A stretch of 64,000 nt of DNA from Podarcis vaucheri (taxonomy: Eukaryota), in assembly GCA_965113315.1 (NCBI GenBank), contig OZ220364.1. One strand, given 5' to 3'. Below the pieces are notes generated by a model. That model saw only the letters and a program-made list of their open reading frames with translations, was not told the origin of the DNA and searched no databases. The position numbers and the translations under genes are program-made. This document shows positions 1 through 64,000 of the stretch, in pieces; the first letter of the stretch is position 1; each line of letters starts with the position of its first letter.

Positions 1-1611
1 AGCTATCTCCTGGCACACAGGGCGGCTGTGTATAGGCCTCACTGTTTCCATCTAAAGCACAAGATGGTACAGGAAGTGAACATTCCTCAAATGAAGGATT
101 CCTGCAGAACACACCCCGTGTGTCAATAGGAGCTCTTCTGTGCTCAATTTCATCAATTTGTCCCGGATTTGCTAGCTGTTTCCACCCACGTGCCACTTGG
201 GATGTGCATTCTGGAAGCGATGCATACTGCACAGCCAAGGACATGCAAAAACTCTTGCCAGAAGTGTACCGCCCTTTCTTCCAAAGAGGGCTTTCTTTCC
301 CCCACACTTCACAAATAACTGGGAGGCTTTTCTCTGCCACGATTAGAAGAGTGTACCAGATGAGATTGTGACCATGCAAGATTAGTCAAAGAGTGCAAAC
401 TTCCTGTTAAATGCAGGGTTTCAGGGTTGCTATCTGCACCGCCAAAGCTAACTCAGTGCTTCACCAAGAAACCGAGCCAGACACAAGCCACTTTTTGCAC
501 CAGCTCATCTGTCGTTTCATCCATTCCCCTTCACTTTCTAGGGCTCGGTACAGGCAGCCCGGAAAGGGAATCTCGTCCATTCTAGGAAATGCGAGTTTCA
601 AATTCACTGAAATCAACTGCATTGAACTGGAACTCAAATCAATCATGAAATGGGCTGCCAAAAAGATGAAACAGTGTTAGTGCTAAAGAGGTGGTCTCGC
701 TTTTGCTGAGGCTGCCTAATGTTGAGAGCAGCGTTTCCATGTTATGGCCGACAAGCCAATGAAGCAGTTTGTTCCATACATAAACACCCACCCTATACTC
801 TGGTCATAGGAACCAGGTCATGTGCGTAACCGACCTTTGCAACAATGGTGTACAGAACTGTACACTGAGACCAGCCCTTTATGAATTAACATGTTGGCAC
901 CAGGGAGCAAGACACAGTCCTACAACCTAGTGCCTTGCACAGGTGTTGACTTCCAAAGCAGGGTTTGAAATTTGCCGTAATAATTTGGTACGGTAACGTC
1001 GCTGCCATTTGGAGCTCCACAGAATAAGAGATAAAACAAAAAATGGGCAAGCCTAGTCTTTTATTAGACAAACTCTTCATTGTCGTAAAGCAGGGGTGGG
1101 CAACATTTTTGAAGTAGAGGACCATAATCCCTTGGAGGAGGAGTTCCAGGACCACATACTGGTTGCGATCAGGCCTAAAGCAGATGCAAACACCACTTTT
1201 CTCTCTCTCCCTTTGAAGCCTGCCACCTTGCTTAAGAGAGTTGCCTGGGAATATATGCTCACAGACTCTTACTGCATTTAGGAGCCATAACAGATTAAAA
1301 TTAGATTGTTGGGTTCTTGGGTCATCACAAACCAGCTGGTAACCCTGTTAGATAGCTGGTTATATTATCTTAAGGCTGCACCTATCCTAGCCTGTTGGTT
1401 GTCTTATTATTATTAAAATTTTATATACTGCCATATACCCAGAGGTCTCACTGATCTACACTGACCGGTAGCAGTTTTCCAGAGTCTCAGGAAAAGGTTC
1501 TTCCTAGCTCAGCTTCTCAAGATCCTTTAATACAGAGATATCAGGATTGCAACTGGAACCTACAATATGAAGGTTCTGCTACTACAACTTCATTGTATAG
1601 CTATTGCTCCG

Positions 1612-1613
<2 letters not shown>

Positions 1614-1659
<46 letters not shown>
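1614..1659. repeat. (AAT)n microsatellite
   Basis: seen directly. Confidence 0.95.
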
Positions 1660-3903
1660 TTATCCTGAGCTTTGACAGTTACAATAATGCAAAAGCAATT
1701 GCGGATTTGAGGAATGCTCTCCAGGGGTGGGGTGGGGGTTGCTTGCCTGGAGCCTTCATTACATCTTTGGGCACCAGGTGAAAATGCTTCTCTTCAACCA
1801 GGCCATTGGCCAATTAACATTCTATGACCTTGTAAATGTGTTTGTGGGAGGGTTTGTGTGTGTGTGTTATTTGTCTGTTTCTGTTTCATTATGTACTTTG
1901 TGGATTTACGGCACTACAAGTCTCTCTGCCGCCTTCACGTTTGTCAAAGTATCCAAGCTGGAAGCAGGTTAATATTACACCATGCATGTATCAGGCATTT
2001 GTTGCCATATTGACCTTAAAGAGATAAGAGGTCCAGAGTGGGCTATGCTGAATTTTTACTGGACTAACCTGCCCAGAGCCCTGAGTGCAACTGTGTCAAA
2101 AACCTCAAAGAGGCATGTCAGGGATATAAAGTCCATAACTGTGTTGACTACCACAGCTGGGATCCAAAAAAAAAGTACACATGCACATGGAAAAGAAACC
2201 TGAAAATGCATGTGGGAAGCTGTGCTTGCTGTCTGTCAGGTGAGCAGAGATCATAGTTCTTGGGCTGTTACAGAAATCTGGCACCGAATGCTTCCCCCCC
2301 CCCCCCAAAAAAAAATCAGGTCAATGCCTGAAATGACTGTTTTTACTTTTAAAAACAGCAACTTTGACTTCATAACAGATATAGGTCTCTAAAGGAGAAT
2401 GAGCTAGTTCTGTATGGGACAAGAGAATGAAGTCAGTCCTCTCATGGCAACCAATTGCAAGGAAAAATGAGCATACTTTCCCTATGGAACGCTTAGCAAA
2501 TGGCTACTGGTATTCCCTGTGGCAAGCAAACAGGAGAGCAGCCGGGGTTCTGGGGGAAAGGCTATTCCCACTTCCCACGGAGAATCTCCATACTCAAAAA
2601 GGAAACTCTCATTCATCTGTGTGAAACAGTAGCTAAAGCCCTTTTCCGCGTGGCTACTTTGGGGGCACTTTAAAGCTGCGTGGACAAGCCCATAAGTGGG
2701 GGGGGGGGGGAAACTACCATGGACTAAGGATGGGGCAGGGACTGTGGTTTTCAAATACTTAAGAAGCTGCCTAGAAATGATCACCTAATTTACTCACAAT
2801 AAAAGCTTAGAATTACTTAAAGTAGGCTGAAATTGAGCATTGTTAAAAAGGTTTTCTATCCATTGTCAATGCTGCAATATGGATATGGTCATCAGTGCAA
2901 GACAAAATCCTTCCATCATTATAAAGGAAAATACTCAGGCTACCCTACATGAAACTGGGATCTTCCTAGTAAATGTAAACAATCCCCCGCCAACCCTACT
3001 GGTAACAGCAGTCAATCTAATTAACGCTCTGAAAATTACAATTTACCTATTTTGTATATGTGGTTGGAATTTAGTTAATTTAACTTGTAGAATCACAGCT
3101 GCTGCTGCTGCCGCACGTGCCGTTAATTATGGCACCTTTGCCCACCAAGAGAAAGGAAGCAGTCAAGGTAATTTAAAAAAAAAATCCACATAGTCCTGGA
3201 TTTAAGAAGAGAGAAAGAACTCCAGCTAGTACCATTAAGGGCAACTTTGAAACCCTGCTTTAGGAAAGGCTCAGAATCAAGAGTGTGTCTCAGCTTTAAC
3301 AACCAGTATCCAAAGCCACAAAACCCCAAGTGCGTCTACAACTAGATTATTCTCAAAACAAGCAGGGGGGGCGGGGGAGGGGGGCAATGGGCAGCCAATC
3401 AAAGCCTTGCTCCAAGGCACAAAATTAAGGGGTGAGGGGAAGGGGGCAATGACTTACTATAGGTGCCAGTGACTGTGGAAGGGCATTTGGGGCTGTGGGA
3501 CTTTAGGTCTGGAGGGATCTTTGGAGCAGCTGAACAAGACAAAAACACATACAGTTTAGAGGTAAGAGGGAAGCAGCTCAGGAACCAGGAGGACGCCCTG
3601 AAGAGTTGACGCAACGCCAGCATGCTGGCACGGCACTGTGCAGTTGGGCTGCACTCCATTAGTACAAAATTGGCCCTGGCCAGGCAGCCCAGCACATCTC
3701 TCCTCTCTGTTCCATTGCTGACTTTAGACACAATTAATCTGCTGCATGCTCAGAGTCACGACTCCCCTGTCCTGGTTGCTCACAGGGACAGCCTCTGTAC
3801 TGCTGGCATGGCAAAAGGGCAGAAGCCCACCTCAGTATCAGAAGGACTCAATGGACCAGATACAATTCCCCTCCTTTCCAGGCACTGTACAGATTCTGGG
3901 CTA

Positions 3904-4350
<447 letters not shown>

Positions 4351-4759
4351 TTAATTCAGAGGAGGAGGTAAGCAGTTAGGGCATGCCAGACGTTTGACCT
4401 CTGGTTACACCAGAGGTTTCGTCTGGTATGAAAAGTGTGTCTTGCTAAATCCCATGTTTTTATTTGTTGCATTCCAGCAAGTTTAGGATTTGGAGATGTC
4501 AGTGGTTGCACTCATGACTTTAAAGAAAGGGATTGGAGCTGCATTTCCTCAGGGGCTGTATGACAGCAGAGAGTCGCCCCAGAGCCAAAAGTGAATGGGG
4601 GAACCCCCTTTTTTCTGTCTCTCTATCACTGCCAGCCCATGGGCTGTTAGAGAAAGCCCCTCAACTCTCCTCTGCCAGCCTGCAGCCAGGGGTTTTTGTT
4701 GTTGTTTTTTTTTTGGGGGGGGGGAGCCAAAAAGCTAGAAACTTATGTAGATTTAGTTA

Positions 4760-5002
<243 letters not shown>

Positions 5003-5141
5003 CTATTGAGATTTCTAGACAAGACCTCCTCTGCACAGACTCAAACGCAATCAGCTCCACACAGAAAAGTCCAGACTGCACTAACAAGGCATCACCCCTA
5101 CTGCATACTACTAAAACTCACTTACCACCCCTAGGACTCAC

Positions 5142-5341
5142 CAGAACAACAACGTCCACACCAGCTTGCACTAGTAAGTCGAGACGGTATTTGTCATCTT
5201 CATGGGTCCCAATGGCAGCCCCACAGAGCAGCTGCTTCTTGGCATCTTTTGACGCAAGCGGGTAGTCCCGATTCTTCTTCAGATCCGTGCGTGCAATTAT
5301 GGCCACCAACTCCCCCTTCTCGTTAACGATGGGCAGTTTTC
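5142..5341 (-). CDS. IMPDH2: IMPDH2 exon 7 ([27 protein letters not shown]...VDVVVL)
   Basis: 200 nt, overlaps ORF 5118..5309; GT-AG. Confidence 0.97.
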
Positions 5342-5970
5342 CTGGAATGCCAAAAGTTATCTATGAGTTACAATTTTAGCTCTTCCTGAAGGTTTTTCAT
5401 CTGCTTTTGTTTTTCATTCTCTTTGATTTTTCAGCGGCAAAAAAATAACGATCAGAGTAAACTGGAGCAATAGATAAATACAAAACCTGAAGTCCACAAG
5501 CCCATTAATCAGTCTGCGTTGTCAGGCACCTATTCACAAAATATTCAAATTGACCAAAATACAGAGAAAGGAAAGGGAAAATGCTGCCCCTTATTGAGAA
5601 TCCAAGCCGGAAGAGGTAATGACTTAAACAAGGCACTTGAACAAGTCCACTGTGGAATAAGGGTTTAAGCCTGGAAGCTGCAGCTTCTGTACAACTAACT
5701 ACACTGACGTTTTGATCTCCCTCCACAAGGGGCAAGACAATTCTTTGAACCTTTGATCTTCTCCACTCAAAGCAAACTGGGCTTAGCTCAAGGTACTTGG
5801 AGGCACCCCTGGGTCACATTATAAGCCTTTGCTCAAGACGCTGGTAAAATTCATGGAAAGTAATTGTGCCATTACTTGTAATTTGTGCACATCAAATTAT
5901 GAGGTTAAAACGTGGGATGAGCCACATGTCCACTGATTTAGCATAGTATGCACGGAATACCACACATCTA

Positions 5971-6069
<99 letters not shown>

Positions 6070-7353
6070 CTAGGGAAAACCAAAGAGCAAAGTAAAGATG
6101 CTGTCCTCTGCGCCTGGGCCAAACTGAGCCGTTCTGAGTAGCAGATGGGGTCTCAAGGAACGAAGAGAGCTGCAGGAGAGTCTCAAACAGCAGCAGAATT
6201 TTTATTTTGTTCACAGTTAAAGGAGAGTTGACAGCATTTTGATCAGACTAGGCAAAAATTGCCAGAGGGAGAAGGGCAGTGGTACTTGAGAACATCATAG
6301 TGCATGTCAGAAATATTATTTATTATTGTTTAAAGCATTTGTATGCCATGCAGTTAAACGTGTTCTCTGGGCAGCTTACAACAAGAAAGCATTTAAATAC
6401 GGTAACAACCAACCACCTAAAAGCAACGTAATGTCAGTGGCAGCAAATAAAAATGTGTTGTTGTTTTTTACTAACCAGTTTTATTGCTATGTTATTAAAG
6501 CTTGCCCTGGTATTATAGTAGCAGTGTGTTTTTATGCTGTGCCCTGCCTTGTTGTATTTTCCATGAAAGTGTGGTTTATAAATATTTAAATAAAGTAAAT
6601 CACGCAATCCTCCAACTGCAGTCTGAAAACAACCCACAAACATTTGCAACCTCAGTGGCTCATGTACCCTACGTTTAAAGTATGAGCGGTTGAGCTATCT
6701 GCCATTAAGACTCAACAATTATTTTCTAGGCTTAATTGTATTCGTCATCCCAAGTCAAGTCCAGTCCTCAAACTACTTCCTATCAACTTCCACACATGAC
6801 TCTTCCAGAGTAAGAAATCTGAGAAGAGTGGCCTTAAAGTGTCTCACCCAGACAGGAGCAGCAGAAAACAAAAGCTTCCGGCCTTGCTCAGTACCTCTCC
6901 CCCTCCCTGAAGTTCACATCTCTCCAGAGCTCTTTTCAAAGCATGTCACTCGCAACTCCCACTTGAGGGTAATCAGAGATGATTTAAGGCCGCTCTTGGG
7001 CAGCGTGCACACTGCTGGTGGTGTCAGCACAGCCTAAAGATAGCGCAGGAGAGCAGAACGGGCTCCAAGGCACTGCGGAACATTGCACTGCAGAAATCCG
7101 ATGCCCAGCTATACAGCGGTTACACTAATGCTAGCTCCAGAAGGCTTTCATTATGCAATGCGAGGGGAAATGAGCCAAGCGAACAGGAAAAGTTGCAAAA
7201 AAACCCAACCTGTGCTATGCACTAGTGCTCCAAGACATTAAACATAATTCCTTTGGCCAGTGCAAAAATAAAAATAATGCTAGAGGTCCACACACTACCC
7301 CAGCACAAGTTCTAGCCCTGCTTGCTGATCCCAGAAGAAATAACCCCACTGAC

Positions 7354-7560
7354 CTCGCTGAGAGGCAGGTCCTGCTCTTCTTCCTTCAAAAAGTCGATGT
7401 CTCGGGATGAAATAATCCCCACGAGTCGGCTGCCCATCTTCCCATTATCTGTTATAGGGATGCCGCAGAACCCATGGCGGGCTTTCGCTTCGAAAACATC
7501 TCGCACGCGATCTTTGGGGCTCAGCACTACTGGGTCTGTGATAAATCCTTGTTCATATTT
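7354..7560 (-). CDS. IMPDH2: IMPDH2 exon 5, CBS/Bateman domain ([10 protein letters not shown]...DLPLSE)
   Basis: 207 nt within ORF 7312..7569; GT-AG. Confidence 0.97.
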
Positions 7561-8260
7561 CTGGGGCAAGACACAAATTCAGAAGGAGAATTTTGAGCCG
7601 CATACAAAATAGTTACATAAAGATATGCATTGGGGGAAGCAGATGTCTGCGGAGCCAGACAGGACTCTCCTGGGGAATGGCCATCAGTAACTGCAGCATT
7701 GTAGTGTGTGGCTTTCAAATATGGTTAGGGGCTCATCCAGACAGCTGCAAGTACAGAAATAAAGAATAAGACAGGTAGCCTGCTATGCCCAGTTCATCCG
7801 AATTACAGGGATCCAGGAGACCAAAGCATCTTGCCTGAATGTACTGAGGGCATCAACAGCTACTATGGGTTAATGCCAAAACACCAGTCAGATCTTTCTG
7901 TATACCTCAAATGCAACAGGACCATCTTTTAAGAGTCCAGCAGCCAAGATTCTTAGCGAACAAACAGCACACATTTCAAAGCATGGCTACAAAGTGAACT
8001 CTGTTACACATCAATCACCATGAATGTCGGCGCAAATGCAGCTATTAACTTAATTAGAACCAAGGGAGGTGACGGGGACTTGTACACAAGAGGGGAGAGG
8101 GCACGTAATCATGCAGCCATACATTTGTGGTAAAGGCACAGGTGAGTAAACTATGTCTACAGCAGAATACCCACCTCACAAAGCAGTGCTGGGCAATAGC
8201 CAAACCTGTTATCAAACCCTTCTCCCCAGGGACGTTTATATACACAGAAGTTGGTTTTAC

Positions 8261-8335
8261 CTTAACTTTCCGTACTTCGTTGGCCTGGAATTCTGGGGTA
8301 CAATTATGATGAATGAATCCAATTCCACCTGTGAG
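8261..8335 (-). CDS. IMPDH2: IMPDH2 exon 4 ([25 protein letters not shown])
   Basis: 75 nt, [13 protein letters not shown] motif. Confidence 0.97.
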
Positions 8336-8379
8336 CTGAGAAGATATAGAAAGAAGTTTAAGTTGGAACAGAAATAATA

Positions 8380-8842
8380 CAGTGGTACAGTAGTACCTCG
8401 GGTTAAGAACTTAATTCATTCTGGAGGACTGTTCTTAACCTGAAACTGTTCTTAACCTGAGGTACCACTTTAGCTAATGGGGCCTCCTGCTGCTGGTGCA
8501 CAATTTCTCTTCTCATCCAAAGTTCTTAACCCGAGGTAATATTTCTGGGTTAGTGGAGTCTGTAACCTGAAGCATATGTAACCTGAAGCGTATGTAACCC
8601 GAGGTACCACTGTACCTTGGTTTAAGAACAGCTTAGTTTATGAACAACTTGGATTAAGAACGCTGCAACCCTGGAAGCAGGTGTTTTGGTTTATGAACTT
8701 TGCCTTGGAAGCAGAACATGTTCCACTTCCTGTTGAGTGTGTTCCATTTGTAAATTGAGTCCCCCGCTGCTATGGGAAAGCACGCTTTGGTTTAAGAACG
8801 GACTTCCAGAATGGATTAAGTTTGTAAACCAAGGTATCACTG
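8380..8842. mobile_element. Tc1/pogo (Tigger-like) MITE with a second MITE (8388-8612) nested in its left TIR
   Basis: CAGTGGTACC-type TIRs; TA duplications for both elements. Confidence 0.85.
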
Positions 8843-9238
8843 TACTTCTTTGCTGCCTTTGACCAAGGGCAGAGAGAAGGTTAGCAGGCATGGCCCACCA
8901 GCCAAACTGTTGTTGTTGGGTAGCATAAGGCTCTGCATTAAAAAACAAAACACACAACCCAGCTAAGAACTAAGAATTTTAAATACTGTAGGCGATAAGC
9001 ATAAAAGTAGAATTGGAAGGGACTACTACTTCTCTGGCTAATATTAAAAAAACGATTACAGACATTGCCATATGTTTTTAACAGTACAATGCCAGGCACG
9101 TTTAATAAGAAGTAAGCCTTACTGTGTGGAACAGGCCTCACTCCTAAGCATGTGTGTTTAGGACTGCAGATGAAAAGATTTGAGGAAAAATACTCTTGAT
9201 GCCCCACAGGGATTTACCAAGATACCAAGTAGTATTTT

Positions 9239-9270
<32 letters not shown>

Positions 9271-9286
9271 GCCGCACTCTAAACTA

Positions 9287-9469
<183 letters not shown>

Positions 9470-9683
9470 TTATTTGCGATCTTTTCAAGCACCATTGTCA
9501 TCGTACCTTCACACACTTAGTGACCCATCAGAACTAAAACTGCAGAACTAACACTGCAGATTCCAAAAAGCTTAGTGAGTAGTATAAAAAGAGACAAACA
9601 GAAAGGAATCTCCTACAGTGCAGAAAGCACTTGCTTCATGACAGGGATTTTATATATTATACAAACTTTAGTCTCATACTCAC

Positions 9684-9732
9684 CACTTGGTCTGCAGTAA
9701 AGTCTATATAGCCAGGGAGTATAAGGAAATCA
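9684..9732 (-). CDS. IMPDH2: IMPDH2 exon 2 (DFLILPGYIDFTADQV)
   Basis: 49 nt, cag| ... |gtgagt, in frame with exon 1. Confidence 0.96.
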
Positions 9733-11333
9733 CTGAATAACAAAGGAAAGAAGAAAAAATGTTATTTTTGGAAGCCTAATACAGAACTTTTAACAAGTAA
9801 AAGGCTTTATAATGTAATTTGTGGTTCGCCGCAGCATGTTGCTGAGATAATGACCGTACCTGTGTGTGGGGTTTTCAACTAAGTTCTATTCAGAGCAAAC
9901 CCACTGAAATTAATGGAACTAACTTAGTCATGATCATTAGTTTCAGTGGGTCTACTATTGAGAAAAATTCAGTTGAATACCACCTGGGGAACCTCCTGAA
10001 GTTCTGTGATTGGAACCCCCAACAAAATTTCCTCCTTTAAGAAACAGTGCCTACAAGGGGAAGATTTGGATCAGGAACATGGCCCAGGTAAGCGAAAGGG
10101 TTTTAAAAGTGTAGGAAACATTTGGGCCTCCCAGTGTTGATGAACTACATCTCCCATCACCCAAGAACATTGACAATGCTTGCCAGGGCTGATGGGAGTT
10201 GTAGTTCAGCAACTGATATGGAGAGCCAAAGGTCCTTTACCCTCAAGGCAATTCCTCAAATCTCTCCCAAGCTACTTTTAAATTTGTAGGAGAAAATATA
10301 CAGTCACGATTTTAGTGTTCATATGGTTTCCCTTCCACATCTAACAGCACTCTTGGGAGGTTAAGGAGTTTGAATCAGGGCTTTGGTGCAGAGGGGAAAC
10401 ATCAGACTGCCCTTGCTCCTGTACCCCAACCTCACTGGCTTCATTTTTCAGAGGGAAATCAAGTGGAAAGTTCTAGTCATACAACTTCACATAATACACG
10501 CCTCTGGGATGGCTATGAGTGGGCAGAGGTAAAGTGGTTTGATTGCACCAATTGCCTTCTGCTTACTGCTTCTCCCAACCAAGCCTATGACCTCGTTATT
10601 TACTGTTTGAGAGAGGGTCTTGTAGCTCAGCAAAATGTTTCTGATTCACTGCCAGGAACAGAATATTGGGTTGCCGTGATGGGCAAAATGTCTTGCTAGA
10701 GACCCTGGAAGAGCTGATACCACAGAGAGTAAATAAAACTGAACCAGACAGACCAGAGGTCTGACAATGTAAGATATGCAATGCAAAGATTCCCAAATCA
10801 AAAGAGGAATCTTCCACGAAAATTTGAATCTTTGGCATCTCCCGAGTTTTAGAAGTTAGAACAACCCCCACCACATGCATGCCCAGCTGTATTTAGCTCC
10901 CCCCCACAAAAAGTCTCCAAGAAAACAAAGTTTTGAAACTCCCGAGCAAAATGTTCTACAGGAAAAAGTTAGCTGATGTTTAACGAATGCCATGTCCCCA
11001 ACTTGGAAACCTTCCAGGAGACCTGTGAAGACCTTCCTATTGCATTGACTACCTCTCTACCAGCAGCTATTAAGTCATGGAAATCTAAAGGGAATTTCCA
11101 CATACCAGGGGCATCATACGGGAGTGCTGCTGGCACCACTTGCCAGAAGCAACTGAAAGAAACAATGCTGTTGCCCTCATGCCTTGTTTGTAAGCCCCAC
11201 AAAAGCTTACTGCTGTTGGAAACAGAATGCTGGATGAGATGGGACTCTTGGTCCGATCCTGAAACATGATTCTTATGTCCCAATGTTGGTGGACCCGAGA
11301 CACAGTTTAAAGGCATTGGTATATGTGTGCATT

Positions 11334-11680
11334 AGGTAAAGGGACCCCTGACCATTAGGTCCGGTCATGACCGACTCTGGGGCTGAGGTGCTCATCTCGC
11401 TTTATTGGCCGAGGGAGCCGGTGTACAGCTTCCGGGTCATGTGGCCAGCATGACTAAGCTGCTTCTGGCGAACCAGAGCAGTGCACGGAAACGCCATTTA
11501 CCTTCCTGCCAGAGCGGTACCTATTTATCTACTTGCACTTTGACGTGCTTTCGAACTGCTAGGTTGGCAGGAGCAAGGACCGAGCAACGGGAGCTCACCC
11601 TGTCTTGGGGATTCGAACCACGACCTTCTGATTAGCAAGTCCTAGGCTCTGTGGTTTAACCCACAGCGCCACCCGCGTCC
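11334..11680 (-). mobile_element. Sauria SINE (Squam1-like), full length
   Basis: tRNA-like head GGACGCGGGTGGCGCTGTGG, BovB-like (ACCTTT) tail, TSD TGTGTGCATTAG; near-identical to copies at 21.4, 30.3 and 55.8 kb. Confidence 0.9.
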
Positions 11681-11737
11681 TATGTGTGTGCATTAGCTTG
11701 TACTATTTTTCCAGGAAGCAATTGCCTTTTAGGAAAT

Positions 11738-12075
11738 GGGAAGAGCCATAAGCTCAGTAGCAGAACATCTGATTTGCACACAGAAGGACTCTGGTTCAAG
11801 GGCTGGGAGAGAGACCCTAGTCTGAAATGCTGAAGAAATGCTGCCAGTCAGTGTATACTGAGCTAGATGGACCAGTGGTCTGATTTGGTATCAGGCAGCT
11901 TCCTTATGATCCCTAGCTTTGGCGAAGGGCTGTAGGCTCAGTGGTAGAGCATCCGACTTGCATGCCAAATGTCCCAGATTCAATCCCTAGTGTCTCCCAA
12001 GTTACAGAAAGACTCCTAACTGCAACCAGGGAGAGCCACTGATAGTGTTGGCAATGCTGGCCTAGATAGTACAAG
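11738..12075 (+). mobile_element. Two tandem tRNA-derived SINEs (Squam3-like): 11738-11914 and 11921-12075
   Basis: AGCTCAGT(A/G)G heads; TACTGAGCTAGATGGACCA body shared with the copy at 63.5 kb. Confidence 0.7.
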
Positions 12076-13049
12076 GCAGAACCACCCACTCGCAGCACCT
12101 CAGTCTTGCCAAAATTCAGAATGAGTTTGTTTATCCTCGTCCTTTATAGCATACTTCACTGGGTAGAAGGTGACTGCTCATGTTCTTCCTTTTTTTAAAA
12201 AAAGCTGCTTCTCCAACTGCAAAGTTTGCTTCCAAACAGAAATAATTTATTTATAGATTGCTGTTCTCTAAAAGGGGAGGGGTGAGGGGTTGTGGCTGCT
12301 AAAAAGAGGGTCAGCTTTCTCGTGCAGGAATTATTTCCAAGTAAGTTTCTCAGAGGGTTCATATTGCACATCTAGTTAGGGAGGAACTCGTGAAGGCTGT
12401 GTGCAACCACAGATCATCTGGCATCACGTGAGTCTCCAGATGGATAGGAAGAGACTAAGCGGTGGAAGAGACAGAAAAATGGAAATAAAAACCTCCTCTC
12501 GCCAAAAACTCACAGTATACAACTCTAACAAGATAGCAACTTTATACTGCCGATTCATGTTCTTAAGAGGTTGGATCAGGGGTGCATTCTATGCTGCTCA
12601 CGGCTTTCTTCTTATAGAAGGATTATGACTAAATACGCTCAGACTTGTCATATAGACCAGCAGGTGGTTTAGGAACATAAACCGATACACAAGTGTAATC
12701 AGAGAAACTGTTACATGATATTCTGGCTCCATGGTCTCTCGCAAGGGCTGGGATCATCTGCGCAGTTACTAGATAAAAAACACAAAAGGTCTTGCTGGGT
12801 GCGGGATTCAACAGACCCTGAGGAGGACTGACTATTCTGTGGAATTATGTCAAAGGTGAAGTTTAAGAAAAGCAAGGGCCAAGGAGGGGAGCAAGAGGAG
12901 AGATCCGCTAAGCAGAAAGGATTCCTCAAACATGAGCTTTCAGGGAACATCTTGCACAGGAAGAGGGATACTTGGCAACAGTTCTACTTATACAGTACTA
13001 GCCAACAGGCACATTCCTCTCACCCAATGAAGAACTGAGGTGATCTCAT

Positions 13050-13195
13050 ATAGAATCAAAGAACTGTAGAATCGGAAGGGACCACACGGGTCATCTAGGC
13101 CAACCCCCTGTGATACAGGAATCCTTCATCCAACATGGGGCTTGAACCCACAACCCTGAGATTGAGAATCTCATGGTCTACCGACTGTGCTACCT
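13050..13195 (-). mobile_element. SINE with tRNA-Lys-like head and CR1-derived tail
   Basis: minus strand TAGCACAGTCGGTAGACCATGAGA...GGTTCAAGCCCC, then CR1-like 3' end (GATTCTAT). Confidence 0.65.
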
Positions 13196-13653
13196 GCACT
13201 ACAACGCAAAAAGGAATCTACTCCACGAGATTTTTCTGGAAGTTCTACAGCAGGGGAGAAACAAGGTCTGCATGTTCAGGCCGAGGGTTTTGCCTCTCAG
13301 GGCACTCTCTCTCTCTCTGAAGTTGCAGGCCGAGAGTCCCTGCTTCTCCATAGGGAGCAATGGGCAGAAGGACATTCGCCCCTACTACTGGAACTAGCAT
13401 CGCCCTCGGCTTCAAAACAGACAAAAGTGTGGGGGTGGGGAGAGAGAGGAAGGGGGGGATCTCCTAGGGGCTCGGGTAAATCCTTTTTCAAAGACCCAGA
13501 GGAACCCCCTGGGGTGAAAGGTTAATTCGAGCATTCATGTTTAGGGATGCTTTTACTGTTTGATGTATTACAATATTTTAATATTTTTTTTCTGGAAGCC
13601 GCCCAGAGTGGCTGGGGAAACCCAGCCAGATGGGCAGGGTATAAGTAATAAAA

Positions 13654-13700
<47 letters not shown>

Positions 13701-13859
13701 GAGCAACCCCAGCCCCACTTTCCTTCACCCCGTGCCAAAGCCATCATTATAACCTTCACTTTCCTCGGGCTATGATAGCATGTCGCGGGTGCAATACACA
13801 CACACACCCCAAATTCCGCGTGCCCCCCAGCATGAAAAGAAAAAAGAACTACTTGTGGC

Positions 13860-14400
13860 AATTCCTCGAGGCGAGTGGAGACGTAGCGCCGACCCCCCCC
13901 ACCCCATTACCACCCCCGCCCCACGGCCTTCCCAGGCGCCTCCTCACTTGTAGGTGAGCCCATCTCCGCAGTTGAGCATCTGCTGCGCCGTGAGCCCGTC
14001 GTCGGGCACGTAGCCGGTGCCGCCGCTGATCAGGTAATCGGCCATGGACGGATAGGCGCGCGGGCCGCGTGTGCTTCTTCCCTCGCGGCCTCAGAAGCAG
14101 AAAGCGCGCGCGAGGCTCTGCCTCTTCTGCCACGCGCCCTCGCCGACAAGAGAGTCAAGCGTCGGCGCCGCCGGGTACAAGAGCGCGGAGCTCGAGGAAA
14201 CCCCGCCCCCCAGACGACGACGCGTCCTTGCGTCACGCCGCTCCGTCCGCGCAGGTTTCTCTTCCTCCCCGCCCCCATCCTGCCTTGTGGGTGCGGGGGG
14301 GGGGAGCGGGCTACGGCGGCTGCGCGGGCTCATGCGCGGCAAGCTGGACGGGCTTCGCCTCCCTCCTTCCTCTCCCCTCGCTTCCTGTCCCGAAGTAACG
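13860..14400 (-). promoter_or_regulatory. IMPDH2: IMPDH2 CpG-island promoter / 5' UTR
   Basis: CpG-dense; GC boxes at 14201-14209 and ~14267-14275; CRE/AP1-like TGACGCA (minus) at 14229-14235. Confidence 0.85.
13948..14045 (-). CDS. IMPDH2: IMP dehydrogenase 2, coding exon 1 ([32 protein letters not shown]-)
   Basis: ATG at 14045 in CpG island; matches vertebrate IMPDH2 N-terminus; donor AA|GTGAG; 98 nt. Confidence 0.97.
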
Positions 14401-14577
14401 AGTTGAGAGCGGGAAAAGAGAAGACGTTCCTTTCCCCACTCATTTTCCTCGATTCTATGAGGTCATTTGGGCAGAACAACAATTTTATTTAGTAGCCGCT
14501 TTTGTTCTTTTTTTTTTTTTAAGAGCCCTTCTTATTAGCTGCGCTGTGTGCAGACCGGCCCCCGCAACACGGTGTGG

Positions 14578-14915
14578 CAGTGCCGGATTTACGTATAAGC
14601 GAAACAAGCTATAGTTTAGGGCCCCAAAAAAATTTAAAGGGAAAAAATCGATGTACATTTCCAAAATATAAGATAAAAAAATAAAATAAAACCTACATAC
14701 AGCAACAGTGTTTTGTGTTATGTAGGCGCCTATGAAGCTAGCCTGCTCCCTAAGATATCACTAGTTAAATACTTATTAGGTCTATAAATTACCATATAGC
14801 ATATATTCCACGCACAAAAAGCGACAATTTGTTGTTGACAAAGGACAGCTGGACATATAAAGGGCCCTATTACCTTCAGCAGCTTAGGGGCTCATGAAAA
14901 CTAAATCCAGCCCTG
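14578..14915 (+). mobile_element. hAT-like MITE just upstream of the IMPDH2 promoter
   Basis: TIRs CAGTGCCGGATTT/AAATCCAGCCCTG; homologous to 47181-47483. Confidence 0.75.
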
Positions 14916-15586
14916 GTGTGCGGGTGCGTTTGGTGGTGGGGCACCGGCTTCTGAAGAATGAAGGTTAAATTCCTTATTTTAAAAAAAAACAACCCAAGGC
15001 GCGAGATTCTCCAAAAAAACTGTCATGGGGTGTCAACACGTCAAGCAAGCTGTGCTAACTTGCCTTGGCAGTAGAGCGCAGGCGCCCGTACTCAGCCACT
15101 AGCTGCCTCCTTCCCTTGAAACTGGGGAGGGGAGGGAGGGTATCCACTTCGCTTCGCCACTACCCCCCGCCCCGACTTTGGTCCAGAGGCAACCTCGAGA
15201 AGTCTTGCAGTAATCCAATACTGTAAACAGCTTTGACAGGCTGTTTTGATGGGTGGCCGGGGGTGGGGGAGAGAGATTTAGTGGAAAACCTTTTTGCAGC
15301 CGTTTATCGAGGTACTCCACACTTTAACAACATCGACTGTCCGTCCCCCCGCAAAAAAGGCTGCTGGGAGGGAGAGGAAGGGAACCACCAGGAGTGCTTT
15401 GTTGCTGCTGCTCGAGTGTAATAGCCTCCCTTTCCACATGGCTCTCGTTCCATTTTGCCCTCGGAACTGCCTTTAAAGTAGGCTAGGCTAAGAGTGAGTG
15501 GTGCAAGGTCACCCAGGGAGCTCCATTGCTGGGTGATGTGAAAACCCTAGTCTGGCAGTTCTTCCTCGAACAGGCAAACCACTACT

Positions 15587-15821
15587 CCAGTGTGGTGTAG
15601 TGGTTAAGAGCGGTGGACATGTAATCTGGTGAACCGGGTTCGTGTCTCCGCTCCTCCACATGTAGCTGCTGGGTGACCTTGGGCTAGTCACACTTCTTTG
15701 AAATCTCTCAGCCTCCCTCACCTGTGTTTGTTGTAGGGGAGGAAGGGAAAAGAGATTGTTAGCTGCTTTGAGACTCCTTAAGGTAGTGATAAAGGGGGAT
15801 ATCAAATCCAAACTCTTCTTC
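15587..15821 (+). mobile_element. tRNA-derived SINE (Squam2-like)
   Basis: A box TGGTGTAGTGG, B box GGTTCGTGTC, CTT-repeat tail. Confidence 0.75.
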
Positions 15822-16514
15822 CAGCCTGTCTCAGTTCTGGTACTGAAAACCAAATTCGTGGCCTGAGATGTGCTCAGAATTAAGGAACAAAGCATGTCCA
15901 AACACCATTACGTAATTATTTTGGCTCACCTTAGCATTCTTGAAAACGCAAGCAGCTCACAAAAGCTTATACTCTTGTGACTTTGTTATGTCATTTAAAA
16001 TGCCACAACTCGTTCACCCCCCCCCTAAAAAAACACACTCTGGTCCACAAAAGAACCTCAGCATCAAAACTTACCATATTGAAGCTGTAAGGATTTTTTT
16101 TCTCTCATGTGCTTCCACAAGCTCACATTTCCTTTCATCATTAACCACTTTGAGGTGAGCTGAAAGATCATGGGCTTCATAGCCATGGATATTCTCTTCC
16201 TCCCACTCCACCCCAGCTAGATGCGCTTGTGTACGTATGAAACAAGTCTTCAGAGTTCTCAGATCTAGATATCTGTGCTGCATTAAAATCTCCCCCAACT
16301 GCCTTCATTTGCTTGCATTTACATAAGGTACTATATTCTATAGCCCACTGAATTGTGGAATTTGTTTATATCCAAGCTTGCCTACATAAATTATGTTGCT
16401 CAAAAGTTCAGGGAAGAAATTAGGCAGCACTTAGAAATTACTTACCCCTTTTCTAAATTCAAGGACTAGAGGTGCTGTTGAAATAGCATGCATGACAAAA
16501 AGTGTGTAGTTTGA

Positions 16515-16754
16515 AAGCACATCAGTGTTAAGTAGATAGGTACCGCTGCGACGGGAAGGTAAATGGCGTTTCCGTGCGCTCTGGCACTCATCATGATGTC
16601 CCATTATGCCTGAGGTGGTTTAGTCATGCTGGCCACATGACCCAGAAACTGTCTGCGGACAAACGCCAGCTCCCTTGGCCTGAAAAGTGAGAGGAGCACT
16701 GCAGCCTATAATCACCTTTTATTGGACTTAACCATCCAGGGGTCCTTTACCTTT
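16515..16754 (+). mobile_element. Sauria SINE, 5'-truncated and diverged
   Basis: GTAGATAGGTACCGC...GGTCCTTTACCTTT. Confidence 0.75.
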
Positions 16755-17859
16755 TATTTCATACATACACATGAGGATGCTAGACATCTGTTTTGATCAA
16801 AGACAACCCCATGAGAATTACATTGACCCAGGAAAACACATCTGAGGGTCAGGTGTGTTTGAGAGCCGAGAGAGAAAAACCCTTTTCTGGGATTTGGGCT
16901 ATCTGTTATTCTTCAGGCTTCATGTACTGGCTATTTTTTCCAGGTCTAAAAAGTCCCTGCCCCCTCATTCCAAATTCTGCATTAAAGGAAGGAGGGGCCA
17001 AGAAAACCTTTAACAGCTAGTAAAGCTGCCCTCTGCTGCAATCTACCTCCAACTGCAGCCTTAAATTTACACACTTTTCAGAAAATGTGGGGATTATAGT
17101 AGAGGATTAGAGACTTCAACTCGGGGGGTGGGAAACCTCTGGCCCTCCTGAAATTGTTAGACAGTCCAGCCAGCATGGGCAATGGTCAGGTATAATAGCT
17201 GCAGTTCAACAGCAGTAGACCTAAATTTCCCCAGACCTGCCTTAACCCCAAACCCAATCTTTATATTATACTTTGCCACCTTCTCTGCCAAGATTTAACA
17301 CCAATTTGGATAAACGAGATCTGAATAGTGCCCACTGATATTTATCCTATGTGCCAAGCTTTATCCCCAGCACAAAATTTGATTTTGGTAGTTAATACAG
17401 GAATCTGTGGTTATCTGAAAAATACATAGGAGCTACTGAAAGTGAACCCACATGCGAACACGTGCTCCCAGCTTTCCTCCCCTTTCCAAGTTCGGCATTA
17501 CATGCAACTGTTGTCAAGGACGACAACAAAGTGGAGCTCCTAAATGCAGTTAATCCAACCCTGGATTAAAATATGATTTGCAGTGGTTATACATAATGCC
17601 AAATTCAGATAGAAAGGGGTGCAATGGGAATGGGCCATAGAAGCATGTAGCAAAATAGCAAAAGCAATTCAATGCAAACAAAGCGTGATGTGATGCACAC
17701 CAGGTGTGTGTGTTAATTTCACATACACTCATGGGTCTGAACAATTTAATTTTTTTTTTTTAAATGAATGAAGATGTTGACTCATTATGCTGCAGCGGTT
17801 GAAAAGGGCGGATTCCATACCAGTTATCATTTGGAAATTAAACGAAAATAAAACTGCTT

Positions 17860-18500
17860 ATATCATGACATTATACAAATCTGTGGTGAAACTGCTTGGA
17901 ATACTGTCTACAGGTCACCTTACATCAGAAAGTATACCGCAGAGCTGGAAAAGTTTAAGAAAGGGGTAACCAAAATGCTTTAGGGGCTATGGCAACTCCC
18001 CTATGAGGAAAGATCACATTGAGGCTTTTTAGTTTAGAGAAAAATGAGCAAGAGACGTAACAGAAGCATGTAACATTGTGCATGGTGTAGAGAATGTGGA
18101 CAGAAAGGAGTATTTCTACCTCTCTCATGATACTAGAAGTTGGGGATATCCAAGGAAGCTGAACGCTGGAAGATTCAGGAAAGAATGTCACACATCACAA
18201 AGTTCAACTATGGACATCACTCCCACAAAATGTAGTGTGGCCACCAACCTGCATGGCTTTAAAAGAGGTTTAGAGAAATTCATGGAGGAGAAGGCTATCA
18301 ACAGCTACTCGTCATGATTGCTGTATATTACTACATCCAGTCTTAGGGGCAGCATGTCTTTGAACACCAACTGCTGGAGCGACATGAGTGGGGAAAGTAC
18401 TAATATTCAGTGGCAGACTTCCAAAAGGCATCTGTTAGGCCGCTGTGGGAGCAGGATGCTGGGTGATGCTGGGCCTTCACTCTGATCCAGCAGGACTCTT
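17860..18500 (+). mobile_element. CR1 LINE, degenerate ORF2 3' end and 3' UTR
   Basis: remnants such as HGVENVDRKEYF and GFKRGLEKFMEEKAI. Confidence 0.75.
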
Positions 18501-18533
18501 CAGGTTACAAACACTTCGAGTTACTAAACCAAG

Positions 18534-18706
18534 TAGTAGTACCTCGGGTTGAGAACTTTGTCCCAAGGCGAGAACGGAAATTGCACGCCACTGGCGTGGT
18601 GGCAGCAGAAGGCACCATTAGCAAAAGCACGCCTCAGGTTAAGAACGGTTTCGGGTTGAGAACGGACCTCCGGAACGAATTAAGTTCATAACCTGAGGTA
18701 CCGCTG
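18534..18706. mobile_element. Tigger-like MITE
   Basis: GTAGTACCTCGGGTT...ACCTGAGGTACCGCTG. Confidence 0.75.
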
Positions 18707-19551
18707 TACTAATATTCTGTGGAAACATTTACATTTGTTCCCCTCAAATAAACACACATTGTTCAATGGCATGTTGAAAAGACGTGCTCGTCATTCTTAA
18801 TAAACAACTAGCATAAGAATACATTAAGAGAAACAGGGTGGTATCTTTATATGATACACAAGTGTATGTTACAAGAATTCCATCAGGCACAGGAGCCTCA
18901 AGGTTTTAAGGCCTCAACATCAGGCCAAGAAAGAAAGAAAGAAAGAGCAAGAGAGAGAGAGAGAGAGATTGAGAGAGAGAGAGAGAGAAGTGTGGTAGTT
19001 TGTACTTAACATCTAAAAATGTCACTTTTAAGTTCTTAATAGAAATTGTTTTGCTTTTTCCTTATAAATCATAATTGCAGGTCACTCTCCTCTCCCTTCC
19101 AGAACATGTCAGTTTCTAAGCACAAGGAAACTGCAAACTGCCTCTCTTGGCCAATATCCACCATTTTCCGCTCTTTCCAAGTGCATGAGCTCCAAAGCAA
19201 TGGCCCAGCTAGGCCAAGTCCCTCAATTAGATTTGTTTCATTTTCTTCACATCATAAAAAATCCCAAAGTCAATCTACAGCACCTCACAGCTCCCAGAGA
19301 AAGAACGCAGCCCCCAATGCGTCCAGAAGGCTGATGCAGTTGGGTCAGATACACAATGGGGAGGGTCTCCTTTAAACAGAAGAAGCCTAAAAGGGCTTCA
19401 TAACTACACCAATTTAAAAAAAAAAACCGGAAAAAAACCTTAGGCATCTCCTTTAGTGTAAAAGGCTGTACAATTGATCCTGGCCTTATGGCCTGGCCTT
19501 CCCTCCCACCCTGTCCTACCCTCACCCTTTTTCTGAGTTGGGAGGGATGCC

Positions 19552-19744
19552 TTAGTGCATGGTGCTGGCATTCGCCACAGCAATAGCTGCCTGAATCTCT
19601 CGTATCACCAGAATCCGGGTGAGCATCTGCTCCATCTGCTCTCGACTGATTGGCTGGATGGAATACCAGATAGGGCTGTTGGGAGCCACCACTGGTTCAG
19701 GAGTCAAATAGAATGTATCGTTCCGGCCTTTCACGCTCTGGGGG
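19552..19744 (-). CDS. QRICH1: QRICH1 last coding exon ([17 protein letters not shown]...ANASTMH*)
   Basis: 193 nt, TAA at 19554-19552; total CDS 2331 nt = 776 aa. Confidence 0.97.
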
Positions 19745-20669
19745 CTGAGAAGACAGAGAATATCGTTAAGCAATTACTTTGACAGCATACACTTGAAACA
19801 GCTATGAACACTATCTTACAAACATCTACGTTTTTTCTGAACCGCCAAAGGTTCCACATGTAACACAATACAAAAAGTGACGTCCTGATCATTTCAACCT
19901 CCATTTTACAACAGTTTAAGCTGGCTGTGGCATTGAAGACTAAAACTGGAGAGTTAGGACAGGCCTTCCCATGAGGTTTTCTGCTCTAGCACCTGTCTCC
20001 CCTCTTATGTCTGCCCCCTCCTCCCCCACTACATCTGCAACTCTAGCCTTTGGTAATACATTTCAAGGTATTCGAAAAAAGGGTGAATTGTGAGTGCACA
20101 GGAATTCAGGTTGTATCTGAAATGCCCAATTTGTACAGTGCATTCTTTACATTCTACACCACAGACTTCTCACACTAACTTGGGGATTTCACCGGGCTTT
20201 GGAAATAAGGAGCAAGTCCAAAAATGTTTTTAAAGACTAGAAACTGCCAGTCACTAATCAACATGTTGGGCACCTTTTTCCAGTGTCACACCAATATACC
20301 TCCATCTATTTTATAGACCTCTGCCAGGGACATCAAGTTCCAGTTTACTCAATACAAAGTGTTTGCTCACTTCAAACACACTATGTTATATACCCAAACT
20401 CTTTCCAGTAAAACACAGTGTCAAGAGTTATGCAATGCCCAGCATTTAAAATAAAATAAAATAAGCTACACTACAAGCCTCTCAATATGCATGCCATTAA
20501 GTTTGCATTTTTGACAATTCAAGTAGGAAGCATAAGGTAGTCTTCTTTATACAAGGTCATCACTCCAATAAATTAATAGGTAAGTTTGATTAAAACAGTA
20601 GAAAGTACACACAAACCCTGAACATCCAGATAGTTAACCTTCTGTGGCTCTGGATGTCAGGAACACTTA

Positions 20670-20768
<99 letters not shown>

Positions 20769-21417
20769 TCAATCCCAACAATACAGAACATCAGAAACCT
20801 TGAAGTTGATGTGAGTAAAACCTAAGTAATCCCACAATTTGAAAAGATGGGACACAGCAACACAATGGCTTTCTTGCTGCAGATGGACAACTACTATGTT
20901 ACCATTAAACAAAGAACACATCCAGTTCTGTTTACATCCAAACATAAATACCTCAGTGTGTTGTCTAGTTTTTAGCAAGGAGGTAGGAGTCCTACTTATC
21001 AAAAAACATTCCAGGAACAGTTTGGTGGTCAAAGTTTCACCTTCTTTGCAGTAGGATCCATGGCAGTATCATTCATGTAAAGGTTTTCCAGCTGGACTAA
21101 AAGGTACCGGTCTTCAGTTTAAACCTATCTTTAGCTGTTTTATGTACTGTTTTAAAACTATTTATAGCTGTTTTATGGTATGTTTCTAAACTGCCTTGAG
21201 ACAAGTGTAAAAGGTAATATATAAATAAGAAAGAAAAGCAACTGGGGCTTCATAGAGAATCTCTGAATAGATATAAATGCACAGTAACAGAACTGTGCCC
21301 CCAAGAGCAGTCCAACATAAGTTCAGGGGCATATAAAGCAAGGAAGCAAGTACCACTACAGTGTCATCTCAGAAGCTTGGCATACCTAAAGCTTTTAGAT
21401 GCTGTTTTGATACATTT

Positions 21418-21781
21418 GGGACGCGGGTGGCACTGTGGTCTAAACCACTGAACCTCTTGGGCTTGCCAATCGGAAGGTCAGCGGTTCAAATCCCCGCGAC
21501 AGGGTGAGCTCCCGTTGCTCGGTCCCAGCTCCTGCCAACCTAGCAGTTCGAAAGCACGTCAAAGTGCAAGTAGATAAATAGGTACCGCTCTGGTGGGAAG
21601 GTAAACGGTGTTTCCGTGTGCTGCTCTGTGTGCTTGCCAGAAGCGGCTTAGTCACGCTGGCCAAATGACCCAGAAAAACTGTCTGCAGACAAATGTCGGC
21701 TCCCTCGGCCAGTAAAGCGAGATGAGCACCGCAACCCCAGAATCGTTCGCGACTGGACTTAACTGTTGGGGTCCTTTACCT
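21418..21781 (+). mobile_element. Sauria SINE
   Basis: same consensus, CTTTACCTTT tail. Confidence 0.9.
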
Positions 21782-22342
21782 TTTTTTTAATATATATACA
21801 TTTAATTAATATTCCATTTTCCAACCACAAACAACTAGCTTTGATATAACCCAATTAATAACAGTAAGCTACACACATGCACTCATTTCAGTAAATGCCA
21901 GGGTAAGACAGCAAAGGACCTTCAATAAAATGTATGAATGCAAAGAAATATTTTTGTTTGCAGAAAGTAAGAGAAAAGTGTCATTACGAAAAGAAAAAAA
22001 TCCCCACTGTGTGCTACAGTTGATCTTCAGGGATGATGGCATCTGCAACAGGACTTGCATCTGCAGATCAAATACCTGTGATATCTCATAATAAAGTTCC
22101 ATGATATAGTAAGTCCCAGTCCCAGAAGGTGGCTTTGTAATCAATCACCATCAGCACCAGAAATTGTCTAGCCATACTCACCACCCAGGCTTACCGGGCT
22201 GCAAATTTAATTATGAATCTCATTGTTTTGTCTTCCTTTAATCCTGTGATTCTCTCTCTTTCCCCCCCCCTCTCTCTCTCTCGAGAGCTGCAAAACAAAT
22301 GCGATCAGCTACTTAAAGCACAGGGTCCCCCCCCCCATGTTA

Positions 22343-22540
<198 letters not shown>

Positions 22541-23283
22541 TTAAAAGATGCACAACAAATTTTAACTTTTCCAACACTGGCAGAAAAACCTTTGTTCCTA
22601 TCAGGAACAAAACAAGGCTCTTAATAGCCAACATTTGATGGCGTGTGAGGTTTTTAAAACGTGCATTTTTTTCAACAGACATATACAGTTCAATAGACAG
22701 CTCATCTGGCATGTTTTATAAGCAATAGTTAGCATCAAATGGGTGATGTGAACTGAGAAGGTGGTCATACAAATCCATGAAGGATACAGCTAACAATGGC
22801 TATTAGTCTCAATAGTTAAATGGGATCTCTGTATTTTGGGACAGTATAACCCAAATAACAGGAAGCGGTCGCAGGATAGAGCACCAACATCATACTTCTG
22901 TGAACTCCCAGAAACACTGGGCTGGTCACTCTGAAAACAGAATGCTAGACTGACTGCTGTCATGCATTCAAAGATTGATTATACTTACACACATACACAC
23001 ATGTACGTGTGTGCATGTGCGAGAGAGTGATAGAAAAACTTAGAACAACCACGTAAAGAAGTCAGAACTATGAGCATACTGCACACTGGGGAAGACTGAA
23101 TTTTCCGATGGCCACCTAGTAAGTTCACTGAAGAAGGAAAACTGGAGACCTGTTGGTTCACTGGTTCATCTTGTAGTTAACTATGCTAAACCAGCTCTGA
23201 TAGCTCACACCAAAATGCATCTAAGTAATTCTTCATTGGTAGTTTGTGCTCACATGTGCACATTAATTCACAGTTCACTAAAG

Positions 23284-23490
23284 CAGTGTTTCCCAACCGG
23301 TGTTCCGCGGCACACTAGTGTGCCGTGAGACACCGGCTGGTGTGCCGTGGGAGGGAGGCGGGCGAGTCGGGCGGCGAGGATCCGCGTCGAGCCGGGGGCG
23401 GCTCCGCGGTGGTGGTGCCGAGCGGCGGGGCAGCGCGCGCAAAAGGGAGGAGCGCAAGACAGCGGAGGAGGAGGAGGCCGGCATGTCCGG

Positions 23491-23522
<32 letters not shown>

Positions 23523-23790
23523 TCCCGGCGACGGCTCCTCCTCCGCCCGCTATCGCCGCCACCACCACAACAGCCGCCGCCGCCTCAGCTGCCGCCGTCC
23601 CTCAGTCCCTCGCTCTGCTGCCTCCTCCCACCCCGGCAAGGGGAAGGGAAAAAACGTTCACTTTTGTGCGTCCCTCCCGGCGTGACGCTGCGGGCTGACG
23701 TCACGGGGCGGGGCTTTAATGGTGGTGTGCCGCGAGATTTTTTTCCGGTAAACAGGTGTGCCGTTGCCCAAAAACGTTTGGGAAACACTG
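23284..23790 (+). mobile_element. hAT (Charlie/SPIN-like) non-autonomous element with GC-rich cargo
   Basis: TIRs CAGTGTTTCCCAA/TTGGGAAACACTG; perfect 8-bp TSD CACTAAAG (23276-23283, 23791-23798); subterminal GTGTGCCG repeats. Confidence 0.92.
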
Positions 23791-23837
23791 CACTAAAGAA
23801 TAGGCTTCCACGAAGGAGGCATCTTTATTAGTACTTA

Positions 23838-23969
<132 letters not shown>

Positions 23970-25032
23970 TCAACAGATGTATGGAAACCAAGCAGCATCT
24001 CCAATCAATTACCCCAAAATTCCTATTAAGAGAGAAAACTAATTTACAAAGGTTTGACTAGCGACAGCAGCTCCTACACATAGCATACATTTCAGTTAAT
24101 GACATCAAGTCTAACTAGCTGGTTTGATGTTTCTAACAAATAGTTTGTAAGTACAGCTTATTTGGATACAACTCAGAATAGTCCCAATGACACTGATGGA
24201 CCTAAGTTAATTACTTTCATTGTGCCCGAGAAGATTGTTTGACCTTATGTAGCTCTGTATCATTATACACTCAAAAATACTTCATGCTATCTTGTTGCAA
24301 CTACTATGCAAGCCTACCATTCCACAAAGATAAAGACAGAGACATTGGCTTGTCTAACTTATGATGCCCTAAACATTCTAGAACCAGTTCTCACAGGGAA
24401 TGCCACCTCCTCAAAAAATCAACAACTTCAAGTTCCATTGCACCAGAACAGGCTTTACAAGCAGAAGACCTTTCTCAGTTAGCACCCCAAAGCTTTGGGA
24501 CACTTCCAAGAGTTATTCATTTGTGCTCCTACTCTCTCGTGACATTCTGGAAACAGATGAGGACTATTCTGTTCTGCTTCTGAATGTTAGCCTTACCATA
24601 CATTTTCATTGTTTCAAGCTCTGTTATAAAATTCCACCATATGGGCATCAGATCAGTAGAGAGTTTGGGCAGATGTAAGAAGAGAACCAGATAGCTGGGA
24701 TGAGCCCGGCAAAAACTACAGCGAAGGCTGCACAATGTGTGCCCAGATGTGGTTCCATCCATACTGAATAATGCAAACTTGCATTTTGTACTATAGACAA
24801 TATACTGGAAAGTGGCAATATGGGTCCAGCTATACGGCGATACCCGTACTTCTCTGCAGAAAAGCAAGGACAATTTGGGGCCTAGAAGTCTAGTACAAAA
24901 AGCCATTATTTGAATTTATTGCAGATTCTTCCTAGGTCAATTAAGGGAGCATTCTTCTTCAAATGTTCTCTGAGGACCGCTATGTCTAGACAGTGGTTAC
25001 CAAGCCTATCTGTGGACTGAAGAGTCTCTTAC

Positions 25033-25147
25033 CAAGAGGAGTGACCCGAGGCTGCACCTCCTTGAGCACTTCATGTAACCACTCAGTGAACCGTATGTAA
25101 TATAGATCAGAAAAAATGTCATCGACTCGCCCGTTTTCAAATAGATA
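25033..25147 (-). CDS. QRICH1: QRICH1 exon ([38 protein letters not shown])
   Basis: 115 nt; GT-AG. Confidence 0.95.
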
Positions 25148-25758
25148 CTGCAAGAAACAGTTACACAGAGGTCAGGCAAACCTGCTCCTCATAGAATTTT
25201 TTTAAAAAATACAAAACAATCAGTTAGTTAGACTGTCTGTGTGTTTGAAGTGCACATGTGAAACATGAGGATTAGAAATTCTTCACACACACCCTGCTGA
25301 CAATAGAGATTAGGAATCACCTAACAAACTCAACATTAACTCTCTAGCTACAGTTTTACTTATCATGCCTTCCTATGTAAATCCCATAGCGCACAACAAA
25401 CACATTTATTCAAAGAGCCTGAAAGGCTAGGCCATGAAGCACCTGAAACTCAGATTAATGCTTTGTAAATAGTAATCCCATTAGAGTGATACTGGGCTAA
25501 TTTCCAGAATTTGCAGCTACTAATAGTTTGTTTCTATGCATAATGATTATTAGAGTATGTTTAGTTATGTGCCACTCTAAAGAACAGAACAGCATCCAGT
25601 CAAGCGATCTCAAGTGAAAGAGAAAACCAAGGATCTCAGGAGTGGAAGCCAATGTCTGCCTCTCTCACTCAAGTCTTGCACAAGAATCCTCCTAGTGACA
25701 ACATATGCCTAACATACCACTTTTAACATTGTTTGCAGCAAGGGATTCCAAAATACTA

Positions 25759-25938
<180 letters not shown>

Positions 25939-26657
25939 TTACTAATTGGCATTTCTCAACAGAGATGTCCTTTTTGTAGACTCAACCATGCTTTCCCACT
26001 GCAACCTTCCCAATAAGCCTATACTGTCACTTGCAAGTATTTCTCCTTGTCCCCAGCATATATAAAGGTACCCCAAAATTTGCTTCAAATGGAAACTGAA
26101 TGGATTTCAAACACACAAATTGCCACTCAAATAGTAAATTGACAATTCAAAATTGTTGAATATTCCTCAATAACAATGGGAAGGAGTCTGAGGTCAGAAT
26201 ACCAAGAGACAATTCAAAGCATGACTGACATTAGTATCCTTTTAAATCCGTATTGCTGTGTCAATGAAAAAAATCCTGGGTGCCACAAACACTGCATATA
26301 AGCTTAACTGTTTTTAAAGTTAACAAGGCTTTTGTATTTTTATTTTGAACTGAAAACCTAACGTACATAATGAAAGTTTGCCTTGCTTTGTAAACACACC
26401 AAAACAGATTCAAGAATGCAGCTAAGAATGAAATCAGCAAGAAGAGCAGAGACTCCATCACTTAGCAGAAAAGTTATTAGAGAATGAGCTGAGCTGCCTG
26501 AAGGGAAAAGTTAAGCCCTGATCATTAGCAAGAACTCTAGAAACTGTTGATTATAGTGGCCTACAAACACTCACTGTATATGATAATCCACCCAAAGCCC
26601 TTGTAATTCAGCAGCCTATAACACTCTAACTAATCTTTACAAAGCAAAAGATTCCTA

Positions 26658-26927
<270 letters not shown>

Positions 26928-27786
26928 TTACCAGTACTGTAGCATCTTCCTCCAGCCTGCAGAGCTACTCACCTGACTTCAGTTCATTAGAAGAACTGTA
27001 CTATATTTGATTTACATCCACAGCAACTACAGAGGTCTAGTTCAGAGAAGATAATCTGAACACCCCCCCCCCGCAAAAAGACCATGGTTTGTTGTCAAGT
27101 TCAAGCATTCCTTCCTCTTCTAATGAGGCCAGTTGCAAAGCAGACTGCTAATTTCTTTAAACCAGTTTTCCATAAAGTTACTTCAATTCTGGTTTGTGCG
27201 TTGCTGTCAAACCAGTTTCCTAGTTCAGACATTACTGTAAACTGATGTAAGAAACCGTCTTTGCAGCTGGGTACAAGAAGGAGAAGATGTCAACAAACCT
27301 TGAATAATTAGAGATAAAACAGAGTGAACAGATTGCCCTCTGCTGGGGGAAAGCTGAATGCTAATCATTTTAGAAAATACATCTGCTAGCACAGAAACAC
27401 AGGATCTGAAGGTCACTGCGTCATCAGTTTGCCCACAGTTCTAAGTGCAATATTTCCATTAGAATAGATTTCTGTATAAGGCGGCCCTGTGCCTAAGAGT
27501 AGCATACTATAAAGGTGCCCTGCCAAACTGTGATTTTGTATCTTAATGCTGGCCAGGCAATTATTATAGTTTTCAGTTACAATCCTTTTGACAAAACAAG
27601 ACAATAGTAATAAAACCAAAAATAAGGCTACCTACCTACCTGGATGTAGACTACGATCAGAACAAAACAATATGATAGCAAAACATGAAAATGCTTCAAT
27701 CATTGATTATACACACTTACCTAAAGCCTTACCTAACCAAAACAACAGGGAATAAGGCTAATAGCTTAAGTTTGTAAGTTTTAATA

Positions 27787-28261
27787 CAGTGGTCAGCAAA
27801 CTTTTTCATCAGGGGGCCGGTCCAGTGTCCCTCAGACCTTGTGAGGGGCTGGACTATATTTTTTTTGGGGGGGGATGATGCAAGACCACCACGAGCCCCA
27901 GTGGCTGCTTACCTGTGTCTTGCGAGTGGCAGGGGCTAGTGGCGGCGGTGGAGGGATGATGAGTGGCATGCGAAAGGGCTCCAGAGAGGGGCTGCTTAAA
28001 ATGGCGGCCGCTCGAGCACTGCTGCTGCTGCTGCTGCTGGCACCAACAAAGCCCAGCCCCCTTCCTCCTCTAGGCAGGGCAGGGAGAAGCCAGGAGAAGG
28101 GAGGGAGGAGGCGCCAGCGCCACCATGTGAGGGAGAGGGAGGGAGAGGGAAAGAGCGCAAGCGTTGGCAATCCATGCGGCAATTCCTGGACCGTCCGTGG
28201 GCCGGATCCAGAAGGCAATTGGGCCTGATCCAGCCAGCGGACTTTAGTTTGCTGACCCATG
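27787..28261 (+). mobile_element. hAT non-autonomous element with GC-rich cargo
   Basis: TIRs CAGTGGTCAGCAAACT/AGTTTGCTGACCCATG; 8-bp TSD TTTTAATA (27779-27786, 28262-28269). Confidence 0.88.
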
Positions 28262-30257
28262 TTTTAATACTTGACTCCCTTCCATATTTGACATGCCTAG
28301 CAGTGAGAGGGCAAGAAAGCATAAACATTTAGAAGTTTGAATAGCTTAACTGAAACCTATACAAGACTGATAGCAGTGCCCTGCTCCCAATTTCCTATAA
28401 TCTTTCTCTTCTACTTTTTCCTTCCCCTCTTTTCATATCCCACGTTTAACATACAATTCATTCATTTTAAATGGTGCATTTTCAGTTCAAGAGGAATTGA
28501 GCTAGTATTTTGACATTATGATAAAAACCTCTAAAGCAGGTGTGGCTAACCAGTGGCTCACCAGATATTATTGAGAATACTTCCATCATTCCTGACCATC
28601 AGTCTCAATGGCTGGGGGCAGGGAGAATTATTATCTCACCTAGGACACAGGTTAGTTCTAAATTAGCTCTAAATTGTGATCAATATATGAGATCTTATAG
28701 TAAGAATACCCCAGCAGATTAAAAAAACAAAATAAGAAGCCCATTCCACATTGAGCCTCTGGATCAGCAAATTCTGCCTACAAGAAGAATGCTGAGTCAC
28801 AATAGCTCCACAGCCAATCTCTGTGCTTAATTTGAGCAGGCTGAACTATTAGAAATTTTGAAAAAAAGACTGGCTATCAATAGAAGATAAGGGCAGTAAC
28901 TGCCACATGATTATGGCAAACTCTGCCTCGATTCTGTGCCTTCCTCTACCCTTACATTGTCATTTTGTGACTGATGAATCTCAGCAATTTTCTGCCCTCT
29001 TAAGTAAGCACTGAGGGTAGTAAGTTTGAGAACTCCTGCTCTATTTTAAACTACTCAGGTTAAAAGCAACAGCAGCCAAGGAATCTTCTGAGTTTTTAAT
29101 ATCTCAAAGACCCAACTCTAAAAGTTGTGATCAGAATAATCTCCCTAGAAAGATACACTTGACCTCTGAAACAATACTAGCTTTTAATTTCTATTGCCTT
29201 TCTTCACCATGCCTCCTTATTCTTCCTGGCTTTTTTCTTCTTATCCTTTTGTTAGTCTCAAGAGCCATTCTGTTTTAGCTCCCAATTTACTGAATATATA
29301 GCTGGTACTTTGCCAAGCAATGTTGAGGCTTAATAAAAGTTACTGTTGTGCAAGATCAATTATCTAAAGTGAAAATTGTACCAGTGGGGTAGATGGCACA
29401 CAGAAAGTAGTCTTGTTGAAGACAAAAGAAATGCAAGAAACAACATGGGAGTTGAGAAAATTTGGCGATGCTACTGGACCCAACAAGGATTGGCCTCAGT
29501 AAGTCTAGAATAAAAAACTTGCAATCTTCTACATGCTCTAAGACAACATCAAAACCCTCCTAAAATCTCATGGACTAATTTCAGAGTAGCTGTGGGAACC
29601 CAACACTCTCGCAAGTCAGGCTGCAAGTTATGTTAGAGAACCACAAAAATGTTACATTTTGCTTTCTAGCAAAAATTTGGCACAATAAACATATAACAGA
29701 GAAATCCAATTAAGTTTATATTTCACTGGACGTACTTAAAGAGCTTAGAACAAAAAAAAATTACATGTAATTTCTTAACTGCACTTGAAAATTTTGAACC
29801 AGTGGTAATCCTAACATTAACTCATAGTGGAATATTTCTGTCAAAGTGTATTCCGTTATAATGGCAATTGTAGCCACACCCATTTTTTTACCCATACCCC
29901 ATACTGCTGTATGGACAACTGAATTATGAAGTGAGTTTAGCATGAGTACAGCATGCTCTATCATATGCCATTCCATATATGGGGTGAGGCGTATTTTCAA
30001 AGGCCACATCACCATGTATTTGCTAAAGAACCATTTCTTACTTCAACCAAAACATCACAACCCTGCAAATTCACATATATGAACCTCACTAACACGTACA
30101 AAGGAGGGATTGCAGTTCCAACAGGGATATGCTTTGTTTATAGCCCCAGGTAAATCATAGAATCATAGAGTTGGAAGAGACCACAAGGGCCATTGAGTCC
30201 AACCCCCTGCCAAGCAGGAAACACCATCAGAGCACTCCTTGACAAATCCATGACGCA

Positions 30258-30584
30258 GGACGTAGGTGGCACTGTGGGTTAAACCACAGAGCCTAGGGCT
30301 TGCCGATCAGAAGGTTGGCAGTTCGATTCCCCGCGACGGGATAAGCTCCCGTTGCTCGGTCCCTGCTCCTGCCAACCTAGCAGTTCAAAAGCACATCAAA
30401 GTGCAAGTAGATAAATAGGAACCGCTCTGGCAGGAAGGTAAACGGCGTTTCCGTGTGCTGCTCTGGTTCGCCATATGACCCAGAAGCTGTCCGCCAGTTC
30501 CCACAGCCAATAAAGCGAGATGAGCGCCGCAACCCCAGAGTCGTCTGCAACTGTACCTAATGGTCAGGGGTCCCTTTACCTTTA
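30258..30584 (+). mobile_element. Sauria SINE (next to a CR1 3' fragment at ~30155-30240, minus)
   Basis: same consensus; flanking AATCCATGAC repeat. Confidence 0.88.
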
Positions 30585-31496
30585 CAATCCATGACAGATT
30601 TCAGACAAGAAGGACTCTCTCAGTAACGGCACCTGACTCTATAGTTAGTGTTTTGCAAATCACTTATGTGATTTAGTCTCAACACACCCCATTATAATGG
30701 CAGCTAACAAAGCCCAACAGAAGCCCAACAGAAGATTTAGCATAAATATTAAGAGATTGGAAAGGTGAGAATGCTTGCCTTATGTACACCATTAGATTTA
30801 GGAAATACTTAAATGCAGGGTAGGAAAAAGTACAACACTGTCCTTCTGCATCCTAGTGTAATATTAACCCCTACCCCATTTTGCCATCCCAAGATAAGAA
30901 CAAAAAATGTTTCATTCACCCTGAACAGTAATAGATGTCCAGTCCCAGTTCAGAGCTTCAAATTTGGGAATCAGTGAAATTTATACTAATTCAGCATTTC
31001 TGATCGTTAGCACCCTAAGGAAGGACCATTTACCTTTTGCAATTTACAGAGTTTGGTCCAACAGTCTTGATTGTTTTTTTAAAAACATCCTCGGGTTGTT
31101 GCTTTTTTGCAGAAAAACAAGTATATTACATAGTCCTCAAAAGGGGGAAGAGGAGCATATAAGACATTACATTTCAAAATGCGCAGATAAGTTTCTGCAC
31201 AGTTCTTTACAGCAGGAAAGAGCAGAATATCTGTGCCCCATGCTGCTACTTGAACCCCTAACACTCAAAATCCTCATCGTATGCCCACCTCTCCATACAA
31301 AATTCTGGAAGAACATCCAGGTGCACGCAAGCTGAGTAACTTTACATAAAAACAAGGTAGGTATTACTCTGAGTAAAGTTTTGCTGTCTTTGACATACTG
31401 CAGACAGTCCTGCCCTTGGGCTAAGCCACTGCTCTCTACATTTGGAACACTCCACAGTGCAGACAGGTTGTTCATTAAAGTAGGTAGTTTACTTAC

Positions 31497-32522
31497 AGAG
31501 CAAGTAACTTGCAGCTGCTGGTGTTGCTGCTGCTGCTGCTGCCCCTGCTCTTGCGGCGTGGACTGCTGCTGCTGCGGGTCCCATATATGGACCGTCTGGG
31601 CTGTATTCTGATATGTCCCTGCCACTGCTTGCACTGCCACTGGAATGTGGATATTGCCATTCATAAACTGTGCTGGGAAAAGGGAGTTGGCAAGGGTTTG
31701 CACCACTTCCTCATGAGAGTTTTTCACTACTGATGCACCTCCCACCATCTTATCCTTGTCATCTTCCAGCTTCACAGTGGCTAGGGCCGTCGGGGAGCCA
31801 CTGACATGGACGGCATTGTAGGCCTCCTGGGGGATGGCAATGTGGGTTATGTTTTGCTGCTGCAGGTCACCACGTGGCTGCGCAGAGTAAACAGGGATGG
31901 TCCAAGTCTCTCCAGTAGGGCTGGTTATGGTCCCAGTGGCACTGTACAGGTGGGCACTATCCACCGTTAACAAGTCCGGCCTTAACGATACATAACTCTG
32001 CTGCTGGCCTTGGGGGATGGCCAGGACTGTGGCAACCGGCTGCCCTGAAATAGCATAGGACACAGTAATAGGCATATCCACTTTGCGCTTCTTTACTGGC
32101 TGGAGGACACTGGCGGTGCTGATCCTTCGCTCGCCTTCGCGTGGTGAGCCCTGCTGAGATGGAGGAGGGGAAAGCGCCCCAACTGTCTGGATCTGGATCT
32201 GCTGGCCCCCAGCAATAGCCTGTCCTGCCACAAGCTGTGCCTGGATTTGCTGATGCTGCATATGTTCCTCCTGGATTTCGGCACCCTGGATTTGCTGAGC
32301 AGTCTGCACATGCTGCACCTGGATCTGAGCTGCCTGCAACTGAGAAGGGCTAGGACTCTGAAGCGCTTGACCCTGTATCGTCTGAGGTGCCGGCTGTTGC
32401 GCCTGACCTTGGATCTGCACTTGGACCTGTATGGGCTGATCGGAGGCTTGATGAACAGTGAGCTGGGGAGAAAGCTGCTGAGTGGAGACTTGCTGAGGGG
32501 ATTGCTGAACCTGAACTTGCAC
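31497..32522 (-). CDS. QRICH1: QRICH1 large Q-rich exon ([10 protein letters not shown]...QLQVTCS) with KKRK NLS-like motif
   Basis: 1026 nt of ORF 31167..32522; cag| ... TCT|gtaagt. Confidence 0.97.
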
Positions 32523-35500
32523 CTGTAAAACAAGGATTCAAAAGTTAGCATTCCTTAACTCCAAAACCTCTGATCTACTGACTTTTGTGATTAGGCCAAG
32601 GAGAAAGTATAATATAAATGAACTGTCAGTTGGGTATCAGAATGCGGCCATACATAAAAAGTAGTCATTTCTGTACACTTGGGGACCACCCAATATTTCA
32701 AATTAATTTGTAAATTAAGGCAAGAGAGAAAAACTGACAATATCCCAGTGAAGAATGAGCACTCTTAGCCACAGAATGTTGAAGGCAGCTGTACATCAGT
32801 TTTTGACTATGAAAGAATTTAGTGTACTCAAGCTTGTAAACAGCTCACATGCAGCTGGAAAAGGGCTGGTGGCAGCAGAAATTGGGATCAGAGAATGTGC
32901 ATCTGAGGCTAAATAACTCATCTTCCCTGCACTATATGTGGATGTTTGGGAAGAGAAGTTGGGAGAGAATAGGCACTTTTTCATTTTCCCACTCTCCAGA
33001 AAAAGCACTCTGGTTTGAAGCAGGCAGTAAATTTCTAGTGATGCACAGAAGAGCAAGGGATGTTTTCAGAATGATGATAAAAGGAGATTTTTCCCCAACC
33101 TCTCCAACCAGCCACCATCCCAGGAGTCCCGAAAAGCACTATGAATCTTCTATTCTAGGCTGGCTTGAGAGCTGAATAGCACCTTCCCAGGATACCATAA
33201 ACTTATTATTCAGACAACGTTTTCTTATAAGTGTGTGTATGTAGTTAGAACTTCTCAAAAAGGCGTAAGCTTAATAGCGCAACTATAAGAAAATGGAAGG
33301 AATGGATTTCCTACAGAGGCATCTTGCTATACTGGAAGAAAGTGTTTTTGAATGAGTATAATGCAACAAAACTGTAGTAAGAGGTGATAGCTGAAGCACT
33401 CAACAAAACTTAAGAAATTCTTACTTTTTTTAGTAATAGTATCACATATAATACTTAAAAGCCTGCAACAGAGGCAATAATACTTTCCAAACTTCACATT
33501 ATTGTCCTCTTGTTAACACCAAACTAGGGGCAAATTCTTACATGTGTTTCTGGCACTGCATACTCCTATGGGAAATGTAATGGTGCACTTTTGTCTGAAG
33601 TCACAAATCTAACATGGTAACTTTATGTGGAAAACCTGTGAACAAATTGCTCCCCAAATTAAACAGAGGTGTTTCTTGGATGATTTTAACATTTACAGGT
33701 CTTTAATTTACAAACTACTAATTTTTCTGCAAATGTGTTGAGTCCCAAAATATTCTGCAGATACCACCCACAAAAATAACTACGGGTGGAAATACTAGAT
33801 ATAAAAAATTAATATAGTAATGAGAACATGCTATCTATCACTCAAAACTCTTATGCTAATCTTGAAATGCAGAAGAGAGAAACAGTTAAAAGCAGAAAAC
33901 GGAAAGGATAGCTGATTATCCAAAGACCAGCTAAGTTAATGTAGAAATAAGTCAAAGCAAAACCACATTTCTAGATATGATAAAAAATGCTCTCAGTTAT
34001 GAAACTGACGAGAAGCAGCAACAAATTCTGACTTAATCACAGCAGTTTCCAAATTCCATAATAAGACACAAGTGTTGAACTACATTCTATATTGGGATTA
34101 AAGCTGCAGAATTCAAGAGCTCCTTTTTATAAGCAGTAAGCTCTCTCAGTGCCACATGTATCAAACAGTTTACCTTTTTCTGTCCAGCATGTGTTGTCTA
34201 ATTTAAACTTCACTGACCATTTTAAAAGAAGCTACCAAGCACATACTTACATTCCTATCACACACAAGATTTGTGAAGTTCCCCTCACTCACAAAAAGGC
34301 TCCAAATAGTTTTCTATGAAGATTAAAACAATCTGTATGTAGAATATGAACTAATCCCACCTAAACTCTACACAGGCAGTAGAAAGGAATGTGTCTGTAA
34401 TAATCCTGCTGATCAAACCAAAGCATAATCAGACAGACTTCTCTCATGTCCACTGATATAATCAATACAAAAGCATTTGCTGTTAGTTTCCGGCTATACA
34501 TGGAACATAGAACCAAAGTGGTGGTGGTGAAGGAACCTGACAAAAAAGGTCTCCTATTGTTTCAAAGATACTCTCAAAGTGTAAGGCAAAGGGGGTGGAG
34601 TGACAGAAGAACAATCTAAGAATAGTTCACAAATGCATGCTTATCACTCATGGCTGCAGCATCAAATATCAAACAGATTGACTTTTGTGCTAACTCAAAC
34701 AATGTTTTTAGTAAATAATAGTTCAGCTGAAAACCAACAAATTTGAGTAATTAAGCAATGAGAAACCAAGCTACGTATATGCATGTATGAAGCAGGAATA
34801 CTGTGTAGTCAAACTGTTTGGGGGAGCCTATCAAATCAAACAAGTTAAAACTTCCTGAGCTTTATTTTCATAGGTGCTAACTGCTTATCTTGTTCTTAAA
34901 ATTAGACAGCTTCCTGTTAGTTTAATAAATATTTAACGAGGCACCTTCTTACTCCTCCTTAAGACAAAGCTTTGTATTGTTTAAGCTCCTTGGTGCTTGG
35001 GCATAGGCTTCCTTGCTGGCAGCTCCTTATTATCTTACATAGAAGTGTATCTCAGGAAGGTAGTGAAACTGGTTTCTTCTGAAGCTTAGAAAGGACTACC
35101 AGCAAATATCACACTGCAGGCTTGTTTGTTTTTAATGCTGTGCTTCAGGGCAGACTGTGGGATGGGAAACACCTTGACTGCATATACCTTGGATCCCGAA
35201 CGCCACAAACCCAGAAGTGAGTGTTCTGGTTTGCAAACGTTCTTTGGAACCCGAACGTCCGATGGGGCTTCCACAGCTTCTGATTGGCTGCAGGAGCTTC
35301 CTGCAGCCAATCAGAAGCCGTGCTTTGGTTTCCAAACTTTTTGGAAGTTGAATGGACTTCCGGAACTGATTCCATTTGACTTCCAAGGTACGACCATATA
35401 GATGTCATTCAGCAGCTTTAGTGCTCATCTGTGAAAACTTTCTTTCAGGTACCTGACTAGGAATGCCTTACATGCACATGGAGAACAAGTATAGAATCAT

Positions 35501-38410
35501 ATGAACTAAAAAGGAAGACTAGTTTGCTTTAATCCTCTATATGATACACAATTTGTACTTTTGATAAAATTTGGTATCAACTTATAAAATCATTTCGCAC
35601 TAGTATTCCTCAATTCTATTATGCCTTACTGCTAATATGAAAGTGCCCCCCCCAAAAAAAATCTTCAGCAGCCCACAGGTGCTTTTATGAGTTGCAACAG
35701 TTTTCATATTTGAAAAATAAAATGTATTTTATCCAGAGACAAGTTTAAGTGCCAAACCATATATGCAGTTGGACACTCACAGAGCATTTTCTTAGTCACA
35801 TTTAGGTTGGCCCAGAAGGTATAATGGCAAAAATGGTACACAGCACAAATTCAGATCTATTTATCTTTCAAAAAGCAGTCCCATTTTTTAGTCATGCAAA
35901 GGCAACCCAACTCTGAACAAAACAGCTCTGACAATCTTTTTGTGTCTGGAATTGGGTGGGTGTGCTAATTTCCCCAAATGCACATTCCTATATCATCCTC
36001 TCACATCATGGTGATGGTAACTATCTGTCCATAGAACCCCCTTGCCACACAGAGTTGAATCAATTTTTGTTTCATATTTGAGGGCAGAGTAAGAACATTG
36101 TAGTTCAATACTTAAATTAAGTTCAATACTTAATGTGACTACAGTTTTATATGTTTACAAAGAAATGTAATATGCAACTAGCTAATGCAAAATAGCCATG
36201 TAGAGTAGTCAATACATTGCTTATGCATTGCTCACAACGAATGAAATCCACAGTGCTTTCTATTTTGTATTGCATTATACTTCAGTGCTGCTGTTTTTTA
36301 AATGGATTGTATTCTTTCGTTAAAATTTATTTTTAATGGTCTGAAGAGGTTTAGAGCAGCAATATTTGGGATACCTTCAAGATATACAAGGTCCGATGGA
36401 AAAGGTTCGAATAATTAGAGTGTTGTTCAACACCCTCATTATTTCATCTATTAAATATTTCTATATTCTGTGCATCAATAGGGTTTTTTTTAAAAAAAAG
36501 ACTGGCCTAATCCTAAATTTAAGCATTCAGTATACCACAACTGATTCTTACACTGATTCCATCTATATATCAGTGCCAGGACTATCATATGCTAAGTTCA
36601 CTATTATAGATAGATGGTTGAAAGTGCAAATAGCATCTAGGCAAGGCAACATAGTTAGAACTCAAATTTCCAATGGAGACCTACAGCTGAGTGCTTTGCC
36701 TAGGTATTGTTGCATTTAATTAAATGTCAGGGGCACCTAGGTTTGCTGAACAAGTCCTGTTTTTCTAATGTAAATAAAACTCTTTGAAGAAATCCAAATG
36801 AAAGCACTAGCCTGTAACTGTTTACACAGTAGCAAAGAGCCATGTACTTTTGATTCACATTAGGTTTCATAATACAGAGAAATATAGGATTAGTCTACTA
36901 AGCTCTGAAGCATGACTACATTTTCTGCTAGTTTGTTATTGTCTGTACTTCAAGTTAAACACAATATGGCCACAAAACATGTGTTTGCTTCAAGTAGTAT
37001 AATAAAATAAGGTCTAAATTCCTCCATGGGGAAAATTAATAATTCCTAAATCAAGGGTGAACTAAACTGCTCACTGTGTTTCCAATTACTGGGGACTGGC
37101 AGAATCAAATATTAGGAGTCAGTATTACAAATCTAAGGTTAATACGATTCATGTATGTATGCAATTATGATTCCATATCTAAGGTTAATCGTCCCTGTTA
37201 CTCAGATTCATGTATGTATGCAATTATAATTCCATATACAGTAGGAACTGGCAACCATAAGGCCACAAGTAGAATTTGGCCTTGGGTGACAGCCAATTGA
37301 CCCCAGGAGTCCTACTGCCAGTGCTGATGCAGAGTCTTGAAAGAATCTCTCCACAGTCACTATTCAAAATGTAAAGCTCAATGATGGCAGACTCAAAACT
37401 TTTGTGATCAGGTTTATGTTGATTGAATTCAGTTAAGGGTTGAAAGGGAAAGGAAGAAGACAGAGAAGTTATGGACCTGACTGCTAGACAAGCCCTAAAT
37501 GGCTTGGATCCAGGCTATCAGAAGGGCTGTACCTCCTAATATGAGCTTGCCCAGGCTTTGTTATCTTCAGGGGAGGCCCTGCTCTTGGTTCCACCATCAC
37601 AGGTAAATTTAGTGAAGGCACAAGAGAGGGCCTTCTGAGTGGCTGCTCCCAGATTGTAAACTCTCTTCCATGGGAGACAAGGTTGGCCCCCTCTCTGCTT
37701 TCCTTCCACCAGCAGGCAAATGCAAAGTTCCTAAGGAACGCATGACTCAGTTATTAACACTGAATCATATAAGTTACAGTAAGCCATTTGTTTTCCATTA
37801 GGTATTCACCAGAATGATGGGTATTATTGGTTTACATGAAACACTAGACGCAGTCAGGAAGTTTTGTGCAAATGTGCTTTAAAAGTCACTTCTGCAGAAG
37901 AATATGTCTGAAAATTCAAGATACACCAGGCCTCTAGAAATAGGGATACACTGTTTGAAAAAGTGGCATTTGGGAAGTAAAGTTAAAATTGATTTGCCTT
38001 ATTCCTGTGCTCTTTGGACTATACAGTACTCTTAATAATTTATCTTATGGTCATGTTTGCTTTTAAAGAACATTCACAGATATCCAACACTGAGAGGACT
38101 TTCCCCTTCCTCTCCTCTGCAGCCCCACGCATGCCCAACATTTGGACAGCTGAATATCACCCAAGTACTTAACACAGGTACTTTGTGCACTATGCAAAGA
38201 AAAAGCAAAATTAGCAGGGTGGAGAAATTTAAATTAAGTTTCTGATTTGAATTAGATTGGTCCATGTAACAGATATATAGAAAACTAAATAAAATCTTTA
38301 ACCTATCTGAGCGACGAACAAAAAGATTTGTACCTAACAACTACATTCTTTTTCAATTAATTTGTTTTGGAGGAGAGAAAATGCAAGGAGTGTGTCTCTA
38401 CAGTTGTCTA

Positions 38411-38818
<408 letters not shown>

Positions 38819-40005
38819 TCAGGATTCCTTAAAAGAAACAAAGCAAGCCATTACAATTACACTCTAAGCCACTCTCTCTACATTTCTGATGTCTTTATCA
38901 ATAAGGTAGAAATATTATTCGGGTCATTCTGACTACTCACCACAGGTTAATTTATTGAAAAGTCATGCATAACAGACACATGCAGCTTTCTATTAAGATC
39001 CACTAATCTACAAACCCATTGTCTTTCAATGAGAACCTCAACTCAAGGCAGAGTCAAGCCCAATCCAAATCAGAGGATTAAAGTCTCCACTGATATATGG
39101 TACCCTCTGTAAAAACTGGGGAGTTCCCACTAGGCATGGAATAAAAGTTTTTGTTGTTGTTGTTTTTAAAAAAGGTTCCACAACTCCAACAGGCTACTGA
39201 TTCCCCTGAAATGTTTGTCTCCCTGTGCATGCAAAAAAGGTAACCATTCCTAGCAACATTGCTCAGCACCCAAAACCAAGTCACAATGGTGCAAGGACAG
39301 GAAAATCTAAAAGGAAGTGGGGTGGGGGGAGAGGGAAGATGAGGGAATCCCTCCAGAAGGTTCCCAATTTCCAAAAGGGAAACATTCAGGCTAATTCTGA
39401 TTCAGAGAATAAGTGGATCATTGCTCCAAGTAAAGAGACCTTCCTTTTTGTGGATGCTCTAACACATTGTTTCATGGCTTCAGTATCAACCACACACTAA
39501 GTATAAATGATTCATCAGGGCCTGGAAATTTTGCACAAGTGTACAATTTAATGCCTAAATGATCTCAGCTTCCATTAAACATGCACACCAAGTTTCTATT
39601 TAAAGTGTGGAAGGGTCAGCACCCAGCGAAATTTCAGGAACTGGGAGGGACTAGTAGGACCTTATTGTTTAGCCTAGTATGTATCCTAATGACTAAAATA
39701 ATTATGCAAAGCAAGGTAATCAATCTGCATAGCTCATACAGGCTAGAGTATTTTTTTTACTGTATACCCACTGAGCCTTGCATAAGATTCACTAAATCTG
39801 CAGGCTGCAAGGCCTCCTTCAATTGGTGGACAGGCCACAGTGATAAAGTTTTCATTAAGCAAAATTAATTGTTTTGGAAAGGCTTTGCCAAATCGATTGA
39901 CTTACAGTTGAACAACATAGGCCATTCAAAAAGTCCAAAGATTTTGGAAAATAAATTCAAAGTAAATATATATATACATTAGGTTGCCTAATATTTTTCA
40001 TATTA

Positions 40006-40255
40006 CAGTCGTACCTTTAAAGTTGAATGCCTTGAGAGTCAAACATTTTGGCTCCCAAACGATTCAAATTTGGAATTGAGTGTTCCAGTTTGTGAACGTT
40101 CTTTGGAACCCAAACGTCCAACACAGGTTCTGCGGCTTCCGACTGGCTGCAGGAGTTTCCTGCAGCCAACTGGAAGCTGCATGTTGGTTTCCAAACGTTT
40201 TGGAAGTCAAACGGACTTTCGGAATGGATTCCATTCGACTTCCAAGGTACGACGG
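40006..40255. mobile_element. Tigger-like MITE, second family (truncated sister at ~35185-35395)
   Basis: TA-CAGTCGTACCTT...AAGGTACGACGG-TA; internal GGCTGCAGGAG(C/T)TTCCTGCAGCC palindrome in both copies. Confidence 0.8.
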
Positions 40256-42714
40256 TATAAGTATGGAATTTATGTTTCCTTATGAAAAATATGAAATGGG
40301 GTGAAAAATGTATACAGAACACACACATCCCTGGTCAATACGCATAAACCCTGAGAAGCAGGATTTGTTTTTTAAGCAACATAAGCGTTGCTAATAATTC
40401 TGAACGCTTAACAGTACTGAGTGACAAGGCGTAGCAACATACAAACCAGTTTCTCACTCATAAAGCATTATACTGGAGTTTCCACTACCAAAGAAATTCT
40501 GCAATTAAAGAGAAATGAAAGCTCAAGAGAGACACCGCCACAGTTACTACACAGTGAGAAAGCCTGAGGTGAGAGAAAAGTCATCACTTCAATAATCACT
40601 GAAGTGAAGCCACCCAGCATCTAGGCATTTATTTGTTCACATTAATACATTTATTGTACAAAGGTAGCCCTGCATGCAGTCGTATCACCTCTAGAGCTGC
40701 TCACAAGACATATATTAACAATAATCACCTACAGTGGACTACTGTAGGACTCAAACACATGTCTCAGATTTCAGCTACCATTGAGACCAGAAGATGATGT
40801 CTGGGCCCTCTATCAAATTTCTTGTTTTTGAATAGTCAGGCAGATGTCTCTGGCCCTGGCTACATATTATATGGAGCACCATGAATGCTGCTGCCCCATG
40901 GTGGCTCCCTGCACTACTCTTGGTATCATCTGCAACTTCCATCTACATTATTAGGATGGAACATACCATGCCAGCAATGAATAACCAAATTGGGTCAAAT
41001 TGGCATCATGGTATAACTACATGATTCACTCTGTGAGGATGGAAATTGCAGTTATTAGCAATCGTCATGTGGCAGCAACCATCAGGAAGGCAGCAAATGC
41101 AGTACTCCATGTATAAATGAGGCCCCAACAATTATGTAGATTTTCAGGTGGGATCCTATGCAAATTATGAGAGTGATCTAATTTATATATTTTATTATAT
41201 ATAAAATAATACTCATTTTACCTGTATTTAGAAAGCAAAGCTAAAAACTTTGAAACTGCCACACTTGCACAATATTGTATCTGTAATTGGCACCCATTCA
41301 TTGTTGCTACTGAATTTATGGAAAATTTTCTGCAGAAAAGTAAAGCACTAGAAACTTTCCCACAGATCATGGGCATCAATATCACACCAAGCAAACCTAA
41401 AGGAATCAATTACATTTAACGTACATGAGGCCCAATTGCTACAAGAATAGTTGCAAACTTGCCATGCCAGATACATCATCAGATGCAGATGGATCCAAAA
41501 AGTAAGAGACCCAAGCCAAAAATGTAATTATGTTTTTAAAATAAGACCCATAAATTGACTGCCACTGTCACAGAATGTTTTTCAAATCAGGCCTATTTAA
41601 TAGTTAAAGTTTAGAGGGGCAGAATATACACATTGCCTAGAGAAGTCTTTATATTTAACTAGTAAATCTGATCTACTTTTTCTAGAAAGTTGTAAGTTAA
41701 ACATATTGCTCCCATATTTTAGCCACTTAAGTATTCAAATTAAGATGCTTAATAAAAAAGATCCCCACTTTTCCAATCAAGGTTCCAGGTGGCAAAAATG
41801 TTCTGGCTGTGCAAGGCAGAACTAATGATGCTATTCCCTTTGCTGCTGACCCAGTAAACACAATTCCCCAACAGCAAAGGAGATTAAATCTAACATTTTG
41901 ACACACCACTTTTTCCGGCAGAAAAGCATTTGGTGGCATTGGCTAGAATCAGCTGATTCTAGCCAAAGAAGTAGCCTTTTCAAATGCTTTGCTGTCACAG
42001 AATGGGGTAATAATTATCAGGTTTAATACTGGACCTCACACTGGAATAAAATTATACTCCAATTCCAAACATACTGCTAAGCCCCACTTACTCAAGGGAA
42101 TTTACATTTAATCAAGCTGCTAAGGATAGTCAGATTCTGGAAAAGTTACAAGAACAGTCTGTGTGTCTCCCCTGCCCACCGCCTTAATTTTGCAAATTTT
42201 AGGAGTAGCTAACAATGGAGACATATGGCTGGATTTGAGGAATTAACCATTCCTTCTTCCCATAAGTCCTAGGTGAAAACTGAAACCTGTATAATATCTA
42301 AGAGAGGTTCATTTATATGTCTACTACCTCCCACATTCCATTTAGGACTCTGACCAGATGCAGACAAAGTAGCTTCCCCAGTTAAATAGCCTGATAAACG
42401 CTATTTTGTGGGCATTTCGGTTGGCCCAATGGAAGGCAACATGGATTCTGGAACATTATGGCTATCAAGACACTGAAGGAGTCATCATTGTTTTCAAATC
42501 AGTGGATTTTGAAATGCAGACCCTTTTAGTTTGCCTCAATCTTATGTAAACGGATAAGATTCTGAGTTACTTAATAAAGTATTCTTACTTAATAAAGTAT
42601 TATTATAACATTGGGAAATATTCATGGGCCCCATTTTCTAGGGCTGATATGATTTCCACAAATATACTAGCTAGAGAATGTCATACAATATTCAAGAGCC
42701 TGCCTTTCAAAGTA

Positions 42715-42960
42715 CAGTGGTACCTCGGTTTAAGAAGAGTCCAGTTTAATAACAATTTGGTTTACAAACTCTGCAAAACCGGAAATAGTGTCTTGGTTTG
42801 GTTTGAGAACTTTACCTCTGTCTAAGAATGGAATCCGAATGGTGGAAGGGCACCAGCAGCGGGAGGCCTCATTAGGAAAAGCGTGCCTCGGTTTAAGAAC
42901 GGTTTTGGTTTAAGAACGGACTTCCGGAACGGATTAAGTTCATAAACCAAGGTACCACTG
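42715..42960. mobile_element. Tigger-like MITE
   Basis: TA-CAGTGGTACCTCGG...CCAAGGTACCACTG-TA. Confidence 0.85.
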
Positions 42961-43377
42961 TACCTTTAAATACAATTAGGACTTAAGATCTTAATTTCTA
43001 TTTCTATGAAATTATTAAAGGGTGGATCACACATCTCATACTTTTGAGAACCAATGATTGAAATCAAGATAAAAATCTGGCCTAACATTATAACTGTTGC
43101 CTTTTTCTGCCACCACTTCAAAAAGAAGCAACAGCAAGTCTAAGTTGTTTGACAGAAGTTACCCAGAAATATATTTTTCCTTTCCTGTAAATCTTGACAC
43201 ATCCAGACACATTATACAGTAAGGGTTGATAACTCTCTACCTCAGAAGATTTGACCAACTCATGAAATACTTTACCACTGCTTCTAAGATCCTTTTTCCA
43301 GTTAAATACTGGCGAACAGTTGAAATTCACAGTTACAGTATTTTCCTACCTTGTCCACACCTTTGTAACCTAATGTA

Positions 43378-43624
43378 CCATATTTTTCGCTCTATAAGAC
43401 GCACCAGACCATAAGATGCACCTAGTTTTTGGAGGAGGAAAACAAGAAAAAAATATTCTGAATCTCAGAAGCCAGAACAACAAGAGGGATTGCTGCACAG
43501 CGAAATCAGCGATCCCTCTTGCTGGGATAGCTGCGCAGCCTGCATTCGCTCCATAAGACACACACACATTTCCGCTTACTGTTTAGGAGGGGGAAAGTGA
43601 GTCTTATAGAGCAAAAAAATACGG
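43378..43624. mobile_element. Tc1/pogo MITE (CCGTATTTTT-type TIR)
   Basis: TA-CCATATTTTTCGCTCTATAAGAC...GTCTTATAGAGCAAAAAAATACGG-TA. Confidence 0.8.
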
Positions 43625-45718
43625 TAATTTACCGGTAGGAAACAACTTTTCTTTTCACAGGTGCTACTGTCACTACCACTGTTTCATAAAACTGAGGCAG
43701 ATTAGTAGTTAAACATTTGAAGCTTTCATTTACCAAATATTTTAGAAGCAGCAAGATCAACTCTGGAGGAAGCTTAAAGTGGTATAGGACAAAAGTTGAC
43801 AAGAATTCTACAATGGAAATTTGTTCACCCCAAGTTGAACCATCACAAGCTATTTTACCTCCTTGGAATCTTCCAGTCTTGAAGCAATCACCTTCCATTA
43901 TATAAGCTACAAGCACCAGTGAATTGCAGGAGATACTCTTCAGCCTAGTGTCACTGTGCCAAGATACCATCCAGAAAAAAGTAATGCATATCAAGTGCGT
44001 TAATGCTTTAGCCAACATCCATAAATATAGAAATGCATTTATGTTAATGATACCATTGCTGCAGAAATCATATATGAATCAAAGATCAGTTGTTTGTTTA
44101 CTGAGCTTTCATCCTTACATGACCTTGGTATAATGTGCATTTCATCAACTTTCAGGAAAAATTGAAATAAATGATATGTAAAACAACAACTCCTGCCTAA
44201 GGAAACAAGTATTCCTTTATCTGCATTTTCATGTAAATATTAAATCTGGAAAGTCAGGCCAAGCCAACTGATTAGCAAGCAGTTAGTTCTCAGAACTTAA
44301 ACATTATTGAAAGCACACACATTTGTAGTATGCAGACAATCTAAACTCACCAGGCACCATGCTGTATGTATTTCTGATATTCGTGTCCTGAACTCTTTTA
44401 GACTCGTGACATTCTGGAGAAGACAGAACAAAGAAACCCTTTCCATCCCCACTTTAATTGTATTTATTTAAGAAATATAAAGGGAGAAGACAATGTTATA
44501 TGACAAAGTTGGTAGAGATGTGAAGGCCCCTCCAAAAAAGTCCAATCCCCCACTTTTCCCCATTTTTTTCACATTTCTAGCTACTTCATTGTTTTAAAAA
44601 GGCAATTCTAGAGCTTTTCTAATTCCAGTGCCTTTTAAGAAAATAAAATTAAAACGCAAACTTTCTGAAACAAGAACTACTCAGTATTCCATGCTGAATT
44701 ATGTGATGTGTATGTGACATGCTCCCTTTACTTATATGAGCTGCCTTGAGCTCTGTGATGGAGGAATAGCAGAATATAAACTAACTTGGTAAAAATGTGT
44801 TAGCATAAAAGCTTGCAGATGGATAAGGTTTCAGAAACCTTGAATGAGGAAGCAAGTGAAAGAACACAGGCATGGCTTCAGTAGATACAGGAAGTTTTGA
44901 ACATCTGTATCGTCTACACCAGGTGTGGGAAACCTCTGGCCCTGCAGATACTGATGAAATTTCCATCATCCCCAAGCAACACAGCCAATGGTTTGGGATG
45001 AAGCAAGTTGTAGTCAAGCAACATCTGCAGGACCGCAGTGTTTCAGAATAATGTAACTTCCAGACCTATCTGGAGATTGTGGGGGGCTGAACCTGCAACC
45101 TCTTGTTTATATGCACCCACCCACTACAGTTGTACTAGTGCTATTATTCAAGTAAGCAGCAAGATTCTCAGTTCCATCTGGGCAAATCTTTTGCCCACCC
45201 TACTGATCAAGACATGTTTGTGACATTAGGCACATGCTAGAATAAAAGTTGATTAGTGCATTTCCATAGTAATGGTAGCATATTGTGCTTTACATTTACA
45301 AATGCTCCAGCCAAGGGTCCGAAAGCCTAGAAGAGCCCTAAGAAAATGCATAGGAACAAAAGGTGGTCTTATCCACAAAAACCTAGGTTTTCAAGTACTA
45401 CAAAACTCTCTCTGGGATGCTAAAGGAATAGTTCACATGACAGACCCACAGGAATTGAAAGCCAGGAAAGGGCCCACGGTAGATTCCTCCACTCATCTCT
45501 TTATCATTAGTAATGATAAATAGGGCAAATAATCCCCCAGTCACTGGTTGCAGGGAAACAGCAGTGTTAAAAGGTATCTATCGGGTTTTAAGGAAAACGA
45601 AATCCGGAGACCGATAATCATACAGCTGAAATCAGCTGAATAGGGAAAGTTACTCAGCTTGTGTATGGGGTGGGGGAAGAGAGAGAGAGAGAATCACTCA
45701 AGTAAGCCTAACTGTCCT

Positions 45719-45949
45719 GTCAGAATAAAAAAATTCCTTCCAGTAGCACCTTAAAGACCAACTAAGTTAGTTCTTGGTATGAGCTTTTGTGTGCATGCAC
45801 ACTTCTTCAGATACTTCTTCGTGTGTATCTGAAGAAGTGTGCATGCACACGAAAGCTCATACCAAGAACTAACTTAGTTGGTCTTTAAGGTGCTACTGGA
45901 AGGAATTTTTTTATTTTGACTATGGCAGACCAACACGGCTACCTATCTG
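45719..45949 (+). mobile_element. Penelope-like element terminal fragment (inverted pLTR pair)
   Basis: ~96-bp inverted arms 45719-45814 / 45825-45920, short unique tail, 16-bp direct repeat TAACTGTCCTGTCAGA (45709-45724, 45950-45965); contains hammerhead motif. Confidence 0.8.
45825..45862 (+). ncRNA. Minimal type I hammerhead ribozyme (Penelope-type)
   Basis: GTAT-CTGAAGA-A-GTGTG/CATG/CACAC-GAA-AGCT-C^ATAC: intact core, stem I GTAT/ATAC, palindromic AGCT in place of stem III. Confidence 0.75.
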
Positions 45950-46267
45950 TAACTGTCCTGTCAGAGGTATTGTACAAGGCTACACTCAACGGTCCACTGT
46001 AATGGACAGCACGAAGCGCTTTTAGGTACAGTATTTGTAAATATTGCAGGCTCCTAGACAAGGCCAGCACACCGAAAAGGCCCCGCCTTGCTCCGCCTCG
46101 CCTCCATTTATTCTAGCCTTCTGGCCAAGGGTGGAGATGAGCATCCTTGGTCGCACGAAACTGGCGCGCGAATGGCTAGGTGAAAAGGAGGAGGAGAAGA
46201 AGCAACGGCGGCGGCCGAAGGGGTTTGGGAAGAGTGAGGAAAATTGGCCACAGCCGTGGCAGCTCAC

Positions 46268-46356
46268 CCCGCCTCCCCAGGGTCTCTGCAGCACTAGGGC
46301 CCGCCGGCCTCATCCTGGAACTTCGCCTGCGACTGCTGCTGCACCCGAGTCGGCGC
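46268..46356 (-). other. QRICH1: QRICH1 candidate 89-nt 5'-UTR cassette exon with upstream ATG at 46313
   Basis: acceptor cttctccttcaaag|, donor GGG|gtgagc. Confidence 0.6.
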
Positions 46357-46909
46357 CTTTGAAGGAGAAGCGGCGCGAGCGCGCCCGCAGCAGCAAACCC
46401 AAGGCGCGCGCCCGGCCCCACAGGGCCCTGGTGGTGGACTTCCCAGCGCGCGAAACGCCGGGAACGCGCGCGCCTACTGCCGCCTCTGGAACCGGGGAGG
46501 GGGAGCTGGTGAAGGGAAGAGTCGGGAGCGCAAGGCGGGGCCGCGGGCACCGTGGAACGAACGACGCAAGGCCTCGAAGTCTGCGCGCCGCGGCCCGATC
46601 CCGCCCTACGAGTCTCCAATTCCAACACGCACGCAAAGAGGTCCTCTCTCTTTGCCCCCCCACCGCCCCCCCACCGCGGAACGCGCGCGCACGCGCTCCC
46701 CAGCGCCACACACACAACAGCCGGGCTCGCGGGAGCGCGCTTAGGCCCCGCTACCCCTCCCCCCCGCCGCCGCTATTCTTTTTCTTCTCCTCCTCCTCCA
46801 CCCCGCCCGGTCTGAGGCAGCTCCTCTTCTTCTTCACCAGCCCCCGCCCCCACTCCAGCCCTCCCGTCCGCCGCTCGGCTGTCAACGTCCCCGCCCAGCG
46901 CCGCCTCAC

Positions 46910-46995
46910 CCCGGCCCCTCTGCCGCCTCGCGCCGTCGCCACCTCAGGCCCCGCGTCTTTTTTCCCCTCACAGGTCCCTGGGCGCCATCTTACAT
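46910..46995 (-). other. QRICH1: QRICH1 non-coding exon 1 (5' end approximate), containing uORF MAPRDL* (46988-46968)
   Basis: YY1-type AAGATGGCG near the 5' end, CCAAT at 47010-47014, donor GG|GTGAGG at 46909. Confidence 0.75.
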
Positions 46996-47180
46996 TCAAC
47001 CCGCCGCAACCAATCGGCGCCCGGGCTCGAGCTCGCGACAGCTCCGCCTCCAAGCCGCGCGAGAGCTGCGCGCCGAGTAGACGCCCCTCGCCTTAAAGCG
47101 GACGACGGAGGGGACGGGAGGGGTAGGAGGCGGGGGAGGGACCAGAAAGGGGGAATGAGGGATGAGGGTGCCAGGGGCGC

Positions 47181-47483
47181 CAGTTCCGGATTTAAGCATA
47201 AGATAAACAAGCTATAGCTTAGGGCCCCACTCTCTTGGAGGCCCCCCCAAAATATACTACTTCTTAATTGTATTCCACTATTAATATACTTCTTCATTGT
47301 ATTTCAGTTCAACAGTTACTTTGATAAAATACATATTTTGTTATGTGCAAATGGCTTTAGATACCTATTAGGTCCATAAATTACCATATAGCATATATTC
47401 AACACTAAAAACAGTGGCAATTTGTTGTTGACAAAGGACAGCTGGACATATAAAGGGCCCCATTACCATCAGTAGCTTAGGGC
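47181..47483 (+). mobile_element. Same hAT-like MITE family just upstream of the QRICH1 promoter (right end lost)
   Basis: shared AAACAAGCTATAG(C/T)TTAGGGCCCC and TTTGTTGTTGACAAAGGACAGCTGGACATATAAAGGGCCC. Confidence 0.75.
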
Positions 47484-50400
47484 TGAGGGGCAGGTTGCCC
47501 GGCTCACCCGCTCTTGCCCATCTCTAATTCAAGGCCCCACTCCAATCCTACAGCTCTCCCCCCCCCCAACCTGGGACCCTCCAGAGGTTGTTAGATGCCA
47601 GTTCCCATCAGCTGCAGCCAGCAGGGCTAGTGGTTAGGGATAGGTCTTGCAGTCCAGCATCATTTGGGGAGCCAGAGGTTCCCCTTCCCTGGCATACTGC
47701 GCCCCCTCCCCCCAAAAGGTTAAATTCTGTTTCACCCCTACATAGGGCATCCCTTTCTGCTCCTTTGTGCCGGCTCAGAAAAGCTTGCGGCACCAAGGAA
47801 TTTAAGGACAACCCCCCCGGGGTTAATCTGGACACTTACTCCTAGGGCAGATGTGGCTGGGTCAACCTCCCAACAGCCAGACATATGGCTAATAGTCGCA
47901 GATTAATGGGAGTTGGTATCCCACAACGAATGAGGAATCATGCACAACCTTACAGATTAATAAGATTTTTCTCTAGTAGATATTCTAGCAAGAATAAGCA
48001 GTCCCTTCTACAACTGTATAAGCCATTACAGAACTATGAAATCACCTTTTTTGTTAGACAGCACTACCCCCGCACACCCCTCCGTTGTAACCTGACATAT
48101 TTCCGCAGTATATTTTTGTAAGCAGGCCATAGTTTCCAGTGCAAGTCCCTTGCTTCTGGGCAAGCCTGACAGAGTCTAGGAAGCTGTGAAAGTATTACAG
48201 GAATCATTCCTAAAAGAAAGAAACACTACCTAGGCCAGGAAGAGTAGTTTCATAAAATATACAATGTTTTTATTCGAGAAGAAAGGAGCGAACAAACCTT
48301 GTGGGAAATTCCCAATCTCAATTAATCGCTCATCTTTATGTTTTGTATTATAAAATAACCTTATATAAAAGACCTAGATTTCCTTAACATGCTGGTTCGG
48401 AAAAAATCCCAAACTGTCGCACACTGTTTTCATGAGTAGCAGGCAATATGCACATTGAAATTTGAAATGCCGTTCTGCAGAGCAGATTGGTATTCTTTTT
48501 CAGTTGAAATGAACTCTAGTTTGGAGTGAAGGAAAAGCCAAGCAACTATAGGCCTCTGCAGCTTAGGTAAAATGCTGTAATATCTAATCAGCAGCTTGCA
48601 TAGAGCTGCACCCATTTTGAAACTTTATAGCTATTGGTAAAGGCTTGTGGCAGCAATGAAAAGATTTTTTTTTACCCACAGTTCAGTTCAAAGAGGGAAA
48701 ATCCTGCTATCACAAATTTAAAGCTTCATAGCCACAGTTTGAAAACTCACAGTTTGAATCTACAGAAACATGCCTTTAAGGAAGAAAAAATCCCTAATTT
48801 TCAGCTAATACAAAGTAATAGATAAATCTTAGAAGAGTTCTCATGATGGAGCAGCTGAAGAGCTCTCTAGGGCACGATTCAGTAGAAGAGCTTTCAGAAT
48901 GGCACAAATCTTTTACAGCTATTGAGAGATCAGATCATATAATAAAGGAGGTTAACACCTGCTCTGTGCAGCAGTACTGAACAAAGGAAACACTTTTGCA
49001 GACACAGAGTCTGTTCCAGGAATAAAGAATTCAGAGAATGATCAACACAGTGTTCCGCATCTCCCCAGCAAGTCCACAGTTATGAAACATGGTGCTGCAT
49101 CTCAAGCAATCCTCACCATCCAAAACCTTTCCCTAGGCTTCAGCAAAGTTTTTCTTAAGAAATTCAGAGAAATAGCCCCAGCTTGGTTCACACAGAACTC
49201 CGCCCTTCCCCATGCATGTTAGCAATAGAAATAGTTTACAAGGAATCTTAATAGCAGTAATGCAGCTTGCTCATTTGAGATTTATGCAAATATGTGACAT
49301 TCAGATGCAAAAACAAAATTTGTATGAAATAATGTAAAATCTGCTCCGAATTCTCATTGAATTCAGTGGGACAGGTAAGTGGATACAGGACTGCAACATT
49401 AATTTGATTTCCATTTGTTCCCAATAGCCTTATTCAAGTGAAAAGGGATTCAGCAGTGGGGAGACCGACAAGCTAATAAATAAGAATTGATCTCCAACAA
49501 AATCCCACAGCACAAAACGGAAATTAGAAAGCACATTCTTTTATGACAAGCACATTTCCTCTCCTTTCTTGCAGAGTAGTTCCCCTAGAAAACAAAGGTA
49601 ACTAACCTAGCAATATATCTCTGATGGGCTAATTGACTGTTTAAGCAGTTCCTGCTGTTAAATTATGCTGCTCTTTGCTGCCAGTGGCTACTAAAACTGT
49701 CTCTATTATCTGAAATGACAACAGAAGCAGCTGTGGGCTCAGTAGACCAATCTGAGTCCACCTGAACTTGAAGCCAGTTCAACCAAAGGCTGAATATTTT
49801 AGTTTCACTGATACTATGCAGAAACATCACACCAGTTATGGCTGGAGAGAGGACAGTCAATCACATGAAATCAACCATTCTCTCCCAAACCTACAGTAAA
49901 GCTATTCTCTCTTGAAGAGTATCATATTATTGACAAACCAAACCTAGCCAGCTCACATGCCACACAGAGACCAGTACAGAAAAATTAATAAACATGTCCA
50001 AGTTTGGTTTTTTGCTTAAAATGGGAAATGATTTAGCATCTGGATGAAATAACTCTACACCGCTTGGCTGGCACTATTAACTACTTCTTTCCAGCTTGCT
50101 GCAGCAGAGCATTCAAGGCATCTAAACCATATTTGTGGTACTAGTTGGTACTTTTAAAAAAAATTACATGAAGGTTAGCTTCCTCCCCTTTGTCACAGGC
50201 GGCATACACACCATACATCTGAAGCACATAGTGTCCCCCAGTGAATGCTGGGAAGTGTAGTTTACCCCTCATGAAGGTACAATGCTCAGCACTCTTATAA
50301 AAACTACCACTCCCAGGATCCTTTGGGGGAGTTGATGTGCTTTAAATGTAAGGTATGTGCATGGTTTGCTAGAAAAGTATCAAATATACGTTCTCTCCAG

Positions 50401-50629
50401 TATGGAGGAAAACCTGTATGGTGGTCTGGTCCATGTCTGGGGACATATTTCTACTACTACTGGCATTATATCACTCCGTTTCTCCTCTCTTCTACAATGG
50501 GAATAGCCATGGCTACCTCATAGGATTGTTGTGAGATCACATTAAGTGTGTGCAGCTGGGTACTGCTGCTGCAAGGCTGAAAACAAGAAACCAGCTCCCT
50601 AAAATACAAGCTTGCAATAGCCCATTATG

Positions 50630-51810
50630 TGGGTCAGAGGTGGCTCTGGTGCAAGTTCAGCTTTCCTGCGGAGCTCAGAGAGGCTTTTGCCATCCTAACC
50701 CACCACGCTACGTTGGCCCCGGTGTCTGTCGCGTGGGCCCGGGGGGACGATTGCCGCGAGGCTTCCGGCAGGTGCTTCGCCCAGGAGGGAGAGGGCCCGG
50801 CCTGCCTCCATCTCTTACGGCCCGCACCCCAGAGACCAGGCCGGGCTGTGCCAAGCCTGCAAAGGAAAAGCACAGGCTGCTTTAATATCCCCATGTGCTT
50901 GCTGACAACCTCCCACTCCACAGCACCAACAACCGGCCCTTAAGGTGGCACGGGCCAGCAGCAGCAGCAGCAGGTGACACAACTTCGGCTGCCATCACTC
51001 CAGCAGAGCGAGACGCCGCCGCTGCTCGGCTTCCTCCGGCCAAGCTTCCCCTGGCGCGCGGGTTTTGCATTTCGTACTCTCTCTATTTATTCTTTTGCAG
51101 CAGCGACATTGCTCAGCCAGCACCCGTCGCGCGTGGGTTGCTTGGGGGGGGGGCGCGCACAGAGCGACCCGCGCGGCTTTCCGAGCCAACCCTCCTCCAG
51201 CCCACCTTAACAAGGGCCTAGGCTTGCTAACTTTGCAAGCTAGACCTCGGTGTTTGTACACACTGCAGAAAATGTGCAGGACTTTAAAGGTGCAGCGACC
51301 CTCCCGCATCCAGCCTTTCTTTCTGGGAGGAGAGGAGGCGGCGGCGGGCGAGTCACCCGTGCAAGAGGGAGCGAGCGATGGCCCGGGATCAGGCCTCTCC
51401 GATCGGGGCCAAAGGTGAACCGAGGGAGGGAGGGAGAGAAGGATCCCTAGCCTCGTGCGCAGCGGCGGCTCTTACGCGCGCGGACCCCGCGATGGCGCAG
51501 CCGGTGTCGTGTGCTTTGCTCAAGCGGGCAAGGCGAGGGCGGAGAGCCGGGAAGCAGTCCGCATTTCCCAGAAGCAAGCGCCGCAATGGGTACTGCGAGC
51601 TGGACAGGCCTTGACAGTGGAGGGCGGGCTTGCTTCGGGGCTTGGCGAGGAGGAGAGGGAGAAACCCGAAAGGGCACCGCGCGGCTGGGCGGTTGCAAAT
51701 CAAGCGCTTGAAAGGGTTGCCTTTTGCAGAGCCGGACAGGCGCGGAAGGAGCGTTCCTGCCTTTGTCATTGATAAAGGGCTTGCGGGGGAAAGGGGGGGG
51801 GCGGCCCTGA
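50630..51810. promoter_or_regulatory. Orphan CpG island between the QRICH1 promoter and the QARS1 3' end
   Basis: CpG-rich 1.2 kb with no recognisable protein or repeat. Confidence 0.65.
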
Positions 51811-51814
51811 CGGG

Positions 51815-52250
51815 ATACCAGGAATTGCTGGCATCCGTTGATCTAAAGAGACAATGGCGTGCACCTCCAGGGCTGAAGCCAAAACGCTACGTTAGCAGCA
51901 CCAAAGTGACCTCTGCAGGGTGCAAGTCTGGGTGGGCAGTGTGTATGGCGGTCCTGGGCTGCCCAGGCGACAAGACTCGCCGATGCGGTCCAAAGGAAAG
52001 CAGAACAATGCACCAGCTTGGCTGCAGGAATTGCAACCCGCTTAGCGATTTGTGTAGGGTTTATTCCATAGGGTCCGTCCCCCCAAATGTACGGCAAGGC
52101 AGAAGTTTAGGATCAGAGTCTGCCTTCTTCCCAGGTTGACTGGCCCCATCTGCCCCTCACTTCCCACCTGGTTGAGCCAGCAAAGCTGTCTGCTGGTTGT
52201 GTCACATGCTGACAGTTTTTAGGAGCCACAGGTGAGAGCTGAGTGCATTT
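51815..52250 (-). mobile_element. Probable RTE-clade-derived squamate repeat
   Basis: recalled similarity to a lizard interspersed repeat (GTTAGCAGCACCAAAGTGACCTC...GGAGCCACAGGTGAGAGCTGAGTGCA); not verified. Confidence 0.45.
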
Positions 52251-53224
52251 CCTCCCCCCTGCCCCCCAAGATTGCTTCTGCTATCCCCCCCCCAATACTC
52301 TAGGTCGTTGAAATTTCTGTTCAGCTGCTCACTGCTATGGTTTACTTTTGTTGCCATCGGTCGTAAATTCCAGTAACTGGCAAATCAAGTCTACCTCCCA
52401 GCAAAGTTGGTATTCTGCCATCTTCCTTCTCGTCTATCAGTTAATTTATCCATTTCTGCCCATTCTGTATATTTTAATAGCTGCTCTCAGTCCGTGGGGA
52501 TTTGTTGACATTTCCGTTTTCGAGCCCACATAATTTTTACGAAGAATTTCGGGTATCTAGATCTAAATCATGGAGGACAAGGCTGTACCTCCACAATTGG
52601 GGTCAGTATGCCCCTGAATGCCAGATGCTGTGAATCATAAGTGGGTCGAATTCTGTTGCGTTCAGGTCCTGCTTTCAAGCTGCTCAAAGGCCTCTGGTTG
52701 GCCACTGAGAACAGGATGGTGACGAGGTGGGACCCTGGATGGATGGAGCAGGCTTGTCTTACGTCCTCAGTGTTGATTTTGTTTAATTTAACAAAATCAA
52801 CACTGGGCCAAAACTCAAGGTTCTAAAGATAAAATGGGGAGTTGCAAGGGGAACCATTTGTGCCACCTGGCACTCCTTATAGGGCTGCCATATTTTGAAG
52901 AGCAAAAAAGAGGACACGTTTGCCGACTTCTGCTTTTAATTATGGATTGCTGCGACACAACTCTCATTTTACGTATCCATGAAAAAAGAGGATGTGTCCT
53001 GGAAAAGGACGACATATGGCCAACAAATGTCCTCCCTTGTAAAAGTAGAGCTACAAGGTCAGACCTTGGCTGCCTTCTTTTACAAATACTATTGAAAACA
53101 ACACTGGTTGAAAGAGTGGTCTGATTTAAAATACCGATGAGAAAGGCTCTCTTCCCCATTGCCCATTTCTGATCCATTGTTATTGAAGTGCAAGGCAACT
53201 CTCAGATGGAGATGAAATGCGGAA

Positions 53225-53503
53225 ATAATAATAATAATTTATTACTTATACCCCGCCCATCTGGCTGGGCTTCCCCAGCCACTCTGGGCGGCTTCCAACA
53301 AAATATTAAAATACAGTAATGCATGAAACATTAAAAGCTTCCCTAAACAGGGCTGCCTTCAGAGGTCTTCTAAAAGTCTGGTAGTTGTTGCTCTCTTTGA
53401 CATCTGGTGGGAGGGCGTTCCACAGGGCGGGCGCCACTACCAAGGCGGCCCTCTGCCTGGTTCCCTGTAACTTGGCTTCTCGCAGTGAGGGAACCGCCAG
53501 AAG
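53225..53503 (-). mobile_element. L2-clade LINE 3' end with (TAT)n tail
   Basis: RAALVVAPALWNALP...LKAALF remnant; relatives at 13530-13700 (+) and 59820-60550 (-). Confidence 0.8.
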
Positions 53504-53938
53504 GAAAGACTGCAAGGAGGAATGGGAGCTGGAAATACTCTCTGAAGGAGATGAGGACAACTCTTAAAAAATCATTCATACCTTTAGCCCCATCTAAGTG
53601 CAGGTGGTAGCCTCATCCTTAGTCCTAGACATACAACCCACCTAGAATCTTACTTCTGTGGGAAACTGTGGCTTGAGGAGGTGTGGAGAGGCTCAGAATC
53701 GGATGCGGCTTATCTGCCCATCGGGACTCTCTCCACGACATGCCTTCCTCTCCAAACACACCCGTCAAGTGCGGGGCGAGCACCAAGAAATTGAAGGGGA
53801 GGAATCATAATTCTAGTTTGCAGCCCCACTTCAGAAAGGCAATAAATATTATTTGAACCTGCAGATTCAAATCAGTGTGCACACACACACCCTTGCATGC
53901 AATAGCCAGTAACACAGGAAAACATAAAGAGGCTCCCT

Positions 53939-53944
53939 TTTATT
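53939..53944 (-). terminator. QARS1: QARS1 polyadenylation signal AATAAA
   Basis: tttatt on + strand, ~140 nt past the stop, followed by GT/T-rich sequence on the minus strand. Confidence 0.7.
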
Positions 53945-54086
53945 GATGTGATGGATCTGAAACCAGGATGCATGTTAAGGCAACTGTGCTGGTGCTGCAT
54001 GCGAGCATCACCCCCTGCCATGCAGGGGAAGAACGTGACTCCTGAGCAACTTGGGGCAAGGTGAGAAACCGCCTGCAGAAGCATCA

Positions 54087-54137
54087 TCACACTTTCCCAG
54101 GATCCTCCTTCAGAGTCACCGTCCGGTTGAACACAAG
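54087..54137 (-). CDS. QARS1: QARS1 last exon (LVFNRTVTLKEDPGKV*)
   Basis: 51 nt; VFNRTV motif; TGA at 54089-54087. Confidence 0.96.
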   Translation of the reverse strand, partial: LVFNRTVTLKEDPGKV

Positions 54138-54224
54138 CTGCAGGGGGAAAGCAAGCGACATTAGCAAGAGTCCTTTGCCAGCCAAGTTCTTCCTCCCCAT
54201 CACCTCCCATTTTAGAGAGCGGCT

Positions 54225-54695
54225 TTTCTCTCTAGGACCCTCGTACCTACGGGACCACCTCTCCTGGTATGTCCCCACAGAGGAACTTACGGTCTTCAAA
54301 CAAAAACATCTTGAAGGTCCTAGGCCACAGAGAGGTTAGGCTGGCTTCAACCAGAGCCAGGGCTTTTTCGGCTGTGGCTCCGATCTGGTGGAACGCTCTG
54401 TCACAAGAGACCAGGGCCCTGCGGGACTTGACATCTTTCCGCAGGGCCTGCAAGACAGAGCTGTTCCACCAGGCCTTTGGCCAGGGCACAGCCTGACTCC
54501 CTTCTTTGGCAATCCTCACAGAACTCTAGCCCAGTTGGTTGGCATTAATCTGATTTGAATTAATTTTATAATGAAATGATTTTAGAATGTGTATCATTTT
54601 ATTGTTTTTAGCCGCTCTGAGCCCGGCTTCGGCTGGGGAGGGCGGGATATACCGTAAATAAAATTTTATTATTATAATTATTATTATTATTATTA
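54225..54695 (+). mobile_element. L2-clade LINE 3' fragment (second family) in the last QARS1 intron
   Basis: RAFSAVAPIWWNAL...FRRACKTELF remnant, (ATT)n tail. Confidence 0.8.
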
Positions 54696-55121
54696 ATCTG
54701 ACCTTGAGGCCTTTACAGGAACCGTTAAAAGATAGAAGGAAGCTCAAAGGCAGGTTCCGGGGAACATTTGGCCCTCCGGACATTGCTGAACGACTCCCAT
54801 CAGCTGCAGCAAGAGTGGCCACACAGCCGTCAGCAATGGGAGTTGTAGTTCAGCAACACCTGGAAAGTCAAAGGTTCCCTGTCAACACAGGGTCTCTACT
54901 GGTATATCATCCCTGGCAGGAGACCCCATCCGGCCTCTGGCTGAAAACCTCTATCAAAGGAGAGAGTCTGACACCTTCCAAAGCAGTCTGTTTGTTTCAC
55001 CGTCCAACCGCTCGTCCTGTCAAGAAGTTATCCCTCATGTGCAAGTGAATTTTCCTTTCCTTGCCATTTGAACGGGGGGGGGGGGGACCCTTCCAGGTTT
55101 TTGCCCCTTTTGGGAACTGAC

Positions 55122-55247
55122 CTTTGCACCCGTGCTGTCAGGATCGACTGAGAAATAGCCAAGCCGTTCAAACTGGAATTTGGTAAAAGGCTTGGCCCCA
55201 CACACAGACCTGTCCACCAGAGCCTCCTCAATCACAGAGAGTGAGTT
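55122..55247 (-). CDS. QARS1: QARS1 exon ([42 protein letters not shown])
   Basis: 126 nt; FQFERLGYF motif. Confidence 0.96.
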
Positions 55248-55797
55248 CTGGAATGGGAGAGAGAACAGAGAGAGAAAGATGGGAAGGAGCGGGCAGGAAA
55301 GACTAAAACAAGGCAACAGAACCTTTCTCTCAGATGGGCAGGCCAAAGAGTCTTTAGCCCTGCTGATTAAAATATGCAACAGTATTTTTCTCTACTCACC
55401 AGGGACACCCCACCCAGAAGGCAAAGTGAGGTGATCACCTCAGGAAACGGGATCCACAGAGACAGCAGATCCGGCCTCCAAGGAACGCGCTACCTGCTGC
55501 TGCCATGGTGGCAGGGACGGGTGTGGCGTGCTCCTTTGAGACCCTATCTGCCGCCACCTTGGAAGCCCCCACCATGCTGCCTCTACAGCAGTCTCTTTCT
55601 CCTGCCCTTGTTCCTGATGTAGATCTTCACTCATCCCTTCTTTCCTGGCCCGGAATTGGGCCGGCCCTGCTACTCATGGGTGCAGCGCATGAGCTCTTGT
55701 GGTTACCTGCCTTCACCAATTTTTACATGGCTTGCTTGGGAGGAGATGCCCAGGTTGGCAGGCGCACACTGATCCACACGCTCCAATTTACTTATAT

Positions 55798-56151
55798 AGG
55801 TAAAGGTAAAGGGACCCCTGACCATTAGGTCCAGTCGTGACGACTCTGAGATTGCGGCGCTCATCTCACTTTATTGGCCGAGGGAGCCAGCGTACAGCTT
55901 CCAGGTCATGTGGCCAGCATGACTAAGCCACTTCTAGCAAACCAGAGCAGCACATGGAAACACTGTTTACCTTCCCGCTGGAGTGGTACCTATTTATCTA
56001 CTTGCACTTTGACGTGCTATCGAACTGCTAGGTTGGCAGGAGCAGGGACCGAGCAACAGGAGCTCACTCCGTCGCGGGGATTCGAACCACCGACCTTCCG
56101 ATTGGCAAGTGCTAGGCTCTGTGGTTTAACCCACAGCGCCACCCGCGTCCC
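55798..56151 (-). mobile_element. Sauria SINE
   Basis: same consensus; flanking AATT(T/C)ACTTATA repeat. Confidence 0.9.
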
Positions 56152-56572
56152 TTAATTCACTTATACCTCCTACCAAATTGCACACACAGAAGGTGTTGGC
56201 CTAGCAGGAACCACCTTACAAAACTCCTTAGCAAGGTGTGCATTGTTAGAACAATGAGATGCTTCCCTGGCAGTTTCTTTCTGCATTGCTAACCTCACTT
56301 CTTAATAATAAAAATGTCAATTTCTAATATTTTATGCCCTCTCGTTCCTCTCCTTTAATCTTGTCATATTATATAATGGAATGTGATACCTTCTTGTTCT
56401 TGCAATTTTCTACTTTTCCATCAAAAAAAATAAAAATTGAGTACCCCCTGCTTCTCAAGCCGCACCATTTCTTTCTCTCAACATAGCTCTACCTCTTCCT
56501 CCTCCCTCCTTCTGTCTTCCCTAGTCCAAGGCATTAATAATAATAAAACACTCTTCTGGGCTCAGCACTCAC

Positions 56573-56639
56573 AGGATTGACGTCACTCAGGAAACCCTGT
56601 GGCACCTCTGCGGGGTCTTCGGGGTTCTTGTGCAGGAAC
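56573..56639 (-). CDS. QARS1: QARS1 exon (FLHKNPEDPAEVPQGFLSDVNP)
   Basis: 67 nt; GT-AG. Confidence 0.94.
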
Positions 56640-58046
56640 CTGCAAGCCACAAAAATGGTTTATAGTCACACTGAGGATGAGGTTCAGCTGCCGGAACAGA
56701 AGACAAGAGGCTTCTGCTGCACAGGCCGGCCAAGCATGGCTCTTCCAGATGCTCTCTGTAGGCCCTGGGGAATGAGCCAAGTCCTTCTTGGGCTCGATGT
56801 TACATCTACCTATGGTGTCAAGTCTACTCACTGAATGGAGAAAGCTGGGCAATGCAGACGGCCAGGGCCAGCCTCACAGAAGGTCCAGCCCATGTTCAAT
56901 GAGCTCATCTCAACCCTGACTTGGCAGGAAGCAACAGCAAAACCCTTATCTCAGGGAGAAACTCCTCTTTTGTAATGGGGCAGCTGATAAACTTGATGTA
57001 AACTCCCCCGTTAGCTACTAAGCCGACGGAGCGGAGACACTTTGCTTTAGGTCGGGAGGCAATTAGCCTTGCCTGTTTGGGTTTTCTCTGCCAAGATTAG
57101 TGCCGGAAGTCTTCTTTTGCCAATCTATGAAGATCTGCACTGGTTTCCAGTTCATTTCCAGGTGCTATATATCTTTGGGCCCAGCGGCCTCCAAGACTGC
57201 CCTACTTGCCTATGAATCTGTCTGAATATCAAGGATGAAACATGACGATCATCTTCAGAGGCCCTACATGGTGTGTGTGTGTGTGTGTGTTTTCCAGTAT
57301 TAGGCTTCTTTCAGCTGTAGCATCTGGAACACCTCCCCCCTCCTTCACCTGGAGACTTCTGAGGCACTGAGCTGAAGTCTTTCTGGTGCCAGATGGCTTT
57401 CTTTTTGCCCAGACTACCCAGAATTCCACAGGTTTAAACCTGACTTTTACTATGGCCGACTACAGATTAGTGAATCTTGGTTTAATAAGGCTACGTCTAT
57501 GCATAGTTGCTTCGCTGCTCCCTTCATGCAATTGAGCAAACAACCAGGAATCCATAGTTAACTGTAGTCAGAACTGGGAAATGTTAGCTAAAGTCTTCAT
57601 CGCTCTGCTGTCTCTGTTTTGATGAGTTTCAGAACTATTTTAGTTATTTGAGCTGCTTCGAAAGAATAGTCCTAAGAGCAGCGTACAAATTCCCTAAGGA
57701 AACAAGTAAATAAATTGGAACGGTATAATCAATTTCCCCAGAACCCCCCCCTTCCGGATATAGTTATAAGTTTGATTAAAACAAACGGTGTTTCAAGATA
57801 AACTCAAAAAGTGTTGGTACCTAGTTCTGTCAACCCACCTTTGAATACATAACACCACTATGCAATGCTTGAATATATAGCATCTGTGAGCTAAACCCAG
57901 GGGAGGAGAGAGACAAGATAAGGAAGTGGTTTTGACCCCTGTTACCTATTCTACTTCCCAGGAATAATAATATCCAAGGTCAAGAGGTACATGGGGAGCC
58001 TTCTCAAACAACAGATTTGCAAAGAGGGAGCGATCCTAATACTCAC

Positions 58047-58174
58047 AGTCGCTCATACTGTCGAACCTCACACACGAGAGGATTTGACACCCAGTGGATA
58101 AAGGCTTTGGGTTTCTCTGCTGCCTCCGACTTTGTACAGGTCACCTCTAGCTCTTTCACACGTCCATTGGTGTC
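58047..58174 (-). CDS. QARS1: QARS1 exon ([42 protein letters not shown])
   Basis: 128 nt; [10 protein letters not shown] motif; GT-AG. Confidence 0.95.
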
Positions 58175-59136
58175 CTAGGCAAGGAGATGAAGGTCAGTTC
58201 CATGTGGCCACCCAGCCACTTTGCCATCATGCTTCAGGTATCTAGCTCCTCTCAAAAAACACTCCCTTGCAATGTGGAGCAGATTGCCCTTCCTCGTCTC
58301 TTCTGCTCAGTGCAGAGGAGGGGAATGAATTTGCGACGACCAGCTCACTTGCTCTTGCATGAGCCCAGACCTCAAATCCATGTCTGTATCTCCCTAAAAG
58401 TTCATTGCAGTTCCATTTAACTGACTGGTGCTAGCTTATCTGGCCAGTTGCAGAGAAGTCAAGAAATTATTTTCCACACTCTGCCTCATAATCAAGAGAC
58501 ATTTTGGTTGTTTCTTCACATCAGGGAGAAAGAAAAAGGATTCTATGGCTGTTCAACAACTGCAGGATGACCCCCCACCCACCCAAAAAAAAGTTGATTC
58601 AGAGCTGATCTGCCACACATATAAGCTATTTCAACAGGACACAGAAGAAACTAGGAACTTACAAATATTAAATGCTTCAAGACACTATTCATCAAAATCA
58701 CAATCCCAACAGGAACCAAAAGCAAAATTATCAGGCCACAAATAAATCAAATGCCAGAAAATGTTTGGACATACAACACTTTCTTTTAAAAGCATGGGGT
58801 GGGGGCAGGGGGCGGGAAACGCCAATAAACAGACTTGGGCTCATCAGAATTTCATTTACAAAAATTTATAGGGTCACCACAGAAAAGGCCCTGCTGTGCT
58901 CTTGCAGATAACTCCTCATAGTAATAGTACCGGTTTATGCAACTGCATAGGCAGCAGCAAAATGGATTTCCTCCTCTTTTACTCCAATCTCGGGGACAAA
59001 ATATTCAACTGGAGAATGTAACATAGGAACAGGATGTTGGCTTAATCACACGGTGCCTGCAGCAACTTTGTGTAGTTCTAGCCTTAGTGGGAGAGATACA
59101 ACTTAAACTTCAGAAATCACTGGAGGAGAGCCAAGG

Positions 59137-59139
<3 letters not shown>

Positions 59140-59182
<43 letters not shown>

Positions 59183-59188
59183 TGTGTG
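59140..59188. repeat. (GT)n microsatellite
   Basis: seen directly. Confidence 0.95.
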
Positions 59189-59539
59189 ATTTCATTTTCT
59201 ACTACTGCAAGCAACCTCAAGGCTTATTTGATCAAAAGGCAGGTGTGAGATCTATGTTGGTTTTTTTAAAAAAGAACTAGATTTCACCGCTTGCTTGTGC
59301 AGACAGACGAAAACCACTAAGCAGGTAGCGAATTGGGAGAAAGACCTAGCAGAGCCACAGCTGGCTCGAGGAGTCTTACAGAGATGTAAGCATAGCTGCT
59401 GGAATGGTCCATGAGGCTGATCTAAGCCAAGTGCCACAACTGATGTTTTCTTTTATGGGAAGCTCTTAGGCCCTGATCTACAGGGATAGCTGCAGAGCTG
59501 CAGTAAGAGGGCTGTAAGGAGATGCCACGGCAGACTCAC

Positions 59540-59632
59540 CTTAATTATGCTCTGGACAGCAATGACGTAGCCCGTGTGCCTCAAACCCACTGGCTGGCCG
59601 GGCGCCAGGCGCTTGTAACCTTTCTCTGGCAC
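59540..59632 (-). CDS. QARS1: QARS1 exon ([31 protein letters not shown])
   Basis: 93 nt; GT-AG. Confidence 0.95.
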
Positions 59633-59819
59633 CTGCCAGGGAAGAGATGCTAACGTCAGTGGAGACCAAACAAGGGGAATCAAATCACTTCAATCCGCTG
59701 GCACATGGATGTAAAAACGTTCTGTACTAAATTGCCAGTTCTTATGGGGCCAGCAGGGATCCCTCCCTCACAGCAGGGATCTGCAACGTAGCTCCCCGTA
59801 GTTATTCTCAGAGATCCCC

Positions 59820-59901
59820 ATAATAACAATAATAATAACTTATTATTTATACCCCGCCCATCTGGCTGGGTTTCCCCAGACACTCTGGGCAGCTCCCAAC
59901 A

Positions 59902-59943
<42 letters not shown>

Positions 59944-60550
59944 CAATAATAAATTTTATTTATATCCCGCCCTCCCCAGGCTCAGGGCAGCTAACACCAG
60001 GTATAAAAACAATTGATTAAAATACAAGTTAAAAACAGGATTAAAATTCAACATTAAAATGCAGCCTCATTTCAGTAGAAACTCAAAAACTTTTTGGGGA
60101 TGAAAACGTCAAATCTTCACCAAGGCCAACTATCCAGACTGGTCCCACGTGGGCCAGAAAAAAAGCCAGGGAAGTCCCCAAATAGGAGTTCCATCACAGA
60201 AGGAAAAGGAAAGAGGGGGAGGGGATCAGGCTGATTCCAAGCCAAAGGCCAGGCGGAACAACTCTGTCTTACAGGCCCTGCGGAAAGAATATTAAAAACA
60301 GGATAGAACATCAAACATTAAAAACTGCCCTAAACAGGGCTGCCTTCAGATGCCTTCTACAAGCCAGATAATTGCTTGTTTCCTTGACATCTGACGGGAG
60401 GGCGTTCCCCAGGGCGGGCGCCACTACTGAGAAGGCCGTCTGTCTGGTTCCCTGTAACCTCACGTCTCGCAGGGAGGGATCCACCAGAAGGCCCTTGGAG
60501 CTGGACCTCAGTGTCCGGACTGAACGATGGTGGTGGAGACACTTCTTCAG
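59820..60550 (-). mobile_element. L2 3' end interrupted by a second L2 (~59905-60287)
   Basis: outer pieces rejoin to match 53240-53503; inner piece resembles the 54225-54695 family. Confidence 0.75.
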
Positions 60551-61066
60551 AAGCATCTCTCCACAGGACATGGCAGCCTCAGCCAGAACCACATAGCTAG
60601 CAATCAGCTGGGCACCTGAACTCTCCAACGCTCTGTACGAACAGGCCCTGTCTTGGCTCAGGATTCACCAATCACAGGAAGGGGGCAGAGTTAGGGCTCC
60701 TGGTGAAATCTGGCCAAGGTGATGACCTGGTTAATGTGCCTGCAGAATGTAGCCTGGTGTGGGCGGTCAGAGAACAGCCCTTAGTAGAAGTGGGCATGGA
60801 TATTCCAGATGAAAAAGGCAAACAATTTGCTTCCAGTTTAAGAGACTGGCAAATGAAGCTCAGACAGAAAACAAGAGCCAAGGGAAAGGTGTGCCCTTAG
60901 AAGACTGGAGGGTGAGTGCAAATAAGCCTCATTATAATGTGTTTGCATGACAAAACATACCTTTTAATAATATAACCGTGTGTGTATACAAACACTCAGG
61001 AACATATAAATGTATAACATTTATATTGGGCAGTGCAGTAATTTTTTATATTTTTTAAGTCACATG

Positions 61067-61292
61067 TAGTGGTACCTCGGGTTACATACGCTTCAGGTTA
61101 CAAACTCCGCTAACCCAGAAATAGTACCTCGGGTTAAGAACTTTGCTTCAGGATGAGAACAGAAATCGTGCTCTGGCGGCGTGGCAGCAGCAGGAGGCCC
61201 CATTAGCTAAAGTGGTGCTTCAGGTTAAGAACAGTTTCAGGTTAAGAACGGACCTCTGGAACGAATTAAGTACTTAACCTGAGGTACCACTG
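61067..61292. mobile_element. Tigger-like MITE (reverse of the 8388-8612 copy)
   Basis: AGTGGTACCTCGGGTT...CTGAGGTACCACTG-TA. Confidence 0.85.
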
Positions 61293-62057
61293 TATTATTG
61301 GACAAGGAGCATCTTCCCAAGTAAGACAGGTGCCGATTGCAAGCTGCCAATCTGTCCAAGCACAGAGCAAAGGACATGGATCTGGGGTTCAGCTTATCTA
61401 CCACCAGGCCTAGTTTGGGCAGGAAAGTCAACCTACATTAACAGGGCCCCTTTGGGTGCCACGAGACATGTTCTAATTTTAAAAATCTGTATTTTTAAAA
61501 GATCGTGCAGAGATGGTCCAGGCCAGTAGAAGTGTCCACAAGGTGGACTTCTAATACAAACAGCCAATAACAGATCCAAAATACACTCTCCGAGTCAGAG
61601 GAGCCAGCGCTACCAAGAGAAGTGAATTAATCTGCAGTGCAGGCATGGCTGCCGTCCAGAGAATGCAAAAGCTACACAAAATTGCTGAAAAAATGATAAA
61701 GGTGGAACCGCAAATGACAGTGGTGATTGCCAAGACCACCAGGAACTATGGGCAACTTGAAGATACATACCCTAAAACAAGCCCCCATACAGGAGGGATG
61801 AGTGGAGACAGCAAAGTCCCTTTAAAATAAGAGAGAGCCTTTGTGCTGACACATTTTACAAACCCCGCTTTCTAGCAAGGAAGAGATGATGCCTCATCTG
61901 CTCCAGAGTCCTACAGCAGGATGAAGTACACCCAGCTGGCATCCGGTTGAGGCGCCCACAATTTTTGCAGCACCCCATTCTGTGCCCCCAGCGTCACAAG
62001 TATCAGCTTTCTTCTCTTCCTCAATGCAGCGCCTCTCCCTCCCATCCACAGGCTCAC

Positions 62058-62162
62058 CTCCCGGAAGTCACTCTGCTCAATATAGATGGTTGGCTGGAAG
62101 GGGACTTTGTGGAAACCTTTGGTCTCATCAGCTGGGAAATTGGGTACGTCGATTTCTAAGGT
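62058..62162 (-). CDS. QARS1: QARS1 exon ([35 protein letters not shown])
   Basis: 105 nt; GT-AG. Confidence 0.95.
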
Positions 62163-62288
62163 CTGTAAGGAAGAAAGGAAGGATTGATGCACGCTCGATG
62201 GGGGTGCTAAGAGAGGTCTAGATTTTACAGGGAGGTGGGCAAGGTGGCAAGCCACCCAGTCCCCACGCTGCAAAGGCCGCAGGCTTAC

Positions 62289-62435
62289 TTTGTGCGGTGC
62301 GGGAAAATTGACGATGGTCACACACAGTGGTTCCAGCACGGCCATGACCCGGGGCGCCTGTTCGTTCAGCACCTCCCGCACACAGGCTTCCAGCATATGA
62401 GGCTCCATTGTGCACTGGGCGACTGTCACGCCCAC
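62289..62435 (-). CDS. QARS1: Glutaminyl-tRNA synthetase exon ([49 protein letters not shown]); upstream exons lie beyond the right edge
   Basis: 147 nt in ORF 61911..62498; GlnRS APR.MAVL motif; GT-AG. Confidence 0.95.
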
Positions 62436-62519
62436 CTGTCGAGAAGAGGTTGGAGTGAGCCAAGCAACAGGGAAAGGCAAGCTACCAGCTCCAAGCAAGA
62501 GGTGGGGGACATATTCTCT

Positions 62520-63005
62520 CTCTCTCTCTTTTATTATTTAATTTTTATTGATTTTAATTTGTTTTGCTACATCAAACATTAAAACAAACGAAAAAAGCAT
62601 ACATCACACATACACACAAAAAAGAAATACATAAAAAAGAAAAATAATAATAAAGAAAACAAAAGAAAAAACATCTCCTAACATAAGATATCAACAAATT
62701 AGGTTACATTTACTAAATAACACACAACACTAATTGACTTCCCTTCATCTCGATTTCAGAATATATTATATGATTTTTTATCTGCAGTTTCTTTTCCTTA
62801 AGAAACTCTTTACATCACAAGTGTTACGCCATACCTACTGTAATTTTTAGATTTTTTACCTCTGTTTCCATGTATGTCATAAATTTATTCCATTCTTTGC
62901 TAAACTTTATGTCTTTTTGATTTCTTATTTTCTGTGTCATTTTTGCCAATTCTAAATAATCAAATAGTTTGGATTGCCACTCGTTTATAGTTGGGATATG
63001 TTCTC
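62520..63005 (-). mobile_element. L1-clade LINE ORF2 C-terminus and 3' UTR
   Basis: minus strand reads IPTINEWQSKLFDYLELAKMT...KFSKEWNKF, then A-rich tail. Confidence 0.7.
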
Positions 63006-63024
63006 TCTCTCTCTTTCTCCAAGG

Positions 63025-63162
63025 CAGCCTTTCTCAAGCTGTGGGTCCCCAGATGTTGCTGAACTACAACTCCCATCACCCCTAGCTAGCAAGGCCAGAG
63101 CTCAGGGATGATGGGAGTTGTAGTCCAACAACATCGGGGGACCCACAGGTTGAGAACCGCTG
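63025..63162. mobile_element. Short palindromic hAT MITE; diverged relatives at ~10110-10240, 17120-17240, 44920-45030, 47570-47690, 54750-54880
   Basis: 8-bp TSD CTCCAAGG; AACTACAACTCCCATCA/TGATGGGAGTTGTAGT inverted core. Confidence 0.85.
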
Positions 63163-63480
63163 CTCCAAGGGCTGAACTCCCTTTGGGGAAAGTGGTCCCC
63201 AGGGGAATTGGGGGGGGGGCTACACACTTGTAGTGGGAGGTGCCAGAAGACGCACACCCCATTCGCTCACAAACTTGGCTCCCACACAGTGACAGGAAAC
63301 TGAAAAGAAAGGGATCTGAGGACATGGGAACAAATCTCTTCTTGAATGATCAGCTCACTGAGCATAGGAACGGCAGGGGGAAGGAGGCACGGCTTGGAGG
63401 GGGTGCGGGGCAGTCTCGATTAAGAAGTCTGACAAGATGGATTAGGCCCATGAAGCAGAGGTTCTTCATCCCGGCTCTAA

Positions 63481-63652
63481 GGGGAAGATAGCTGCCCTGT
63501 CGCTCAGTGGCAGAGCATCTGCTATGCATTCAGAAGGCCCCAGCTTCAATCCCTGGCAGTGCTGGGAAACCCTGGAGAGACGCCACCAATCAGGGCAGAC
63601 AATACTGAGCTAGATGGACCAATGGCCTGACTCGGTTTAAGGCAGGCTCCTA
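63481..63652 (+). mobile_element. Squam3-like SINE
   Basis: GCTCAGTGGCAGAGCATCTG...TTCAATCCC...ATACTGAGCTAGATGGACCAATGG. Confidence 0.75.
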
Positions 63653-64000
63653 TGCCAACACCCAGGCCGTTTTCAGGGGCCACAATCCCATTCTCTCCAA
63701 TGCCCATATGGCTCCAGGGAGATGGCACTTTTCCCTGCTGCCTCTGGAGGCATGGAGACAGAGGTGGCACCCTGTGGCTGCTTAGCAGGAATCCAAGAGC
63801 TTCCTTAGCCAGGTCCACGTTGAAGCCATGTAACTGAGGAGCATCTCCACAACAAAGGTGCTGGGGCTGCGCCCTGCTGCTCACACCATGCCCCAAAGGA
63901 AAAAGTGGCGCGTAAGCTCCATGACACGCAAGCAAAACCCGGAACAGGGCCTGAACTCAGCACCCCATGGCATTTAGGCACCCACGCTTTCCCCTTGGCC

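Follow-up and report, generated by a model that had tools for sequence, protein, structure and literature searches.

In Pen2a_Av and EN+ Penelope-like retroelements (PLEs), the accessible parts of two accounts describe an inverted, 5'-truncated pLTR, a tail of 30-40 bp at one end only and a target-site duplication (TSD) (PMC3846280, PMC8557442). In one of them, the formation of such inverted PLE structures is described as undefined, and a CX2-5CxxC linker is given as the mark of Neptune- and Nematis-type EN+ PLEs (PMC8557442). Hammerhead ribozymes of metazoan PLEs have also been surveyed; in the accessible part of that work, opposite-strand hammerhead pairs lie 100-700 bp apart, motifs occur in turtles and snakes, and a minimal hammerhead gave no cleavage as a monomer and weak activity as a dimer (PMC4209133). 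For an Anolis PLE, the corresponding part of a more recent report shows cleavage and extension on both strands and two reverse transcription (RT) start sites in vitro, with a hammerhead that required the element's protein (PMC11167929).

Here, we describe a hammerhead pair of this kind in an intron of QRICH1, within a window of 64,000 nucleotides (the whole stretch of Podarcis vaucheri contig OZ220364.1 that was analyzed). The unit measures 241 bp and is an insertion, in head-to-head format, of a Penelope-like retroelement whose linker is of the Neptune type; the fold-back is real, ordinary, and a further member of an already known element class. Very probably, it is a recent insertion of two ribozyme-end Penelope copies placed head to head, in which the G12>A change of one hammerhead is neutral CpG decay and the ribozyme is predicted not to fold.

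Layout of the insertion and its hammerheads

The features of the locus are listed below in window coordinates.

45709-45712, + strand: target bases matching the element's 3' end (first 4 letters of the 16-nt repeat)
45713..45724, + strand: left copy of the inferred TSD, ~12 bp; present once in empty alleles; family mode 12 bp
45725..45814, - strand: inverted, tail-less, 5'-truncated pLTR arm
45777..45814, - strand: minimal type I hammerhead with G12>A at 45788 (CpG transition), on the QRICH1 strand
45815..45822, no strand: junction filler between the arms; its pattern was found once in the genome, here
45823..45920, + strand: forward 5'-truncated pLTR arm
45825..45862, + strand: intact minimal type I hammerhead, predicted cut after 45858, antisense to QRICH1
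45921..45953, + strand: Penelope 'tail', ~33 nt, on this arm only and common to other copies
45954..45965, + strand: right copy of the TSD

Each inverted arm (45719-45814 and 45825-45920) has 96 nt; a spacer of 10 nt separates the two, and they differ only at 45723 and 45788. A 16-nt direct repeat has its copies at 45709-45724 and 45950-45965. This agrees with the first-pass annotation, which had reported a near-perfect inverted repeat of ~96 bp inside a 16-bp direct repeat. At 45723, the mismatch falls on a base of the target and is no mutation of the arm. Of the 16-nt repeat, probably only the last 12 nt are the true target duplication: TAAC also follows the tail core in other copies (50/68), and among 32 fold-backs the longest flanking repeat measures 12 nt in 14 and 13 nt in 7 (21 in total). 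By match to longer copies, 45823-45824 are upstream bases of the element. The junction filler up to and including these bases (45815-45824) contains short pieces repeated from the adjoining arms, as do several other junctions; from its letters, it looks like templated end joining. The tail begins with an ATG and its frame is open throughout. The element's ORF may begin with this ATG, by analogy with Adineta and Anolis, where the beginning of the ORF overlaps with the pLTR and tail.

The right-arm motif has a hammerhead core, a 5-bp stem II, a palindromic stem III site and a 4-bp stem I, with C17 at 45858, and it is the single match of a generic core-plus-stem scan across the window. The earlier claim of a minimal type I hammerhead is thereby upheld; an additional A, between A9 and G10.1, had been missed. 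The left arm holds the same ribozyme on the minus strand, as had been proposed, and lacks the full catalytic core owing to the change of G12 to A at 45788. Stem II of the right arm (45837-45850) is a perfect 14-nt palindrome. When two monomers are cofolded, they join through the stem II and stem III palindromes, which is a prediction of folding and not of activity. A microRNA precursor was considered and ruled out, since none of the 19 Rfam matches reached the gathering score; these matches were to microRNAs only, were driven by the palindrome and included no hammerhead family.

The QRICH1 coding exons (ORFs 38408-38818 and 31167-32537, whose protein sequence we take to be QRICH1) are on the minus strand. 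The mutated hammerhead is therefore the copy present in the pre-mRNA, as the first-pass annotation had stated. Splice-like motifs read by eye near 45337, 44787 and 46972 agree with the proposed 'intron 1' and with a putative non-coding cassette exon nearby (~350 nt); a literature search for the 5' exon structure of QRICH1 found no description.

The element family and the age of the insertion

The 38-nt hammerhead has 7,715 exact copies in the 1.61-Gb genome and 12,306 copies with at most one mismatch, and the reversed control gave 0. In two longer copies (L046 and L095), the sequence continues from an ORF end through this same pLTR with its hammerhead and tail. A GIY-YIG endonuclease domain (PF01541) lies C-terminally in 3/3 ORFs of longer copies, and a CxxC is found inside the GIY-YIG motif of the linked ones. 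L095 has a CX4CxxC linker before GIY-YIG, from which L046 differs at one cysteine. These linked ORFs, together with the arm layout and the tail, bear out the earlier suggestion of a Penelope-type minimal hammerhead. No RT family match was obtained in the ORFs in hand, all of which are 5'-truncated (207-335 aa); the choice between Neptune and Nematis turns on C-terminal RT motifs and is tentative. A literature search for Penelope or Neptune elements with a hammerhead in lizards or squamates found no description; the search covered papers rather than repeat databases, so this negative does not establish novelty, and the family may already be described.

An inverted partner accompanies 47 of the 80 copies picked by the tail. 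Of 55 fold-backs, 50 bear the tail on one arm, 5 on neither and 0 on both, and a one-arm tail with a target duplication of ~12 bp is typical of the class. The whole hammerhead is absent from 40 of the 80 tail-bearing arms (L152-L231) and is kept in 40 of the 47 inverted partners; therefore, the arms stop at different distances. C17 (hammerhead position 34) is the most frequently changed base in the tail-picked sample (8/80) and is also variable in copies from other samples, which is probably a subfamily difference.

An element of ~2 kb (L056:3897-5870), bounded by terminal inverted repeats and flanked by TA, contains one fold-back that has a 12-bp duplication and, in its tail-less arm, G12A; the ends of this element may resemble those of Tc2-type Tc1/mariner DNA transposons. 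This host element has carried its fold-back to 45 places (L056 and 44 more). Seven look-alike G12A fold-backs were considered as a subfamily, which was ruled out by their shared flanks inside the same host element. A self-propagating palindromic mini-element, either MITE-like or a retrozyme, was rejected because the QRICH1 junction is found once in the genome. The same unique junction rules out a self-copying palindromic subfamily with G12A as the source of the QRICH1 copy.

The insertion is a recent event that took place at this site in the QRICH1 intron. Single contigs bridge the empty site in three other samples, with 37 (X3), 43 (X4) and 41 (X9) letters where the window has 284, and the X4 contig is shorter than the window by exactly 241. 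In X8, two contigs agree with the empty site and neither bridges it. The sequence of the target repeat is present once in empty alleles. X3 bears the same organism label as the sample with the insertion and may be another lineage, because 12 letters differ in ~715.

Mutation spectrum, strand bias and rival readings

G12 and G5 are both essential in hammerhead catalysis. Mutations were counted within a 35-nt pattern, in copies with just one altered position. The altered base is G12 in 737 copies (changed to A in 98 of 100 among the matches listed) and its CpG partner C11.1 in 606 (changed to T in 95 of 100 among the matches listed), whereas G5, a core base outside any CpG, is changed in 45 and a neutral loop G in 60 (p 0.17). 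The two positions of a CpG in the tail are changed in 253 and 275 copies. When 80 hammerheads were chosen without use of the hammerhead sequence, 4 had a change at G12 and 5 at C11.1. Thus, change counts track CpG status (>10-fold) rather than catalytic importance, which supports the CpG decay that had been named as one possible cause. Set against the 7,715 exact copies, the 737 correspond to ~1 copy in 11 with G12>A, the two pattern lengths being slightly different. G12 exceeds C11.1 by 1.22-fold (p 0.0004), and its ratio to C11.1 differs from that of the tail CpG (p 0.039). Part of this excess arises because one G12A fold-back was copied within another repeat; with 44 copies of this re-amplified insertion removed, the excess is 1.14-fold (p 0.017), and sequence context could lie behind the residue.

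Flanking T/A plus G/C skew served as a proxy for the transcribed strand, one that also carries a replication signal. The skew of the QRICH1 sense strand is +0.06 to +0.10. Values from the upstream half of the flanks correlate with those from the downstream half (rho 0.48, n=120). Fetched places comprised 60 for G12 and 60 for C11.1 (each among 100 listed) and 80 tail variants (among 200 listed). They were hand-picked for spread, with non-transitions, most close neighbours and most twice-listed pairs skipped, and all are on contigs C1, C10, C17, C18 and C19. Six duplicates of one event were dropped before the final skew counts, which left 54 G12A loci. These have a mean skew of -0.002 (95% CI -0.019 to +0.015) and do not differ in skew from the 60 C11.1T loci (p 0.71); with the element masked, the mean over all 194 loci is +0.002. 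In simulation, the strongly skewed loci give a power of 82% for an 80:20 bias and 51% for a 70:30 bias. The skew proxy excludes a strong sense bias of G12A and is compatible with a mild one. The expectation that G12A would be commoner in the host-sense orientation thus found no support by this proxy, with 11 of 54 loci above +0.05 and 12 below -0.05.

Equilibrium folding predicts stem II with a probability of 0.89-0.98 for each motif alone, and of ~1e-17 or lower in a transcript spanning both arms, from either strand. The prediction is likewise ~1e-17 or lower for a nascent RNA of the minus strand that ends at the motif. The hairpin of ~96 bp that had been suggested for the pre-mRNA is thus predicted by folding. 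Since the head-to-head geometry has the hammerhead's complement made first, the arms of either strand would pair with each other as a single hairpin and trap the ribozyme, and neither ribozyme is predicted to form whatever base is at G12. With the complement made first and the arms zipped, little activity would therefore be left for selection to remove.

These results bear on several rival readings. Selection may have fixed G12>A in the QRICH1-sense arm, as an intact ribozyme there would cut the pre-mRNA. In its favor, the altered base is catalytic and on the host strand, G12 is in slight genome-wide excess over its CpG partner, and hammerhead retrozymes are under-represented in Xenopus introns according to the accessible part of a preprint (10.64898/2026.07.22.740005). 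However, essential G5 is changed no more than the loop G, G12A copies have no strand bias by the skew proxy, both ribozymes are predicted to be trapped in the hairpin, and so large a fraction of copies has G12>A anyway. In addition, the accessible accounts have the minimal hammerhead inactive as a monomer (PMC4209133) and the Anolis PLE hammerhead dependent on protein (PMC11167929). The earlier proposal that selection disabled the host-sense copy therefore fails on CpG-shaped counts, absent strand bias and predicted trapping of both ribozymes, and we regard it as very unlikely. A related reading is that fold-backs muzzle their own ribozymes and are tolerated in genes either way, and that working solo copies are purged from the sense strand. 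Solo intact-core copies (n=14), one of eight subgroups, do lean antisense (p 0.024 before and 0.026 after masking), a lean that is gone on the downstream flank alone (p 0.15) and on pooling with C11.1T solos (n=42, p 0.78). The residual G12 excess and this small subgroup are weak leads for selection, and muzzled fold-backs with purged solo copies are an unlikely reading. If it were true, thousands of young copies would directly measure selection on intronic ribozyme activity in vertebrates.

Alternatively, G12>A could have arrived with the insertion, through the source copy or an RT error, instead of by later deamination. The insertion is young, its arms are otherwise identical, and copying can spread the change, as in the G12A fold-back present at 45 places. 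Nevertheless, the other arm keeps G12, the QRICH1 junction is unique in the genome, and 0 of 18 head-to-head partners of 60 G12A copies share the change, a count that left out loci with both arms G12A (one such pair is among the matches listed); arrival with the insertion is accordingly a highly improbable account. A further reading has the hairpin co-opted to regulate splicing, editing or small-RNA output of QRICH1, as its predicted perfect stem of ~96 bp ~375 nt upstream of a splice-acceptor-like site might suggest. This is extremely improbable, given that the insertion is absent from three other samples, one of them under the same organism label, that thousands of similar fold-backs exist, and that the microRNA matches in Rfam all fall below the gathering score and reflect the palindrome. 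The reading preferred here remains recent insertion followed by neutral CpG decay.

A proposed route and comparison with known systems

From the anatomy of the locus, a route to the present state can be proposed. The element's GIY-YIG endonuclease would nick both strands ~12 nt apart, and each nicked 3' end would prime reverse transcription on pLTR RNA. One RT start would lie at the far end of the tail, where 4-6 nt of matching target sequence would help, and the other ~33 nt further in. Both cDNAs would stop just past the hammerhead and then join through the 8-nt filler. Afterwards, the C11.1-G12 CpG in one arm would have been methylated and deaminated. Whichever strand is transcribed, its two arms would then close up as one hairpin, and cleavage would be absent. 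The 12-bp duplication around the fold-back and the one-arm tail fit priming from both nicks at two RT start sites. Self-priming on an antisense template is an alternative route described in the accessible part of the Adineta work (PMC3846280).

The QRICH1 locus itself is of little weight, being one of thousands, but the family can serve as a set for testing: combined with gene annotation, it would decide whether hammerheads on the sense strand are selected against in vertebrate genomes.

Compared with what the accessible parts of the published accounts describe, the QRICH1 unit shares with EN+ PLEs and Pen2a_Av its head-to-head arms, one-arm tail, short TSD around the unit and strong 5' truncation. 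It differs from Pen2a_Av in that its arms are trimmed to ~90-100 nt and the ORF is gone, and the TSD mode is 12 bp in the lizard family, in contrast to 8-10 bp in Adineta (PMC3846280, PMC8557442). With Neptune/Nematis EN+ PLEs, the family has in common the CX2-5CxxC linker and the CxxC within GIY-YIG (PMC8557442). With metazoan PLE hammerheads, as far as the accessible survey describes them, the ribozymes share the extra base between 9 and 10.1, the G10.1-C11.1 pair, the palindromic 15.2-16.2 and a short stem I, whereas stem II at QRICH1 has 5 bp and is fully palindromic, and one copy is without G12 (PMC4209133). Poseidon PAc of Anolis carolinensis, in the accessible part of its description, belongs to another clade and its ORF starts inside the hammerhead; its cutting of both strands and its two tail-bounding RT starts fit the one-sided tail seen here (PMC11167929).
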